Of a stretch of DNA of 64,000 nt, positions 1 through 64,000 are shown piece by piece. The number at the start of each line of letters is the position of its first letter. Position 1 is the stretch's first letter. The stretch is from Candidatus Saccharimonadota bacterium (GTDB lineage: Bacteria; Patescibacteriota; Saccharimonadia; Saccharimonadales; Saccharimonadaceae): the NCBI GenBank assembly GCA_017405225.1, contig JAFRAV010000010.1, positions 1,862 to 65,861 on the forward strand, read 5' to 3'. The notes under the pieces are model-generated. The model worked only from the letters and a program-made list of their open reading frames with translations. It was not told the DNA's origin and ran no database searches. The position numbers were made by a program, and so were the translations under genes.

Positions 1-69
1 TATTAATCTATTATAACATAAACGGGACTAAAACTAGAATTTTTGCTATAATATTTGTAAGGATTTGCT

Positions 70-405
70 ATGGGAATAAAACTAACTAAAAAACAGACAC
101 AAGTTTATAATTATATCTCTGAGTTTATTAAATTACATGGTATTTCACCATCTTATCGTGACATTTGTGCTGGACTAGGTTTGTCTTCCGTGTCGGCAGT
201 TGCAGAGCATGTGGATAATCTGGTACGAATTGGCGCTCTTCGCAAATCACCCGGAACAGCGCGCTCGCTTGAGGTGGTGGATTTTACTTATCCAGAGACG
301 GTAGCCTTATTTAGAGAAAAAATGGCCACCGCTAGCGAAGAAGAAATAGAAATACTAAGAAAAGCCGCAGAAATAATCGGCTTGGATTTAGCAGAGGAGC
401 AATAA
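70..405 (+). CDS. LexA-type winged-HTH repressor, N-terminal DNA-binding domain only
   Basis: LTKKQTQVYNYISEFIKLHGISPSYRDICAGLGLSSVSAVAEHVDNL matches the LexA DNA-binding domain; only 111 aa, with no S24 peptidase domain. Confidence 0.8.
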   Translation: MGIKLTKKQTQVYNYISEFIKLHGISPSYRDICAGLGLSSVSAVAEHVDNLVRIGALRKSPGTARSLEVVDFTYPETVALFREKMATASEEEIEILRKAAEIIGLDLAEEQ

Positions 406-409
406 TGGT

Positions 410-1582
410 ATGAGGGATTTTGAATATTTGCCAAACGACGCAGTTTATCTGGATGCTGCCTGTCAATCACTTCGTCCACAACCTGTAATTGATGCACTAA
501 ACGATTATTATACTAAATATAATTCGTGTGGAGAACGTGTTAAATATGAATGGGGGGCAACTACAGAGCAGAAAGTAGAACAAACTCGTGAAAAAGTACT
601 AAAATATGTTGGCCTAAGCAAGAGACGCTACTTTGTGTCTTTTACGCTCAATACTACGTATGGAATTAATTTAATCCTCTCACAAATTAACGTAAAAAAA
701 GCTGGAATTAAAGCAATTGTAACTTCTGACATAGAACACAACTCGCCATTTCTATCTACAATGTCTTGCGCAAAGAAAAATAATTTACCACGCGTTGTGC
801 TGACTCGCGGCAAAGATGGCTCACTTCCGTTAGATGAAATTCCAAATAATGCACTTGTAGTAGTGAATGCTGCATCAAATATTGATGGAAGACTACTTGT
901 AAATATTAAAGACGTAATAAAAAAGGTTCATAAAACTGGTGGATATATTATTATAGATGCTGCTCAGGCCATGGCTCATTCAGTAGAGGTTTTGCACGGT
1001 GTAGAGCCAGATGCTATTTGCTTTTCTGCTCACAAAATGTATGCACCATCACTTGGCGGTATAATCATTAATAAAGAGTTTGCCAAGTTAATAGACACTA
1101 CATTTATTGGTGGCGGTATGGTAGATGATGTAAACAAAGATTCTTACCAGCTATCAAAAGACAATCCAGAACACATTTATACACAATTTGAATCTGGCCT
1201 GCAAGCCTGGGGGGAAATAATTGCATTGGGGGCAGCGATTGATTGGCTAAATAATAAATCCAAAAACGAGCGCAAAGAATTAGAAAAACTATACACAGAT
1301 TTGTATGAGTTCCTAAAAACAAAAGAGAAGATTCATGTAATTAACAATGCGCCCGCCTCTACAATTTCTGTTTATGTAGACAAAAAAGAAACTGGTGTAG
1401 ATAGTCATATTCTAGGTGCAGCACTAGCAGACGAAGGAATTATGGTTCGTACCGGGTATTTTTGCGTGCATTATTATCTGGACCATGTTAAACACTACCC
1501 ACCTCTGCTTAGGTTTTCTCTTGGTTACCATAATACTGTTGAGGATATTGAGAAGGTAAAAAAAGCACTGGAGAATTTTTAG
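410..1582 (+). CDS. Class V aminotransferase / SufS-like cysteine desulfurase
   Basis: YLDAACQS, IDAAQ, FSAHK (PLP lysine) and VRTGYFCVH (catalytic Cys region). Confidence 0.85.
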   Translation: MRDFEYLPNDAVYLDAACQSLRPQPVIDALNDYYTKYNSCGERVKYEWGATTEQKVEQTREKVLKYVGLSKRRYFVSFTLNTTYGINLILSQINVKKAGIKAIVTSDIEHNSPFLSTMSCAKKNNLPRVVLTRGKDGSLPLDEIPNNALVVVNAASNIDGRLLVNIKDVIKKVHKTGGYIIIDAAQAMAHSVEVLHGVEPDAICFSAHKMYAPSLGGIIINKEFAKLIDTTFIGGGMVDDVNKDSYQLSKDNPEHIYTQFESGLQAWGEIIALGAAIDWLNNKSKNERKELEKLYTDLYEFLKTKEKIHVINNAPASTISVYVDKKETGVDSHILGAALADEGIMVRTGYFCVHYYLDHVKHYPPLLRFSLGYHNTVEDIEKVKKALENF

Positions 1583-2629
1583 ATGGTTTGTGTGGCTGCG
1601 TTTATTGTATTAGTACTAGTAGGTATATTTGTCGCATTTATTTCTATTTTTAAACGTGACTTTGGTAAAAAATATTGGAAGGTGCTAAAAAAGGCATTTC
1701 ATTGTTTTGGTAAAAAAGTGCGTCTTCAAAAATGCGACACTAATTTTTCTGATGATGTAAAATCTCTGTTGCTTAAAAAAGTAATTCTAAAAAAACCAAA
1801 TTTAGTTAAGCCACTTAGTATTTCTATTGAGGTGGCAAGTGTGCTACTGGTTGTTGTTACAGCATGGTCTATTATAGAGGCGGCCAAAGCTGGGTTATCT
1901 CTATGGGTGTTTGGCACTTGTAATGTATCTCAGCCAAGCAACTGTACATTAGGTGCAGATTCTTGTGGTTTGGATGAGGATAACCTAAATTGGTTTACTG
2001 AGTGGGGTGAGATTTTTGGCAATATTCCAGACAGGCTCAAGAATTGGGATGTAGCAGACTATGTTAGCAATGCAGAAGAAAAAGACAAATTAACCCCAGC
2101 TTTTGTTATTGGTAATGGCAAGGAGAAAGCACTGTCTATCATTGATCCAGGATGCTCAGTTTGTCTAAGCTCATATATGAATCTAAAAAAAAATGCTAAT
2201 TTTTTGAATAGCCACCAAGTATACGTAGTTATTTATCCAATTAAGAATACTAATGGAGAATATAGGTTTAGGAATTCAGATGAAATAGCGCGTTACGTAT
2301 TAGCCATTAACGAGCAGACCGGAACAGATAAATATAGCCGCATGATTATTGATAGAATCTTTACTCAATACAATGCTGATGGTGTCATCTATCAAAACGT
2401 ATTTAATGAGCAGCTTACTGAAAACGAGGCTGGTGCGTTGATAGAAAAATGGCTAGCGGAATGGGGTGTTTCAGAAGAAGATATTTTGGCAATTCATGAG
2501 AGTGAAGCGTCATTGCAGGTTGCTCTAAGAGACACTCAGAATACATTTATTATTGATAACAAAATTAAGCCAAAGGGGATTCCTACTTTTATCTACAATG
2601 GTAAAAAACATTTAGGATTGTTTAAGTAA
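1583..2629 (+). CDS. Membrane-anchored Cys-rich protein with C-terminal thioredoxin/DsbA-like domain
   Basis: Two hydrophobic segments; DPGCSVC CxxC motif; GIPTF cis-Pro-like motif near the C-terminus. Confidence 0.6.
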   Translation: MVCVAAFIVLVLVGIFVAFISIFKRDFGKKYWKVLKKAFHCFGKKVRLQKCDTNFSDDVKSLLLKKVILKKPNLVKPLSISIEVASVLLVVVTAWSIIEAAKAGLSLWVFGTCNVSQPSNCTLGADSCGLDEDNLNWFTEWGEIFGNIPDRLKNWDVADYVSNAEEKDKLTPAFVIGNGKEKALSIIDPGCSVCLSSYMNLKKNANFLNSHQVYVVIYPIKNTNGEYRFRNSDEIARYVLAINEQTGTDKYSRMIIDRIFTQYNADGVIYQNVFNEQLTENEAGALIEKWLAEWGVSEEDILAIHESEASLQVALRDTQNTFIIDNKIKPKGIPTFIYNGKKHLGLFK

Positions 2630-2708
2630 AAGTAGGCATTTGGATTTTTTAACCATAAGTGTTAAAACTCTTGATATTTATGGGGTGATATGCTAAAATA
2701 TAAGTATC

Positions 2709-3299
2709 ATGGCGTATCAAACAAAAACAGCCAGAAAACCAAAAAGTCGCCATCGTTTCTCTAGTCGTGTAGCGGCCATTATTATCGGCGTGCTTGTTGT
2801 AGCGGGAGGAGTTTTTGCGTTTTTGTATTTTGTAAGGCCCTTTGAGCAGAAGGCAGAAGGGAACAATGAGATTATTTCACGCAGCTCTGATGATGTAGGT
2901 AAATCAAGTGGTTCTGCAGAGCCATTAGGCAAAGAGTCAAAATCAAAACAGGAAGAACGTGAATCAGAAAAAGGAACTCTTAATTATGATAGTAGTAGTC
3001 TAGAGGATTTAGAAGAACTGTCTGGAATTATTAATTATGCTGGTATTTCTGAAGGAAAGTTCCTAATAAATGCTACAATTTATCAACAATTTGGCGATGA
3101 TGGGACTTGTGAAATATCACTGGTTGGCCCTACTGGCAGAAAATTAGGTGGCACAGTAGCTACTGAGGCAGGGCCTGCTTCTACATTTTGTAGCTACAGT
3201 ATTCCTAATAGTGGTATAGAATCTGGTAAGTGGCAAATTACAGTATATGTTCAGCATAATGATGAATCCGGGACACTCAAAACGGAGGTAGAACTATAA
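2709..3299 (+). CDS. Hypothetical single-pass membrane protein
   Basis: Basic N-terminus, one TM helix, Ser/Glu-rich linker, small beta-rich C-terminal domain. Confidence 0.7.
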   Translation: MAYQTKTARKPKSRHRFSSRVAAIIIGVLVVAGGVFAFLYFVRPFEQKAEGNNEIISRSSDDVGKSSGSAEPLGKESKSKQEERESEKGTLNYDSSSLEDLEELSGIINYAGISEGKFLINATIYQQFGDDGTCEISLVGPTGRKLGGTVATEAGPASTFCSYSIPNSGIESGKWQITVYVQHNDESGTLKTEVEL

Positions 3300-5902
3300 T
3301 GGCCTCGCGGAGAAATGATACTAGAAGAAAGATATTTTTGCTTTGCTTTTCCTTTTGTTTTGCTGCTGTGATGGGATTTTTAATGCAACTATTTATTGGA
3401 CGCGTAAATGCAATTAACCCCCGCTATAATGGGTTCAATGCTGGGGATATTATATCTGATTATGTGATGGCGGATTATACCTCTATGAGTGAAGGTGATA
3501 TCCAGCAATTTTTGAAGTCTAAAAATCCATGCAACGATACCAATCTATCCAAGGCGGCATACTATTCTTGGCATAATTACCACATAGAAAATGGGCATTA
3601 TGTATGTATGGCAGATGAGAGTTTTGACGGTGAGTCGGCCGCGCACATTATTTGGCAGGCGGCACAGGATTATCACATCAACCCAAAGGTGCTAATTGTA
3701 TTGCTAGAAAAGGAGCAGGGATTGGTGACGGATACTTGGCCAAATTCTGATTTGCAATATCGTTCTGCTACGGGCTATGGTTGTCCAGACCACGGAGATT
3801 GTAATGCTGATTATTATGGGTTTAAAAATCAAATTAGAAATGCAGCAGAATTATACCGTTGGATTTTGGATAACGGCTCTAAGTACTATCCTGTAGGTTA
3901 CAATAATATATTATATAATCCAGATTCTGGTTGTGGATCATCTACTGTATATGTGGCAAACCGCGCAACGGCGGCACTCTATCAATATACTCCATACCAA
4001 CCAAATGGCGCAGTATTAGATGCATCCGTAGGACAAGTGGTAGGTTGCGGAGCTTATGGGAATCTTAATTTTTATTATTACTTTACAGAGTGGTTTGGCG
4101 ATACACATGGAAATGAATTGCATGGGATATATTTGCCGGATGGAGTGTATCAGCTAAAAACAAATGAGGGATTAGCGCTCTCATTCACAGGCCCTAATAA
4201 TGGAGATTCCGCGATTATTTCTGACTCGGATAGTAATAATAAAATGCAACAGTTTGAATTGAATCGTGATGGAAAATACTATCGTGTGCGAAATGTGGGT
4301 ACAGGAAAATATTTGGATGTGTTTAATAACGAATCATATAATGGTACAAAGGTTGAGCTGTGGGATGGAAATGGGGGATGCTCACAAAAATGGCTAGTAT
4401 TAAATAATGATTCATGGTATCGCTTGGTATCCGCATGCTCCAGCGAGGCGGCTACAAAATCACTTGACGTATCTGGAGGAGCAATCGGAACGGCAGGGAC
4501 TGAGATTAAAATATGGGAGTCAAATGGCTCAGAGGCACAACAATGGAATCTTGTGAATTTGTCAGCTGCACCAGTTAATAATGGTGAGTACAGTATAAGA
4601 TCTACTGCTGGAAGAGTGCTCGTTCCAGCATCGGAAACTCCAAGTGGTAATGAGAGAATGATAATCTGGGAGAATTCAACGTCAAGTATCAATAGGTATA
4701 GTATTACACGTCTACCAGAAGGCTATTACTTAGCAAAGAATACCAAAACTGGGTTGTACCTTACAGTGAGAGATGCGTCTATAAGTGATGGCGCCGAAGC
4801 TTTATTATCTGAAGACAATATGAATACTTGCGCTCAAAAGTGGATAATAGAGAAGAATGAAAAAGGATTTAGATTTATTAATTCCTGTTCTGGAAAATCA
4901 CTAGATATTAATGAGGGGAAAGTTGACATTAATGGTAATAAAGTCCAAATATGGAATAGCAATTCTTCGGACGCACAAAGATGGATGCTAAATACTCCTA
5001 CTAAAAATCAACCTGTTGCAGATGGTGATTATGTTATTGAATCTGGACTTGGCAATAGGCTTCGGCTAGACGTGGTTGGAAGTGGGATGATTGGTAATGG
5101 AACCAATGTTGATATTTGGACTAGAAACGGTGGCGATAATCAGAAATTTAAATTGAGATACGATGCCAATACCGGGTATTATTCAATATCAATAAGTAAT
5201 GGATATTATTTAGATGCAGCCAACGGTGGATCTAACGGTGCTAATGTTCAAGTTTATCAAAAAGGAGATGGATGTTTCCAACAGTGGATGGTCATCCCAG
5301 AAGGCGAACAATATTATATTGTGTCTGCTTGTGAAAGAAATGCCCTAGATGTGGTTGGGGCTAATATGTCAAATGGAGCTAATACTGCTTTGTGGGCATT
5401 GAATGGTGGAAATAATCAAAAATGGATAGTTAAGAATGCTACATCTGACTTGAGCGGCTCAATTTCAGATGGAAGTTACGTAATTGCATCCAAAATGAAT
5501 AGCAATTTGGTGATGGACATATTTGGAGGGGCAAAGGATAATGGTGGGAATATTGGTATTTGGGGTGCTAATGGCGGAGAAAACCAAACGTATAAAGTAG
5601 TATATGACGCAAGCGACGGGTATTATACAATCCTCAATGAGTGGTCAGGAAGAAGTATTGATGCTACCGGTGGCAGTGCAGCGAATGGAGTGAACTTGGA
5701 GATTTGGTCGCCTAACTCAAGCTGTGCACAAAAATGGGATATTGTTAAAATGGATGGCAACCAACACTATCGTATAGCATCTGCTTGTAATCCAGAGTAT
5801 TCACTAGATGTCGCTGGAGCAGATAATCATAATGGCGCAAACATTTTGCTCTGGAAAAACCATAATAATGATAACCAACAATGGACTTTTATTAAGAGGT
5901 GA
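3299..5902 (+). CDS. Secreted protein with conserved N-terminal domain and four ricin-B (beta-trefoil) lectin domains
   Basis: Signal/TM segment; repeated QxW/QxF motifs; four modules starting DGVY, NGEY, DGDY, DGSY. Confidence 0.8.
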   Translation: MASRRNDTRRKIFLLCFSFCFAAVMGFLMQLFIGRVNAINPRYNGFNAGDIISDYVMADYTSMSEGDIQQFLKSKNPCNDTNLSKAAYYSWHNYHIENGHYVCMADESFDGESAAHIIWQAAQDYHINPKVLIVLLEKEQGLVTDTWPNSDLQYRSATGYGCPDHGDCNADYYGFKNQIRNAAELYRWILDNGSKYYPVGYNNILYNPDSGCGSSTVYVANRATAALYQYTPYQPNGAVLDASVGQVVGCGAYGNLNFYYYFTEWFGDTHGNELHGIYLPDGVYQLKTNEGLALSFTGPNNGDSAIISDSDSNNKMQQFELNRDGKYYRVRNVGTGKYLDVFNNESYNGTKVELWDGNGGCSQKWLVLNNDSWYRLVSACSSEAATKSLDVSGGAIGTAGTEIKIWESNGSEAQQWNLVNLSAAPVNNGEYSIRSTAGRVLVPASETPSGNERMIIWENSTSSINRYSITRLPEGYYLAKNTKTGLYLTVRDASISDGAEALLSEDNMNTCAQKWIIEKNEKGFRFINSCSGKSLDINEGKVDINGNKVQIWNSNSSDAQRWMLNTPTKNQPVADGDYVIESGLGNRLRLDVVGSGMIGNGTNVDIWTRNGGDNQKFKLRYDANTGYYSISISNGYYLDAANGGSNGANVQVYQKGDGCFQQWMVIPEGEQYYIVSACERNALDVVGANMSNGANTALWALNGGNNQKWIVKNATSDLSGSISDGSYVIASKMNSNLVMDIFGGAKDNGGNIGIWGANGGENQTYKVVYDASDGYYTILNEWSGRSIDATGGSAANGVNLEIWSPNSSCAQKWDIVKMDGNQHYRIASACNPEYSLDVAGADNHNGANILLWKNHNNDNQQWTFIKR

Positions 5903-5908
5903 TGGTAG

Positions 5909-7411
5909 ATGATAGAAAAATTTAAAAACAATTTTTCAAGACTTATCGGATGGACATTTTTTTTGGCCTTTTCAATAGTTACCCTATCTGTACTATTTGC
6001 AGATGGGGGAATATACTCATATAATAAAAATGTGCCAATTTTAAGTTTCTTGATTGGCACATTAGTTGCAGCTGGGCTTTTCCTTATTTATCGTAAATTA
6101 GAAAAGAACAAAAAACAAATATCTAGAAAGAAGGAAATATTCATTGTTTCTGCTGCAATATTGCTATTCTTTGCAATTGGATTATTTACAATAGCAGTTT
6201 TGAGAGTATCTCCATCATGGGATGTAGGCCATATCTATGAGGCGGCACTTAGCTTAGCAAATAATGGAGATTTAGGCGGTGAATATAGCTACGTCTCCAA
6301 TTTTCCTTTCCAGGCTTTTTTAGTAGGAGTATTCGCAATTATTATTAAATGCACATCCTGGTTGATTAATCCAAAATTATCACTTATGTTAGTGAATCTG
6401 TTGTTAATTTTGGGTACAATTATATTTTTCTATCTAATTATTCGCAAAACTTTAGGTGCTAAAAAAGCAATTTTTAGCCTCTCATTGTTCCTTTTATTTT
6501 CACCAATACTACTATACACGGTAATTTTTTACACCGATACGATTTCTATGTTCTTTATAACTGGCAGCGTATATCTAGCTCTACTGTTATTTGAAGAAAA
6601 AATATCCAAAATTAAGCTGGTTATCCTCTCAGTAATATTTGGTCTATTTTGTTTTTGCGGCTATCAAGTTAAGGCAACGTCTATTTTTATTCTTATTGCA
6701 ACGGTAATATTTGCACTTTTAATTAAGAAAAAGATTAATATTAAAAGATTTGCTATTAGTGCGGTGTGCGTAATAACTGTTTTTGTGCCACTGTCTTTAG
6801 TTGTAGCCAGTTACACACATAGAATCACTGATCGCTCATTAGAGGTCCCAAAGACGCATTGGATTATGCAAGGTCTAAAAGGCTACGGGGGATTTAATAT
6901 GGAAGATTATACCGATATTACGTATCCTGGACTGGGCGATAAAGAAGAATTATCCAAAAGGCATATTGAAGAAATCAAAAGTCGCCTGGGTAAATATGGG
7001 CCAATTGGTTATGTTGACTTTTTATCAAAGAAAATCTCATTTACTTGGGGGGATGGGACGTATTTTGTAGGAGATAAATTACGCAGAAATCCTGCACACC
7101 CAGAATCTTTAGTTTATCAGATAGTATCGGCAGATGGGAATTATTTCACTAGCTACAATATCTGGATGAACGGTCTTCAAATCATGCTCCTTATTGGGAT
7201 TACTATTGGAGCTTTCCTAACACGCAAAGACCGCTCGCCTATGTCTTTGCTTAAAATTGCATTAATGGGATTGTTTATGTTTTTGCTAGCCTGGGAGACA
7301 AGGTCTAGGTATCTGATTAATTATTTACCGATTATGCTGATACTATTTATATATAGTCTAGATAAAATTGCGCAATTAAAAATATCTGTGAATAAAAAGC
7401 ATATTAAGTAA
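5909..7411 (+). CDS. Polytopic GT-C-like glycosyltransferase
   Basis: More than 10 TM segments; PSWD motif after the first helices; YTDT; WETRSRY. Confidence 0.6.
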   Translation: MIEKFKNNFSRLIGWTFFLAFSIVTLSVLFADGGIYSYNKNVPILSFLIGTLVAAGLFLIYRKLEKNKKQISRKKEIFIVSAAILLFFAIGLFTIAVLRVSPSWDVGHIYEAALSLANNGDLGGEYSYVSNFPFQAFLVGVFAIIIKCTSWLINPKLSLMLVNLLLILGTIIFFYLIIRKTLGAKKAIFSLSLFLLFSPILLYTVIFYTDTISMFFITGSVYLALLLFEEKISKIKLVILSVIFGLFCFCGYQVKATSIFILIATVIFALLIKKKINIKRFAISAVCVITVFVPLSLVVASYTHRITDRSLEVPKTHWIMQGLKGYGGFNMEDYTDITYPGLGDKEELSKRHIEEIKSRLGKYGPIGYVDFLSKKISFTWGDGTYFVGDKLRRNPAHPESLVYQIVSADGNYFTSYNIWMNGLQIMLLIGITIGAFLTRKDRSPMSLLKIALMGLFMFLLAWETRSRYLINYLPIMLILFIYSLDKIAQLKISVNKKHIK

Positions 7412-8350
7412 CTATTCTCCTACGATTTTTTCTATAATAAAACGTGGGCGTTTTTTGCTTTCCGCGTATATTTTACCGATATACTCACCGACTAGACCTA
7501 GAGAAATCATTTGCAATCCACCAAGAATCCAGATAGAGCAGATGATGAATGTCCAACCACTTACAGTATTGCCGACAAGTTTCATAATTAGAGAATACAA
7601 AGTAATTAACAAACTGATTATAAAAATTATTACACCAAGCCAAAGAATCATGCGGATTGGCTTGATAGAAAATGATGTAATACCATCCCAGGCGAATTTT
7701 ATCATTTTCTTTAGTGGATATTTGCTTTCTCCGGCAAATCTTTCGGCGCGGGGATATTCCACAGTTGTAGACTTAAGTCCAATTAGTGGGACAAGCCCTC
7801 GCAGGAATAGATTGACCTCTTCAAAATTAGATAACTCTTCTACTGCTCGCTTACTCATCAGACGATAATCTGCAGAGTTATAGACTACTTCTGCTCCAAG
7901 TTTGTTCATTAGTTTGTAAAATGCCAAGGCGGTGTTGCGCTTAAACGCGGAATCTTTTTTGCGCTCACTACGAACTCCATAAACTATTTCATAGCCTTTA
8001 TGATATTTTTCTAGCATTTTATCTATTGCATCAATATCATCTTGAAGATCTGCATCCATAGAAATAATTACATCTGCATGGTCTTTGGCGTATGTTAAGC
8101 CGGCAAGAAGTGCATTTTGATGGCCACGATTACGAGACAACTTGATGCCAATGACAGGAGACTTAAAACTCTCTATTTTCTCCCAAGTCTTATCTTTAGA
8201 ACCATCATCAATATAAACAATTCGGCTCTTTTTATCAATAATACCACCTTTGATTAAATTATCTAATTTTTTGGTTAGACGCTTAGTCGTTTCGTCTAAA
8301 CATTCTTCTTCGTTGTAGCATGGAACCACAATGTATAAATTATTTTTCAC
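7412..8350 (-). CDS. GtrB-like polyprenyl-phosphate glycosyltransferase (GT2)
   Basis: VVPCYNEE, DDGSKD, SRNRGHQNAL, MDADLQD, two C-terminal TMs, GEYIGKIY; GTG start with SD. Confidence 0.9.
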   Translation of the reverse strand: MKNNLYIVVPCYNEEECLDETTKRLTKKLDNLIKGGIIDKKSRIVYIDDGSKDKTWEKIESFKSPVIGIKLSRNRGHQNALLAGLTYAKDHADVIISMDADLQDDIDAIDKMLEKYHKGYEIVYGVRSERKKDSAFKRNTALAFYKLMNKLGAEVVYNSADYRLMSKRAVEELSNFEEVNLFLRGLVPLIGLKSTTVEYPRAERFAGESKYPLKKMIKFAWDGITSFSIKPIRMILWLGVIIFIISLLITLYSLIMKLVGNTVSGWTFIICSIWILGGLQMISLGLVGEYIGKIYAESKKRPRFIIEKIVGE

Positions 8351-8361
8351 TTATAATCCTC

Positions 8362-9288
8362 CTACTTTTTCTTAAAAATTGCGTTAATTTTGCGAAGTGG
8401 TTTGGTGATTTTCCAGCTTAAGCTATTCTCCATATCATAGATAATCTTGTCGCGCTGAATGATGCCGTTCTGGAGATTTGTGTTAGAATTTCCAATTCTT
8501 ATCAGATTGCTATAGTTATTAGTACTGCGTCTCTTTGGGGTATATTTCTTTTTTCCAATGGTTATCTCAAAAATATTTTGAAGAGTGTAAATGTCTTTTC
8601 CGCACACTTCTTCCAAAAGGGAATTATCAACTGAACCATCAAACGCAGTGGTTTTTGCAATGATTTTTGGCGCCATTTTTAAGTTGTATAATTCATTCAC
8701 ATTTGCTATGAATTCATAAAATGAGTTCTCGGTCCAAAACCTGAGATGTGTGGTGTCAAGAATCCCCCACATATTATAATTGAATATGCCGTCCACTAAT
8801 CCAGCAATAACATTTGCATGGGCAATGTTAGGAATACTAACAAGCAGCTTACCTCCGCGAGCTAGTTTATTTATTAAAATAGACAGAATATACCCAGGGT
8901 CGGCAAGATGCTCTATTAGGTCTCCACAGATAATACAGTCGTATTTTTCTTTATTTTCTAAAAAGGCTCTAAAATTCTTGTCGTGCTGGTCTCCTAACGC
9001 CATCACAAAAACTTGGTCGTAGGTTTTCTTTGCAATTTTTGCGGCAACTTTATCAATTTCTATGCCGTCAACTGTGCACCTTTGTAGCTCTTTAATTTTG
9101 GTTCCCATGTAGCCTTTGCCACACCCGACATCTAATATTTTCTTTGAGCCAAGTGCGTTGTTGACAAGTATAGAATGCGAATCATTTTTTTCATTTAAAT
9201 CTATAACGTAGCCACCTAACTCATATTTGTTATCTTTCTCAGGTTTAGATAACATATTGTTTTTTGCATTTGCGATTGTGTAGTTCAT
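8362..9288 (-). CDS. Class I SAM-dependent methyltransferase (glycan O-methyltransferase-like)
   Basis: ILDVGCGKG, GIEID, DLIEHL, VSIPN, GILDTTHLRFWT. Confidence 0.85.
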   Translation of the reverse strand: MNYTIANAKNNMLSKPEKDNKYELGGYVIDLNEKNDSHSILVNNALGSKKILDVGCGKGYMGTKIKELQRCTVDGIEIDKVAAKIAKKTYDQVFVMALGDQHDKNFRAFLENKEKYDCIICGDLIEHLADPGYILSILINKLARGGKLLVSIPNIAHANVIAGLVDGIFNYNMWGILDTTHLRFWTENSFYEFIANVNELYNLKMAPKIIAKTTAFDGSVDNSLLEEVCGKDIYTLQNIFEITIGKKKYTPKRRSTNNYSNLIRIGNSNTNLQNGIIQRDKIIYDMENSLSWKITKPLRKINAIFKKK

Positions 9289-10715
9289 TATTTTTGCTTC
9301 CTTTCAGACGAATATGGTAAATCAAATATAGCCCTAGATAATGTATTAATATTAGTATAGCCATATTTCTTGTCTGGCTCCAAGTATGTTCCTTCTGCCC
9401 ATTCGTTCCAAGCGTTAATAAAGATAAAGCGTTTATCTGGTGGATTTTTTGAGCGTGTGATATTAATAATCATTTTTAGCCAATCATAGAACGTTTTTGG
9501 TGAATAATTTGTAAACACTGTATACCCAGCATCCTTTCTGCGAGCGGAATTGTCCCAGCCCATCGTGGCGGAATAATAAAATGTTAAATTATAAACGTGG
9601 TCTTCATAAATATTAAGCGACGATAGCTTATTGAAGATTATCTTATAATCATATAAAAGCCCAGATGCATTATGAGAGATACTACAATCGTAGAAATTAA
9701 ATGCGTTTGGGGCGAAGTCAAATTCTCCGTCTAGTAATGTATCGCTTTTATAGTCATCATTGAATATATTGCTTTTTGCCCAGACTTCAATTTCGCCAAT
9801 ATTTTCTTTGATAGCCGTGTCTTTCCATTTTTTTACGACAGTCTCAAAATCGGGTATTTCGGCCGGGTTGTATACTAGTATAACTGGCTTATTATCCACT
9901 TTAATGTAGCGAGGATCAAGCAGATATTCCTTAATATCTTTAATGAAGTTTATTGGATCATTTTTACTATATGATTGAGCAATCAAGATATCCTTTTCCT
10001 TGCCATCCCATCGTCGTGTCCAGTTTTCGTTGGCCCAGCATAGACAGAATGGAAAGTTTAAGTCTTTGTTGTTTAGAAAAATGCGCAAAGGTTTCTCCAT
10101 TAGTTTTTTGCCAGAGAACCAATAATAATAGAATGAAAAGCCGTATACCCCATGCTGTTTTGCTAAACGAATTTGTTTTTTTAAGATACCTTTATCATCT
10201 AGCGTGTAATAGCCAAAATCATCATGTGGCTCTCGTGGTTGATAATGTCCATCAAAACGCGGGGTAGCAGAGCGGGTGTTAGTCCATTCGGTAAAGCCCT
10301 CACCCCACCATTTATTATTTTCTGGGAACGTATGAAACTGTGGTAAGTAAAATGCAATTGGTTTGATATCGCTCTTGTATTTAGAAAAATCAAAATTATC
10401 CTCATAGTGGCTAGAATATGATTTGGGTAGTTTTGGTTTGATAGACACCTTTGTTGGGTTAGGCTCGTTGTCTGTAGCTTGTTTAGGCTTTCGCAGGGTT
10501 AATTTTCTAGTTGTATTTATAATTTTCCAACTGCGACTATTTAAAATGTCATTAATGTATTTTTGTTTTGCCTCATTTTCGTTTGTAAGTAATGCAATCT
10601 TGTCAAGCAAAGCTTGGTTTTGTTGGACTAACTGTAAATTCTTTTCAGCTAAAGAATATTTTTCCGTTCTAATTCTGTGGTAATTGGAAATGAGTTTGCC
10701 AGCGTTATTATCCAT
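9288..10715 (-). CDS. WbsX/GH99-like domain protein with N-terminal coiled coil
   Basis: IAFYLPQFH, WWGEGFTEW, FCLCWANENW, INAWNEWAEGTYLEPD. Confidence 0.85.
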   Translation of the reverse strand: MDNNAGKLISNYHRIRTEKYSLAEKNLQLVQQNQALLDKIALLTNENEAKQKYINDILNSRSWKIINTTRKLTLRKPKQATDNEPNPTKVSIKPKLPKSYSSHYEDNFDFSKYKSDIKPIAFYLPQFHTFPENNKWWGEGFTEWTNTRSATPRFDGHYQPREPHDDFGYYTLDDKGILKKQIRLAKQHGVYGFSFYYYWFSGKKLMEKPLRIFLNNKDLNFPFCLCWANENWTRRWDGKEKDILIAQSYSKNDPINFIKDIKEYLLDPRYIKVDNKPVILVYNPAEIPDFETVVKKWKDTAIKENIGEIEVWAKSNIFNDDYKSDTLLDGEFDFAPNAFNFYDCSISHNASGLLYDYKIIFNKLSSLNIYEDHVYNLTFYYSATMGWDNSARRKDAGYTVFTNYSPKTFYDWLKMIINITRSKNPPDKRFIFINAWNEWAEGTYLEPDKKYGYTNINTLSRAIFDLPYSSERKQK

Positions 10716-10754
10716 ACCTTAATTATATCAAATCTATGGTATAATATGAACAAT

Positions 10755-12896
10755 ATGAAGGTGAATATCTATAAATCCGCAATCCGTCGCATTAAAGAAG
10801 CAGATAGGAAGGTGTCTGTCATTATTCCTAATTACAATTATGAGGATTTTATTACTGAACGTATAGATTCTGTTTTGTTTCAAACTTATCCTATTTCTGA
10901 GTTAATTATATTGGATGATGCTTCTACTGATGATAGTGTAGAAGTGATAGAAGATAAGATTATAGAAATCAAAAAAGAATACCCAGAAATCAAAGTGATT
11001 TTTGCCCCAAATAAGAAAAATAGTGGCGGCTGTGTATTCTCACAATGGCAAAAAGGATTGGAGTTAGCATCTGGAGATTATATTTGGATTGCAGAAGCGG
11101 ATGATAGCTGCGATGCACATTTTCTAGAAACCGCAATGAAGAAATTTGCCGAGAAACCAAACACGGTATTATATTATTGTGATTCCTATCGCATTAATCA
11201 AAACAATGTCATTAAGAGTCGCACTTGTACGGATTGGATGGATATGTGGAAGTCTGGTAGATATAGTATGGATTTTTATAACGATGGCAAGGATGAAATT
11301 ATTAATTATCTATCTGGTACAAATCCAATTATGAATGTTTCTAGTGTTGTTTGGAAAAATATCAAACAATTAGACAAAATATTTGAAGAGGCCAAAGAAT
11401 ATAAGGTGGCAGGAGATTGGTATATTTATTCTCGTGTTCTAGAATACGGTGATATTGCTTACAGCGCCAAGCCTCTTAATTATTATCGCAAACACGACAA
11501 AGGCTCTGCTTCTACAGTAGTTAAACTAAATGTAGAGTACGGAGAAGTAGTTGCTGTACAAGAAAGAATTGCAAAAAAATACAAGCTAACAAAAGAGCAA
11601 ATAGAATGGCAAAAAGTAAGGAGACGTGGAATGGGATTTGTAGAGAATGAAGAAAATAATGGCAAGAAGGGAACAATCGCTTGGATAGTACCATGGTTTT
11701 CTAAAGGCTCTGGTGGGCACAGGACAATTTTTACAAATCTCAACCATCTGGTAGAGCATGGATACAAATGTGATATGTATGTCCAAAGTCTAAAAAAGGA
11801 ATATCCAAATCAAATCTATGACCGCATAAAAGAGGACTACGGCGAGTTTAAGGGTGATGTGTTTGCTGGTTATCAGCTAGCCAAAAAATACGATATGGTG
11901 ATAGCTACTGGTTGGGATACGGCAGAAACCGTTGCTAAAGCTGATTGCAACAACAAAATGTATTTTATCCAAGATTTTGAGCCATGGTTCTTCCCAATGA
12001 GCACAGAATATATGATGGCAGAGCAGACTTATTCTTATGGGCTTCAGGGTATAACTATTGGCAAGTGGCTTTCCTCTAAAATTGGTAGTAATTATCCTAC
12101 GCCTACTACTTATTTTAACTTTTGTGCAGATCTAAGCAAATATCATAAATTAAAGGATGTAAAAAAAGAAAAAGCAATTTGTTTGATTTTTCAGCCGGGT
12201 AAGCCTCGCCGTTGTGATAAGCTAGCGCTTCGTGCCTTGCAAATTGCTCAAACTATAGATCCAGAAATCAAAGTGTATTTATATGGCTCCGCTCGTCGCA
12301 AGGTTCACAACCTAAAAGCTACTCACCTTGGAACTATCACAGAAAAGGAATGTAACAGACTTTACAACAAGTGCACCGTTGGGCTTTGTATGAGTGCATC
12401 CAACCCATCACGCATTCCGTTTGAGATGATGGCGGCTGGACTTCCGGTAGTGGAGTTGTATCACGAGAACAATTTATACGATCTACCAGAAGACGGATGC
12501 CTCTTAGCGGAGCCAAATCCAGAAGCTATTGCTACTGCAATTCTAAAAATCTTTGGCGATAGCAAATTGCAAAAGTCCATGAGCGAGGCGGGATATAAAT
12601 ATATGCAAGACTATCCAATAGAAAAGGGCTACCAGCAATTTGTAGATATTATTGATAAAAAATTTGCCGGTAAAAATATTCCAAATGAGGCTAATACTAT
12701 TAAGAAGAGCTATAAACGTGATGCTATCAAAGCATCAAAAGAAACAACCGTAACTGGGAATACACTTACAAAACAAGTATCATTTAGTGATCTTCCATCT
12801 GCTTCTGAGCTTATTAAGGCAAGTTTTTCTCGCCGTGCTGTGCGTAAGGCCAAGAGACTAGTGAAGAAGACATATCATTTTATCAAGGATGCATAA
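10755..12896 (+). CDS. Fused GT2 + WsaF-like GT4 glycosyltransferase (probable rhamnosyltransferase)
   Basis: N-terminal VIIPNYNY/LDDASTD/IAEADD; C-terminal GSGGHRTIF, YFIQDFEPWF, SNPSRIPFEMMAAG; start moved to the ATG downstream of TGGTATAAT. Confidence 0.8.
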   Translation: MKVNIYKSAIRRIKEADRKVSVIIPNYNYEDFITERIDSVLFQTYPISELIILDDASTDDSVEVIEDKIIEIKKEYPEIKVIFAPNKKNSGGCVFSQWQKGLELASGDYIWIAEADDSCDAHFLETAMKKFAEKPNTVLYYCDSYRINQNNVIKSRTCTDWMDMWKSGRYSMDFYNDGKDEIINYLSGTNPIMNVSSVVWKNIKQLDKIFEEAKEYKVAGDWYIYSRVLEYGDIAYSAKPLNYYRKHDKGSASTVVKLNVEYGEVVAVQERIAKKYKLTKEQIEWQKVRRRGMGFVENEENNGKKGTIAWIVPWFSKGSGGHRTIFTNLNHLVEHGYKCDMYVQSLKKEYPNQIYDRIKEDYGEFKGDVFAGYQLAKKYDMVIATGWDTAETVAKADCNNKMYFIQDFEPWFFPMSTEYMMAEQTYSYGLQGITIGKWLSSKIGSNYPTPTTYFNFCADLSKYHKLKDVKKEKAICLIFQPGKPRRCDKLALRALQIAQTIDPEIKVYLYGSARRKVHNLKATHLGTITEKECNRLYNKCTVGLCMSASNPSRIPFEMMAAGLPVVELYHENNLYDLPEDGCLLAEPNPEAIATAILKIFGDSKLQKSMSEAGYKYMQDYPIEKGYQQFVDIIDKKFAGKNIPNEANTIKKSYKRDAIKASKETTVTGNTLTKQVSFSDLPSASELIKASFSRRAVRKAKRLVKKTYHFIKDA

Positions 12897-12899
12897 AAA

Positions 12900-13760
12900 A
12901 TGAGGGGTGCGGATAATAAAAAAACTGTTACAGTAATTTTGCCAAATTATAACTATGTTAAATACATAGATGACAGAATTGATGAGATAATTAATCAAAC
13001 TTATCCTGTGTCAGAAATCGTTATACTAGATGACGCATCAGATGATGGTAGCGTGCAAAAAATTGAACAGAGAGTTAAGAATCTGCGTGCGGAATATCCA
13101 GAGTTAAAGATTCAGACGGTGTTTAACAAAAAGAACTCTGGTAATGTATTCTCTCAGTGGGCCAAGGGGATTAATTTAGCGACCAGTGACTATATTTGGA
13201 TAGCAGAGATGGACGATTCGGCCAAGCCAAAATTTTTGGAAAAACTAATAAGGAGTTTTGATGATGAAGATGTGGTTTTTGCATATTCAAACTCAAAATT
13301 AGTTAATCAGAATAATAAACCACTAGTAAGAGAGAATCTTCGCAAAGTCAAAGATTTCTTTCGTAAGAAACATTCATGTGGTAGTTATACAGTTAGTGGC
13401 CAAAAGGAAATGAATAAAAATCTTGCTATTTACAATTCAATTCCAAATGTATCCGCTGTAGTGTTTAAAAACCGTTCCGTTCTAGACGATTATCTAAAAG
13501 AGGCAAAAAAATACGTTCTATGCGGAGATTGGTATTTTTATTTGCGTGTGGCAAATGAGGGAAAGATTCATTATTGTAGTAAAAAGTTAAATATTCATCG
13601 TATTCATGAAAAAAGCGTAACCAAAAGAACGAGTCTCCGCGAGCGATTTAAGGAAACCCAGAGAGTGCATGAATATGCACTAAAAAACTACAATTTATCA
13701 GAAAAAGCAAAGAAGCGCATGATTCAACTAGAAGCAAAACTTGCGGAAAAGTGGCACTAA
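12900..13760 (+). CDS. Glycosyltransferase family 2, paralog of the preceding GT2 domain
   Basis: VILPNYNY, LDDASDD, VFSQWAKG, IAEMDD, GDWYFY. Confidence 0.9.
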   Translation: MRGADNKKTVTVILPNYNYVKYIDDRIDEIINQTYPVSEIVILDDASDDGSVQKIEQRVKNLRAEYPELKIQTVFNKKNSGNVFSQWAKGINLATSDYIWIAEMDDSAKPKFLEKLIRSFDDEDVVFAYSNSKLVNQNNKPLVRENLRKVKDFFRKKHSCGSYTVSGQKEMNKNLAIYNSIPNVSAVVFKNRSVLDDYLKEAKKYVLCGDWYFYLRVANEGKIHYCSKKLNIHRIHEKSVTKRTSLRERFKETQRVHEYALKNYNLSEKAKKRMIQLEAKLAEKWH

Positions 13761-15580
13761 ATTAAGTGTTTGTTCTTTGCTTCTTCTATTCTATCTCTAA
13801 AGATGGTTGTTTGTTCTGGATATAAACTATCATAATAATCGCGAATTTTGTCATAATCATCCGCAGTCAGCTCGGACGTGCGGTAATAGATTTTTACAGT
13901 AATACCGTTTGTTATTTGGAACTCTTTTGTATCTTTTTCGTAGTGACGGCCAAGATACGAATTGTTGTCTTGGATTTGTTCACCCAAATAGGTGATAATT
14001 TGTTGTGAGCCATCAAGAAGATGTGTGCCAATAGGGCTAGTAGTGACAATAATATTAGAGTCAAAGAATACATTGGCTGGAAACCCATCTCTTAAATCTA
14101 CATCGTGGCTCTTGACTAAGCCGTCTACGGCATTATCTTTTGCTGGACGATCCATTACCATAAGTGTGTCAGAATTAAAATAGATACCACTAGATAATAC
14201 ATAAATAATTTTGTCATCCTTCTTTATGCTATTAAGGTAGTCCCTAATTGCTCTAATGGTGCTAATATCATCGCGATGCAGAGTGTTTTCATAATGAAGC
14301 TGAAATGCGGCAGAGATAGGCTTTGTGAATTTGAATATGCGAGACGAAAGGCAGCTAAGAGAGCCAACAATTAAGAGGGCTACGCATATTATTTTTAGAG
14401 CTAGTTTCTTTTTTATGGTAAATAGATACGATAGGGAGAGGAATAATAGGATATAAACCTGTGGAGTGATTGTATAAATATGATGACCGTCCATGCTTTG
14501 GACGCGGAAGAACAAAAGTGCAATTATGATAAATGAGAATAAACAGAAAAATGATATTTTTGTGTTTCGTTTTTTGACAAAAGAGTAGATGGCGCCAATA
14601 ATTGAAATACTAAGAATAATGATTCCAAAGTGCCATACCACCTCTAATATTTTGTGCATAAACGTGTTATTGTAGGCGGAGTATAATTCGGCATAATTTT
14701 CTCCCATAATTCTGAAAATAAGTCCAGAGAAGAAACCAAGTAGAATAATAATAGCCGGGATAGCTATACAGAGACCATTCAATAGAACGTTTTTGACAAG
14801 AGTTTTGATTTTTTCTTTTTTCCGGTTAATTATAATCATGTAAATACAGTAAATAATCATAGTTATTGCATAACCAATAACAAAGAATGCTGCGTATCTC
14901 CTAAATAAAAAGGTCATGGCGAGTAGAATACCAATAAGTAATCCTTTTGTAATCTGCCCACGAATAGATTTGAGAGGATTATATGACAAAGTGATGGCAA
15001 ATATTAACGTGATTGGAACCATAATTGCGACATCAATATAACCCTGAAGAATACAGATGAGCGGGACAGATAAACTTGTGATAGCTAGTATTCCCACCAA
15101 AAATGTACGATTCTGGTTTTTGTTTTTCTCTGAGATTTTCATAAAAATACATAGCAGAATAAATATTGCTGGTACAAAGAATAATAGATAATTGATGCTT
15201 GCATATCGCAGAAAGGTATTACCAAAGATTTTTAGTGGGAGGCTAATAATTGTAGGAAGAATAAGATTATAATCAGACTCAATAATGGATTTTCCTAAAT
15301 CCTGCATTGCATCGTTTGGGGTAGAAAATAATTTATCGGTATGTTTGTAGCTCCATACCCAATATCCGCCACTATCCCAGGCGTATATTCCAGAGTTACG
15401 AGATGATATATGAATTACGGCAAACAATCCAACTAAGGCCACTAAAGCAAAAGTAATCAGCTGCCACTTTTTGAAATGTTTTTTGATGAATCCTTTGCCA
15501 AAAGCAAAGCGAAATGAAATAGCAACAATAGTAAAAAACCCAATCAAGAAAGCTGAGCTTATTAATAACGATTTTATCAT
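13757..15580 (-). CDS. Polytopic membrane protein, GT-C-like
   Basis: Many TMs; AWDSGGYW acidic loop after the first helices; SD AAGGAGG. Confidence 0.55.
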   Translation of the reverse strand: MIKSLLISSAFLIGFFTIVAISFRFAFGKGFIKKHFKKWQLITFALVALVGLFAVIHISSRNSGIYAWDSGGYWVWSYKHTDKLFSTPNDAMQDLGKSIIESDYNLILPTIISLPLKIFGNTFLRYASINYLLFFVPAIFILLCIFMKISEKNKNQNRTFLVGILAITSLSVPLICILQGYIDVAIMVPITLIFAITLSYNPLKSIRGQITKGLLIGILLAMTFLFRRYAAFFVIGYAITMIIYCIYMIIINRKKEKIKTLVKNVLLNGLCIAIPAIIILLGFFSGLIFRIMGENYAELYSAYNNTFMHKILEVVWHFGIIILSISIIGAIYSFVKKRNTKISFFCLFSFIIIALLFFRVQSMDGHHIYTITPQVYILLFLSLSYLFTIKKKLALKIICVALLIVGSLSCLSSRIFKFTKPISAAFQLHYENTLHRDDISTIRAIRDYLNSIKKDDKIIYVLSSGIYFNSDTLMVMDRPAKDNAVDGLVKSHDVDLRDGFPANVFFDSNIIVTTSPIGTHLLDGSQQIITYLGEQIQDNNSYLGRHYEKDTKEFQITNGITVKIYYRTSELTADDYDKIRDYYDSLYPEQTTIFRDRIEEAKNKHLI

Positions 15581-15667
15581 CGCGACCTCCTTTAAATCTA
15601 TAGTATCATATCTTGGAAACGGAGTAAAAATATGCTATAATTATACCTATAACTATAGGAGTTTTTC

Positions 15668-16552
15668 ATGAAAGGAATTATTCTAGCCGGCGGTTCTGGA
15701 ACTAGGCTATATCCACTAACACTTGCTACATCTAAGCAGATGTTGCCAGTCTATGATAAACCAATGATTTATTACCCACTTGCTACGTTAATGTTGGCTG
15801 GGATTCGTGATATTTTAATCATTTCTACCCCAAATGATTTGCCAAATTTTGAAAGGCTTCTAGGTGATGGTTCCAAGATGGGAATCAAGCTTTCTTACAA
15901 AGTCCAGCCTTCTCCGGATGGTCTTGCTCAGGCGTTTACTTTGGGAGAGGAATTTATTAATGGTGAGCCTTGTGCTATGATTCTTGGCGACAACATCTTT
16001 TATGGCCGTGGATTCACTGAATCTCTGAAACAAGCTGTAAGGAACGCAGAGCAAGGGCGCGCTACAGTTTTTGGCTATTATGTTACAGATCCAGAGCGTT
16101 TTGGAGTAGTAGAATTTGATGACAATTGGCATGCGCTTTCTATTGAGGAAAAACCAGAAAATCCAAAAAGTAATTACGCTGTGACGGGCCTATACTTTTA
16201 TCCAGCAGGAGTTTCAGAAAATGCCAAAACTATTGTTCCGTCTGCTCGTGGTGAATTGGAAATTACATCTCTTAATGAAATATATCTTAACAATGGCTCG
16301 CTAGATGTCCAGGTGCTAGGTCGTGGATTTGCCTGGCTTGATACTGGTACTATGGACTCACTAGCAGATGCGTCAGATTTTGTGCGTGTTATTCAAAAGC
16401 GTCAAGGTATAGAAATTTCTGCTCCAGAAGAAATAGCTTATAATAATGGTTGGATTTCTAAAGAAGAGCTCCTTGAATCTGCTGCAAAATACGGTAAATC
16501 TAGCTATGGCCAGCATCTTAAAAATGTAGTAGAAAGGAGAATCAAGGAATAA
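15668..16552 (+). CDS. rfbA: Glucose-1-phosphate thymidylyltransferase RmlA
   Basis: [39 protein letters not shown]. Confidence 0.97.
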
Positions 16553-17118
16553 TGAGTAATTTTACTTTTGAAAAAACCAAGATAGAAGGCGTCTACATTA
16601 TCACCCCAAAGGTTTTTGGCGATGAGCGTGGCTATTTTATGGAAACATATAGTGAAAAGGATTTTAAGGAGGCTGGACTTGATTATAGATTTGTTCAAGA
16701 TAATCAATCTAGCTCCAAAAAAGGCGTACTCCGTGGTTTGCATTTCCAAAAAATTCATCCGCAAGCCAAACTTGTGCGCGTATTAAAAGGTGAGGTATTT
16801 GACGTAGCAGTAGATTTGCGCGAAGGTAGCTCTACTTATGGGCAGTGGGTTGGTGCAAAGCTTTCTGGCGAAAATAAGCAACAGCTTATGATTCCACGTG
16901 GATTTGCACACGGCTTTCTAGTACTTAGCGATATGGCGGAGTTTGCTTATAAATGTGATGATTTTTATCATCCAGAGGAAGAAGGTGGTTTGATGTATAA
17001 TGATGCAGAGATTGGTATAGAATGGCCAGAAATTGATGTTGACTATACCCTTAGTGAGAAAGACCAAAAACATCCTACGCTAAATGAATCAGGCATAACA
17101 TTTAAGGAGGAAAAATAA
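16552..17118 (+). CDS. rfbC: dTDP-4-dehydrorhamnose 3,5-epimerase RmlC
   Basis: FGDERGYFME, FVQDNQS, GVLRGLHFQ, IPRGFAHGF. Confidence 0.97.
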   Translation: MSNFTFEKTKIEGVYIITPKVFGDERGYFMETYSEKDFKEAGLDYRFVQDNQSSSKKGVLRGLHFQKIHPQAKLVRVLKGEVFDVAVDLREGSSTYGQWVGAKLSGENKQQLMIPRGFAHGFLVLSDMAEFAYKCDDFYHPEEEGGLMYNDAEIGIEWPEIDVDYTLSEKDQKHPTLNESGITFKEEK

Positions 17119-18128
17119 TGGCAGCAAAAACAATCGTAGTCACAGGTGGTGCTGGTTTTATTGGCTCTAATTTTGTCTACTACATGCTAAATAAATATCC
17201 AGATTATCGTATTATTTGCGTGGATTGCTTAACTTATGCTGGTAATATCCACACATTACGTAAAGCAAAGAATAATCCTAATTTCCGTTTTGCCAAAATC
17301 AATATTTGCGACAAGCCAGCAATCAAGGCCTTATTTGAAGAAGAAAAGCCAGATATCGTGGTAAACTTTGCAGCAGAGAGCCATGTAGATCGCTCTATCA
17401 CAGGTCCAGAGATTTTTGTAGAAACCAACGTTCGCGGTACTCAAGTATTGATGGAGGTATGCCGCGAGCTAAATATCCCACGTTTCCATCAGGTATCTAC
17501 TGATGAGGTCTATGGCGATTTGCCGTTAGACAGGCCAGACCTATTCTTCACAGAAAAAACTCCACTTCATGCTAGTAGCCCATATAGTGCATCCAAAGCT
17601 GGTGCAGATATGCTTGTAATGGCATATTGTAGAACGTTTAATTTCCCAGCTACTATATCTCGTTGTTCTAATAACTATGGCCCATATCATTTTCCAGAAA
17701 AGCTAATCCCACTAATGATTATTAATGCTCTCCACGATAAGCCACTTCCTGTTTATGGCGATGGCAAAAACGTCCGTGACTGGCTATATGTAGAAGATCA
17801 CTGCCGAGCGATTGATTTAATAATTCATGATGGCAAGATTGGCCAAGTATACAATGTTGGCGGTCATAACGAGATGGCGAATATTGATATTGTAAAACTA
17901 ATCTGCAAAGAGCTTGGCAAGAGCGAAGATTTAATAGAATTTGTAGAGGACCGCAAAGGTCACGATCGTCGTTACGCCATTGATCCAACTTTTATTCATG
18001 ACGAGCTAGGTTGGCTGCCAGAAACAAAATTTGAAGATGGAATCAAGAAAACCATCAAATGGTATGTAGACAATGAAGCTTGGTGGCAGGATATTTTATC
18101 TGGAAATTATCAAAAAGAGGAGGACTAA
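17118..18128 (+). CDS. rfbB: dTDP-glucose 4,6-dehydratase RmlB
   Basis: TGGAGFIGSNF, FAAESHVDRSI, STDEVYG, YSASK, RCSNNYGP. Confidence 0.97.
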   Translation: MAAKTIVVTGGAGFIGSNFVYYMLNKYPDYRIICVDCLTYAGNIHTLRKAKNNPNFRFAKINICDKPAIKALFEEEKPDIVVNFAAESHVDRSITGPEIFVETNVRGTQVLMEVCRELNIPRFHQVSTDEVYGDLPLDRPDLFFTEKTPLHASSPYSASKAGADMLVMAYCRTFNFPATISRCSNNYGPYHFPEKLIPLMIINALHDKPLPVYGDGKNVRDWLYVEDHCRAIDLIIHDGKIGQVYNVGGHNEMANIDIVKLICKELGKSEDLIEFVEDRKGHDRRYAIDPTFIHDELGWLPETKFEDGIKKTIKWYVDNEAWWQDILSGNYQKEED

Positions 18129-19018
18129 TGAGGGTATTAGTAACTGGTACTTCTGGACAACTTGGCCATGATGTGATGCTTGAGTTAATCAAGCGTGGAT
18201 ATGAGGGGCTAGGCGCAGATCGTTCAGCTAGTGACAAAACAGAATATAAAACTACGGTTATGGATATAACCGATGCTGATGCAGTAAATCGCGTGATAGA
18301 AGAATACCAGCCAGATGCAGTAATACATTGTGCGGCTTGGACTAATGTTGATGGTGCAGAAGACCCAGCAAATCAAGTAGCTGTACGCAAAGTAAATGTA
18401 GATGGTACCGCAAACATTGCTAAGGCTTGTAAAAAAGTTGGCGCAAAAATGGTTTATATCTCCACTGACTATGTCTTTAATGGTCAGGGAACTGAGCCGT
18501 GGCAACCAGATGATAAAAACTATGCTCCACTTAATGTTTATGGCCAAAGCAAATTAGACGGAGAAAAAGCGGTTACTGAGAATACGGACAATTATTTTAT
18601 CGTACGTATCGCATGGGTGTTTGGCAAAAATGGCAAAAACTTTGTTAAGACAATGCTTGGTGTTGGCAAAACACATCCAGAAGTTCGTGTAGTAAACGAC
18701 CAAATTGGTACACCTACCTATACGCCAGACTTAGCTAGATTACTTGTTGATATGATAGAAACTGATAAATATGGATTTTATCATGCGACTAACGAAGGTG
18801 GATATATTAGCTGGGCAGATTTTACAGAAGAAATATTCAAACAAGCTGGCATAAACTCAAAGGTGATTCCTGTTACTACGGAAGAATACGGCATCTCTGT
18901 AGCTGCACGTCCGTTTAATTCGCGCTTGGACAAATCAAAATTAAAAGACAGCGGTTTTGAGCCACTACCTACATGGCAAGATGCACTTAGCCGTTATCTA
19001 AAAGAATTGGATAATTAA
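18128..19018 (+). CDS. rfbD: dTDP-4-dehydrorhamnose reductase RmlD
   Basis: VTGTSGQLG, HCAAWTNVDGAE, STDYVF, YGQSK; start at the TAATG overlap with rfbB. Confidence 0.95.
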   Translation: MRVLVTGTSGQLGHDVMLELIKRGYEGLGADRSASDKTEYKTTVMDITDADAVNRVIEEYQPDAVIHCAAWTNVDGAEDPANQVAVRKVNVDGTANIAKACKKVGAKMVYISTDYVFNGQGTEPWQPDDKNYAPLNVYGQSKLDGEKAVTENTDNYFIVRIAWVFGKNGKNFVKTMLGVGKTHPEVRVVNDQIGTPTYTPDLARLLVDMIETDKYGFYHATNEGGYISWADFTEEIFKQAGINSKVIPVTTEEYGISVAARPFNSRLDKSKLKDSGFEPLPTWQDALSRYLKELDN

Positions 19019-19024
19019 GTAATT

Positions 19025-20065
19025 ATGGTGGATACCAAATCAGACACTACCAAGAACAATTTTGATGAGGAGGAAATAACTACCTCTCCAAGAGTGTCTG
19101 TTTTGGTGTTTGTTTACCAGAATGATCCAAATCTGATTGATTGTATGCGTACACTCCATAATCAAATTTTAGATGATATGGAAATAATTGTTCTAGTACA
19201 TTATCAAGATGAGCGCTCTCAGGAAATAATCAATGATTATTCCAAGCGCGATTCAAGATTTAGAATGATTTTATGTAAATATTCTGATTACGCCAAGACA
19301 ATGAACAGTGCTATTAACCTGACCAAAGCAGAGTATGTTGGATTTCTTCACTCTAGTGATTTTATTGATCCGGAAATGTTTATAGAATTGTTTGCGCTTG
19401 CCAAGAAGCACGATGCCGACGTTGTCAGGTGTAATTATTATGATTTTTGTGACGGTAAAAATAATCTACACGAGGCGGTACTAGACGAAGAGTCTGGTTA
19501 TGTTATAGATACAACAGAGGATACTCATATTTTTTACGAGCCGGCAATTGTCTGGGCTGGGCTATACAAAGTAAGTTTTCTAAAAAAAGAAAATATCCAA
19601 TTCCTAGAGGGAATTATCCCAACATACTTAGATGCTAGCTTCCATATAAAATCTCTTACAGCTGGCGGAGCAGTGGTATTATCTGACAAAGCCTATTACC
19701 ACCATCGCGCAACCGATAGCAATTCCATTATCAAATCAGAGGATGTATATCTGCTTGTAAATGAGGAATTTGCAGATATAGAGAGGTTTTTAAGGAAAAG
19801 AAAAATCATGGATACTTATGGTAGAATTTTGCAGCCTATTAAATTTGTAAATTACTATGATAATTTAATGCGATTACCAGAAAGCCAGCTAGAAAAATAT
19901 GCTTTGCGTGTGCGTGCAGAAATGCATGATGCAGACGTAAAAAATATGGTTTTGAAGGGGTATTTCCCAAAGGAAAGCTGGAAAAATCTGCGCAACATAC
20001 TGAAGATGCCTCCACAAGTATTTATGCTTCAATTAAAAAAACAAATAAAATCAAAGAGAAAGTAA
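19025..20065 (+). CDS. GT2-fold protein with degenerate catalytic motifs
   Basis: GT2 overall pattern (PRVSV, DADVVRCNYY, WAGLYK); DDGS replaced by VHYQD and FLDSDD by FLHSSD. Confidence 0.7.
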   Translation: MVDTKSDTTKNNFDEEEITTSPRVSVLVFVYQNDPNLIDCMRTLHNQILDDMEIIVLVHYQDERSQEIINDYSKRDSRFRMILCKYSDYAKTMNSAINLTKAEYVGFLHSSDFIDPEMFIELFALAKKHDADVVRCNYYDFCDGKNNLHEAVLDEESGYVIDTTEDTHIFYEPAIVWAGLYKVSFLKKENIQFLEGIIPTYLDASFHIKSLTAGGAVVLSDKAYYHHRATDSNSIIKSEDVYLLVNEEFADIERFLRKRKIMDTYGRILQPIKFVNYYDNLMRLPESQLEKYALRVRAEMHDADVKNMVLKGYFPKESWKNLRNILKMPPQVFMLQLKKQIKSKRK

Positions 20066-20078
20066 CTTTGTTATATTT

Positions 20079-20873
20079 TTATTGCCAGAGCGCAGTATAG
20101 GCTTTGGTAACTTTTTCTGGCTTGCCTTCGCAAGCAATTTTGCCTTCTTCTATCAAAATAGCACGGTCGCAGAATTTTAAAACATTTTCCATGGAGTGGG
20201 TAACTAGTATTACGGTTTGATTGCCGCGTAGGCTCTTAAAATAGTCATTGCATTTTTCTTGAAAGGCGGCATCACCTACGGCTAATACCTCATCTAGGAT
20301 TAGTATGTCGCCATGAGCACGAATTGCAATAGAAAAAGCTAGACGAACTTGCATACCAGATGAGTAGTTCTTGAGTTTTTGATCCATAAATTGCTCTAAT
20401 TCGGCGAATTTAACAATCTCTTCATACATTTTGTCCATCTCTGAGTTAGAAAAGCCAAGTAGCGCGCCGTTTAGATAGACATTTTCGCGACCGGTTAGCT
20501 CTGGGTTAAAGCCAACACCTAGCTCAATAAATGGAACAAGTGTGCCGTTGATTTTTACGCTACCGCTATCTGGGGTATAAATCTCTGATAGAAGTTTAAG
20601 CAAAGTAGATTTACCACTACCGTTGCGTCCAACTATACCAAGAAATTCGCCCTTCTTAACCTCAAATGAAATTCCACGCAATACTTCCTGTTGTTTGTAG
20701 CCCTTAACACCCTTAAGGCGATTAAATATAGCCTGCTTCAATCCCCATGCTCTCTCTGTAGGCAGTTTAAAACTCTTTTTAAGGTCGGTTACCTTGACGG
20801 CAATTTCGTCGTTAAGAGCTTCTTCCTTTGCGACGGTCTGCATTTTTTTGAGATAACGATCACTCCACTTCAT
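20079..20873 (-). CDS. wzt: Polysaccharide ABC exporter ATPase (short form, no C-terminal CBM)
   Basis: GRNGSGKST, YSSGMQVRLAF, LDEVLAVGD. Confidence 0.92.
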   Translation of the reverse strand: MKWSDRYLKKMQTVAKEEALNDEIAVKVTDLKKSFKLPTERAWGLKQAIFNRLKGVKGYKQQEVLRGISFEVKKGEFLGIVGRNGSGKSTLLKLLSEIYTPDSGSVKINGTLVPFIELGVGFNPELTGRENVYLNGALLGFSNSEMDKMYEEIVKFAELEQFMDQKLKNYSSGMQVRLAFSIAIRAHGDILILDEVLAVGDAAFQEKCNDYFKSLRGNQTVILVTHSMENVLKFCDRAILIEEGKIACEGKPEKVTKAYTALWQ

Positions 20874-21685
20874 TAGACCTCCTCTGCAAAATGCTTAGAT
20901 TTTTTCTTGAATACGAAGATAGAAATTGCTAATACTGCTACTACAATGCCAATAGACAGCCAGCCAAAGCCAATGCCAGCTGTGTCCCAAGTAGTAGCAG
21001 CCGCATCGGTAATGAGGTTTTCGCGAATATCTTGGATAGCTTGTGCTATAGGGTTTATTAAGATAACTTTTGCCGCCAACATAGATGAGGCGGAAACCAT
21101 AGAAACTGGATATATTACGGGAACTGCATAGAATAATGCTTGTGTGATAACTTCCCAGATAGAGCCAATGTCGCGATATTTAACATTGATAGCTCCAAGC
21201 CACAGAGAAATACCAAGAGCAAGGGCGTATAACTCTATTAAGGAAAGAGGGACGAATAGCCAAGACAATGATGGTGTAACTCCGTTAAGCAGTGCAAAAA
21301 TGATAACTACACAAATATTGATAAGAACATTGATTACAGCTGTGCTAGTAGCAGAAACTACCACAATATATTTTGGGAAATTGATTTTACGAAGTAAATC
21401 TCCGCGTTGTTCTATGGCATGGATACCTTGTTGAGTACATTCTACAAAGAAGTTCCAAATAACCGTGCCAACTAATAGATATACAGGGTAATGTGGGATG
21501 TTGCCACCAAAGCGAAGGATTTTAGCAAAAACAATATATAAGATAGCAAACATCAATAAAGGCTTTATCAAAGCCCAAAGATAGCCCAAGACTGAGCCTT
21601 GGTAACGCAATTTAAAATCGGTCTTTACTAGCTCTCCAAGTAATACACGATTTTTCTTGCTAAACATGTTAGAGTCTATACTCAT
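20873..21685 (-). CDS. wzm: Polysaccharide ABC exporter permease
   Basis: DFKLRYQGSVLGYLW, LRKINFP, KYRD, NPIAQAI; start set at the ATG 8 nt below TAGAAT. Confidence 0.92.
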   Translation of the reverse strand: MSIDSNMFSKKNRVLLGELVKTDFKLRYQGSVLGYLWALIKPLLMFAILYIVFAKILRFGGNIPHYPVYLLVGTVIWNFFVECTQQGIHAIEQRGDLLRKINFPKYIVVVSATSTAVINVLINICVVIIFALLNGVTPSLSWLFVPLSLIELYALALGISLWLGAINVKYRDIGSIWEVITQALFYAVPVIYPVSMVSASSMLAAKVILINPIAQAIQDIRENLITDAAATTWDTAGIGFGWLSIGIVVAVLAISIFVFKKKSKHFAEEV

Positions 21686-21745
21686 ATTCTTATATTCTAA
21701 CATAATTCACACCGAAATAATAGTTATTGTTATATAATTATATGT

Positions 21746-22729
21746 ATGGAAATGCCGCTAATATCTATTATCGTGCCGGTTTACAATGTGTTGCCATATT
21801 TGGAACAATGTTTTGATTCTTTAATTCATCAGAATTATCCCAATCTAGAGTTTATTATTATTGATGATGGTTCTACAGATGGCAGCGGAGTTTTTTGTGA
21901 CGAAAAAGCTAAAACCGATGCTAGGATTATTGTAATTCATCAAGAAAACAAAGGCTTGTCTGCAGCACGTAATCGTGGATTAGCTGAAGCAAAAGGAGAA
22001 TACATCACTTTTTTGGATTCTGATGATTGGTTAGAGTACGATGCGGTGCATTACTTATATTCGTTAATCAGTAAATATGAATGCAAAACTTCAATTTGTG
22101 CCATATCAGAGTTGACCACAAAAGGGAACGTCATAAATTACGGTGCGGAGTATGGAGAAAAAAATATGAGCACCGAGGAAGCTATGGGCAGAATGCTTAG
22201 AGAAGAAGGTTTCAACGTATCAGCCTATGCAAAGCTTTACAAAAAAGAATTATGGCAGGGAATTATCTTTCCAGAGGGTGCAGTACACGAGGATTTGGGC
22301 ACTACTTATAAATTAATTAAGAAATGTCCAAATGTTGCTTACGGTGGCGAACCGAAGTACCATTATCGCAAACGTCAAGGCTCTATATCTTCATCCGGCT
22401 TCTCAGAAAAAAAGTTTGATATTATAAAATATACTGATGAGATGTGTGATGATCTTGCCAAATATTTTCCATACTTAAAAAATACAATTGACCTTCGTCG
22501 TATGCACGCAAGGTTTTCTGTCTTGTGGATGATTATGAGCGCTAAAGTTACTTCTCCAGATATAGAAAAGCAGAAAAAATCAGTAGTAAAATACCTAAGA
22601 GACAATCATCAATTTGTAACAAAAAATCCGATAGCCAAAAAACGAGATAAAGTTGCTATTTATTTGACAATGATACATCCAGCGTTATATAAGATTGCTT
22701 GGTCTGTCTATTCTAAAATTAGGCCTTGA
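21746..22729 (+). CDS. Glycosyltransferase family 2
   Basis: IIVPVYNV, DDGSTD, GLSAARN, FLDSDD. Confidence 0.92.
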   Translation: MEMPLISIIVPVYNVLPYLEQCFDSLIHQNYPNLEFIIIDDGSTDGSGVFCDEKAKTDARIIVIHQENKGLSAARNRGLAEAKGEYITFLDSDDWLEYDAVHYLYSLISKYECKTSICAISELTTKGNVINYGAEYGEKNMSTEEAMGRMLREEGFNVSAYAKLYKKELWQGIIFPEGAVHEDLGTTYKLIKKCPNVAYGGEPKYHYRKRQGSISSSGFSEKKFDIIKYTDEMCDDLAKYFPYLKNTIDLRRMHARFSVLWMIMSAKVTSPDIEKQKKSVVKYLRDNHQFVTKNPIAKKRDKVAIYLTMIHPALYKIAWSVYSKIRP

Positions 22730-23732
22730 GGTGCTCTAGATAATTAATAGTATCACGCATTGCGTCGTCTATCGTAAGGGTAGCTTTCCATCCTAGCTCG
22801 CTGGCTGCGCGAGCAGGGTTGGCATATAGTTTTGGAAGATCGCCAGCTCTACGAGGAGCAATTTTGTATGGTAATTTTTTGCCGCTGGCCTTTTCAAAGG
22901 CGGATATCATCTCTAAGACTGATGTACCTTTGCCAGTGCCAAGGTTCCACTCCCTTGCACCACTTCGCAATGCGGCAAGTGCAGCCAGATGACCACGTGC
23001 AACATCCACAACGTGTATGTAATCACGAATACAGGTGCCATCAGGCGTAGGATAATCATCGCCATAAACTGAAAGTTCTGGATAGTCGCCGTGATCAACC
23101 TTCATAATGATAGGCATTAAATTATTTGGCCTGCCACTAAAATCCTCACCAATTAAGCCAGATGGATGTGCCCCAACTGGATTAAAATATCTAAGTAGTG
23201 CAATTTGGAAAGTAGAATCAGCCGCGGCAACATCTTTTAGAATTTCTTCTATCATATATTTGGTCTTGCCATAAGGGCTAGCAATACCTTGTCCAGTAGG
23301 TAAATCTTCAGTGCAAGCCCCATCGCCAGGGTTGCCATAGACAGTAGCAGAAGAGGAAAATATTAACTGTTTGACATTATATTCTGCCATGCAATCAAGC
23401 AAATTTAGAGTACTAACTAAGTTGTTATTGTAATACTTTAGGGGCTGTTCTACACTTTCGCCGACAGCTTTTAGGCCCGCAAAATGTATTACAGCATCAA
23501 ATCTATTAGTTTTCTCTGAATCCTTGAAAATTTTCTTGAGGTCAGTTTTGTTGCATAAATCTATTTCATAAAAAACCGGGCGAATGCCTGTGATTTTTTC
23601 AATTGCATCAAGAGCGGTTTTACTACTATTGCAGAGGTTATCAATAATTTCTACCTCGTGTCCTGCATTGAGTAGCTCTATTACTGTATGTGAGCCAATA
23701 TAACCTGTACCACCAGTAACTAATATCTTCAT
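22719..23732 (-). CDS. galE: UDP-glucose 4-epimerase
   Basis: TGGTGYIGSHT, HFAGLKAVGES, FSSSATVYG, LRYFNPVGAH, RDYIHV. Confidence 0.96.
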   Translation of the reverse strand: MKILVTGGTGYIGSHTVIELLNAGHEVEIIDNLCNSSKTALDAIEKITGIRPVFYEIDLCNKTDLKKIFKDSEKTNRFDAVIHFAGLKAVGESVEQPLKYYNNNLVSTLNLLDCMAEYNVKQLIFSSSATVYGNPGDGACTEDLPTGQGIASPYGKTKYMIEEILKDVAAADSTFQIALLRYFNPVGAHPSGLIGEDFSGRPNNLMPIIMKVDHGDYPELSVYGDDYPTPDGTCIRDYIHVVDVARGHLAALAALRSGAREWNLGTGKGTSVLEMISAFEKASGKKLPYKIAPRRAGDLPKLYANPARAASELGWKATLTIDDAMRDTINYLEHLKA

Positions 23733-23786
23733 TTTATCCCTTTCGTCACGTTTATATTATTATACAACATATGGTATAATATAGGT

Positions 23787-25211
23787 ATGAAAAAAGACCC
23801 TGGTCTAGTGTATCGTGTGATTCTGATGGTGGGTGATATTGTTGCTATTGTGGCATCTTTTCTACTTGCATATCTCTTCCGTATTTACATTGATCAAAAG
23901 CCATACTTTTTTGAGGTAGAAACAGGTGCATTTATCACTACTATTTGTTTTTTGTTGCCGATTTGGATACTACTAATGTTACTCTTAGGACTTTACAACA
24001 AGACAATAATTCTCAATCGTTCGCGTTTGCCAGAAACCCTCAGATTGTTGGTGGCATCAATATTAGGCATTATGGCTTTGATATCTTATGATTTCTTTAC
24101 TGAGGAACATATTTTCCCAACTAGATTAGTTGCAGTATATGCTATGGTTCTTTGTTTTGTAGCTCTTTTGATTGTCAGGTTTGTCATTCGTCATGCTAGA
24201 GCAGCCATTATCAGGCGCAACCGTGGTACTTTACGTGCTATTGTGATAGGCAACAACATCAACACTAGCAGATTATTAGAACACATTGCAAATTTTCCGG
24301 AAGATGGTTTTAGTCTAGCTGCAGTAGTGGCCAATAAAAAGTATATCCCTACAGAATTCCAAGGAAAACGATTCACCTCGCTCAAAGAGGCACTCAAATG
24401 GACCAAGGCAGATGTAATTTTCCAAACTGATGAACAGGGAACGGAAAAGGTCTATGGCGAGTCAATCACTCACCACTTACTGTATTATTTTGTACCATCA
24501 GAAACTGCACTTTCGTCACATATAGGTGAGTTAGAATTGATTGGTGATACGCCAGCTATTTTTGTTAAGGTTACACCACTTATTGGCGTGGCTAGATTTG
24601 TCAAACGAGCTATGGACATTGTTCTTGGCTCGCTCATCCTAATTGTAGCCCTAATACCGATGGCAGTTATCTGGCTTATCGTAAAATTATCCGATATTCA
24701 TCACTCCGCAATCTATTCAGAATATCGCCTGTCTCGTTACAATAAAAGAGTCAAAATTTATAAGTTTCGTTCTATGAAGCCAGAATATTCTGGTATGACG
24801 CCAGAGGAGGCTTTCACTAAAATGGGCAAACCAGAGTTAATCGCAAAATACCGTAAAAATGGCGATGCTTTGCCAAATGATCCACGTATCACGCATATTG
24901 GCGCATTGCTCAGAGCTACGTCTTTAGACGAGCTTCCACAATTGTTTAATGTAGTAAAAGGCGACATCTCACTAGTTGGGCCACGCGCACTAGTTCCAGG
25001 CGAGTTAAAGGACTATGGAGATCGGTCACTACTACTATCAGTTAAATCTGGCCTTACTGGCTTGGCACAAGTATCAGGAAGGCGTGATATTTCTTTTGAA
25101 GAGAGAAGAGCACTAGATTTATATTATATTCAAAATTGGTCGTTGTGGATGGACGTCAGTATTTTATTTAGAACAATCGGCGCAGTATTTACTGGTAAAG
25201 GTGCTAAATAA
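23787..25211 (+). CDS. Undecaprenyl-phosphate glycophosphotransferase (WbaP/WcaJ/WsaP family)
   Basis: N-terminal TMs; KRAMDI, KFRSM, LDELPQLFNV, GLTGLAQV, DLYYIQNWS. Confidence 0.93.
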   Translation: MKKDPGLVYRVILMVGDIVAIVASFLLAYLFRIYIDQKPYFFEVETGAFITTICFLLPIWILLMLLLGLYNKTIILNRSRLPETLRLLVASILGIMALISYDFFTEEHIFPTRLVAVYAMVLCFVALLIVRFVIRHARAAIIRRNRGTLRAIVIGNNINTSRLLEHIANFPEDGFSLAAVVANKKYIPTEFQGKRFTSLKEALKWTKADVIFQTDEQGTEKVYGESITHHLLYYFVPSETALSSHIGELELIGDTPAIFVKVTPLIGVARFVKRAMDIVLGSLILIVALIPMAVIWLIVKLSDIHHSAIYSEYRLSRYNKRVKIYKFRSMKPEYSGMTPEEAFTKMGKPELIAKYRKNGDALPNDPRITHIGALLRATSLDELPQLFNVVKGDISLVGPRALVPGELKDYGDRSLLLSVKSGLTGLAQVSGRRDISFEERRALDLYYIQNWSLWMDVSILFRTIGAVFTGKGAK

Positions 25212-26351
25212 ATGAAAAAAATCGCTTTGGTATGCGATTGGTTGACTACTGTAGGTGGGGCAGAGTCTGTATTGCTTGCGCTCCATAAAATGTATCCAGA
25301 AGCGCCAATTTATACATCTAAATACAATAAAAAGGGAATAGATTGGTTTAATGATGCAGATGTTAGGACTGGTTGGCTACAGGTTTTCCCAAATTGTTTG
25401 AGGCGATTTATTAGTCCACTTAGGCAATATTATTTTTCTCATTTAGACCTTACAAATTATGACTTAGTTATATCTGTTACGGGCGCAGAGGCCAAATCCA
25501 TAAAAGCTAGTAAGCACATCTGTTATTGTCATGTGCCAACCCAGTATTATTGGGGTATGTATGACGATTATATTAATAATCCAGGATTTGGTATTCTTAA
25601 TCCAATTGCTCGCTTGGGTCTAAAGCTATTTGTCAAGCCACTACGTAAAAAAGATTACGCGGCGGCACAAAAACCGGACGTTTTTGTTACAATCTCATCT
25701 TATGCAAAAGAACAAATTAAGAAATATTATAATAGGGAAGCAGAAGTAATTTTTCCGCCAGTAGATATAGATAAGTTCTCCACAACATTGAAAAAGTTTT
25801 CCACAAGCAGGGAAATAAAATCCCAAAAAAGTCAAGCTTCAGAAAAGCATAATTATATCACAACATCGCGACAAGTCAACTGGAAAAGGCTGGATTTGTG
25901 CGTAAAAGCGGCCCTCAAAACAGGGGTAAATCTAACTATAATTGGTAATGGCCCAGAACACAAGAATTTGATTAAAATGTCAAATGGTTCAAAGCAAATA
26001 AAATTTTTGCCAACAATGTCGCAGGATGAATTACGCAAATACTTAGCAGATGCAGACGGCTTTCTCTTTCCAAGCTTAGAGCCATTTGGTCTTGCTCCTA
26101 TTGAGGCGATGGCTTGCGGAACTCCAGTTATAGCATATGCCAAAGGAGGTGCGTTGGATTATATTAAACCAGGTGTTAATGGCGAGTTTTTTGAAAAGCA
26201 AACTGTTAATTCTCTGGCCGCAGCTATAGAGAGTTTTGAGCCAAATAAATATAATTCAAATGTTGTAAAAAATACAACATTAGATTTTGATAAGAAGTAT
26301 TTTTGTCAAAAAATGCAACATTTAGTGGAGAGGGAGCTAAAAAATGAATAA
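25212..26351 (+). CDS. Glycosyltransferase family 4
   Basis: DWLTTVGGAE, EPFGLAPIEAMACG. Confidence 0.9.
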   Translation: MKKIALVCDWLTTVGGAESVLLALHKMYPEAPIYTSKYNKKGIDWFNDADVRTGWLQVFPNCLRRFISPLRQYYFSHLDLTNYDLVISVTGAEAKSIKASKHICYCHVPTQYYWGMYDDYINNPGFGILNPIARLGLKLFVKPLRKKDYAAAQKPDVFVTISSYAKEQIKKYYNREAEVIFPPVDIDKFSTTLKKFSTSREIKSQKSQASEKHNYITTSRQVNWKRLDLCVKAALKTGVNLTIIGNGPEHKNLIKMSNGSKQIKFLPTMSQDELRKYLADADGFLFPSLEPFGLAPIEAMACGTPVIAYAKGGALDYIKPGVNGEFFEKQTVNSLAAAIESFEPNKYNSNVVKNTTLDFDKKYFCQKMQHLVERELKNE

Positions 26352-27765
26352 AAAAATTACAGACAGAGTTAGTAACGTTCTACTAATTCTCTTACCTATA
26401 TCGTTGTTCTTCTCCTATCATCCAGTTATCACTATTGGTACTAATAGTACTATGAATCTAGAGTTATCATTGCCAGAAATCTGGCTAATTCTCTTTTCCC
26501 TTGTCAGTGTCCCACGCATTAACGCGTTGTTTAAATTCTATCGCAAGAAAAAATTATTTTTAGCATCAATAGTTCCCCTTTATTTGTCCGCAAGTATTAT
26601 CTGGTCTCAGAACCGTTTGCGTACATTGCTGACGGCTGGCCTTCTCTGGCTTATAGTCTTTGCAGTGTTAAACCTTATTTTTAGGTTTAAGATGGCAAAA
26701 CTAGAGAAAAAGCCACCTTTTGGTGGAATATTTAGAATTGTGATTTTCTCCTTGCTAGTGTCTGCTGTGGTAATGTCTATTTACTGCTGGGTTCAGTGTG
26801 TTTTGGATGTTGCAGGAGTTCTTAGAGATGCTACTCTGCTCTGTCGTGGGTGCGTGTCAACAGCTTTTGGTTTTCCGCATCCAAATGGTTTTGCTATAGA
26901 GCCACAATTTATGGGCAATCTATTGATAGCCCCTGTTCTTCTCTGCTATTACTACTTATGTTGTTTTGATAAGCAGAATATTTTTACGAGAAAATCATCT
27001 TTAATAACGGTTACTATGATACTAAGTGCTACCCTGTTTCTAACGTTTTCTAGGGGTGCAATTTATGCATTAGTATTAGGCTTTGTCCTAGAGATGATTA
27101 TGCTCAAAAAATCAAAACTTTCCAAGACTATAAATGTCGGTATAGTAAAATCACTCAGCTTGATAGTGGTAGCATTTATGGTATCATTGGTTGCACAAGG
27201 TATGTTTGCGGCACTAGGTCCAACTAATGACGACTTCTTCTCTGGTATATCAAAATCCATCCATCAGTTGACCTTGGGCAAAATAGATCTAAGAGACAAT
27301 AGTCAAGCACCAGCCGAACAACTTTCCACAGAAACCGAACAGACCGAACAGAGTTTTCCACAAAAACAATCGGATTTTTCTGGATACGTTGCAGAATCTA
27401 CAAATCGCCGTCTGGATCTTAATAAGTATGCTTTTGAAACCTGGAAGTCTAATCCACAGTATTTATGGATAGGGGCCGGACTTGGCTCGGCTGGTAAGGC
27501 GATGAATCAGCTGTTCCCAGACAAAGTAGGCGTCAAAGAAATAGTCCAAAACGAGTACTATAGCCTACTATTAGAAACTGGTTTAGTGGGGAGTGGTTTA
27601 ATATTGCTCGTTGCCGTAATTACCATTAAATCGCTAAAAAAATCAAAAACATCACCACTGTTTGCTAGTGTAATCTTTAGCTATCTTTTGACTTTGATGT
27701 TCTTCTCTGGCTTGCCTAATGCTCTGCAGATTTATCTTTTGCCTGTGCTGATTTTCTTTGTGTAA
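26344..27765 (+). CDS. O-antigen ligase (WaaL/Wzy_C)-like membrane protein
   Basis: Many TMs; EPQFMGN, LTFSRGA, GAGLG, NEYYSLLLETG. Confidence 0.75.
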   Translation: MNKKITDRVSNVLLILLPISLFFSYHPVITIGTNSTMNLELSLPEIWLILFSLVSVPRINALFKFYRKKKLFLASIVPLYLSASIIWSQNRLRTLLTAGLLWLIVFAVLNLIFRFKMAKLEKKPPFGGIFRIVIFSLLVSAVVMSIYCWVQCVLDVAGVLRDATLLCRGCVSTAFGFPHPNGFAIEPQFMGNLLIAPVLLCYYYLCCFDKQNIFTRKSSLITVTMILSATLFLTFSRGAIYALVLGFVLEMIMLKKSKLSKTINVGIVKSLSLIVVAFMVSLVAQGMFAALGPTNDDFFSGISKSIHQLTLGKIDLRDNSQAPAEQLSTETEQTEQSFPQKQSDFSGYVAESTNRRLDLNKYAFETWKSNPQYLWIGAGLGSAGKAMNQLFPDKVGVKEIVQNEYYSLLLETGLVGSGLILLVAVITIKSLKKSKTSPLFASVIFSYLLTLMFFSGLPNALQIYLLPVLIFFV

Positions 27766-28243
27766 CTATTTCTTTAGTTTTGTTAGGTTTTCCAAAGATA
27801 AAATTATCATAAAAGAAGTAATTGACAGTCATGGTGACAATGTTCATAAGTATAAATATCGCTGTACTCTGAACAAATTCAAATGATAATGGTAAATTGA
27901 TGCCAGATGTAATCATAAAGCCAAATTCGTATAAACCTGTAAGAAGCGCAAAGAACCATGACAAGAACGAGCGCATCAAAAGAAGTACCACTAGATTCCA
28001 AATAAAGAACTTAATAATGCCATATTTTCCAGGATCGCGGCCTTTCCAAGTAATATTACTATGGAGTATAAATGCTACAAATGTAGCTACTACAAGGGAT
28101 ATTAATTGAGATACAACTATGTAATCGTTATTATTGCCAAATAGCACTAAAAGGCATAGTTCGTAAACGCCATAATCTACAGCGGCAGCAGTAAGTCCAA
28201 CTCCGATAAATTTTAGTATTTTATTTTTGACATCTTTAGCCAT
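27716..28243 (-). CDS. GtrA-family flippase-like protein
   Basis: KFIGVGLTAAAVDY, four TMs, VNYFFYDNFIF. Confidence 0.75.
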   Translation of the reverse strand: MAKDVKNKILKFIGVGLTAAAVDYGVYELCLLVLFGNNNDYIVVSQLISLVVATFVAFILHSNITWKGRDPGKYGIIKFFIWNLVVLLLMRSFLSWFFALLTGLYEFGFMITSGINLPLSFEFVQSTAIFILMNIVTMTVNYFFYDNFIFGKPNKTKEIVTQRKSAQAKDKSAEH

Positions 28244-29564
28244 TAAAAACCTTTCTATACCAACTGTCGGCTGGGCCAGCAGTCATAAGTAATATTAAAT
28301 ATCCATCATCGCGCAGTTTGCGCAATATTTTTGCAAGCTCATCATCTAGTTTAGCTGGTTTAGCAATTTCTTGATTAGACAAGGTACTGATAAAATCTTC
28401 TGGCTTAAGAACGGCTAACGAAGGGTCTTCCCTAGTCAAATAAGTAGGTAGCCAAAAAATCATGCTTGCGCCAGAAAAAGCATCTTTATAACCGTCTATT
28501 ACGTCATGCTGTCTAGTGTTTTGGTGTGGCTCATAGATTGCAACTACTCCCTTGTAGTGGTTAATCTTTGCATCTTCTTTTGCCATTTCTATAGTTGCAG
28601 CTATTTCTTCTGGATGGTGTCCATAATCGGTATATACACCGTCTGTAATGCGTTCGTAACGGCGGCCAACCCCAGGGAATTTATCTAATATTTTTGTAAT
28701 TAGAGCTTCATCTACAGTTTGGCCCTTGTAGGATTCTATATCTAAGCCAGTAATAAGATTCTCTGCTGCTACTGACAAATCAGCTTCTTCTGCCATCTCA
28801 AAAATTGCTTGCATAGCAAGACCTGCGTCGTATCGGCGAGCTTTGCCCGGTAAACTAAACTTGTCAGAAAAATTATAAGTTTCATTGTTTACTACAGCCT
28901 CTCCCTCTATACCACTTCCTCGTATTACTTGATCACTTTGGCTTTCAAATTTCATAAAAGCTCTAAGATAATCTAGTTTTGTCTTATAAATATCTGGGTG
29001 ATCGTAAGATATGGTAGTAATGATAGATAACCAAGGATGGAAATGTAAAAAATTTCTATCGTACTCATCTGCTTCGTAAATTAAGAATTTAGAATTTGGG
29101 TTATAATGTCCTGCCTCTGCAAAAGGAAGCGTTGTGCCAACAAGATAAGAAATTGGCAAGCCAAGGTTTAATGCTGCCCAAATAATCATAGATGTAGTTG
29201 TGGTTTTGCCATGTGTTCCGGCAATTGCAACCATTTTTAAATCTTGTTTTTCTACTAAGTAGGCAATTAGCTCATCCCTTTTAGAGATGCGAATACCTAG
29301 TTTTTTTGCAAGCAGTAACTCTGGGTGGTTATCTGGCAGGGCTGATGTATATACAAACCAATCAACATTTCCATCGTTATACTGTTTTTGTAAAAAAGAG
29401 CCGTCTTGTTTACCAATGGAAAAAACAATTTTTTTGGCACGTAATTCTCCCGATACTGCGCCTTCAGAAAGGTCAGAGCCACATACACCAAGCCCAGCAT
29501 CTTTGGCCATAATAGCAAGAGGGCCAAGACCAGTACCAGAAATACCAGAAATATATATATTCAT
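28236..29564 (-). CDS. murC: UDP-N-acetylmuramate--L-alanine ligase
   Basis: GISGTG, GSD, AGTHGKTTTT, EADEYD, DYGHHPEEI, EPHQ. Confidence 0.9.
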   Translation of the reverse strand: MNIYISGISGTGLGPLAIMAKDAGLGVCGSDLSEGAVSGELRAKKIVFSIGKQDGSFLQKQYNDGNVDWFVYTSALPDNHPELLLAKKLGIRISKRDELIAYLVEKQDLKMVAIAGTHGKTTTTSMIIWAALNLGLPISYLVGTTLPFAEAGHYNPNSKFLIYEADEYDRNFLHFHPWLSIITTISYDHPDIYKTKLDYLRAFMKFESQSDQVIRGSGIEGEAVVNNETYNFSDKFSLPGKARRYDAGLAMQAIFEMAEEADLSVAAENLITGLDIESYKGQTVDEALITKILDKFPGVGRRYERITDGVYTDYGHHPEEIAATIEMAKEDAKINHYKGVVAIYEPHQNTRQHDVIDGYKDAFSGASMIFWLPTYLTREDPSLAVLKPEDFISTLSNQEIAKPAKLDDELAKILRKLRDDGYLILLMTAGPADSWYRKVFNG

Positions 29565-29586
29565 ATGCTATAATTATATCAAGTTT

Positions 29587-30288
29587 ATGGGTGGCATCAA
29601 AAAAATCAATATAAAAAGGACACTCAGGAAGCTCAAGCGAGTCAAGACTTGGCAACTGATTTTGATTTTGATTCCACTGTTGTTTATAGAGGCTACCATT
29701 ATGAGATTTGACCATATTCAGATGACAGAACTCAAGAAAGATGTAATTGTAGCAGATGAGGAGGGTGATGACGAGAAAATTTATAATTCCCTCCAGAAAC
29801 TAAAGCAATATGTATTTTCTCATACGGTGATAAATGTAGTAGAAAAAAATGGAGTGCAAAACATCTCTTTTGGTAGTGGACCAATCTATCTGGAACATCA
29901 ATATCAAAGAAAAGCCTCAGAAGCTTTGGCTGCAGCTGAAGCCCAAGCAGGAACGGATGAAAACCCAAATGGCAACGTTTTTGCAGCGGCAATGGGTGTC
30001 TGTAAACCGCTTGCTATCCAAAATGGTTGGGCATGGAATAGCCAAGGCTATCTTGATTGTATGACCGGCGAAATTGCTAAATATCCAACCACGGAGACCC
30101 TCCAAGACACTTATGTAGCAAATTTGCCATCTACGGCATTATTTAGATATGATTTCTCCTCACCAATTTGGACGCCTACCTTGTCTGGCTTTGTAATGAT
30201 ACTTTGCGCTATTGTAATAATTGCAATTATTTTTAGGGCTTTACTCTGGTGTGTTCTCCGTTTAGCACTAGTTTTTTTAAGAAATTAG
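29587..30288 (+). CDS. Hypothetical two-TM membrane protein
   Basis: Long ORF with N- and C-terminal TMs; ATG at 29587 below TGCTATAAT. Confidence 0.7.
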   Translation: MGGIKKINIKRTLRKLKRVKTWQLILILIPLLFIEATIMRFDHIQMTELKKDVIVADEEGDDEKIYNSLQKLKQYVFSHTVINVVEKNGVQNISFGSGPIYLEHQYQRKASEALAAAEAQAGTDENPNGNVFAAAMGVCKPLAIQNGWAWNSQGYLDCMTGEIAKYPTTETLQDTYVANLPSTALFRYDFSSPIWTPTLSGFVMILCAIVIIAIIFRALLWCVLRLALVFLRN

Positions 30289-30298
30289 AAAAAACCTC

Positions 30299-30349
30299 TT
30301 GACATCTTAGATTAGAGGTCATAAGATAAGAATATATCAATTAAGGAGG
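30299..30349 (+). promoter_or_regulatory. Sigma70-type promoter and SD for the 68-aa protein
   Basis: TTGACA 30299-30304, 17-nt spacer, TAAGAT 30322-30327; AAGGAGG 30343-30349. Confidence 0.7.
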
Positions 30350-30353
30350 AATT

Positions 30354-30560
30354 ATGGCCTATCAACATACCAACAGCAAAGGAATTACCTACTACCTACG
30401 TCAGTCAGAAGTCACTCTTCGTGGTGGCAAGAAGCAGACTATTTACTTCTTCACTAAGACTGAGAACGGTGGCAAAGGTACACCTGTTGATCTTCCTGCA
30501 GATCGTGTTGTCAATGAGAATCCACGCAACGGTTTCTTGACTCTTTCTAAGAAGAAATAG
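30354..30560 (+). CDS. Small basic hypothetical protein
   Basis: 68-aa ORF with strong promoter, strong SD and terminator. Confidence 0.8.
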   Translation: MAYQHTNSKGITYYLRQSEVTLRGGKKQTIYFFTKTENGGKGTPVDLPADRVVNENPRNGFLTLSKKK

Positions 30561-30579
30561 TCATTTAGATAGACATATT

Positions 30580-30607
30580 AATACCACCTTTTGCAGGTGG
30601 TATTTTG
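30580..30607 (+). terminator. Intrinsic terminator
   Basis: AATACCACCT-TTTGC-AGGTGGTATT followed by T. Confidence 0.75.
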
Positions 30608-30656
30608 ATTGAACAGGTAGTATAATAAAGTAAACATAAGAGGAAGGTAATACTAA

Positions 30657-31598
30657 ATGTGTACGAGTATTCGTTTTAATGACGACAATGGTAATATGTT
30701 TTTTGGGCGTAACTTAGATTGGTCTGCAGGATATAATCAAAAAGTTGTGATAACACCAAAAGGATATAAATATAATTCTGCTTTCCTTGGGGAGATTCTG
30801 CCTCGTTACGTAGTTATTGGTATGAGCATCGTTCAAGAGAATAAGCCATTATACTTTGATTGCGCTAATAATGCAGGTCTAGCCATTGCAGGTCTTAATT
30901 TTCCAGGCTACGCTCAGTATGAGCCTGAGCCAATAGAAGGCAAAACCAACGTTGCTGCATATGAGTTCCCGCTTTGGGTAGCTATGAACTTTGAGACGGT
31001 AGATGAAGTTGAGTCAGCACTTAAAGATGTTGCAATTGTAGCAAAACCAATTGACAACAAGTATCCTGTTTCGCTTTTGCATTGGATGATTGGTGACAAG
31101 CAACGTAGTATTGTTGTAGAGTATACCAAGGATGGGCTCCAAGTTTTTCATAACGATATAGATGTTCTGACCAACCAACCTGGATATGCTTGGCACAAAG
31201 AAAATCTCCGCAACTATATGAATCTTGCTAGTCTACAACCAGAAAAAGTAAATTGGGGCAAGGCCGAGATAAGACCTTTTGGCACTGGCTCTATGATGCG
31301 CGGTTTGCCAGGCGATTATTCTTCGCCATCTCGCTTTGTGCGAGTAGCATATCTAAACTGTCATTATCCAAAACAATCCACAGAAGAAGGGAATGTATCT
31401 CGTCTATTCCATACGCTAGCCGGAGTTTCAATGATAGATGGAGCTGCCGCAATGGCAAATGGCGATTTTGAAAAGACTATCTATACTGGTGGTTTTTCTG
31501 CTGCTACTAATACTTATTACTGGAGCACTTACGATTCTCCAACAATTCAAAAAGTTTCACTTTCTGACTTTGATATAGAAGGCACTGAATTGATTTAA
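30657..31598 (+). CDS. bsh: Choloylglycine hydrolase (bile salt hydrolase / penicillin V acylase family, Ntn hydrolase)
   Basis: MCTSIRF (Cys2 nucleophile), FGRNLDW, GLNFPGYA, LTNQP, PGDYSSPSRFVRVAY. Confidence 0.88.
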   Translation: MCTSIRFNDDNGNMFFGRNLDWSAGYNQKVVITPKGYKYNSAFLGEILPRYVVIGMSIVQENKPLYFDCANNAGLAIAGLNFPGYAQYEPEPIEGKTNVAAYEFPLWVAMNFETVDEVESALKDVAIVAKPIDNKYPVSLLHWMIGDKQRSIVVEYTKDGLQVFHNDIDVLTNQPGYAWHKENLRNYMNLASLQPEKVNWGKAEIRPFGTGSMMRGLPGDYSSPSRFVRVAYLNCHYPKQSTEEGNVSRLFHTLAGVSMIDGAAAMANGDFEKTIYTGGFSAATNTYYWSTYDSPTIQKVSLSDFDIEGTELI

Positions 31599-31599
31599 A

Positions 31600-31621
31600 A
31601 AATCGGCCATTTTGCCGATTT
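31600..31621. terminator. Hairpin between convergent bsh and tRNA
   Basis: AAATCGGC-CATTTT-GCCGATTT. Confidence 0.6.
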
Positions 31622-31631
31622 AAATATAATC

Positions 31632-31707
31632 TGGTGGGGGCACCTGGGCTTGAACCAGGGACCAATCGGTTATGAGCCGACTGCTCTAACCACTGAGCTA
31701 TGCCCCC
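31632..31707 (-). tRNA. tRNA with CAT anticodon, Ile2 (lysidine) type
   Basis: GGGGGCATAGCTCAGTGGTTAGAGCAGTCGGCTCATAACCGATTGGTCCCTGGTTCAAGCCCAGGTGCCCCCACCA; full cloverleaf with encoded CCA; Ile2 versus elongator Met is inferred from the D-arm pattern. Confidence 0.9.
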
Positions 31708-31756
31708 AGAAGTCTAGACTTATTTTAGCACAAAATGATATAATAAAAAAGCATAA

Positions 31757-32185
31757 ATGGAAAGAGTAAAGACAGGGTTGCGCCGAACCAAGCTTAGGAT
31801 TAAAAGGTGGTTTTCTCAAGATCGCATTGGTTTTTTGATTGCTGCTATTGTTTGTTTGGCTTGGACGTGGGGAGCAGTTTCTTCTGCTAGCCGTAACTGG
31901 CAGCTAGAGCAGCGCCTTGGGAACAAGAGAAGAGAGTTAAGATTATTGCAATTAGAGATAGACACAATAGAATTAGAGAATCAATATTATGCATCTGAGG
32001 AATATCAAGAATTAGCCGCCAGGGAAAAGCAAAACAAAATAATTGATGGCGAATCGTTGGTTTATCTTCCAGATAACTCAGATTATGCAAAACATAAAAA
32101 TAACATAATCCAGCCAGAGATAAAGGATGCACCAGAAGAAAAAACTAATTTTGAGCAATGGATATCTTTTATACTAGGCGGTTAA
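31757..32185 (+). CDS. Septum formation initiator (FtsL/DivIC-like) protein
   Basis: Short basic N-terminus, one TM, coiled coil, YQELAAREK. Confidence 0.65.
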   Translation: MERVKTGLRRTKLRIKRWFSQDRIGFLIAAIVCLAWTWGAVSSASRNWQLEQRLGNKRRELRLLQLEIDTIELENQYYASEEYQELAAREKQNKIIDGESLVYLPDNSDYAKHKNNIIQPEIKDAPEEKTNFEQWISFILGG

Positions 32186-32245
32186 ACGCGGATTGTTTTC
32201 TCTAAAAATATTTCAAAAATATAATGCTTATGATAAAATATAGGC

Positions 32246-32980
32246 ATGGACACTGCAGAAGGTCAAAACAACACCAATATTTCTTTTGATTCACAAAAAA
32301 TAGGGGCTCGCCCTACGGTTGATTATTTTTCCAACATTGATGGAAATAGGAAAGACAACCAAAAAATTCAGCGTAGGCGCACCAGAGTTACAAGAAAAAC
32401 ACTAGCTATTATTCTTGCGGCTTTGGCGGCAGCCTTGGTAGTAGTAACAATTATTTTTCTGATAAATGTTTTGGGTGGTCCAAAACCAAGACAGTATAAT
32501 TCTAACGATTTCCCAGAAAACATTAACGAATTTGAGGAAAAAGCATACAGTTTAGTTTATTCAGAAGGCTGGTCTTATGGAGAGGTTAGTACATTTATAG
32601 ACTATGCTATTGCCGACTCCAAAGATGCAGACCGCACCTTGCAGCTAAAGCTGCTGAGAATTGAGTTTTTGCGATTGGCCGGCTATACAGAAGCCGCAGA
32701 GGGAGAGCTAAAGAATTTACTAGAGAATACTTATGCAGATTCGCAAAAGTATTTGGTTTTGATGGCGGCTGCAAATTTCTACTATAATACCGGTGATGTA
32801 GATTTAGCATTAACTTATCAATGGCAAGCTAATCAACTAGATGTCCCACAAAACCAAGGGGAGTATCTGGATGATTTTAGTGCAGACGAGCCGTTTAATC
32901 CAGAGACAGATCAATATACTTGGGATCAAAGTTCAGAAGACACTACGTTAGAAGACGAAGGGGAGAAAGAAAATGAATAA
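32246..32980 (+). CDS. Single-pass membrane protein with TPR-like helices and acidic tail
   Basis: One TM, helical repeat pattern, D/E-rich C-terminus; overlaps the next gene. Confidence 0.65.
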   Translation: MDTAEGQNNTNISFDSQKIGARPTVDYFSNIDGNRKDNQKIQRRRTRVTRKTLAIILAALAAALVVVTIIFLINVLGGPKPRQYNSNDFPENINEFEEKAYSLVYSEGWSYGEVSTFIDYAIADSKDADRTLQLKLLRIEFLRLAGYTEAAEGELKNLLENTYADSQKYLVLMAAANFYYNTGDVDLALTYQWQANQLDVPQNQGEYLDDFSADEPFNPETDQYTWDQSSEDTTLEDEGEKENE

Positions 32981-35900
32981 AGTCAACAAATTCATAGTTC
33001 TAAGTGCACTTTTGATACTTACTACAGTGGTGGTAAGTGGTCTATTTAGTGTTAATGTCTTTGCGGCAGAATGTACTGGCCCTGGTGGTACTTGTGGCTC
33101 TGGCCCAGGTGCAGGTAGCCAAGGTGGTGATGCTACTGCTACACTTTCTACTCGTTCAGTAGGATGGGTATATATTCCACTTAATAACGTTCAAAGTGTA
33201 GCGCCTACAATGTCTTGCAACGGCGGAACATGTACATTCCCTGGTGTACATACAGCACATACTAACATTAGCGGTGGCTCGTTTACCGATTTGCAACAGG
33301 CAAAAGGTATTTATGTCTATGGCGCACTTGCTCAGAAAAATGGTAGTGTTAATGGCGTGCAGTATAAAGCAGGTCAGCTAATCACTCCTATTGGTATTAG
33401 CAGCTCTTCTGACGCGGCTTGGCGTTTGCCACAATATGGTGGTTATGCACGTCAATCACCTTATGCACTTAATTTTAATGATGTTAAGGCTAGATTTAAT
33501 GCGCTGGTAGCAGCTGGCAAGATTCACCCTGGCCCTACACAACATTTTGGTGTAGGTAGCACACTTAGTATGTTTGCTGACTGGGATGGAGTAGTAACTC
33601 CAGCAGAGACCCCTACTCCTACCCCTACGCCAAAGCCGCCAGTTACTCCACCGCCATCAGAGGATTGTGGCGATGGCTATAATTACGGTGACACTGATGG
33701 TAAGGTCAGTGTAGCAAACCTTACTAAGGACAACGTCTGGGTGTCAGACGGCTATGTTTGGGCGCGCCCTGGTGATACTATCCGCTTTACCATCTCATAT
33801 TGTTGGGCTGCACAAGGTGTAAGAGGAGGCGTTAATAATAGCTCCTCGCCATTTGCTGTGCCTTCTTATTATCATAATTATTTCCGCATAGAGGCTGATC
33901 CTACTAACGATTATTTCTTTGGCGAACACGATTTACAAGCTGGCAATACTTACTATCTTAATAATTATCAATCTTCCCCAAGGAGTGCAATTCCTGGTGT
34001 TGGATTCTTTGACCAGACTGGTAGTTGGAAGTTCCAGATTTATTCGCCTAGCAGTAGACCAGCTTCGCAGAGCATGTACAATTGTCAGGTAAACGATTTC
34101 TTGCCACACTTTGTATCTTATGGCTTCCAAATTCCGGGTTATGAAGGTAATTGTCCGGCAGCTAGTATGACTGGAAATAGCACTGGTTGGTATGATGTTG
34201 GCAAGGATACAACTAGCTCCAATCATGTAGGCGAGGCTATTGCCCAGCATCTATATTACAATAGGGTGGCCGCCTGGCGTAAGTATAAATATTATAATAA
34301 TGGTGGATATTGTACTGGCTGTGATCACTATGTTAATTATGCTTGGTGTGGCAAAGAGTATGATGGTGGTGCTAAACCACAGTGGGAGTACAACACGTTA
34401 GAAGTCCAGAACTGTAATTATGGCTGGCCATTTAGCAGTTTGTGGGAAGCGCTCAATAGCTGTGGTGGAGATTCTTGGGGTAGAGTAATAAAATTCCGCG
34501 ACAATAGTTATCACAATACCAATGCTCCTGCTTGTGATAGTGGTGGCTCTTGTGCTCCTAACGCTTGGCGCAGATGGAATCCAAAAGCTGGCGAGCCAAT
34601 TTACGGTGATCCTAGATGGGTGATTGATCTGGCTACTGGTATTGCAGAAGAAAATATCATTGGTTATGAACCTGATTATTTACCATGTACTGTGTGCCAT
34701 ACAAACGATTTTGGTAGTGTGGATTCAGAGGTAAATGGCTATGCCGGCAAAAACTGGTGGATGCCGCAAATTGATTATTCTACTGACTGGGATGATTATG
34801 GAGAACAGCATAAATGGGCAGGAGTAAAAACCCCATTTAACTACACTACAGAAGTTGAATCATTTATTGAGGGCCACGGTAATGGTGTAGTGTATCTAGG
34901 TGATGGTGTGTCATCTCACTTTACTGTATCTATCAATCCACGTATTAATACTAGCGTTCGCCCATCAGAGGCTTATGCTACTATTGTAGATGGTCACGCA
35001 AAGGCTTATGAATTTATTGTGGCAGAAGATGGAAGGATGAACGATTATTCTATACAGGGTTCTAAGACAGCCTATGGCAACCCATGTGATTATTATGGTA
35101 GCAGGATGACAATACTTGCTTGCAACGAAATTGAGAACGATGGTAGAGATATTCTAAATGATTTAGATGGTCCACTTAACCCACAGGGCCTATATGCAGG
35201 CATACAATATACTTGGGGTACAGATGCTCGCCAGGTGCCAGATATTTATCCAGTTGGTTCTAAATATTGTGTAGCAGTATATGTTAGTACATCAGATAGT
35301 CATGGCAGACCAAATGATTATTCAGTTGATGGAATGAGTGATCCATATGCATATACAAATGTTTCTGGTGCGTCTTGCCGTACTATTGCTAAGCGCCCAA
35401 GTTTCCAAGTTTGGAACGGTGGTCTTTATTCGGCTGGTAGCATCCAAACTACTAACTCACTCAAAAAAGTAGATGCAACTCTAGGAGCATATAGTAGTCC
35501 GGATTCTATCTTTGGCTCTTGGGCAGAGTATTATGTAGCAGCACAAGGCACTGTATATGGCTTATCATCTGGCGCAGCTACAGGCTACTTTGGCAAAGAA
35601 AACAATACGTCACTAGGTTTACGTGGTGGCGCGCCAGCCAATGCTAATAACTGTGATATTACTAAAATGACTATTGCAAATACAACTTGTAATACTCAAA
35701 CTACTGGCTCTTCAAATATTCATAACATTTCTCAAGAAGTAATTTTGCAAAGACTTCGTGCACGCTATACTATTGAAGATTCAGGTTATAATTCAGGCTC
35801 TTTTGCTGGTGATAAATTAGACAATGGTGCACGTTATGTAAAGAGGACTGATAATATCAGAATAAGCGATATAGTAAATGCACTTTATTGGAGTAGCTCC

Positions 35901-36548
35901 GCTGATGATACTAAGGAGAGAAACTGTTTGCGCTGGAATGGCGGATGGGCATTAACTATGTGTAAAGGTGAGAGTAGAAATGAGGACCAAGTGACAGCTA
36001 ACTATGCCAGCAATACATTGATTATTCATTCCAACAAAAAGGTAATAATAGATCGTAATATCTGCTATGGCGAAGGCGCTTGTAACGATCAAAACAATAG
36101 TATCCGGCTTGGCGATAATGATCAAACGTTTGATAGTATCTACAGTCTGCCACAGGTGCTAATTATCGCAGAAGAGGGCATTGATATAGAAAGAGAAGTC
36201 AACCAAGTAGATGCCTGGCTAATTACAGAAGGAGAGATTGATACCTGTTCAAATGGATTTAAACTAGGCGATAATGAATCATCTTGTAAAACTACTTTGA
36301 TGGTAAATGGCCCAGTGTTTGCATCGTCTATGCAGTTAAATCGTGTTGGTGGTGCTAATCCAGGCACGGGTGATACATCAGGCGGCGTGCTAGATAGGGA
36401 ATTGTCTGGTCACGGAGACAAAGGTTCTATTAATTCTGGAGAGATCTTTAACCTTCGCCCAGACGTACTATATTGGGCGTACTCTCAAGCGCAAAGATTT
36501 TCTCAAGCCAATGTAACATATACTGGAGAGCTAGCCCCAAGGTTCTAG
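32973..36548 (+). CDS. Large secreted Cys/Trp/Tyr-rich protein, candidate pilus tip adhesin
   Basis: Sec-type signal (SVNVFA-AE), PT linker, 1191 aa, directly upstream of four minor pilins. Confidence 0.7.
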   Translation: MNKVNKFIVLSALLILTTVVVSGLFSVNVFAAECTGPGGTCGSGPGAGSQGGDATATLSTRSVGWVYIPLNNVQSVAPTMSCNGGTCTFPGVHTAHTNISGGSFTDLQQAKGIYVYGALAQKNGSVNGVQYKAGQLITPIGISSSSDAAWRLPQYGGYARQSPYALNFNDVKARFNALVAAGKIHPGPTQHFGVGSTLSMFADWDGVVTPAETPTPTPTPKPPVTPPPSEDCGDGYNYGDTDGKVSVANLTKDNVWVSDGYVWARPGDTIRFTISYCWAAQGVRGGVNNSSSPFAVPSYYHNYFRIEADPTNDYFFGEHDLQAGNTYYLNNYQSSPRSAIPGVGFFDQTGSWKFQIYSPSSRPASQSMYNCQVNDFLPHFVSYGFQIPGYEGNCPAASMTGNSTGWYDVGKDTTSSNHVGEAIAQHLYYNRVAAWRKYKYYNNGGYCTGCDHYVNYAWCGKEYDGGAKPQWEYNTLEVQNCNYGWPFSSLWEALNSCGGDSWGRVIKFRDNSYHNTNAPACDSGGSCAPNAWRRWNPKAGEPIYGDPRWVIDLATGIAEENIIGYEPDYLPCTVCHTNDFGSVDSEVNGYAGKNWWMPQIDYSTDWDDYGEQHKWAGVKTPFNYTTEVESFIEGHGNGVVYLGDGVSSHFTVSINPRINTSVRPSEAYATIVDGHAKAYEFIVAEDGRMNDYSIQGSKTAYGNPCDYYGSRMTILACNEIENDGRDILNDLDGPLNPQGLYAGIQYTWGTDARQVPDIYPVGSKYCVAVYVSTSDSHGRPNDYSVDGMSDPYAYTNVSGASCRTIAKRPSFQVWNGGLYSAGSIQTTNSLKKVDATLGAYSSPDSIFGSWAEYYVAAQGTVYGLSSGAATGYFGKENNTSLGLRGGAPANANNCDITKMTIANTTCNTQTTGSSNIHNISQEVILQRLRARYTIEDSGYNSGSFAGDKLDNGARYVKRTDNIRISDIVNALYWSSSADDTKERNCLRWNGGWALTMCKGESRNEDQVTANYASNTLIIHSNKKVIIDRNICYGEGACNDQNNSIRLGDNDQTFDSIYSLPQVLIIAEEGIDIEREVNQVDAWLITEGEIDTCSNGFKLGDNESSCKTTLMVNGPVFASSMQLNRVGGANPGTGDTSGGVLDRELSGHGDKGSINSGEIFNLRPDVLYWAYSQAQRFSQANVTYTGELAPRF

Positions 36549-36558
36549 AAGGATAAAC

Positions 36559-37461
36559 ATGCAAAAGAGAAAAGGATTTACAATTATAGAAGTTTCTCTT
36601 GTGCTAGGCATTTCTGCTCTTGCTGTGGCCGCTTTTATGGCGACAATTGGTGGTAGAATTAGCGCTCAAAGATATAACGATGCTACTAGAGGTTATGTTG
36701 ATTTTCTGCAAAAGATTTATTCAGATGTAATAAATGTTCAGAATTCCCGCTCTGGCGAGATTGGAGATGAGGCTAAATATTGCACGGTTTCTAATCAATA
36801 TAACATTAGCCATGATGCTTTTGCTAATGGAGATTATGACAACGAATATCCTGGTCGCTCGGCTTGCTCTATCTATGGCAAACTAGTGACTTTTGGCGAG
36901 AAAGACGAGGATAAATTATACATATATGACGTAATTGGCAAAGCGCTAGACCTAAACGAGACGTTAGGTGGTTCTGCTGGTAACGTTGCTGCTGAACTAG
37001 CAGATGTCTATGCGGATGTTTTGGCACTAAAAAGAAATAGTGGTGGTACTTGCAAACTTGCACCAGCTGGCAATTCTTATAGCTATACTCCAGAATGGGG
37101 GACTAGAATAGAGACCACAGATCGCAACTTACTTAAAGGCTCTCTCTTGATTGTGCGTTCACCAAAATCTGGTGCCGTTAGGAGCTTGTTTATGCCGCGT
37201 GTTTTAGAAATCCAAAAAGCCATTAGTGATAACTCAAACGTTAACTGTGACAACACAAGCGTTGATAGTAGTACTAGACTAGAGCCACTGCTTAGAAACG
37301 GTGATTTTAAACAAGAGAATGTTGATTTTTGTGTTAGTACCAATGGTTTGTTTGTTTCTCAGAGGAGCGACGTCAGATTAAATAGTGACGGTCATAATGC
37401 AACCGCAGTAGAATTAGTAGAAAAAGACCTCAAGCCAGAAGACGGAGGCAATAAATGTTAA
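36559..37461 (+). CDS. Type IV minor pilin (FimU/FimT-like)
   Basis: Class III signal KRKG/FTIIE. Confidence 0.88.
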   Translation: MQKRKGFTIIEVSLVLGISALAVAAFMATIGGRISAQRYNDATRGYVDFLQKIYSDVINVQNSRSGEIGDEAKYCTVSNQYNISHDAFANGDYDNEYPGRSACSIYGKLVTFGEKDEDKLYIYDVIGKALDLNETLGGSAGNVAAELADVYADVLALKRNSGGTCKLAPAGNSYSYTPEWGTRIETTDRNLLKGSLLIVRSPKSGAVRSLFMPRVLEIQKAISDNSNVNCDNTSVDSSTRLEPLLRNGDFKQENVDFCVSTNGLFVSQRSDVRLNSDGHNATAVELVEKDLKPEDGGNKC

Positions 37462-38255
37462 GGAAGACAAGAAGGGGTGATACGCTGGTAGAGGTTACTT
37501 TTGCTATTGCTGCTTTTGCGTTAATTTCTATTATAACTATAAATGTAATGAACTCTGGGCTTAACAAGGCTCAGGCTACTTTGGAATTGACTCATGTAAG
37601 AGGAGAAATGAATGCTCAGGCAGAGGCAATTAGATTTATTCACAATGCCTTTACATTGGAGCGAGAAAGACCAACTAGTGAGCAACAATATCGTGAGCTT
37701 TGGATGTTATTAAGTCGCCAGAAAAATAGCACTGCTTCACCAAGCGCAGTGGTGAATGACCCTGAGGATGTTCCAAACTTAACTGTAAACCGGTCTTGTC
37801 AGGAAATATATGACGGTATGGATGATGGAACGTATAGAGCCTTTATTATGAACACTAGAGTGATTGATCCTACCGACAAAACTTTTGTAGGTGTAGATGG
37901 TCGTAATTTAAGTGACATAGTAATCACTACAAAAAATTCCAGAGACAAATTTATCCCTACTACGCTAAATTCACGAGTTGTGTATGGCAAAAATGAGGCA
38001 ACTACTACTAATAATACGGATGCAGAAATGCTAGAGACTGGCTTTTATCGTGATGTTCAGTATGCAGAAGGCATCTTTATTGTAGCGGCAAGAGATAAAA
38101 CCAATAATGCTAGCCTTAGCTCATCTACGCCCGAATTTTTTGACTATCATATTCGCGCTTGCTGGGTGGCGCCTGGCGATACGGTGCCAACTACAATTGG
38201 CACCATCATGAGACTATACAACCCAGAGTTGGTGGAGGGGGTGGACCTATGGTAA
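37455..38255 (+). CDS. Type IV minor pilin (PilV-like)
   Basis: Class III signal TRRG/DTLVE. Confidence 0.85.
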   Translation: MLRKTRRGDTLVEVTFAIAAFALISIITINVMNSGLNKAQATLELTHVRGEMNAQAEAIRFIHNAFTLERERPTSEQQYRELWMLLSRQKNSTASPSAVVNDPEDVPNLTVNRSCQEIYDGMDDGTYRAFIMNTRVIDPTDKTFVGVDGRNLSDIVITTKNSRDKFIPTTLNSRVVYGKNEATTTNNTDAEMLETGFYRDVQYAEGIFIVAARDKTNNASLSSSTPEFFDYHIRACWVAPGDTVPTTIGTIMRLYNPELVEGVDLW

Positions 38256-39100
38256 GACGCAAGTCAGGTTTTACAATGATAGAAACAACGTTGGCAATGG
38301 CGTTTATATCTGTGCTAATGTTGTTGGTGGCTATTTTGATAATGCAGATATCATCTATTTATACGAAAACTCTTACGCTCCAGTCGGTTAATAATGCAGG
38401 TAGTAGTATCATAGAGGATATGAAGCGTTCCATCAACGCATCTTTGATGGTGATGGATAATTCAAAATGTAGCGCAGTACAAGATGCATACAAAAATACA
38501 TGCAAAGAAGATAAAGCGTATCTATATATATATCAACAATATGAGACTAATATGCTAAGGGATGACAGGAAGAGTTTACCTACTAGTGGGGTATTTTGTA
38601 CTGGATATTATACCTACATATGGAACTCCGGCTATGTTCTATTCAATCCTAGCGCAACGCCTTATAGGGCCAAAATTGTTTATTCCTATAATGGTGGCGG
38701 CAAAACAATTTCTGATTTTCGTTTGGTCCGTTTTCTGGATATCAATGGTAAAGCATGTGAAGGCAAGGTTTCTAATACATACTCGCCTAGCACTGGAGCA
38801 GATAATGTTTGGTATAATTTGGGCGCGGTTGCTGATGAGCCAGCAGAATTATTAGACAACTCTGAGGTGCAATTATCACTTTATGATATGAAAATTTTCC
38901 GTCCTGCCACTCATCCACTTTCTGGACAAGCCTATTATGCTGGCACTTTTATTCTTGGAACTGGACAAGGAGATCTAGATATTCGCGCCAATGGAGATTT
39001 TTGTAAGTCGCCTCCACAGGGCCATGTTACAGAATTTGATTACTGTGCAATAAACAAATTTAATTTCGCCGCTCAGGCAATAGGAGAAGACAATGACTAG
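38249..39100 (+). CDS. Type IV minor pilin (PilW-like)
   Basis: Class III signal RKSG/FTMIE; start moved to ATG 38249. Confidence 0.85.
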   Translation: MVRRKSGFTMIETTLAMAFISVLMLLVAILIMQISSIYTKTLTLQSVNNAGSSIIEDMKRSINASLMVMDNSKCSAVQDAYKNTCKEDKAYLYIYQQYETNMLRDDRKSLPTSGVFCTGYYTYIWNSGYVLFNPSATPYRAKIVYSYNGGGKTISDFRLVRFLDINGKACEGKVSNTYSPSTGADNVWYNLGAVADEPAELLDNSEVQLSLYDMKIFRPATHPLSGQAYYAGTFILGTGQGDLDIRANGDFCKSPPQGHVTEFDYCAINKFNFAAQAIGEDND

Positions 39101-40409
39101 AACGAAGCAGATTAGAACAAAAAGAGGAGCAGTATCGCTCTACGTTGTAGTGTTTTTTGCTGTAATTGTTGGAGTTATCACGCTAGGATTTATCCGTATT
39201 GTAATTAATAATTCTATCGCTGCTGTGAATGCTGATTTGTATTTATCAGCATACGATTCCGCTATGGCCGGTGTGGAAGATGCCAAGATAGCTCTGCTTA
39301 AATATCATGATTGCTTATCTCAAGGTGAGGTAGCTGGTTCTGCCGCTTCTGCAGATGGTACTTGTCCCAAAATCATCTACGAAATGGAAAAAGGAATCAG
39401 GGAAAGCTCTTGTGACGTAGTACAAAAAGTGCTTGGTCGCGCCCAAGAATCAGAAAGAGAAGTAGTAGTCCAAGAAACCCAAACCAAAGAAGCTTTAGGT
39501 AATTCATATGAGCTATCACAGGCCTACACTTGTGTCAAAATTACAGAGGAGAACAATGACTATCGCACTACACTATCCAGAGCAGACGATGTAAGAATTA
39601 TTCCAATTAGGACAGAAGATTTAGCCGGAGTTCAATCTATTCAAATTAGCTGGTTTTCTCAACAAAACAGGAAGGGGAACGTTGTAAATGCTAGCTATAT
39701 GGGTAGTAACTCTCTAAGCTCTAACAACGATAAGTATGCTCCACCTGTAATTACCGTAGATTATTACCAGACCGATTCTTGGAATGGCGAGCCAAATTTT
39801 ACAATAGGGCAACTAAGCGCAAATAACAATAATAGCTCTGGCACTGACCACGCGATGTTGGTACTAAAACCTCAAAATGGTTCTGGTACTAATAGTATTA
39901 GCGCCGACAATGTACTTAATTTATCTGACAAACACGACAATGCTCCGGTTAACGTAAATTGTAATATTAGCAACGATTTTGCCTGCACTTTGTCTATGGG
40001 TTTGCCTCCAACTTTTGGCGGCAGTGATCGTGCCAAGGCCACTAGTTTTATTCGCTTAACTTTGCCGTATACCGCACCTGATACAGATGTTTCTATTTCG
40101 CTTTGCAACGATGCCTCATGTGGCGATACTAGAAGATTTGTTGGTGTGCAAGCATCTATTGACTCTACTGGGCGTGCTAATGATTTATATCGTCGCATAG
40201 AATCACGCGTAGAATTAGTAGATTTGTATTATCCATATCCAGAATACACAGTATATCTAAATGGTGCCGGAAATGTTTTGTCTAAGAGCTTTTATGTAAC
40301 TAACGAGTGTTTTAAGGCTGATAATGGCATTGGTGAAACATGCAAAAATAGTGACACTATAAACCCTGATGTGCCGCTGGGTGAGTCAGATCTTATCTGG
40401 GATTATTAG
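39093..40409 (+). CDS. PilX/GspK-like minor pilin
   Basis: TKRG/AVSLYVVVF (no Glu at +5); SAYDSAMAGVEDAK. Confidence 0.8.
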   Translation: MTRTKQIRTKRGAVSLYVVVFFAVIVGVITLGFIRIVINNSIAAVNADLYLSAYDSAMAGVEDAKIALLKYHDCLSQGEVAGSAASADGTCPKIIYEMEKGIRESSCDVVQKVLGRAQESEREVVVQETQTKEALGNSYELSQAYTCVKITEENNDYRTTLSRADDVRIIPIRTEDLAGVQSIQISWFSQQNRKGNVVNASYMGSNSLSSNNDKYAPPVITVDYYQTDSWNGEPNFTIGQLSANNNNSSGTDHAMLVLKPQNGSGTNSISADNVLNLSDKHDNAPVNVNCNISNDFACTLSMGLPPTFGGSDRAKATSFIRLTLPYTAPDTDVSISLCNDASCGDTRRFVGVQASIDSTGRANDLYRRIESRVELVDLYYPYPEYTVYLNGAGNVLSKSFYVTNECFKADNGIGETCKNSDTINPDVPLGESDLIWDY

Positions 40410-40416
40410 TCAATAC

Positions 40417-40457
40417 AAAAATGAGGCCACTATGGGGGGATAAGTGACCTCATTTTT
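40417..40457. terminator. Bidirectional intrinsic terminator
   Basis: AAAAATGAGGCCAC ... GTGACCTCATTTTT between the pilin operon and the convergent tRNA. Confidence 0.7.
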
Positions 40458-40492
40458 ATCTTCAATTATGTAAATCCTACTAGTTGAAAACT

Positions 40493-40569
40493 TGGTGGCG
40501 GGGGTTGGATTTGAACCAACGACCTTTTGGTTATGAGCCAAACGAGCTACCAGGCTGCTCTACCCCGCG
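40493..40569 (-). tRNA. Initiator-type tRNA-Met (CAT)
   Basis: CGCGGGGTAGAGCAGCCTGGTAGCTCGTTTGGCTCATAACCAAAAGGTCGTTGGTTCAAATCCAACCCCCGCCACCA; 1:72 mismatch. Confidence 0.9.
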
Positions 40570-40592
40570 ATACATATCTATTTTATCAGATT

Positions 40593-41981
40593 TTACTTAT
40601 TTGTCAATAATAATTTCTTGGCGGCAACTCTTACTAAGTTATTCCAATCATTTTCTTTGTGAGGCGTACTTGCTACTTCTATTAATGGAAGATTGTGGCG
40701 AATAGCTAGGGCTATTTCTTGTAAAACTTCTGAGGCATTTGGGCCTATCATGGCTGCACCCAAAATTTTGCCCTGGCTATCAGCGAGGATTTTGATAAAT
40801 CCAGCAGTTTCGTCATGGACTATTGAGGCAGTAATAGACGAGAGCGGAATAATAACTTTGCGATATTTGCGGTGGCGTTTTAGCAAGTCATCTTCTGTTA
40901 ATCCAACAATGGCGAGCTGTGGGTCAGTATCCATACAACGCATAAAACCATCATAGTTTACAAAAGTTTTTGTGCGATCTAGCATATTCATTACTGCTAC
41001 TTCTCCAGTATAGATAGCTCTCTCAGTGGAGCTATGGGTATCAATTACTCCGCCTATGGCATAGACATTTCTGTTGCTAGTTTGCAAGGTCCGGTCTACC
41101 ACAATGCCTTTTTTATCAAAACTAACACCAGCATTTGGCAAATCCAAGTCTGTATTAGGTTTGTAACCGGTAGCTAGTACAACTGTTTCTACGCGTACGG
41201 TTTTTTCTTCTCCTCCGCGCATAAAAGAGACGCGCGTAAGGGAGTTGTCCTTCTGGAGTGAGGTAACTCTTGTTCCGGTAAATATTTTCACGTTACAACG
41301 TTTTGTCAAATGTTGATAGATTACCTTGCTGATATCTTCGTCTTCGCTAGGCAAAATCCTGTCCGATAGCTCTACAATTACCACCTTTGCCCCAAGTGAT
41401 GAGTAATATTGGGCAATCTCGCAACCAGTTGTACCACCTCCAACTATCAAAGCGGCTTTTGGTGGGCGAACAACGGATAGGGCAGAATTTGGTGTAAGGA
41501 ATGGTACGACATCAATCCCAGAAATCCCATTAGTTTCCAAAACTGTACCTGTTGCAACGATAAATTTGCTAGCTGATACTGTCTTGATTTTTTCGTTGCC
41601 GTCTATAGCAAGGTCATAATTGCCAATAAATCTTGCGCGGCCTTGAATTACTGCTACACCAAGCGTGTCTAAATCGTGTTTTGCGGTGGTATTAGCTTTT
41701 ATGATGGATTTTTGGCGCCATGCTTGCAAAATGTTATAATCGTATTTTAGGCTAGATGTTGATAAACCAAAGCGGTTACCAGCTATGGCTCTAGCATAGA
41801 GCTGAGTAATGTTAAATACCATAGAACTAGGCACATCATGAAACACGGTACTGTTACCGCCTAATAAGTTTTTTTCTACAATAGCTACCTTGCGACCGGC
41901 CTCTGCAAGCTGTTTAGCTGCAGTGATACCAGCAATCCCACCACCGATTACTATATACTCGTAGTCAAATCGTTTTCCCAT
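40593..41981 (-). CDS. FAD/NAD(P) pyridine nucleotide-disulfide oxidoreductase homolog (Lpd-like) lacking the redox disulfide
   Basis: GGGIAG, GGGTTG, ATGYKPN, VYAIGG; CxxxxC absent. Confidence 0.85.
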   Translation of the reverse strand: MGKRFDYEYIVIGGGIAGITAAKQLAEAGRKVAIVEKNLLGGNSTVFHDVPSSMVFNITQLYARAIAGNRFGLSTSSLKYDYNILQAWRQKSIIKANTTAKHDLDTLGVAVIQGRARFIGNYDLAIDGNEKIKTVSASKFIVATGTVLETNGISGIDVVPFLTPNSALSVVRPPKAALIVGGGTTGCEIAQYYSSLGAKVVIVELSDRILPSEDEDISKVIYQHLTKRCNVKIFTGTRVTSLQKDNSLTRVSFMRGGEEKTVRVETVVLATGYKPNTDLDLPNAGVSFDKKGIVVDRTLQTSNRNVYAIGGVIDTHSSTERAIYTGEVAVMNMLDRTKTFVNYDGFMRCMDTDPQLAIVGLTEDDLLKRHRKYRKVIIPLSSITASIVHDETAGFIKILADSQGKILGAAMIGPNASEVLQEIALAIRHNLPLIEVASTPHKENDWNNLVRVAAKKLLLTNK

Positions 41982-42230
41982 TTAGATTATTTTACCACGA
42001 TTTTGGTAAACAAACGAGAGGTCCTTATTGTATGGCCTAATTTCTTTGGCGATTGTGATATTTAAATCTTCTTTAGTGACAGATGATTTCTGAGCTTTTT
42101 TCTCTAGTTTACTTATTACTTTGGCAGAAACAATTTTGGCGATTTCTCTTGAATGTATTACGGGTAGTCGCAAGATTTTTGCCTCGCGGATGATGTCTTC
42201 AGAGATTGATTTTTCGCTCACCTTTACCAT
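41982..42230 (-). CDS. Small basic hypothetical protein
   Basis: 82-aa ORF tightly packed between co-oriented genes. Confidence 0.65.
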   Translation of the reverse strand: MVKVSEKSISEDIIREAKILRLPVIHSREIAKIVSAKVISKLEKKAQKSSVTKEDLNITIAKEIRPYNKDLSFVYQNRGKII

Positions 42231-42234
42231 ATCG

Positions 42235-42924
42235 CTAACCGCCGATTACCTTGAATGCTAGTATAAATAACCCTAATACTAAAAATCCTGTTCCAGACAC
42301 GATACGAAGAAAAGTCTTATTACGAATACGCCATTTTTGGATTTCTGCTGTGGTGTCACCTCTACGAATTGCAATACGTAAGATGGCAAGTGGAAGAATA
42401 GATATCACAGAATAAATAACTAAGTACAATATCTGAAGCCCCTCTGACAAAGAAATAATACTATTGGCAGCAACGGTAATTAGTATAAAAGTAAATGGCG
42501 CTTCTGCAAAACATGCCAACATGCCAAGTCCAAAGGCTTCTGTATTGCTATTGGTAGCTTTGGCACGATTGTCTATGTATCTTGCAACGGACTTGGGTAG
42601 CCATAACTCTGTGCTTTTGCCCCAACGATAATAAAATGTCCAAATACTTACAGCGAGTGCGGCTAGAAGCATAGTGATGATTGTAAGCATAGCGGGGTTC
42701 ATTGGCCCTTGAAACACTATATCTACCCCAAAACACATGGCGGCAACTGCAAGCGCAGTTAAGAGTATGTTACCAAAAATGTAATTAGTAGCTAACTGAC
42801 GGGTTTTCTTGCGTACATGCTTGCCTAGGCTTGAGTGATACAGCAAAAGCAGCGCTCCAATACCAAGTTGTAATGTGGCATGCACAATGGCTGCAAGTAG
42901 AATTACAAACATATCAGGATTCAT
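42235..42924 (-). CDS. Polytopic hypothetical membrane protein
   Basis: About six TMs; TGCTATAAT 6 nt upstream of the ATG. Confidence 0.75.
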   Translation of the reverse strand: MNPDMFVILLAAIVHATLQLGIGALLLLYHSSLGKHVRKKTRQLATNYIFGNILLTALAVAAMCFGVDIVFQGPMNPAMLTIITMLLAALAVSIWTFYYRWGKSTELWLPKSVARYIDNRAKATNSNTEAFGLGMLACFAEAPFTFILITVAANSIISLSEGLQILYLVIYSVISILPLAILRIAIRRGDTTAEIQKWRIRNKTFLRIVSGTGFLVLGLFILAFKVIGG

Positions 42925-43004
42925 ACTCTAATTATAGCATAATCATTATAAAAAAGTATCAGGCTTATGCTTGATGTTTATTGTCTTCGTGCTACATTAA
43001 TAAT

Positions 43005-44705
43005 ATGCACATTTTACAATTCAAGAAAGCGATGCTTCTTCTGCCGGTAGTGTTGGCTTTGGGTATAACTAGTGTGTCAGGTAATATGGTATTAGCACTA
43101 GGGACCTTGGGTAGTATGTGGTCTGGCATGCCTACTCTAGAAACATTATCGCTGGAAGAAGATTTGGCTGTCGTTTCTCCCAGTACAGACCAAGAGACAG
43201 CAGGTATAATAGCAGAAGATGTAGTATTGCCAAGTACAGATACTATTGCTATCCATGCTATTAGTCCCGGATATACCACAGATGCAGGGAAAAATAGCGG
43301 CGAGCTGATTGAACTTGTAAAAATATCCAAACAGAATATAGACTTGGGCGGACTATCTATCATTTACACGGCTAAACCCACCAGTACGGAATCAGTTGGT
43401 AAGTCTACTATTTTGTATGAGTTTCCGATAGGTAGCAAGATGATAGGAGAATCAATTTTGTTAAGATATAATGATTCTCCTGAGGTGTTGGCCGCTATCA
43501 CTGATGATGAGCATGGCAGCTTTGCAAGTGTAGCGGATTTAACATATAGTACATCACTTGCCATGTATGGCTCTTTATCTCTTATTTATAAAGATACACC
43601 AAATTCCACAGGAGAGGTTATTAGCGCGGTTTGTTGGCTAGGCGGAGAAAATTGTTTGCCATACTTTTCTACTACAGTAAAATCACGCTCATATACTACA
43701 ATTGTCCGTAATGATGATACCGGTGATTATTATCATACTAATGAGCCAAATTTGCTATTCCAGTCATCGTCTCCTGGTTTATTTCTGCCGCCTAGTGAGG
43801 TAGAATCGGATGAAGAAACGGATACTAGTACAAATGACAGTGAGTTTTCTAGGATCTCCGCCGATATAACGCTGTCGCCTTGTTTTGGGTTGAGATTTTC
43901 TGAGATACTTAGCTACTACACTGATGAGCCATCTGAACAATTCATAGAAATTGTCAATTCGTCTAACCATGTAATTTCTCTGTCGCGATGCGCTATTCGC
44001 TACAAGTCCAAGAACTATAAAATAATACTAGGCAACGAAGATTATTCACTTGCGGCGGATGATTATTATGTTATAAATCCCAATCCAATGTTTAGGTTAA
44101 CTAAAAATCCCACTACAGAAAATCTTTTGGAGCTAGTGGATGTAGGTGATGGATGGGGTGATGATTATGTTGTGGTAGCTAGTCTGGCTTATCCGCATGG
44201 GCAGAAAAAATCTGCTGCATATGCTATGATTGGCTATAATTCTTATGGCGAGGAGGAGTGGCAGACCACTTTTTTGCCAACGCCAGGCAGCTCTAATATT
44301 CCGCAAGAGTTTAAAACTTGCCCGGCCGGAAAAATAATTAATGAGCTAACAGGGAATTGCGTCAATGCCTCTACGCTATCAACTCTACTGAAAGATTGTG
44401 GAGAGGGCAAATATCGTAATCCAGAAACCGGGCGTTGTAAATCCTACAACGATTCAGGAGAAACCAATGCTTGCAAGGAGGGATATGAGCGTAACCCAGA
44501 AACTGGCCGTTGTCGCAAAATTAAAGACAACAATGGAGCGGACTATCCACTTGTGCCAATCACTGGAGTAGAAGAGCACAGCTCGTTTATTGCCATCTGG
44601 GCAATTGTGGGGATTGGTGTAATTGGGCTGGGCTATGTAGTATTCCAGTTCCGCAAAGAAATAGTCTATTTTACTCGTCGGATAATTGTAAAAATCAAAA
44701 AATAA
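43005..44705 (+). CDS. Surface protein with lamin-tail-like domains, Cys-rich repeats and C-terminal TM anchor
   Basis: ELIELVK and FSEIL...EQFIEIVN motifs; three C-x-x-G...RNPETGRC-type repeats; start moved to ATG 43005. Confidence 0.7.
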   Translation: MHILQFKKAMLLLPVVLALGITSVSGNMVLALGTLGSMWSGMPTLETLSLEEDLAVVSPSTDQETAGIIAEDVVLPSTDTIAIHAISPGYTTDAGKNSGELIELVKISKQNIDLGGLSIIYTAKPTSTESVGKSTILYEFPIGSKMIGESILLRYNDSPEVLAAITDDEHGSFASVADLTYSTSLAMYGSLSLIYKDTPNSTGEVISAVCWLGGENCLPYFSTTVKSRSYTTIVRNDDTGDYYHTNEPNLLFQSSSPGLFLPPSEVESDEETDTSTNDSEFSRISADITLSPCFGLRFSEILSYYTDEPSEQFIEIVNSSNHVISLSRCAIRYKSKNYKIILGNEDYSLAADDYYVINPNPMFRLTKNPTTENLLELVDVGDGWGDDYVVVASLAYPHGQKKSAAYAMIGYNSYGEEEWQTTFLPTPGSSNIPQEFKTCPAGKIINELTGNCVNASTLSTLLKDCGEGKYRNPETGRCKSYNDSGETNACKEGYERNPETGRCRKIKDNNGADYPLVPITGVEEHSSFIAIWAIVGIGVIGLGYVVFQFRKEIVYFTRRIIVKIKK

Positions 44706-44707
44706 AA

Positions 44708-44740
44708 GAATACCTCTATGAACATGACATAGAGGTATTC
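44708..44740. terminator. Hairpin terminator between convergent genes
   Basis: GAATACCTCTATG-AACATGA-CATAGAGGTATTC, perfect 13-bp stem. Confidence 0.8.
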
Positions 44741-44765
44741 TAATTATTACTAGTTTGTAGTTTTG

Positions 44766-46670
44766 TTATTTATCTACAACTTCGCCTTCTACTGGCTCAT
44801 CGCCGCCATCAGATTTTTTATCTGATGTATCGTCAGATTTGGCGTTTTTGCCATCTTCTTTTGCGGCTTGCTGATACATTTTAGCGCCAATTGGCATAAT
44901 CTTTTCTGACAACTCACTAGCTGCTTTTTCTAGAGTTTCTTTGTCAGCATCTTTATCATCCAAGACCTTTTTGGCTTCTGCTACAGCATCGTTAATTGTT
45001 TTGGTGTCTTCTTCAGAGATTTTGTCTTTGTACTCTTTTGGCATTTTTTCTGCTTGGTAGATAGCATTTTCTAGATGGTTTTTAGCATCTATGCTCTCAC
45101 GTTTTTTCTTGTCTTCATCTGCATGTGCTTCAGCCTCTTTTTGGGCCTTCTCAATATCTTCTTTACTCATGTTGCCAGAGTTTTGGATGGTGATGGACTG
45201 CTCTTTTCCAGTGCCCTTGTCCTTGGCTGTAACATTAAGAATACCGTTTGCATCAATGTTGAACGTTACCTCAATCTGAGGAATGCCACGTGGTGCTGGT
45301 GCAATGCCATCAAGGATAAAGCGACCAAGCGATTTATTATCAGCGGCAAACTCACGCTCGCCCTGAAGTACGTGGATTTCTACTTGTGGCTGGTTGTCTG
45401 ATGCAGTAGAGAACACCTCAGACTTGCTGGTAGGAATTGTAGTATTGCGGTCAATCAGTGGCGTACGAACACCGCCCATGGTCTCAATACCAAGTGTTAA
45501 TGGAGTGACGTCTAGAAGAAGTACATCCTTAACATCTCCCTGAAGGACACCACCTTGGATGGCGGCGCCTACAGCTACAACTTCATCTGGGTTTACGCCC
45601 TGCATTGGCTCTTTGCCAAAGATGCTTTTGACCTTTTCTACTACTGCTGGCATACGAGTCATGCCACCTACCATTACAACTTCGTCTATGTCAGATGCTT
45701 TCAGTTTGGCATCTTTTAGGGCTTTTTCTACTGGCTCGGCTAGACGGTCAAGTAGAGGAGCTACTAGTTCTTCTAATTTGGCGCGGGTAAGTGTGTGCTC
45801 AAAATGTTTTGGACCTTCTGCATCGGCAGTAAGAAATGGTAGATTAATATCTGTAGAGGTAGCAGAAGATAGCTCTTTCTTGGCTTTTTCTGCCTCGTCT
45901 TTGATACGTTGCATTGCTGCAGCGTCATCACGCACATCAATGCCAGATTCTTTTTTGAACTCATCCAATAGATAGTTGACAATGATATTATCAAAATCTT
46001 CACCGCCCAAATGAGTATCACCATTGGTAGACTTTACCTCAAATACACCATCACCTAATTCTAGGATAGATACATCAAATGTACCACCACCAAGGTCAAA
46101 TACGGCAATTTGCTCATCCTTCTTATTTTCTAGACCATAAGCAAGAGCGGCGGCGGTAGGCTCGTTGATGATACGCTTAACCTCTAGGCCAGCAATTTTG
46201 CCAGCATCCTTGGTGGCCTGGCGCTGTGAATCATCAAAGTAGGCAGGTACAGTAATGATTGCTTCAGTAACTTTTTCTCCTAGGAAAGCCTCAGCATCGG
46301 CTTTGATTTTAGAGAGCACCATAGCAGATATTTCTTCTGGAGTGTAGTTTTTGCCATCCATCTCTACAGCAGCCTGGCTACCTTTTTTGGTAATTTTGTA
46401 TGGCATAATATCTAAGTCGTGCTGGACTTCTTTGTCGTCATATTTACGACCAATTAGACGTTTGATGCCATAAATAGTATTCTTTGGGTTAGTAACGCGT
46501 TGGCGCTGAGCAACTTTACCAACTAGGCGCTCGCCTTTCTTGGTAACGGCTACTACAGATGGCGTGGTGCGATCACCCTCGCTGTTAGTAATAACCTCTG
46601 GCTTGCCAGCTACCATGTAGGCAAAGGCAGAGTTGGTTGTACCTAAGTCAATACCGATGATTTTGCTCAT
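44766..46670 (-). CDS. dnaK: Chaperone DnaK (Hsp70)
   Basis: [43 protein letters not shown]. Confidence 0.98.
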
Positions 46671-46706
46671 GTTTCTTCCTTTCTTTTATGCTTAATCTGT
46701 TGGATT

Positions 46707-46733
46707 TTAGCACTCGTTATGTCCGACTGCTAA
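46707..46733. promoter_or_regulatory. CIRCE element (one mismatch) in the dnaK leader
   Basis: TTAGCACTC-N9-GACTGCTAA. Confidence 0.8.
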
Positions 46734-46744
46734 TTCTTAGCTCT

Positions 46745-46782
46745 ATTGTAGCAAATTAGCACTCTACTGTCAAGAGTGCTAA
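46745..46782 (-). promoter_or_regulatory. dnaK promoter overlapped by a perfect CIRCE
   Basis: TTAGCACTC-N9-GAGTGCTAA at 46756-46782; minus-strand TTGACA (46768-46773), 17 nt, TACAAT (46745-46750). Confidence 0.92.
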
Positions 46783-46807
46783 TACAGGGGTAAAACTAAA
46801 AAACTGG

Positions 46808-47374
46808 TTATTGTTTGTGACGTTTTGTTGGTGGAAATGCTAGCACCGTGCCAATAATGCCACCAATTAGAGCTACAATAATATCATACATAGTATCCTC
46901 TAGGCCTGGCGTGATTAGTTCCTGCATATGACCGCCGGTGATTTGGTCGTAAGAGAATTCGTAACATTCCCATAGTACTGCCACTAATGCTACAAAACCC
47001 ATGGAAAATAACACCTTAAACCATAGCTGGTCTGGCTTGCCTGATGCCTGGTCTAATAACTCACGTGCGCCAAATGCAGTTAGTACGCCAGATAGAGTAT
47101 GGACTATCTTGTCATATGGAGCTACTAATTTGTATAAATCTAAGTCTATTCCTACTACCATTGCTGCAACTAGAAATAGAAGATATGCTATTTCTATACG
47201 CTTGGACATTTTAAGCCCAATAAATCTAAGAAAATCAATACCAAATGGCAATACCATTGTCACTAAGTAACTTAATATTTTAGGAAAATTAGTGCCTGGA
47301 ATAAAATGTAAAATGGCTAATGTGGCACCTGATAATACAATGGCTACTTTTAAGAATCTTATTACACTTTTCAT
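46808..47374 (-). CDS. Hypothetical membrane protein (YjdF/DUF2238-like)
   Basis: YDKIVHTLSG, LWECYEF, DTMYDII. Confidence 0.65.
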   Translation of the reverse strand: MKSVIRFLKVAIVLSGATLAILHFIPGTNFPKILSYLVTMVLPFGIDFLRFIGLKMSKRIEIAYLLFLVAAMVVGIDLDLYKLVAPYDKIVHTLSGVLTAFGARELLDQASGKPDQLWFKVLFSMGFVALVAVLWECYEFSYDQITGGHMQELITPGLEDTMYDIIVALIGGIIGTVLAFPPTKRHKQ

Positions 47375-47423
47375 ATAAATATGGTATCATAAAAGTAAGA
47401 ACTATATAAGGAGTATTTTAGTA

Positions 47424-48242
47424 ATGGATCGCGTATCTATGAAGGAACATGCAAAGGAGCAGATAGAAGGAAAGATTTTTATGCTCTTTGCCATCACAAT
47501 TATTGTAGCTGCGGCTACGTCCGCAATCGGTATGATTCTAGGCCCAGTGGCACCACTGATGTCATTAGTTATTAGCGGACCAATCACATTTGCTATGGAC
47601 TATATCTACCTTAGCGTTACTAGCAAATCTCGCATGCCACAAATAGAAGATTGTATCCTTGGCTTTAAGGGCGAGAATTTTACCCGTTCATTTATTGGCT
47701 ATCTTCGCTATTTCATTTTTACATTTTTGTGGAGCTTGCTATTTGTGATTCCTGGCATAATCAAAGCCATTGCCTATTCACAAATGTTTTACCTAATGGT
47801 AGAAGATGAGGACCTTGATCCTGCAGATGCGCAAAGACAATCTATGGCCTTAATGGACGGCCATAAGGGCGAATATTTTGTAATGATTCTTTCATTTATT
47901 CCTTGGATGCTACTTGGTGCAATTACTCTAGGCATTGCTTACATCTGGATTATCCCATATATGTCTACTACCTTTGCCGAGTATCATGTTCGCCTTGTAG
48001 AGGCCGCAGGTTCCAAGAAAAAAATTGCCAAAAAGGCAGAGGAAATCGCCAAGGAGAATAAGAAAGAATATAACAAAGACAAAGCCGAGTTTGATGCTGC
48101 TGTAGAAGAGGTTAAGAAATCCGTAGGCAAAGCATCTGCCGTAGTCAAAAAGAAGGCTAGCAAAGCAGTAGCAAAAGCCGCAGATTCTGTAGAAAAGAGT
48201 GCCAAAGAAATCAAAAAAGAGGCAAAAAAGTCCGCCAAATAA
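47424..48242 (+). CDS. DUF975-like membrane protein with Lys/Ala/Glu-rich tail
   Basis: LWSLLFVIPGIIKAIAYSQ, SMALMDGHKGEYF, WIIPY. Confidence 0.8.
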   Translation: MDRVSMKEHAKEQIEGKIFMLFAITIIVAAATSAIGMILGPVAPLMSLVISGPITFAMDYIYLSVTSKSRMPQIEDCILGFKGENFTRSFIGYLRYFIFTFLWSLLFVIPGIIKAIAYSQMFYLMVEDEDLDPADAQRQSMALMDGHKGEYFVMILSFIPWMLLGAITLGIAYIWIIPYMSTTFAEYHVRLVEAAGSKKKIAKKAEEIAKENKKEYNKDKAEFDAAVEEVKKSVGKASAVVKKKASKAVAKAADSVEKSAKEIKKEAKKSAK

Positions 48243-48255
48243 CAGCTGGCAGTTG

Positions 48256-48897
48256 CTAAATTTTAAGAATTGCAAGAGTCTCTCTAACCTGAAGGGTCGG
48301 AGAGATTTTTGTAGTGGCAAGCCACTCTTCTACCGCTTTGGCCACGCCTGGTAATTGAGGATTGTTATAATCATGTACTATCACGATGCTACCTGGCTGC
48401 AAACGAGGACTAACCAGGTCTAAACTGGTTTTGATAGATTGATATAAATCTCCGTCCAAAAAAGCAAAGGCAATTTTGTCTGGTAAATCATGAGAATTAG
48501 CTCCACTATCTAACTGATCAAAGAATCCTTTGCGAATACGCGGAACTTTTAGTCCGGCTTTCTTGAATCGTTCTACTACCTCTTTTTTTGTCACTAGTAA
48601 TTCTCCGGCTTGGAAACTATCTCCCGCAACCGAAGAATCTTCAGACGTTTTTGGTGGTAAACCTTCAAAGGAATCATAAATCCATAAAAATTGCAGGCTG
48701 CCACCGTTTTTGTTATTTTCTTGCCTGCGTTGTTCAAGAAGTCGTTCCAAAAGTAGGGAAGTGTCTCCACGGTAACAGCCAAACTCGCAAAAATCCCCCT
48801 CGCCAGTACATTGTCTAGCGAGGGAGAGAATTATCTCGGTTTCTTTGTTGGAAACCTGTTGTGGCTCAGAGGCTTTGATGAAATTATTTTTTGACAT
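48256..48897 (-). CDS. TylF/MycF-family O-methyltransferase
   Basis: EFGCYRG, YDSFEGLP, FLDGDLYQS, HDYNN. Confidence 0.88.
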   Translation of the reverse strand: MSKNNFIKASEPQQVSNKETEIILSLARQCTGEGDFCEFGCYRGDTSLLLERLLEQRRQENNKNGGSLQFLWIYDSFEGLPPKTSEDSSVAGDSFQAGELLVTKKEVVERFKKAGLKVPRIRKGFFDQLDSGANSHDLPDKIAFAFLDGDLYQSIKTSLDLVSPRLQPGSIVIVHDYNNPQLPGVAKAVEEWLATTKISPTLQVRETLAILKI

Positions 48898-50137
48898 TAT
48901 TATTGACAGCGGCTTTATCTAGCTCATCTTTAGAAACATTGCCATCTTGGTTCTTATCAAGCAAGATACCTGCACGACGAATCATTTCTTCAAATTCATC
49001 AGTACGAATTACCCAAACTGGCTTACTGCCTTCAGCGGCAATATTAGTGTGGCGTTCTGGCATATCGCTGACGTTCTTCTTTTCGTCAATGGCAAAACCA
49101 AGATAACTAAGTTTTTGTGCTACCATGCGACGGATTTCGTCACTGCGTTCACCAATGGTGGCTGTAAAGACAATAGCGTCTACTCCACCTAATGAGGCTG
49201 CCATTTGACCAATGCAGCTTTGAACACGATAGACAAACATCGCGTGTGCAAAAGTACCTTTTTTATCGCCTTCATCACGAAGACGGATAATCTCGCGCAT
49301 ATCATCACTCTGGCCGGAAACACCTAATAAGCCACATTCTTTATTGAGGTATTTTTCTAGAGAATCATCTGATTCGTATCCAAGCGCTCGCTTAATTGCA
49401 AGGCCAGCCGACACGTCCATAGAGCCGGCGCGAGTAGCCATCATCAAACCTTCCAGTGGAGAATAGCCCATAGTAGTATCTAGTGATTTTCCCTCAAATA
49501 CGGCCGTAATAGAAGAACCAGAGCCCAAGTGGCAGACAATTAGTTTTTCTGGTAGGATATCTTGAGATTTCATATAATTAACGATAGAGCCCATAGACAA
49601 GCCATGGAAACCAAATCGCTTGATGTCGTTTTTATCTGCCAAATCTGTGTCAAACGCATAATATTTCATTAGATCTGGACGATCTGCATGAAACGCAGAA
49701 TCGGAGATAGAAAGAAGCGGAGTGGTCTTAAAAGATTTAGTGAAATGCTCAATTTCCCCAGCAACTACTGGGACATGCAAAGGCGCACGTTTTTTGGATT
49801 TTTCCAAATTCTTCAGATATTCGTCATCTACAATATGATCCTGGGTAAAATATTCGCCAGGAACAGCACCACGTACTAGAATAGCATCTAATGTAGTCAT
49901 TCCGCCAAGGTAACCCTCTTCAGTCAAAATGCGATTCAAATTTGCTACGGTAGATGTTAGCTCCTTAAAATCTTGCTTTAGGACTTTCTTTGTGCCATCA
50001 GCCTTTTTGAGTGTGCAAATGATATCTTTGCCCTCAAACTCAAAATGTAGGCTACAAACTAATTCTTGGCCTTTGTATAATGCGTATTTACGACTAGAAC
50101 TTCCTGGGTTTGTAATCAGGATTAATTTATTTTCCAT
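48884..50137 (-). CDS. ackA: Acetate kinase
   Basis: NPGSSSRKYAL, APLH, DSAFH, FGFHGLS, HLGSGSS, TMGYSPLEGL; ATG with SD. Confidence 0.92.
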   Translation of the reverse strand: MENKLILITNPGSSSRKYALYKGQELVCSLHFEFEGKDIICTLKKADGTKKVLKQDFKELTSTVANLNRILTEEGYLGGMTTLDAILVRGAVPGEYFTQDHIVDDEYLKNLEKSKKRAPLHVPVVAGEIEHFTKSFKTTPLLSISDSAFHADRPDLMKYYAFDTDLADKNDIKRFGFHGLSMGSIVNYMKSQDILPEKLIVCHLGSGSSITAVFEGKSLDTTMGYSPLEGLMMATRAGSMDVSAGLAIKRALGYESDDSLEKYLNKECGLLGVSGQSDDMREIIRLRDEGDKKGTFAHAMFVYRVQSCIGQMAASLGGVDAIVFTATIGERSDEIRRMVAQKLSYLGFAIDEKKNVSDMPERHTNIAAEGSKPVWVIRTDEFEEMIRRAGILLDKNQDGNVSKDELDKAAVNNNVKK

Positions 50138-50176
50138 CAAAAACTCCTTATTTTGTCCTTATTATACCACATTAAC

Positions 50177-50250
50177 ATGTGGTCTTCCCAGCCCAAATAA
50201 TTCTCACTACAGTAATTTTAAGTCATACAGGTTTAGCCTTGTCAAAATTA
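50177..50250 (+). repeat. Repeat R, copy 1
   Basis: ATGTGGTCTTCCCAGCCCAAATAATTCTCACTACAGTAATTTTAAGTCATACAGGTTTAGCCTTGTCAAAATTA. Confidence 0.95.
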
Positions 50251-50259
50251 CTTCCAATT

Positions 50260-50297
50260 CCTTATGAAATGAGATAGCTTCGCCTCATTTCATAAGG
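50260..50297. other. Perfect 14-bp hairpin at the centre of a long palindrome
   Basis: CCTTATGAAATGAG-ATAGCTTCGC-CTCATTTCATAAGG. Confidence 0.9.
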
Positions 50298-50307
50298 TAA
50301 TTGTGCA

Positions 50308-50367
50308 TAATTTTGACTAGGTAAAATCCGCTTTAATGACTTAAAATTACCGTAGCGAGAATATTTG
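50308..50367 (-). repeat. Repeat R, truncated divergent internal copy
   Basis: TAATTTTGA-19 nt-ATGACTTAAAATTACCGTAG-CGAGAATATTTG; the 20-mer core is identical to 50685-50704. Confidence 0.88.
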
Positions 50368-50369
50368 TC

Positions 50370-58693: not shown

Positions 58694-59026
58694 TTATTTG
58701 CGCGGTGAAGAAATGTTAGCAGGACGCCCATAGTCTGGAATGATGATGGGATGTTTCTTGCCATGATGGTCAAAAAGAGGAATCTGGAGCTCGTTTGCGA
58801 TGGTATTTACCACGCTTGCTCCAATCCTAAGCCCAGTAAAACTACCTGGCCCCGACATAAACGTAATTTCGCTGATGTCTTGCCAAGTGATGTTGTTTTC
58901 ATCAAGTTTGTCAGCAATAAATTGGTGAAGTTTCTCGGCCATATCGCGACCAAGCTCAGCCAAGTATTCTTTGTTGTCTAGTCGTAAAACACAGACTGGT
59001 GTAGAGGTGTCTAAATAGAGTTTCAT
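58694..59026 (-). CDS. tsaB: Short TsaB (t6A biosynthesis)
   Basis: LDTST, GPGSFTGLRIG; 110 aa; next to tsaE. Confidence 0.85.
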   Translation of the reverse strand: MKLYLDTSTPVCVLRLDNKEYLAELGRDMAEKLHQFIADKLDENNITWQDISEITFMSGPGSFTGLRIGASVVNTIANELQIPLFDHHGKKHPIIIPDYGRPANISSPRK

Positions 59027-59466
59027 TTGGTTTCCTTGATCGTGCGCGAACTATCGTCATTAATTGTAAAGTATAAAGTAATGCGGTCTTTTGGCAAAAC
59101 ATTTGCTACGGATTGGCCCCACTCAATTACAGTGACACTAAAAGGCGTAGCAATTATCTCTGCCAAATCTTCAGCCATCAGGCCAGGATCATCTAAGCGA
59201 TAAAAATCATAATGCGACAGTGTACCAGAATCATTCCCAACAGGGAAAAAGTAGCGCTTGCAAATGGTAAAACTAGGAGAAGTAACGGGGCCGTTGATAA
59301 TGCCAAGTCCCTCGGCGAGTCCCCTGGTAAAAGTGGTTTTGCCTGCACCTACATCGCCAACCAACTCAACAATAATCGGACAGTGATTTTTTGCCAATTG
59401 TTTAGCAAATTTCTGCCCGTATTCTTTTCCAATAGAAATCAAATCCGCTTCGCTGAAGAGGTTCAT
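59023..59466 (-). CDS. tsaE: TsaE ATPase (t6A biosynthesis)
   Basis: GDVGAGKTTF, VTSPSFT, HYDFYRL, IEW. Confidence 0.93.
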   Translation of the reverse strand: MNLFSEADLISIGKEYGQKFAKQLAKNHCPIIVELVGDVGAGKTTFTRGLAEGLGIINGPVTSPSFTICKRYFFPVGNDSGTLSHYDFYRLDDPGLMAEDLAEIIATPFSVTVIEWGQSVANVLPKDRITLYFTINDDSSRTIKETK

Positions 59467-59597
59467 AAACAGAGTGTATCATAAAACTGGCAAAATGTCA
59501 AGATGCTTATGCTTGAACTAATAATTGGATGTGTTTTTCTACTTGAAAATCTGCGGTAATAATCATATAATAGAAACATAAATATGGAGACTTATTA

Positions 59598-60569
59598 ATG
59601 GACAATAATATGCAACCATTCGCACCACAACCTTCGGCAAGGCCAGAGAATCCTGTGCCAAATTCTGCGCCAAATCCAGCATCAAATCCGGCAACTTCTG
59701 CCTCTCCCCAATTAGATCCACAGATTCCGCCCGCCATAGAAACTCCAGCCTATCAGCCTGCTCAGACAGCATCTTTGGACAATCAAGGTCAGCCAGTACT
59801 CAATAATACCGGCGTTAAATTAGAGTCTCCAATCTTAGCGCCTACTCATTTTGACGGAATGAAAGCTCCAGAGATACCTGCTTCTCCAGCTGGGCAGCCA
59901 CAAAGTCAAGAAATTGGCTCTAATGTTGCACCGCAACTTACTCCAGAACAGCAAAAAACTAAAATGTTTGTTGCTCTGTCAATTGTATTTGGCGCATTAG
60001 CATTTATCGGTATAGTACTTGGAATTTGGAGCCTGGTTTCTAATATAGATGTTTCTAACAAACTTAAAAACACCCAAGATCAACTAAAGATTGCTACAAA
60101 CATCATTAACAAAGTAGAACAGGATACAGGTGCTAATATTACATCCGTAGAAACTGTGCCAGATTATAATGCGGTATCTAATACTATTTATATCCCAGAG
60201 TGGAATATCAAGTTTAAGTTGCCAGAAGATTTAGAAAATGTTTCTTATATTGTAGACCAAAAATATCGCCCACAAATTTGCTTTACTGGACACAAGACTG
60301 GAATTAAGATTCTGCCAGGCTTTGCAGATATAGACCAGAATCCTAACGGGGTTGGTTGTGTTACTAGAGTTGCCACCGCAGAAGGCGACACCGACAAAAA
60401 CACTGGCAAGAGTTTTGGACAAAAAATCTTTACCTATGATGATTACAATTATTTCTATAATGCTCCAGAAGGACATTTCTCACAGGATGCTGCCGAGCAA
60501 GGCTTAGAAGAAACAGCGGTTCAGATTGTTAAAAACATGATAGCTAATAATATTGCACACTATCAATAA
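59598..60569 (+). CDS. Bitopic hypothetical protein (Pro/Gln-rich N-terminus, TM, coiled coil)
   Basis: PAPNPAS-type low complexity, one TM, IYIPEWNIKFKLP. Confidence 0.7.
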   Translation: MDNNMQPFAPQPSARPENPVPNSAPNPASNPATSASPQLDPQIPPAIETPAYQPAQTASLDNQGQPVLNNTGVKLESPILAPTHFDGMKAPEIPASPAGQPQSQEIGSNVAPQLTPEQQKTKMFVALSIVFGALAFIGIVLGIWSLVSNIDVSNKLKNTQDQLKIATNIINKVEQDTGANITSVETVPDYNAVSNTIYIPEWNIKFKLPEDLENVSYIVDQKYRPQICFTGHKTGIKILPGFADIDQNPNGVGCVTRVATAEGDTDKNTGKSFGQKIFTYDDYNYFYNAPEGHFSQDAAEQGLEETAVQIVKNMIANNIAHYQ

Positions 60570-60692
60570 AGCCTAGATGATCTTTTGGATTTGTAGTAGG
60601 TGTGATATAATATAGATGGAAATTTATTATATTTATATTATTTGTTAACCCGCTAATATCAGGAAAATATTAGCACATGAGAAAGGTATATT

Positions 60693-62210
60693 ATGGAGAT
60701 AGCCATAATTGTAATTGCTGCAATTGCCGGCATCGGAGCTGGGGCAGGTGCAGTTGCTGTTTATAATAAAAAGAATGAAAACGGTGGCAAGAACAGAGCA
60801 GACGATTTAGTTCGCAAAGCCAAAAATGAGGCTTCTGACATCGTATCAAAGGCCCGCAAAGAAGCTGCCGATATAGCAGAAAAAACTCAAAACGAGGAAA
60901 ACGAGCGCCGCAAAGAGTGGAAGCGCACAGAGAATCGTCTAGCCGAGCGCGAGACTGCCCTAGATGGTAAATTAGATCAAATAGAAAAGAAGACTGATCG
61001 TCTAGTCAAACAAGAGAAAGAGATGGAGAGCCTAAAGGGAGAAATCAAGGCTATCCGCGATAAGCAACATGAAAAATTAGAGAAAATCGCCGGCCTATCC
61101 AAAGAAGATGCTCGCGAGAAACTAATGAAGATGACGGAAAACGACATTAAGAATGATTTGACTGGCTTAGTAGCAAAAGAGCAAAAAGAAATCAAACATG
61201 ATGTAGACGAGACTGCCCAAGCAATTTTGCTAACTGCTATGGAGAGAATGAGCTCAGAAGTTACCGCAGACCGCACTATTACTGCACTTAAACTACCAGA
61301 TGATGAGATGAAGGGCCGTATTATTGGTAAAGAAGGTCGTAATATCCAGGCTTTGCAACGTGCAACGGGTGTAGATATTATGGTAGACGATACTCCTGGC
61401 ATGGTGGTATTGTCTAGCTTTGATCCAATTCGCCGCCAAGTAGCTCGTTATGCTTTGGAGCGCCTCATGAAAGATGGTCGCATCAATCCATCTAGCATTG
61501 AGGATGCTGTCGCAAAGGGAGAGAAAGAAATAGAAAAAGAAGTTGTTCGTGCTGGTGAGGATGCTGTGCGTGAAGTTGGTTTAGTAGGTATCCCACGCGA
61601 GTTGATTCACCTGCTAGGTGAGCTAAAATTCCGTACTAGCTATGGCCAAAACGTTTTACTTCACTCTGTAGAGATGGCACATATGGCTGGCATGATAGCA
61701 GAAGAAATTGGTGCTGACAAAAGAATTGCCAAGACTGCTACCTTGATGCACGATATGGGCAAAGCTGTTACTCATAAGATAGAGGGCAAACATGCCGATA
61801 TTGGTGCAGAACTTGCCAAAAAATATGGTATGCCAGATGAGGTAGTGCATGCAATTGCGGCTCATCACGACGACATTGAGGCTACCACCCCAGAAGCTAT
61901 CATTGTAAAGATTTGCGATGCTATTTCTGCAGCTCGCCCAGGCGCTCGCAACATTTCTGCCGAGAACTTTGCAGAACGTATGCGTGATTTAGAAAATATT
62001 GCCACCAGCTTTCCTGGCATTGACAAGGCTTACGCAATTTCTGCTGGTCGCGAGGTGCGCGTAATTGTAGAGCCAAAGCAGATAGATGATTTGACTGCAC
62101 TAAAACTTGCTCGTGATATTGCCGACAAGATTGAAGCTACTATGTCCTATCCTGGTATCATTAAAGTCAACGTGATTAGGGAAACTAGGGCTATAGAATA
62201 TGCAAAATAA
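60693..62210 (+). CDS. rny: Ribonuclease Y
   Basis: TM, coiled coil, KH (KGRIIGKEGRNI), HD domain (LMHDMGKA), SAARPGAR. Confidence 0.97.
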   Translation: MEIAIIVIAAIAGIGAGAGAVAVYNKKNENGGKNRADDLVRKAKNEASDIVSKARKEAADIAEKTQNEENERRKEWKRTENRLAERETALDGKLDQIEKKTDRLVKQEKEMESLKGEIKAIRDKQHEKLEKIAGLSKEDAREKLMKMTENDIKNDLTGLVAKEQKEIKHDVDETAQAILLTAMERMSSEVTADRTITALKLPDDEMKGRIIGKEGRNIQALQRATGVDIMVDDTPGMVVLSSFDPIRRQVARYALERLMKDGRINPSSIEDAVAKGEKEIEKEVVRAGEDAVREVGLVGIPRELIHLLGELKFRTSYGQNVLLHSVEMAHMAGMIAEEIGADKRIAKTATLMHDMGKAVTHKIEGKHADIGAELAKKYGMPDEVVHAIAAHHDDIEATTPEAIIVKICDAISAARPGARNISAENFAERMRDLENIATSFPGIDKAYAISAGREVRVIVEPKQIDDLTALKLARDIADKIEATMSYPGIIKVNVIRETRAIEYAK

Positions 62211-63003
62211 ACTGCCAAAACTATCTCATAAACAAAAAATTAAATACAGTATTATTGGCGTCATTATTTTGGCGCTAGTTGGATACATCATTTGGGATAT
62301 TATCGCCAAAGGACCGGTTACGCAGTTCTTCTCAGATAGAGACAGAATGATTGCTACAGTAAACGATTTGGGCCCGCTAGCTCCACTGGCTTATGTCCTA
62401 TTACAGATATCGCAGACGGTAATCGCTCCAATCCCAGGTAATTTAGTGGGTGGAATAGGTGGATTCCTATTTGGCTGGTGGGGGGTGCTATGGACTACGA
62501 TTGGCGCAACTGTTGGTGCTACGCTAGTATTCTGGATTTCTCGTAAATTTGGAAGAGGCTTTGTAGAAAAATACGTCAAAAAAGAATCATTAGATAAATT
62601 TGATTTTGTGCTAAGTAGCAAGAGAGTGTCGTTACTGCTATTTATAATTTTCTTGATTCCGGGCCTTCCTGACGACATCGTGTGCTATCTAGCAGGACTA
62701 ACAAAAGTTCCTCTAAAAAAACTAGTCCTTATCTTTGCAGTGGGGCGCTTGCCAGCAGTGATTGGTAATAATTATATCGGTATGGGACTAGGGAATGGGG
62801 ACTATGGCCTAGTAGCAGTATTATCTGTACTAGCTGTTTTGTTGCTAGCAGTTATCTACTGGCAACAGGATGCTATCATGAGCTTGTTGGGACGTCAGTA
62901 TAAAACCAAAGATCGTGGTAAAATTGTTCGTAAAGCCGTACAAGACTTTGCTGATGATAGCAAATTGAATAACTCCATTGCCAAGAAGAAGAAAAAGTCA
63001 TAA
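62200..63003 (+). CDS. VTT/DedA (TVP38/TMEM64) family protein
   Basis: QTVIAPIPG, GFLFG, FLIPGLPDDIVCYLAG. Confidence 0.9.
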   Translation: MQNKLPKLSHKQKIKYSIIGVIILALVGYIIWDIIAKGPVTQFFSDRDRMIATVNDLGPLAPLAYVLLQISQTVIAPIPGNLVGGIGGFLFGWWGVLWTTIGATVGATLVFWISRKFGRGFVEKYVKKESLDKFDFVLSSKRVSLLLFIIFLIPGLPDDIVCYLAGLTKVPLKKLVLIFAVGRLPAVIGNNYIGMGLGNGDYGLVAVLSVLAVLLLAVIYWQQDAIMSLLGRQYKTKDRGKIVRKAVQDFADDSKLNNSIAKKKKKS

Positions 63004-63012
63004 AATATAAGC

Positions 63013-63939
63013 ATGAGCAATCCAGATTTGCAATCAAGGAATCATAAAGAAAAACATAGTTCATACAAAATAACTCGTGTTGCCATGGCTTCAGTGCTGG
63101 TGGCTCTTTTGGCTTTTGCTGGATTTGCTACATTCTCCGTAAATGATATCGCTACCACTGTAGAAGACCACGTTCTTGCAAATGTAAACGGAGTTCCAGA
63201 GGCATGGACAAATTATTCTAAAGAATCTAAACTAGAAACAACTATTTCTTCTAGGATAGTCAACAATAGTTATATAGAATACACATTGGCTATCAAGAAT
63301 AACGACAATAGCCACTCTGCATCACTCACGCATTTATCATCTTATGTATCAAATGGCGATAAAAATGGTTTTATTTCCCTAAACGATGATTCATTAGAGT
63401 ACAGTTATTCTGACACGGAGTCTAAATCTTGGAATAATATGAATATTTTAGAGCCAAGCAACAAAGAAGATGGGTTTAAGCTAGAGAAAGATATTTATCT
63501 AGGTAAAGAGGGAACCACAACTGATACAGTCTACTTTAGGTATATTGTTTCGCCATCAGAAGAAGGCAAAATAAGCGATAAGGTATCTGTTTTGGCAAAG
63601 AGCGATTCTGGAAAAAATGAGGTAGCCACAGCAGAAAATGATATAGAATACAATAAACCAGACGAGGTACGCTTGGCTGCTGAGGCGGTTGTACGCGAAA
63701 ACCCAACTGTAGCAAGACAAGATCCAAATGACGAATCTGGAGAATATGCCAAGCCATTAGGCGTAGAATCCAATCCTAATTCTGGTGTTATATCCACATC
63801 GTCATTAGGCTCTGTATTTTTGTCACCAAATTCGTTTGCTGGGAATATTATTATCATACTAGGGATATTAGCAGTTTTTGTGGTCTGTCTTGCGGTTTAT
63901 CTAGTGGCTAGGAATCGTGGGAAAAAGGCCAAGAAATAA
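63013..63939 (+). CDS. Hypothetical surface protein with N- and C-terminal TMs
   Basis: Two hydrophobic anchors flanking an Ig-like beta-rich region. Confidence 0.65.
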   Translation: MSNPDLQSRNHKEKHSSYKITRVAMASVLVALLAFAGFATFSVNDIATTVEDHVLANVNGVPEAWTNYSKESKLETTISSRIVNNSYIEYTLAIKNNDNSHSASLTHLSSYVSNGDKNGFISLNDDSLEYSYSDTESKSWNNMNILEPSNKEDGFKLEKDIYLGKEGTTTDTVYFRYIVSPSEEGKISDKVSVLAKSDSGKNEVATAENDIEYNKPDEVRLAAEAVVRENPTVARQDPNDESGEYAKPLGVESNPNSGVISTSSLGSVFLSPNSFAGNIIIILGILAVFVVCLAVYLVARNRGKKAKK

Positions 63940-63940
63940 T

Positions 63941-63990
63941 ATGTGGTCTTCCCAGCCCAAATCATTCTCACTACAGTAATTTTAAGTCAT
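63941..63990 (+). repeat. Repeat R, copy 3 (continues past the window edge with different sequence)
   Basis: 49/50 identical to 50177-50226, then diverges (CTTGGTTACA versus ACAGGTTTAG). Confidence 0.93.
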
Positions 63991-64000
63991 CTTGGTTACA

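Follow-up and report, generated by a model that had tools for sequence, protein, structure and literature searches.

Our analysis places the imperfect palindrome at positions 50194-50367 of the window (the whole stretch of 64,000 nucleotides that was analysed) in a family of hairpins that is most likely lineage-specific, long (140-200 nt), resident at gene ends in its genus and greatly amplified in this species. We give an even chance to the reading that the palindrome is a structured extragenic element of the REP/ERIC/Correia kind at gene ends, whose dispersed copies act as portable homology or cruciforms round arrays of cassettes. The copies of the family have one layout in common: a small tip hairpin whose loop is conserved, an asymmetric, bulged core that is conserved as well, and outer and middle stems that pair but are free in sequence. 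Arrays of gene-tail cassettes with DGR-type marks are enclosed by a pair of copies in opposite orientation.

The source genome (G000) comprises 643,622 bp in 46 contigs and is 96% complete. Among named genomes, those nearest to it are Candidatus Saccharibacteria MAGs from ruminant guts, including one labelled Candidatus Nanosyncoccus, and the host genus is probably this gut group of Saccharibacteria, Nanosyncoccus. Saccharibacteria live as obligate epibionts, their genomes measure about 0.6-0.8 Mb, and to our knowledge almost no mobile DNA or regulatory RNA is known from them. In the present genome about 50 long hairpins take up several per cent of the intergenic space, and with the palindrome family a REP/ERIC-like system would be described for the first time from this radiation. 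The family also provides the physical framework for an unusual collection of lectin-tip cassettes, which probably changes the cell surface used in host attachment, and the conserved core and loop of the palindrome offer concrete cis-elements for termination, recombination or DGR targeting.

Fold, core and island of the window palindrome

The first-pass annotation had described an imperfect palindrome of about 174 bp, which is indeed present at 50194-50367 and folds with a z score of about -12 against shuffles. From the outside inwards it consists of outer arms of 27 nt (50200-50226 and 50336-50362, complementarity 93%), middle arms of 28 nt (50232-50259 and 50299-50326, complementarity 75%) and a tip hairpin (50260-50297, plus strand) with a 10-nt loop, ATAGCTTCGC. 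The 14-bp stem of the tip (50260-50273 and 50284-50297) is 100% complementary and is the perfect hairpin that had been noticed before; the inverted boxes reported together with it are both found, GTAATTTT at 50211-50218 and AAAATTAC at 50243-50250. As a single strand, the stretch 50173-50372 has a folding energy of -47.4 kcal/mol (z -11.9) when computed with DNA parameters and of -78.1 kcal/mol (z -12.8) with those for RNA, and none of 200 shuffles folds as well. The 27-nt box occurs four times in the window versus an expectation of zero.

Between the arms lies a bubble that had been taken as asymmetric and as variable from copy to copy. The asymmetry stands; the variability does not, the bubble being the most conserved part of the family in six species, and both core motifs coincide with it. 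On the 5' arm the motif GGTTTAGCCT (50230-50239, plus strand), with the family consensus CTTGGTTTCAGCCT, is retained by every copy in the six species, whereas the stems beside it vary. On the 3' arm the motif AGGTAAAATCCGCTTTA (50319-50335, plus strand), with the consensus AGGTGAAATCCGCTTTTA, is kept across the six species as well. The two consensus motifs pair with two bulges, and the conserved bulged core of the palindrome can be written as GGTTTCAGCCT / AGGTGAAATCC. The loop of the tip recurs in 48 hairpin tips genome-wide; the tip stem differs among type A, type B, G009 and G079 copies, with compensation.

Of 23 copies compared as RNA, 21 fold more stably, by 5-13 kcal/mol and with more G-U pairs, on the strand that runs against the model orientation, which is the bottom strand in the window. 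The common core may account for much of this gain, so the 21 copies do not count as independent observations. A scan for promoter and terminator consensus sequences found nothing within the palindrome, and no T-run follows the end of the whole hairpin. That the better folder is the strand opposite to the upstream gene does not fit a simple read-through terminator. In Rfam only tRNAs pass at the gathering threshold and at E<=1, with no family for the palindrome; we regard the matches to miRNA precursors (E 0.07-0.6) as noise from hairpins.

The palindrome is the left end of an island at 50173-50738, a 566-bp insertion between the start of ackA and the promoter and CIRCE operator of dnaJ, which is flanked by inverted 78-nt R1 arms with a complementarity of 92%. 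The outer (left) arm, R1 (50173-50250, plus strand, 78 nt), starts with TAACATGTGG. The inner arm is a truncated arm of the R2 type (50299-50372, minus strand) and is joined to the adjacent cassette at the common letters CTGG (50369-50372); the same joint between R2 and a cassette is also found at C17:6440, on C36 and at C44:33618. The cassette itself (50373-50627, plus strand) is a start-less frame of 85 codons representing the C-terminal part of a FISUMP/lectin-like domain, and in this copy a TGA stands in place of the Cys codon of other copies. Besides this cassette the island contains no ORF. Further to the right follow a 30-nt remnant (50631-50660, minus strand) of a 155-nt, GC-rich structured element, here called the S element, and the right terminal arm of the island, an inverted copy of R1 (50661-50738, minus strand). 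An R1 arm of the next island is located at 63935-63997 (plus strand), where it ends at the window edge; its first TAA is the stop of a 311-codon ORF (C26:65805).

On the left, the island is adjacent to a 418-codon ORF on the minus strand (48884-50140), which from the look of its translation we take to be the acetate kinase gene ackA. On the right, the CIRCE operator and promoter of dnaJ occupy 50771-50809, where a perfect TTGACA-17-TATAAT overlaps the operator. The spacer between ackA and dnaJ measures 109-180 nt in four related species versus 675 nt here, and joining the flanks without 50173-50738 reduces it to 109 nt; the island is therefore an insertion in this lineage. The window copy of the palindrome lies between two gene starts, not between two gene ends. 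TA is found at both junctions (50173-50174 and 50737-50738), so that a TA target duplication is possible on the basis of this single island, the sole one with both ends assembled; the relatives are too diverged for a base-by-base comparison.

Copies in the genome and in related species

A search of the genome with R1 gives 47 matches at E<=0.01; counted by pattern, the arms number about 50. Nearly all contigs start or end in an outward-pointing R1 and stop about 80 nt further on, in the tip region. Since the contig ends fall in outward R1 arms, it is this repeat that breaks the assembly, and the palindrome repeat explains the poor assembly of these genomes. Four alternative centres follow R1, namely tip type A (as in the window), tip type B, S, and S with a 76-nt insert. 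A typical island has the order R1-centre-R2, one to five direct tandem cassettes, and R2-centre-R1, with R1 pointing toward unique genome; one-ended variants are present on C43 and C45. The inner (R2) arm abuts a cassette in eight of the nine resolved copies, and a solo copy is located at the start of C32. One hybrid copy on C44 combines a left arm of type A with a right arm of type B, and copies therefore exchange at the tip. About ten copies have an extra partial arm unit, GGTCTTCCCAG-N9-AATTCT, as a sub-terminal direct repeat with a stop codon at its start. In its full form the S element (L010, G000:C36, 318-472, minus strand) is 155 nt long and GC-rich, folds at -83.4 kcal/mol (z -10.2) and has no Rfam match; it replaces the tip hairpin between the arms and is also present at the ends of C3, C11, C23, C44, C45 and C46. 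The core of the S element is 76-88% conserved at five places in G009, beside longer gene-tail fragments.

An exact-pattern scan for the R1 core in genome and metagenome contig collections returned no match outside G000, and a plain DNA search of 40 relatives matched in G009 only; a covariance model was needed to reveal the family. Built on a 139-nt core and searched against 120 genomes, the model detected full-length copies in five other species of the genus, G003 (11 copies), G009 (3), G079 (4), G062 and G065. The outer and middle stems of these copies are unrelated in sequence yet complementary, the core is conserved, and the complementarity runs past the model into copy-specific flanks. The cassette-rich genomes G024, G049 and G074 gave no match to the model.

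Covariation is evident among the copies. Many stem positions distinguish type A from type B, with matching changes on the opposite arm, and the G009 copy represents a third state. In a set of 11 sequences, which represent only about three independent lineages, the 47 pairs of the stem are 97.8% paired and 11 of them have changed on both sides. None of 500 column shuffles reaches the observed value, and sliding the partner by 1-3 columns as a control leaves 31-45% paired with at most two compensated pairs. The stems are free but paired round a conserved core and therefore indicate a constraint on a folded RNA, on ssDNA or on a cruciform. Such stems are the opposite of plain transposon ends and point to a constraint on the folded form, although arm-to-arm conversion within a DNA palindrome could mimic part of the compensatory change without any selection. 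The proposal of the first-pass annotation that this is a structured DNA or RNA element thus goes in the right direction, the stem being kept by compensatory changes.

The copies are tied to gene ends. Sixteen of about 62 arm ends in G000 start exactly at the TAA that closes, in frame, an ORF of 80 codons or more, and a further ten are at most 3 nt away from such a TAA; as a background, 2.1% of all TAA in the genome end an ORF of this size. Three of the 16 exact cases are R2 arms on the stop of a cassette. A gene end lies within 60 nt of 35 of the 51 R1 arms. In other species the distance from the stop of the preceding gene (pnp, ndk, lepB or another housekeeping gene) to the copy is 18-38 nt, and these copies are mostly without cassettes and sometimes between convergent genes; the G000 arms are longer and begin on the stop codon itself. 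One G079 copy is situated between lepB and a cassette. Positions common to two species are found after pnp (G000 and G003) and after a gene on C19 (G000 and G009). With arm ends on stops, the simplest unit is therefore gene -> TAA-palindrome-TTA <- gene, and the cassette gene is one of the genes with such a palindrome on its stop.

Cassettes and DGR-type marks

By tblastn, G000 contains 39 copies of the cassette, nearly all of them start-less and open over about 85 codons. They represent the C-terminal part of a FISUMP/lectin-like domain and end in ...LRC. The cassette alone matches no family in Pfam or NCBIfam; TIGR02145 (FISUMP) matches only a distant full-length paralogue on C18 and, weakly, one cassette. 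In the DNA alignment a 5' block of 40 nt is invariant. Hypervariable sites, at about 50463-50615 in the window, are limited to the first and second positions of NNC/NNT codons; each of the four bases is seen at them, with A as the commonest (41%), and the codons in between are invariant including their synonymous sites. Judged from sequence, this pattern is typical of adenine-specific DGR mutagenesis. The hypervariable codons coincide with the AAC/AAT (Asn) codons of a template-like repeat beside the reverse transcriptase (RT) of G048. Among the G000 cassettes there is no template repeat, the best copy having A at 15 of 29 variable sites. The RT profile PF00078 (RVT_1) has no match in the G000 assembly (96% complete), and no intact full-length cassette gene is present there.

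RT is found in 83 of 120 genomes of the genus (69%). An association between RT and the hairpin, suggested by RT in four of the five other hairpin-bearing species, was rejected given this frequency. The cassette-richest genomes, G000 (37 short cassettes) and G079 (>45), are both without RT. G048 possesses a complete DGR-like locus (L061, G048:C3, 468-2881) with a 229-aa ORF, a 394-aa RT and a convergent, Asn-rich template-like repeat; variable-repeat genes in this genome are followed by a hairpin element of about 70-190 nt (L083, 450-1100), the core of which equals the tip of the G003 palindrome.

Within arrays the cassettes are connected by linkers of about 25 nt, with no hairpin between them. 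A recurring short homology, ATCCTGG / GTCTGG, joins cassette to cassette and cassette to inner arm (window 50366-50372; C38:10433-11575). It is present in the cassette gene both inside (…AAATCCTGGTCC…) and in the 3' flank (…TAGCATCCTG…), and homology at both of these places suggests that the arrays may have grown by microhomology-mediated duplication or template switching. At the contig ends C37:7040-7185, C8:1-140 and C27:1-250, longer fragments of this gene, truncated at the 5' side, run off the assembly; they reach back to the CPAGWQLP motif or beyond, and a terminator-like hairpin precedes each of them. In G079 (loci L075-L079) many cassettes are arranged tail-to-tail in inverted pairs of 200-260 nt that are 17-36 nt apart, and here the cassettes themselves form large palindromes.

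Known systems and competing readings

The REP/ERIC/Correia-like reading draws on several known systems. Like REP/REPIN sequences, which are mobilised by RAYT, and like proteobacterial BIMEs, the family consists of dispersed extragenic hairpin units, tens per genome and often between convergent genes (about 50 arms in G000 and 11 copies in G003, all intergenic), with a short conserved motif beside stems that must pair. Unlike REPs (20-40 nt) and REPINs (about 100 nt), the palindrome measures 140-200 nt and has no GTAG head; moreover, its arms start on stops, its copies bracket cassette arrays, and no Y1/RAYT is present in five carriers. Correia elements (CREE/NEMIS, Neisseria) and ERIC/IRU (enterobacteria) are 100-160 bp long and are transcribed into hairpins that affect termination and mRNA stability; Correia elements duplicate TA. 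The family resembles both as a set of imperfect, non-coding palindromes in many copies beside genes, and the 78-nt arms (92% complementary) are terminal inverted repeats without coding capacity as in Correia elements and Tc1-IS630 MITEs. In contrast to Correia and ERIC, conservation is inverted here, with free stems and a conserved internal core, TA is found at one island only, and the host belongs to the CPR phylum.

Partner enzymes were searched for in G000, G003, G009, G079 and G048. The Y1/RAYT transposase (PF01797), which as a control matches in 7 of 14 known genomes, had no match in these five carrier genomes, and the same holds for the IS630-type transposase DDE_3 (PF13358) and the IS110-type recombinase (PF01548, DEDD_Tnp_IS110). 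The sole tyrosine recombinase of G000, found as the one Phage_integrase match, is XerD/XerC-like (256 bits as XerD) and scores 128 bits as integron integrase versus a cut-off of 265. That no transposase or partner was found, with Y1, DDE_3, IS110 and RT absent and the tyrosine recombinase Xer-like, counts against the REP/ERIC-like reading. The earlier comparison with HUH/REP elements is apt as far as REP-like organisation is concerned, whereas membership in that class is not supported, five genomes being without Y1 transposase.

If the REP/ERIC-like reading is right, the palindrome would spread as a non-autonomous unit and would act between convergent genes as a bidirectional 3'-end hairpin, as a terminator or mRNA protector. 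The approximately 50 near-identical, cruciform-prone copies could supply homology or breakage points, and via such points the 3' copy of the cassette gene, together with its own palindrome and cassettes, may have moved to about two dozen loci.

A doubtful alternative sees the palindrome as a DNA signal that serves the cassette system in cis. It would be read by its structure and its bulged core and would be either an enlarged version of the DGR target hairpin/cruciform or a recombination site for cassette insertion or exchange. In the BPP-1 DGR, a 24-bp hairpin/cruciform is located downstream of the variable repeat; its structure matters, its stem sequence is free and its loop is conserved (Guo et al. 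2011, PMC3240598). The present hairpin likewise follows directly after the coding end of a variable repeat, with free stem sequence and conserved loop, so that its position and covariation fit at the last cassettes: the inner arms begin at the stop codon that closes the final cassette of an array, at most 12 nt from the conserved ...LRC end, and eight of nine resolved copies touch a cassette. The order gene-palindrome-cassette is also seen in G079, and in G048, where RT occurs together with a template-like repeat, the variable-repeat genes are followed by a long hairpin with a core equal to the G003 tip; moreover, the bottom strand folds better. Against this, the palindrome is 6-8 times larger than the known DGR hairpin (140-200 nt versus 24 bp), and copies also lie far from any cassette, those of G003, G009, G062 and G065 following housekeeping genes with no cassette near. 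Conversely, cassette-rich G024, G049 and G074 are without a model match, G079 has more than 45 cassettes with only four copies, and cassettes inside arrays adjoin without a hairpin. The G000 assembly contains no RT, and RT in four of the five other carriers is no association, RT being present in 83 of 120 genomes.

It is unlikely that the palindrome is no more than a selfish element, namely a MITE or foldback transposon whose long ends are inverted, and that the islands are composites with a captured gene fragment and without a function for the cell. About 50 copies with inverted terminal arms, the empty site in relatives and the possible TA duplication would suit such an element, as would the sub-terminal direct repeats (GGTCTTCCCAG-N9-AATTCT, about ten copies) and the identical joint between arm and cassette at four loci. 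However, MITE ends are conserved and their interior drifts, whereas here the outer stems differ between species yet pair, and it is the internal core that is kept. Transposases of the tested families are absent from five carrier genomes, two positions are common to different species, and arms abut stop codons exactly, all of which speaks against a MITE.

We consider it quite unlikely that an as yet undescribed system for handling cassettes uses the hairpin as its recognition element. In such a system a structure-specific protein, possibly the lone Xer or another factor, would read the bulged core on the better-folding bottom strand and insert or exchange DGR-diversified cassettes at stop-codon-capped palindromes. 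If true, this would link retroelement hypermutation with dispersed stores of silent cassettes in genomes from which RT has been lost.

Among known systems, integron attC sites resemble the palindrome in several respects, with an imperfect palindrome, conserved boxes, an asymmetric interior, bulged bases, promoter-less cassettes and a bottom strand that folds better. Unlike attC, there is no site per cassette, the hairpins bordering arrays rather than each cassette; the cassettes are gene fragments, and the lone tyrosine recombinase is Xer-like and below the integron-integrase cut-off, so that the attC assignment is not supported by our data. In the vlsE/silent vls inverted repeat of Borrelia and the Sma-Cla repeats of Neisseria pilS, a long palindrome borders silent, start-less surface-protein cassettes. 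The present family also puts a long palindrome at the border of a silent, start-less cassette array, but it occupies about two dozen dispersed islands instead of one locus, has no intact expression gene in the assembly and shows DGR-type marks.

A guide- or retron-type ncRNA (bridge RNA, omega RNA or msr/msd) with the bubble as its programmable segment, as had been suggested in the first-pass annotation, deserves very little credit. The long structured hairpin with its asymmetric internal loop invites the idea, but the bubble is conserved and not copy-specific, and its segments have no match elsewhere in the genome at <=2 mismatches. There is also no IS110-type recombinase that would go with a bridge RNA, no reverse transcriptase in the assembly that would go with a retron msd, and no Rfam family at E<=1. 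That the palindrome is a fold-back artefact unique to this assembly has practically no chance: most copies do lie at contig ends, but these ends are a consequence of the repeat and not its cause, seven complete copies are found inside contigs with unique flanks on both sides or cassettes, and five independent assemblies from other species contain the family too.

Two further observations concern the genes around the window island. The insertion point of the island is 1-2 nt from the extended -10 box of ackA, TGGTATAAT (minus strand; window 50141-50172), on its upstream side. Since the island abuts this box, the former -35 region of ackA, whatever it was, has been replaced, and ackA presumably relies on the extended -10 alone. 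The window contains two CIRCE operators (TTAGCACTC-N9-GAGTGCTAA), at 46735-46783 and at 50771-50819; the former is located upstream of a 634-codon ORF on the minus strand (44766-46670), which is probably dnaK.

Follow-up and report, generated by a model that had tools for sequence, protein, structure and literature searches.

Silent-cassette gene conversion is the mode of variation of pilE/pilS in Neisseria, of vlsE in Borrelia, of the MgPa repeats in Mycoplasma genitalium, and of tprK and its donors in Treponema pallidum. Small genomes also carry MITEs and long palindromic repeats, among them the Correia elements of Neisseria, the Rickettsia palindromic elements, and REP/BIME. Extreme variation of bacterial surface proteins arises by two main routes, DGRs and cassette-based gene conversion, which have so far been treated separately. 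The maxima in a survey of DGRs were seven remote or eight tandem target genes, and CPR DGRs mostly had a single target (PMC5758913). In the BPP-1 DGR, an inverted repeat downstream of the IMH promotes homing, and the IMH plus the hairpin suffice as a target (PMC3240598). A literature search on DGRs found no description of promoterless VR cassette arrays.

Here, we analyze such arrays starting from a 64,000-nucleotide stretch (the window; contig C26, positions 1862 to 65861) of an assembly of 643,622 bp in 46 contigs. The host genome of the arrays is that of a rumen-type Saccharibacteria. That dispersed silent cassettes, bounded by hairpins and rewritten by a DGR, match one surface-protein gene is well supported. 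We further think it rather probable that a hairpin module, M, bounds dispersed arrays of silent DGR-rewritten 3' cassettes and that these probably feed the surface-protein gene; we infer both that the cassettes act as donors and what M does.

The R repeat family and the hairpin module M

A third copy of a repeat, R, had been called at the right edge of the window by the original prediction, and the copy is real. Positions 63940 to 63990 differ from 50176 to 50226 on the plus strand at two positions over 51 nt and from 50685 to 50735 on the minus strand at three, and the chance expectation for 51-nt R matches was zero in 100 shuffles. The copy opens with TATGTG followed by GTCTTCCC..., and, as had also been claimed, it starts right behind a stop codon, with no gap (Table 1). 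The stop is native to the 308-amino-acid ORF, as the orthologues in two genomes of the same genus, G032 and G009, end alike (...KK-TAA). Contig C26 ends 103 nt past the window and 113 nt after the R copy, which is the outer arm of a module M that runs on to the contig end. What lies beyond the copy was deduced from other R copies, sister assemblies, and synteny.

Table 1. Positions of the features discussed in the text (window coordinates unless a contig is named)
Feature	Position	Strand	Description
TAA stop	63937..63939	+	End of 308-aa membrane-protein ORF 63013-63939; element starts at the next base
Window-edge R copy	63940..64000	+	TATGTG terminal motif, 45-nt R (63946-63990), start of linker
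Complete M-hp module	50176..50372	+	R 50182-50226, linker, nested stems, apex 50260-50297, R2 about 50335-50372
Silent DGR variable-repeat cassette	50379..50635	+	5' box 50379-50416 (LFTQYGYGDNQDG), TR-cognate part 50448-50630
X remnant	50631..50659	-	First ~29 nt of structured apical segment X
Inverted element end	50660..50735	-	Half of GTCAAAATTA stem, linker, R copy 50685-50729 and terminal motif
Degenerate outer repeat unit (tatGTCTTCttgGtCTaG..CTTTAATAATATGTA)	50736..50778	-	Within the extra ~560 nt absent from same-genus genomes
Segment X examples	G000 C44:34151-34459, C36:256-468, C46:1-208, C11:3607-3814		Apex of long hairpin

R is indeed a dispersed family, with 49 copies found genome-wide by a 45-nt probe at six or fewer mismatches and 55 found by a looser 31-nt probe. 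Nearly all copies lie 90 to 170 nt from a contig end and are oriented outward. R ends make up about half of the contig ends, and therefore R is an assembly-breaking repeat; most of the remaining ends are other parts of the same system. M repeats explain the fragmentation of such MAGs.

The window-edge copy had been thought to switch to new sequence at a fixed boundary between conserved and variable segments. It does differ from both internal copies after TAAGTCAT, but among the 49 copies the linker that follows takes only three forms: cttggttacagcc is the commonest (30 copies, including that at the window edge), and acaggtttagcc and cttggttttagcc account for 12 and 7 copies, respectively. All three lead into one conserved hairpin. 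Each linker variant is accompanied by paired changes in the other arm (11 compensatory pairs). The boundary is the junction of two stem segments in one long hairpin and not a recombination boundary beside free sequence.

M is a hairpin-forming module of approximately 195 nt in which R is followed by the linker, a stem (GTCAAAATTA or its GTCAAAAATA variant), an apical hairpin of 14 bp that is perfect or nearly so, the returning stem, and the inverted arm R2 (...AATGACTTAAAATTACCGTAGCGAGAATATTTGTCTGGGAAGAC). The nested stems of the complete copy inside the window are GTCAAAATTA/TAATTTTGAC and CCTTATGAAATGAG/CTCATTTCATAAGG. For RNA, the free energy of the predicted fold is -86 kcal/mol (z = -14.4); for DNA, it is -53 kcal/mol (z = -13.4). 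The compensatory double changes, counted across the variants and one copy from another species, fall in 11 base pairs. Polarity is constant, with R facing outward and R2 facing the cassettes. In a second form, M-X, a GC-richer structured segment X of approximately 225 nt takes the place of the apical hairpin. X has a z of about -9 on both strands and is present in at least 12 copies, and a short variant lacks exactly 72 nt. We note that one strand of X holds an open frame of 58 (or 30) codons starting MYRASFKKLGYMQPTGRLVSP. An Rfam search of M returned only long-hairpin miRNA look-alikes. Neither Rfam nor ARAGORN gave a match when X, the arrays, and the 400-nt spacer between head-to-head cassettes were searched, the latter program being run for tRNA and tmRNA. 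M might serve as an insertion end, form a cruciform, or be a selfish MITE.

The sites at which M lies are regular. The 11 nt ahead of GTCTTCCC are conserved as AATAAYATGTG, and TAA precedes the end motif in most R copies. An ORF of at least 100 amino acids reading toward R stops no more than 20 nt before it in 28 of the 55 copies, with a sharp mode at 6 nt, and thus the TAA that stops the ORF coincides with the TAA of the terminal motif of the element. The spacer between up418 and dnaJ is 675 nt here versus 109 to 114 nt in G032 and G009, the element from 50176 to 50778 making it approximately 560 nt longer. The outer repeat unit of that element is present upstream of about one-third of the R copies. 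At the window edge, the 308-amino-acid orthologue in G032 and G009 is followed after 8 to 64 nt by convergent yebC and then uppP. In the MAG, the yebC-uppP pair is found on C13 (2.6 kb), flanked by cassettes and an M module. Synteny therefore places the window-edge module at the start of an array leading into C13; it would be the left module of an array located between the 308-amino-acid gene and the yebC-uppP segment. A sister scaffold, L066, joins the window edge to contig C43 instead, at odds with synteny, but sister scaffolds can be chimeric across repeats of 140 to 200 nt, and L066 is probably chimeric inside M.

The M-bounded units might be selfish, nonautonomous, MITE-like elements that acquired the 3' end of a DGR target and dispersed to TAA sites, in which case rewriting would be a side effect and the cassettes would have no role in varying a protein. 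Long inverted ends, about 55 copies, 97 to 100% identity among copies, and the AATAAYATGTG terminal motif are as expected of such elements. So are insertion directly after TAA and the filled versus empty sites within the genus, as both M-bounded elements of the window occupy sites that are empty in G009 and G032. Moreover, M DNA was found in just 2 of 61 related genomes (this one and one other), and many cassettes are decaying. A search of the MAG for transposases with PF01609 (DDE_Tnp_1) and PF01797 (Y1) found no match, however, and a search with PF00589 found a single Xer-like tyrosine recombinase (C6:4360-4893) in a conserved ndk-xer neighborhood. Together with the properties of the cassettes described below, these results make an exclusively selfish origin appear unlikely to us.

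Silent cassettes and their template repeat

Past R2, the contig sequence is a tandem array of cassettes of approximately 275 nt in all eight of the eight assembled continuations, and sister scaffolds agree. These results support the suggestion that another cassette might adjoin the window-edge copy, and the copy is not an isolated remnant. In a profile search of the assembly, 41 whole or partial cassettes were found; one of the hits is the paralogous tail of a gene on contig C18. Each cassette begins with a nearly invariant 5' box of 38 nt (CTCTTCACCCAGTATGGCTATGGCGATAATCAGGATGG), which reads LFTQYGYGDNQDG, and the 3' end is ...GCTCTCCGTTGCG (ALRC). The cassette in the window ends in ...ALR* and has neither a start codon nor an N-terminal domain. 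An in-frame N-terminal domain was sought for the cassettes of the MAG, and none was found, with at most 109 in-frame codons upstream. The cassettes are promoterless, and neither that in the window nor any other in the MAG is a VR at the 3' end of an expressed gene.

The MITE-like reading also has to account for what the cassettes conserve. The DNA of the 5' box is nearly invariant even where cassette bodies share less than 50% amino acid identity, and it equals the sequence of the expressed gene. In addition, arrays without M exist in other species, one of them at the syntenic AsnS-Ldh site. Finally, M, X, and the cassettes add up to 16.7 kb of assembled sequence (2.6% of the assembly), a large investment for a 0.64-Mb genome. 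We therefore continue to favor M-bounded arrays that probably feed a surface-protein gene.

Sixteen cassettes align without gaps, and they carry the signature of a DGR. At 11 AAY-type codons, the first two positions take all four bases and the third is a fixed pyrimidine, and the residues at these codons (176 of 176) fall within the 15 amino acids that are reachable from AAY. Pairwise identity is 0.35 at 42 hypervariable columns, where 0.29 is expected of independent draws, and 0.91 elsewhere; the cassettes have thus been randomized almost independently of one another. The other full-length cassettes, approximately 13, are ordinary divergent paralogues that keep the 5' and 3' boxes.

The TR was predicted blind from the cassette columns before the real one was found. 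An RVT_1 search of the MAG found no match, and RVT_1 is present in 29 of 36 genomes of the same genus, where the DGR targets are FISUMP-like. By following RT homologues into their contigs, we reached L101, an unbinned scaffold of 1,679 nt from the same metagenome project that encodes a partial accessory ORF, a 374-amino-acid RT (RVT_1, 39.6 bits; 80.5% identity to the DGR RT of G032), and, 68 nt downstream of the RT on the opposite strand, a 183-nt TR. The predicted TR was identical to the L101 repeat at 181 of 182 aligned positions. Across the 16 cassettes, adenine sites of the TR were changed in 37.6% of cases and C, G, and T sites were changed in 4.6 to 6.8%, and 295 of the 413 differences are at adenines; the cassette in the window has 16 differences at adenine sites and 7 at others. 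Nonadenine changes number 2 to 15 per cassette, and therefore young and old copies coexist, many of them old. An enzyme of the system had been suspected next to R, and an RT does exist, but it sits with the TR on this separate 1.7-kb unbinned scaffold. We note that TR codon 30 is TGC in L101 and TAC or TAT in all 16 cassettes and in the expressed gene P0216. This fixed G-to-A difference is unexplained by adenine mutagenesis and could reflect either strain drift of the TR or a selected reversion. We also note that many public DGR RT genes of Saccharibacteria are on contigs of only about 2 kb, which suggests that TR/VR repeats routinely break assemblies around DGR RT genes. That the cassettes are inserted cDNA copies was considered and rejected, as the TR does not include the 5' box, whose adenines are invariant.

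One array could be followed from end to end. The sister scaffold L062, with 99.9 to 100% identity to contigs C46 and C38, fully resolves one locus in which a truncated R with X is followed by two minus-strand cassettes, a 400-nt spacer, four plus-strand cassettes, and an inverted M. The same array was found again in three further assemblies with zero to two mismatches. Because this array is identical in four samples, no ongoing rewriting is visible in it. It might be argued that the arrays are artefacts of assembly or binning, that is, collapsed strain variants of a single DGR target locus, since contigs break at repeats, VRs are hypervariable in populations, and some sister scaffolds disagree. 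About 50 different unique flanks abut R, however, and whole arrays lie inside unique sequence of single contigs (window positions 50176 to 50778 and contigs C38, C43, C44, and C2). Moreover, the same arrays were assembled identically by two pipelines from four samples. We regard an artefact as extremely improbable.

Several features of the arrays are recorded here as observations. A spacer of approximately 300 to 400 nt separates head-to-head cassettes (L062:7451-7847; G000 C17:39-338; in part the right end of C42 and C2:13003-13385). It contains several small hairpins, e.g., GAGGCCTACCTACGGGTAGGTCTC and ACTCACACCCATATTCCATTATGGGTGAGT, and an invertible segment would fit its location, which is flanked by inverted 5' boxes; searches of the spacer gave no Rfam match, no tRNA, and no convincing promoter. 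A guess that an intercassette segment on C2 is an RNase P RNA had no support. An ATG preceded by AGGAGG on C37 was rejected as a start site, as it belongs to the in-frame TGGAM of a 5'-truncated gene copy.

Of 66 tail homologues, 34 matched Fib_succ_major (FISUMP, PF09603) at an E value of 0.01 or better, the best at 1.2e-10. At that threshold the cassette in the window, P0002, and P0216 had no match, and the C18 paralogue scored 17.9 bits against a cutoff of 33.9 bits. A PDB profile search found nothing, and an AlphaFold model of a 122-amino-acid extended cassette had a pLDDT of 51, too poor for a fold search. A second FISUMP-like surface-protein gene is present at C18:1066-1977 (minus strand) and C25:1460-2602 (plus strand) of G000, with a tail of another type (ALRSYPNNFLYSGRFYGSS...) that resembles the target of the other DGR family of the genus; thyA follows it, not an RT.

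An expressed target gene and possible exchange of cassettes

A target gene had been considered as another possible neighbor of R, but it is located elsewhere. A search for long proteins with the cassette tail found P0216 on L103, an unbinned 4.5-kb scaffold of the same project. P0216 has 751 amino acids, with an N-terminal membrane anchor, a long extracellular part, ...FQAATTGTGGAMSTANSNSPDTFCPAGWQLPYSGTAGDYYDASKSWSYLFTQYGYGDNQDG, and then the VR, and the gene carries the 5' box, VR, and 3' box of the cassettes. Relative to the TR, its VR has 21 differences at adenine sites and one elsewhere, the latter being common to all copies. P0216 is the sole known full-length target with the VR at its 3' end.

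Whether L103 belongs to this genome was approached through the gene content of the MAG. Although the MAG is rated 96.5% complete, murG, mraY, ftsI, rsmH, and ppa (inorganic pyrophosphatase) were all absent from it by tblastn. All five are located on unbinned scaffolds from the same series of samples, together with P0216 or its downstream flank, and thus these scaffolds are plausibly unbinned parts of this genome. Moreover, the final 140 nt of C37 are identical to positions 4053 to 4192 of L103. The RT, the TR, and the 751-amino-acid gene therefore plausibly belong to this organism, although they lie outside the binned genome, the link being made by sequence matches and the shared sample series. 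As the bin contains neither the scaffold with the RT and TR nor the full-length target gene, DGR components may be undercounted in surveys that rely on binned genomes.

One proposal is that this DGR lineage has M as its cis-acting hairpin or cruciform, a counterpart of the inverted repeat that follows the IMH in phage BPP-1, and that M exists to make each array a homing target. TR-VR homology stops at CGTTGCGTCTC and M follows some terminal cassettes; where the 3' end of an array faces M, R2 begins approximately 20 nt after ...CGTTGCGTCTC. In G032, several VRs have a hairpin with a stem of approximately 40 bp located some 35 nt downstream, and these hairpins come in forms with a short loop and with a long apical insert, parallel to M-hp and M-X. 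A requirement for a hairpin in homing has also been described (PMC3240598). However, M flanks arrays just as often on their 5' side, rewriting has also reached internal cassettes at a distance from M, and the G032 hairpins and M have no sequence similarity. Moreover, the actively diversified VR of P0216 has no hairpin within 200 nt (z = +2.3), and as this expressed VR lacks a long downstream hairpin, M is not needed for homing there. We consider a cis-acting role of M in homing decidedly improbable.

Exchange between arrays and the expressed gene is suggested by scaffold L056, from another sample, which shares 99.99% identity with C37 across 7.1 kb. In place of a TR-type VR, L056 carries a divergent cassette, bordered upstream by a shared segment of 190 nt and downstream by the flank that follows P0216. 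The body of that cassette (approximately 260 nt) equals a silent cassette of L062 save for a single 5'-box base. In L057, the same upstream segment is followed by a further, different tail. The pattern fits conversion from a donor to an expression site and is a lead; however, as the join on the upstream side falls within a repeat of 190 nt and L056 and the silent copy have a 22-nt word in common at the downstream join, both an exchange and a chimera are possible. Proteins from other samples also look like mosaics, as P0037 and P0045 have a common 3' half and P0037, P0001, and C33_57 have a common 5' half. Elsewhere on L056, positions 5750 to 7000 (the right part of C37 in G000) are a 1.2-kb noncoding stretch with iteron-like CCCCTGTT repeats, and its neighbors encode a TrwB/VirD4-like coupling protein, a sigma-70 region 4 protein, ATLF, and Bro-N/HTH proteins. 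The region looks like an integrated mobile element beside a truncated copy of the target gene.

In the account that we favor, the DGR would home into any cassette that retains a 3' box, whether expressed or not. The invariant 5' box and the 3' box would then allow recombination, such that a silent cassette replaces the tail of the expressed gene, and the cassette repertoire would be added on top of adenine mutagenesis. M would be an insertion and boundary element of the arrays and perhaps also form a cruciform. A stronger version, in which a two-tier system randomizes more than 40 silent 3' cassettes by the DGR and swaps them into the 751-amino-acid gene, and in which M hairpins seed arrays at TAA sites and keep them competent, is possible, and we put it forward tentatively. 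Swapping would here, too, proceed through the invariant 5' box and through the 3' box, which contains the IMH. Already at the descriptive level, silent DGR-rewritten cassettes matching one membrane-anchored lectin-like protein take up at least 2.6% of the assembled DNA of an episymbiont with a genome of approximately 0.65 Mb. If these cassettes act as donors, prediversified binding tails could be stored and reused, which bears on host recognition by Saccharibacteria.

Comparison with known systems

In systems of the pilS, vls, MgPar, and tprK type, as here, one expressed surface-protein gene is accompanied by many dispersed, promoterless partial copies, boxes are common to the donors and the expression site, and the copies take a heavy share of a very small genome. 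Here, in contrast, the putative donors are rewritten by an RT and the arrays are bounded by hairpin modules of 195 nt, and switching is proposed from sequence. Like M, the Correia, Rickettsia palindromic, and REP/BIME elements have a high copy number and inverted ends, lie in intergenic positions hard against gene ends, and break assemblies. Unlike these elements, M is always polar and always occurs with cassette arrays, and neither a cognate transposase nor a RAYT was found for it. Integrons have an attC hairpin after each cassette and an IntI integrase, whereas the hairpins here are at array ends only and the lone tyrosine recombinase is in the ndk-xer neighborhood.

The hairpin of the BPP-1 DGR resembles M in being an inverted repeat near the 3' end of a VR in which structure rather than sequence is conserved (PMC3240598). 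The BPP-1 element, however, lies within 24 bp directly downstream of the VR (PMC3240598), whereas M spans approximately 195 nt with an optional apical insert of approximately 225 nt, occurs at either end of arrays, and does not accompany the expressed VR. DGRs with several or remote targets, such as that of Treponema denticola and those with tandem targets in Stenotrophomonas, share with this system an RT and a TR, adenine-specific TR-VR differences, a VR located C-terminally in a lectin-like domain, and activity in trans at remote sites. Unlike the surveyed DGRs (PMC5758913), the system described here has at least 16 TR-cognate VRs and about 40 cassettes, which are promoterless 3' fragments in arrays. 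The two routes to surface-protein variation may here be combined in one organism.
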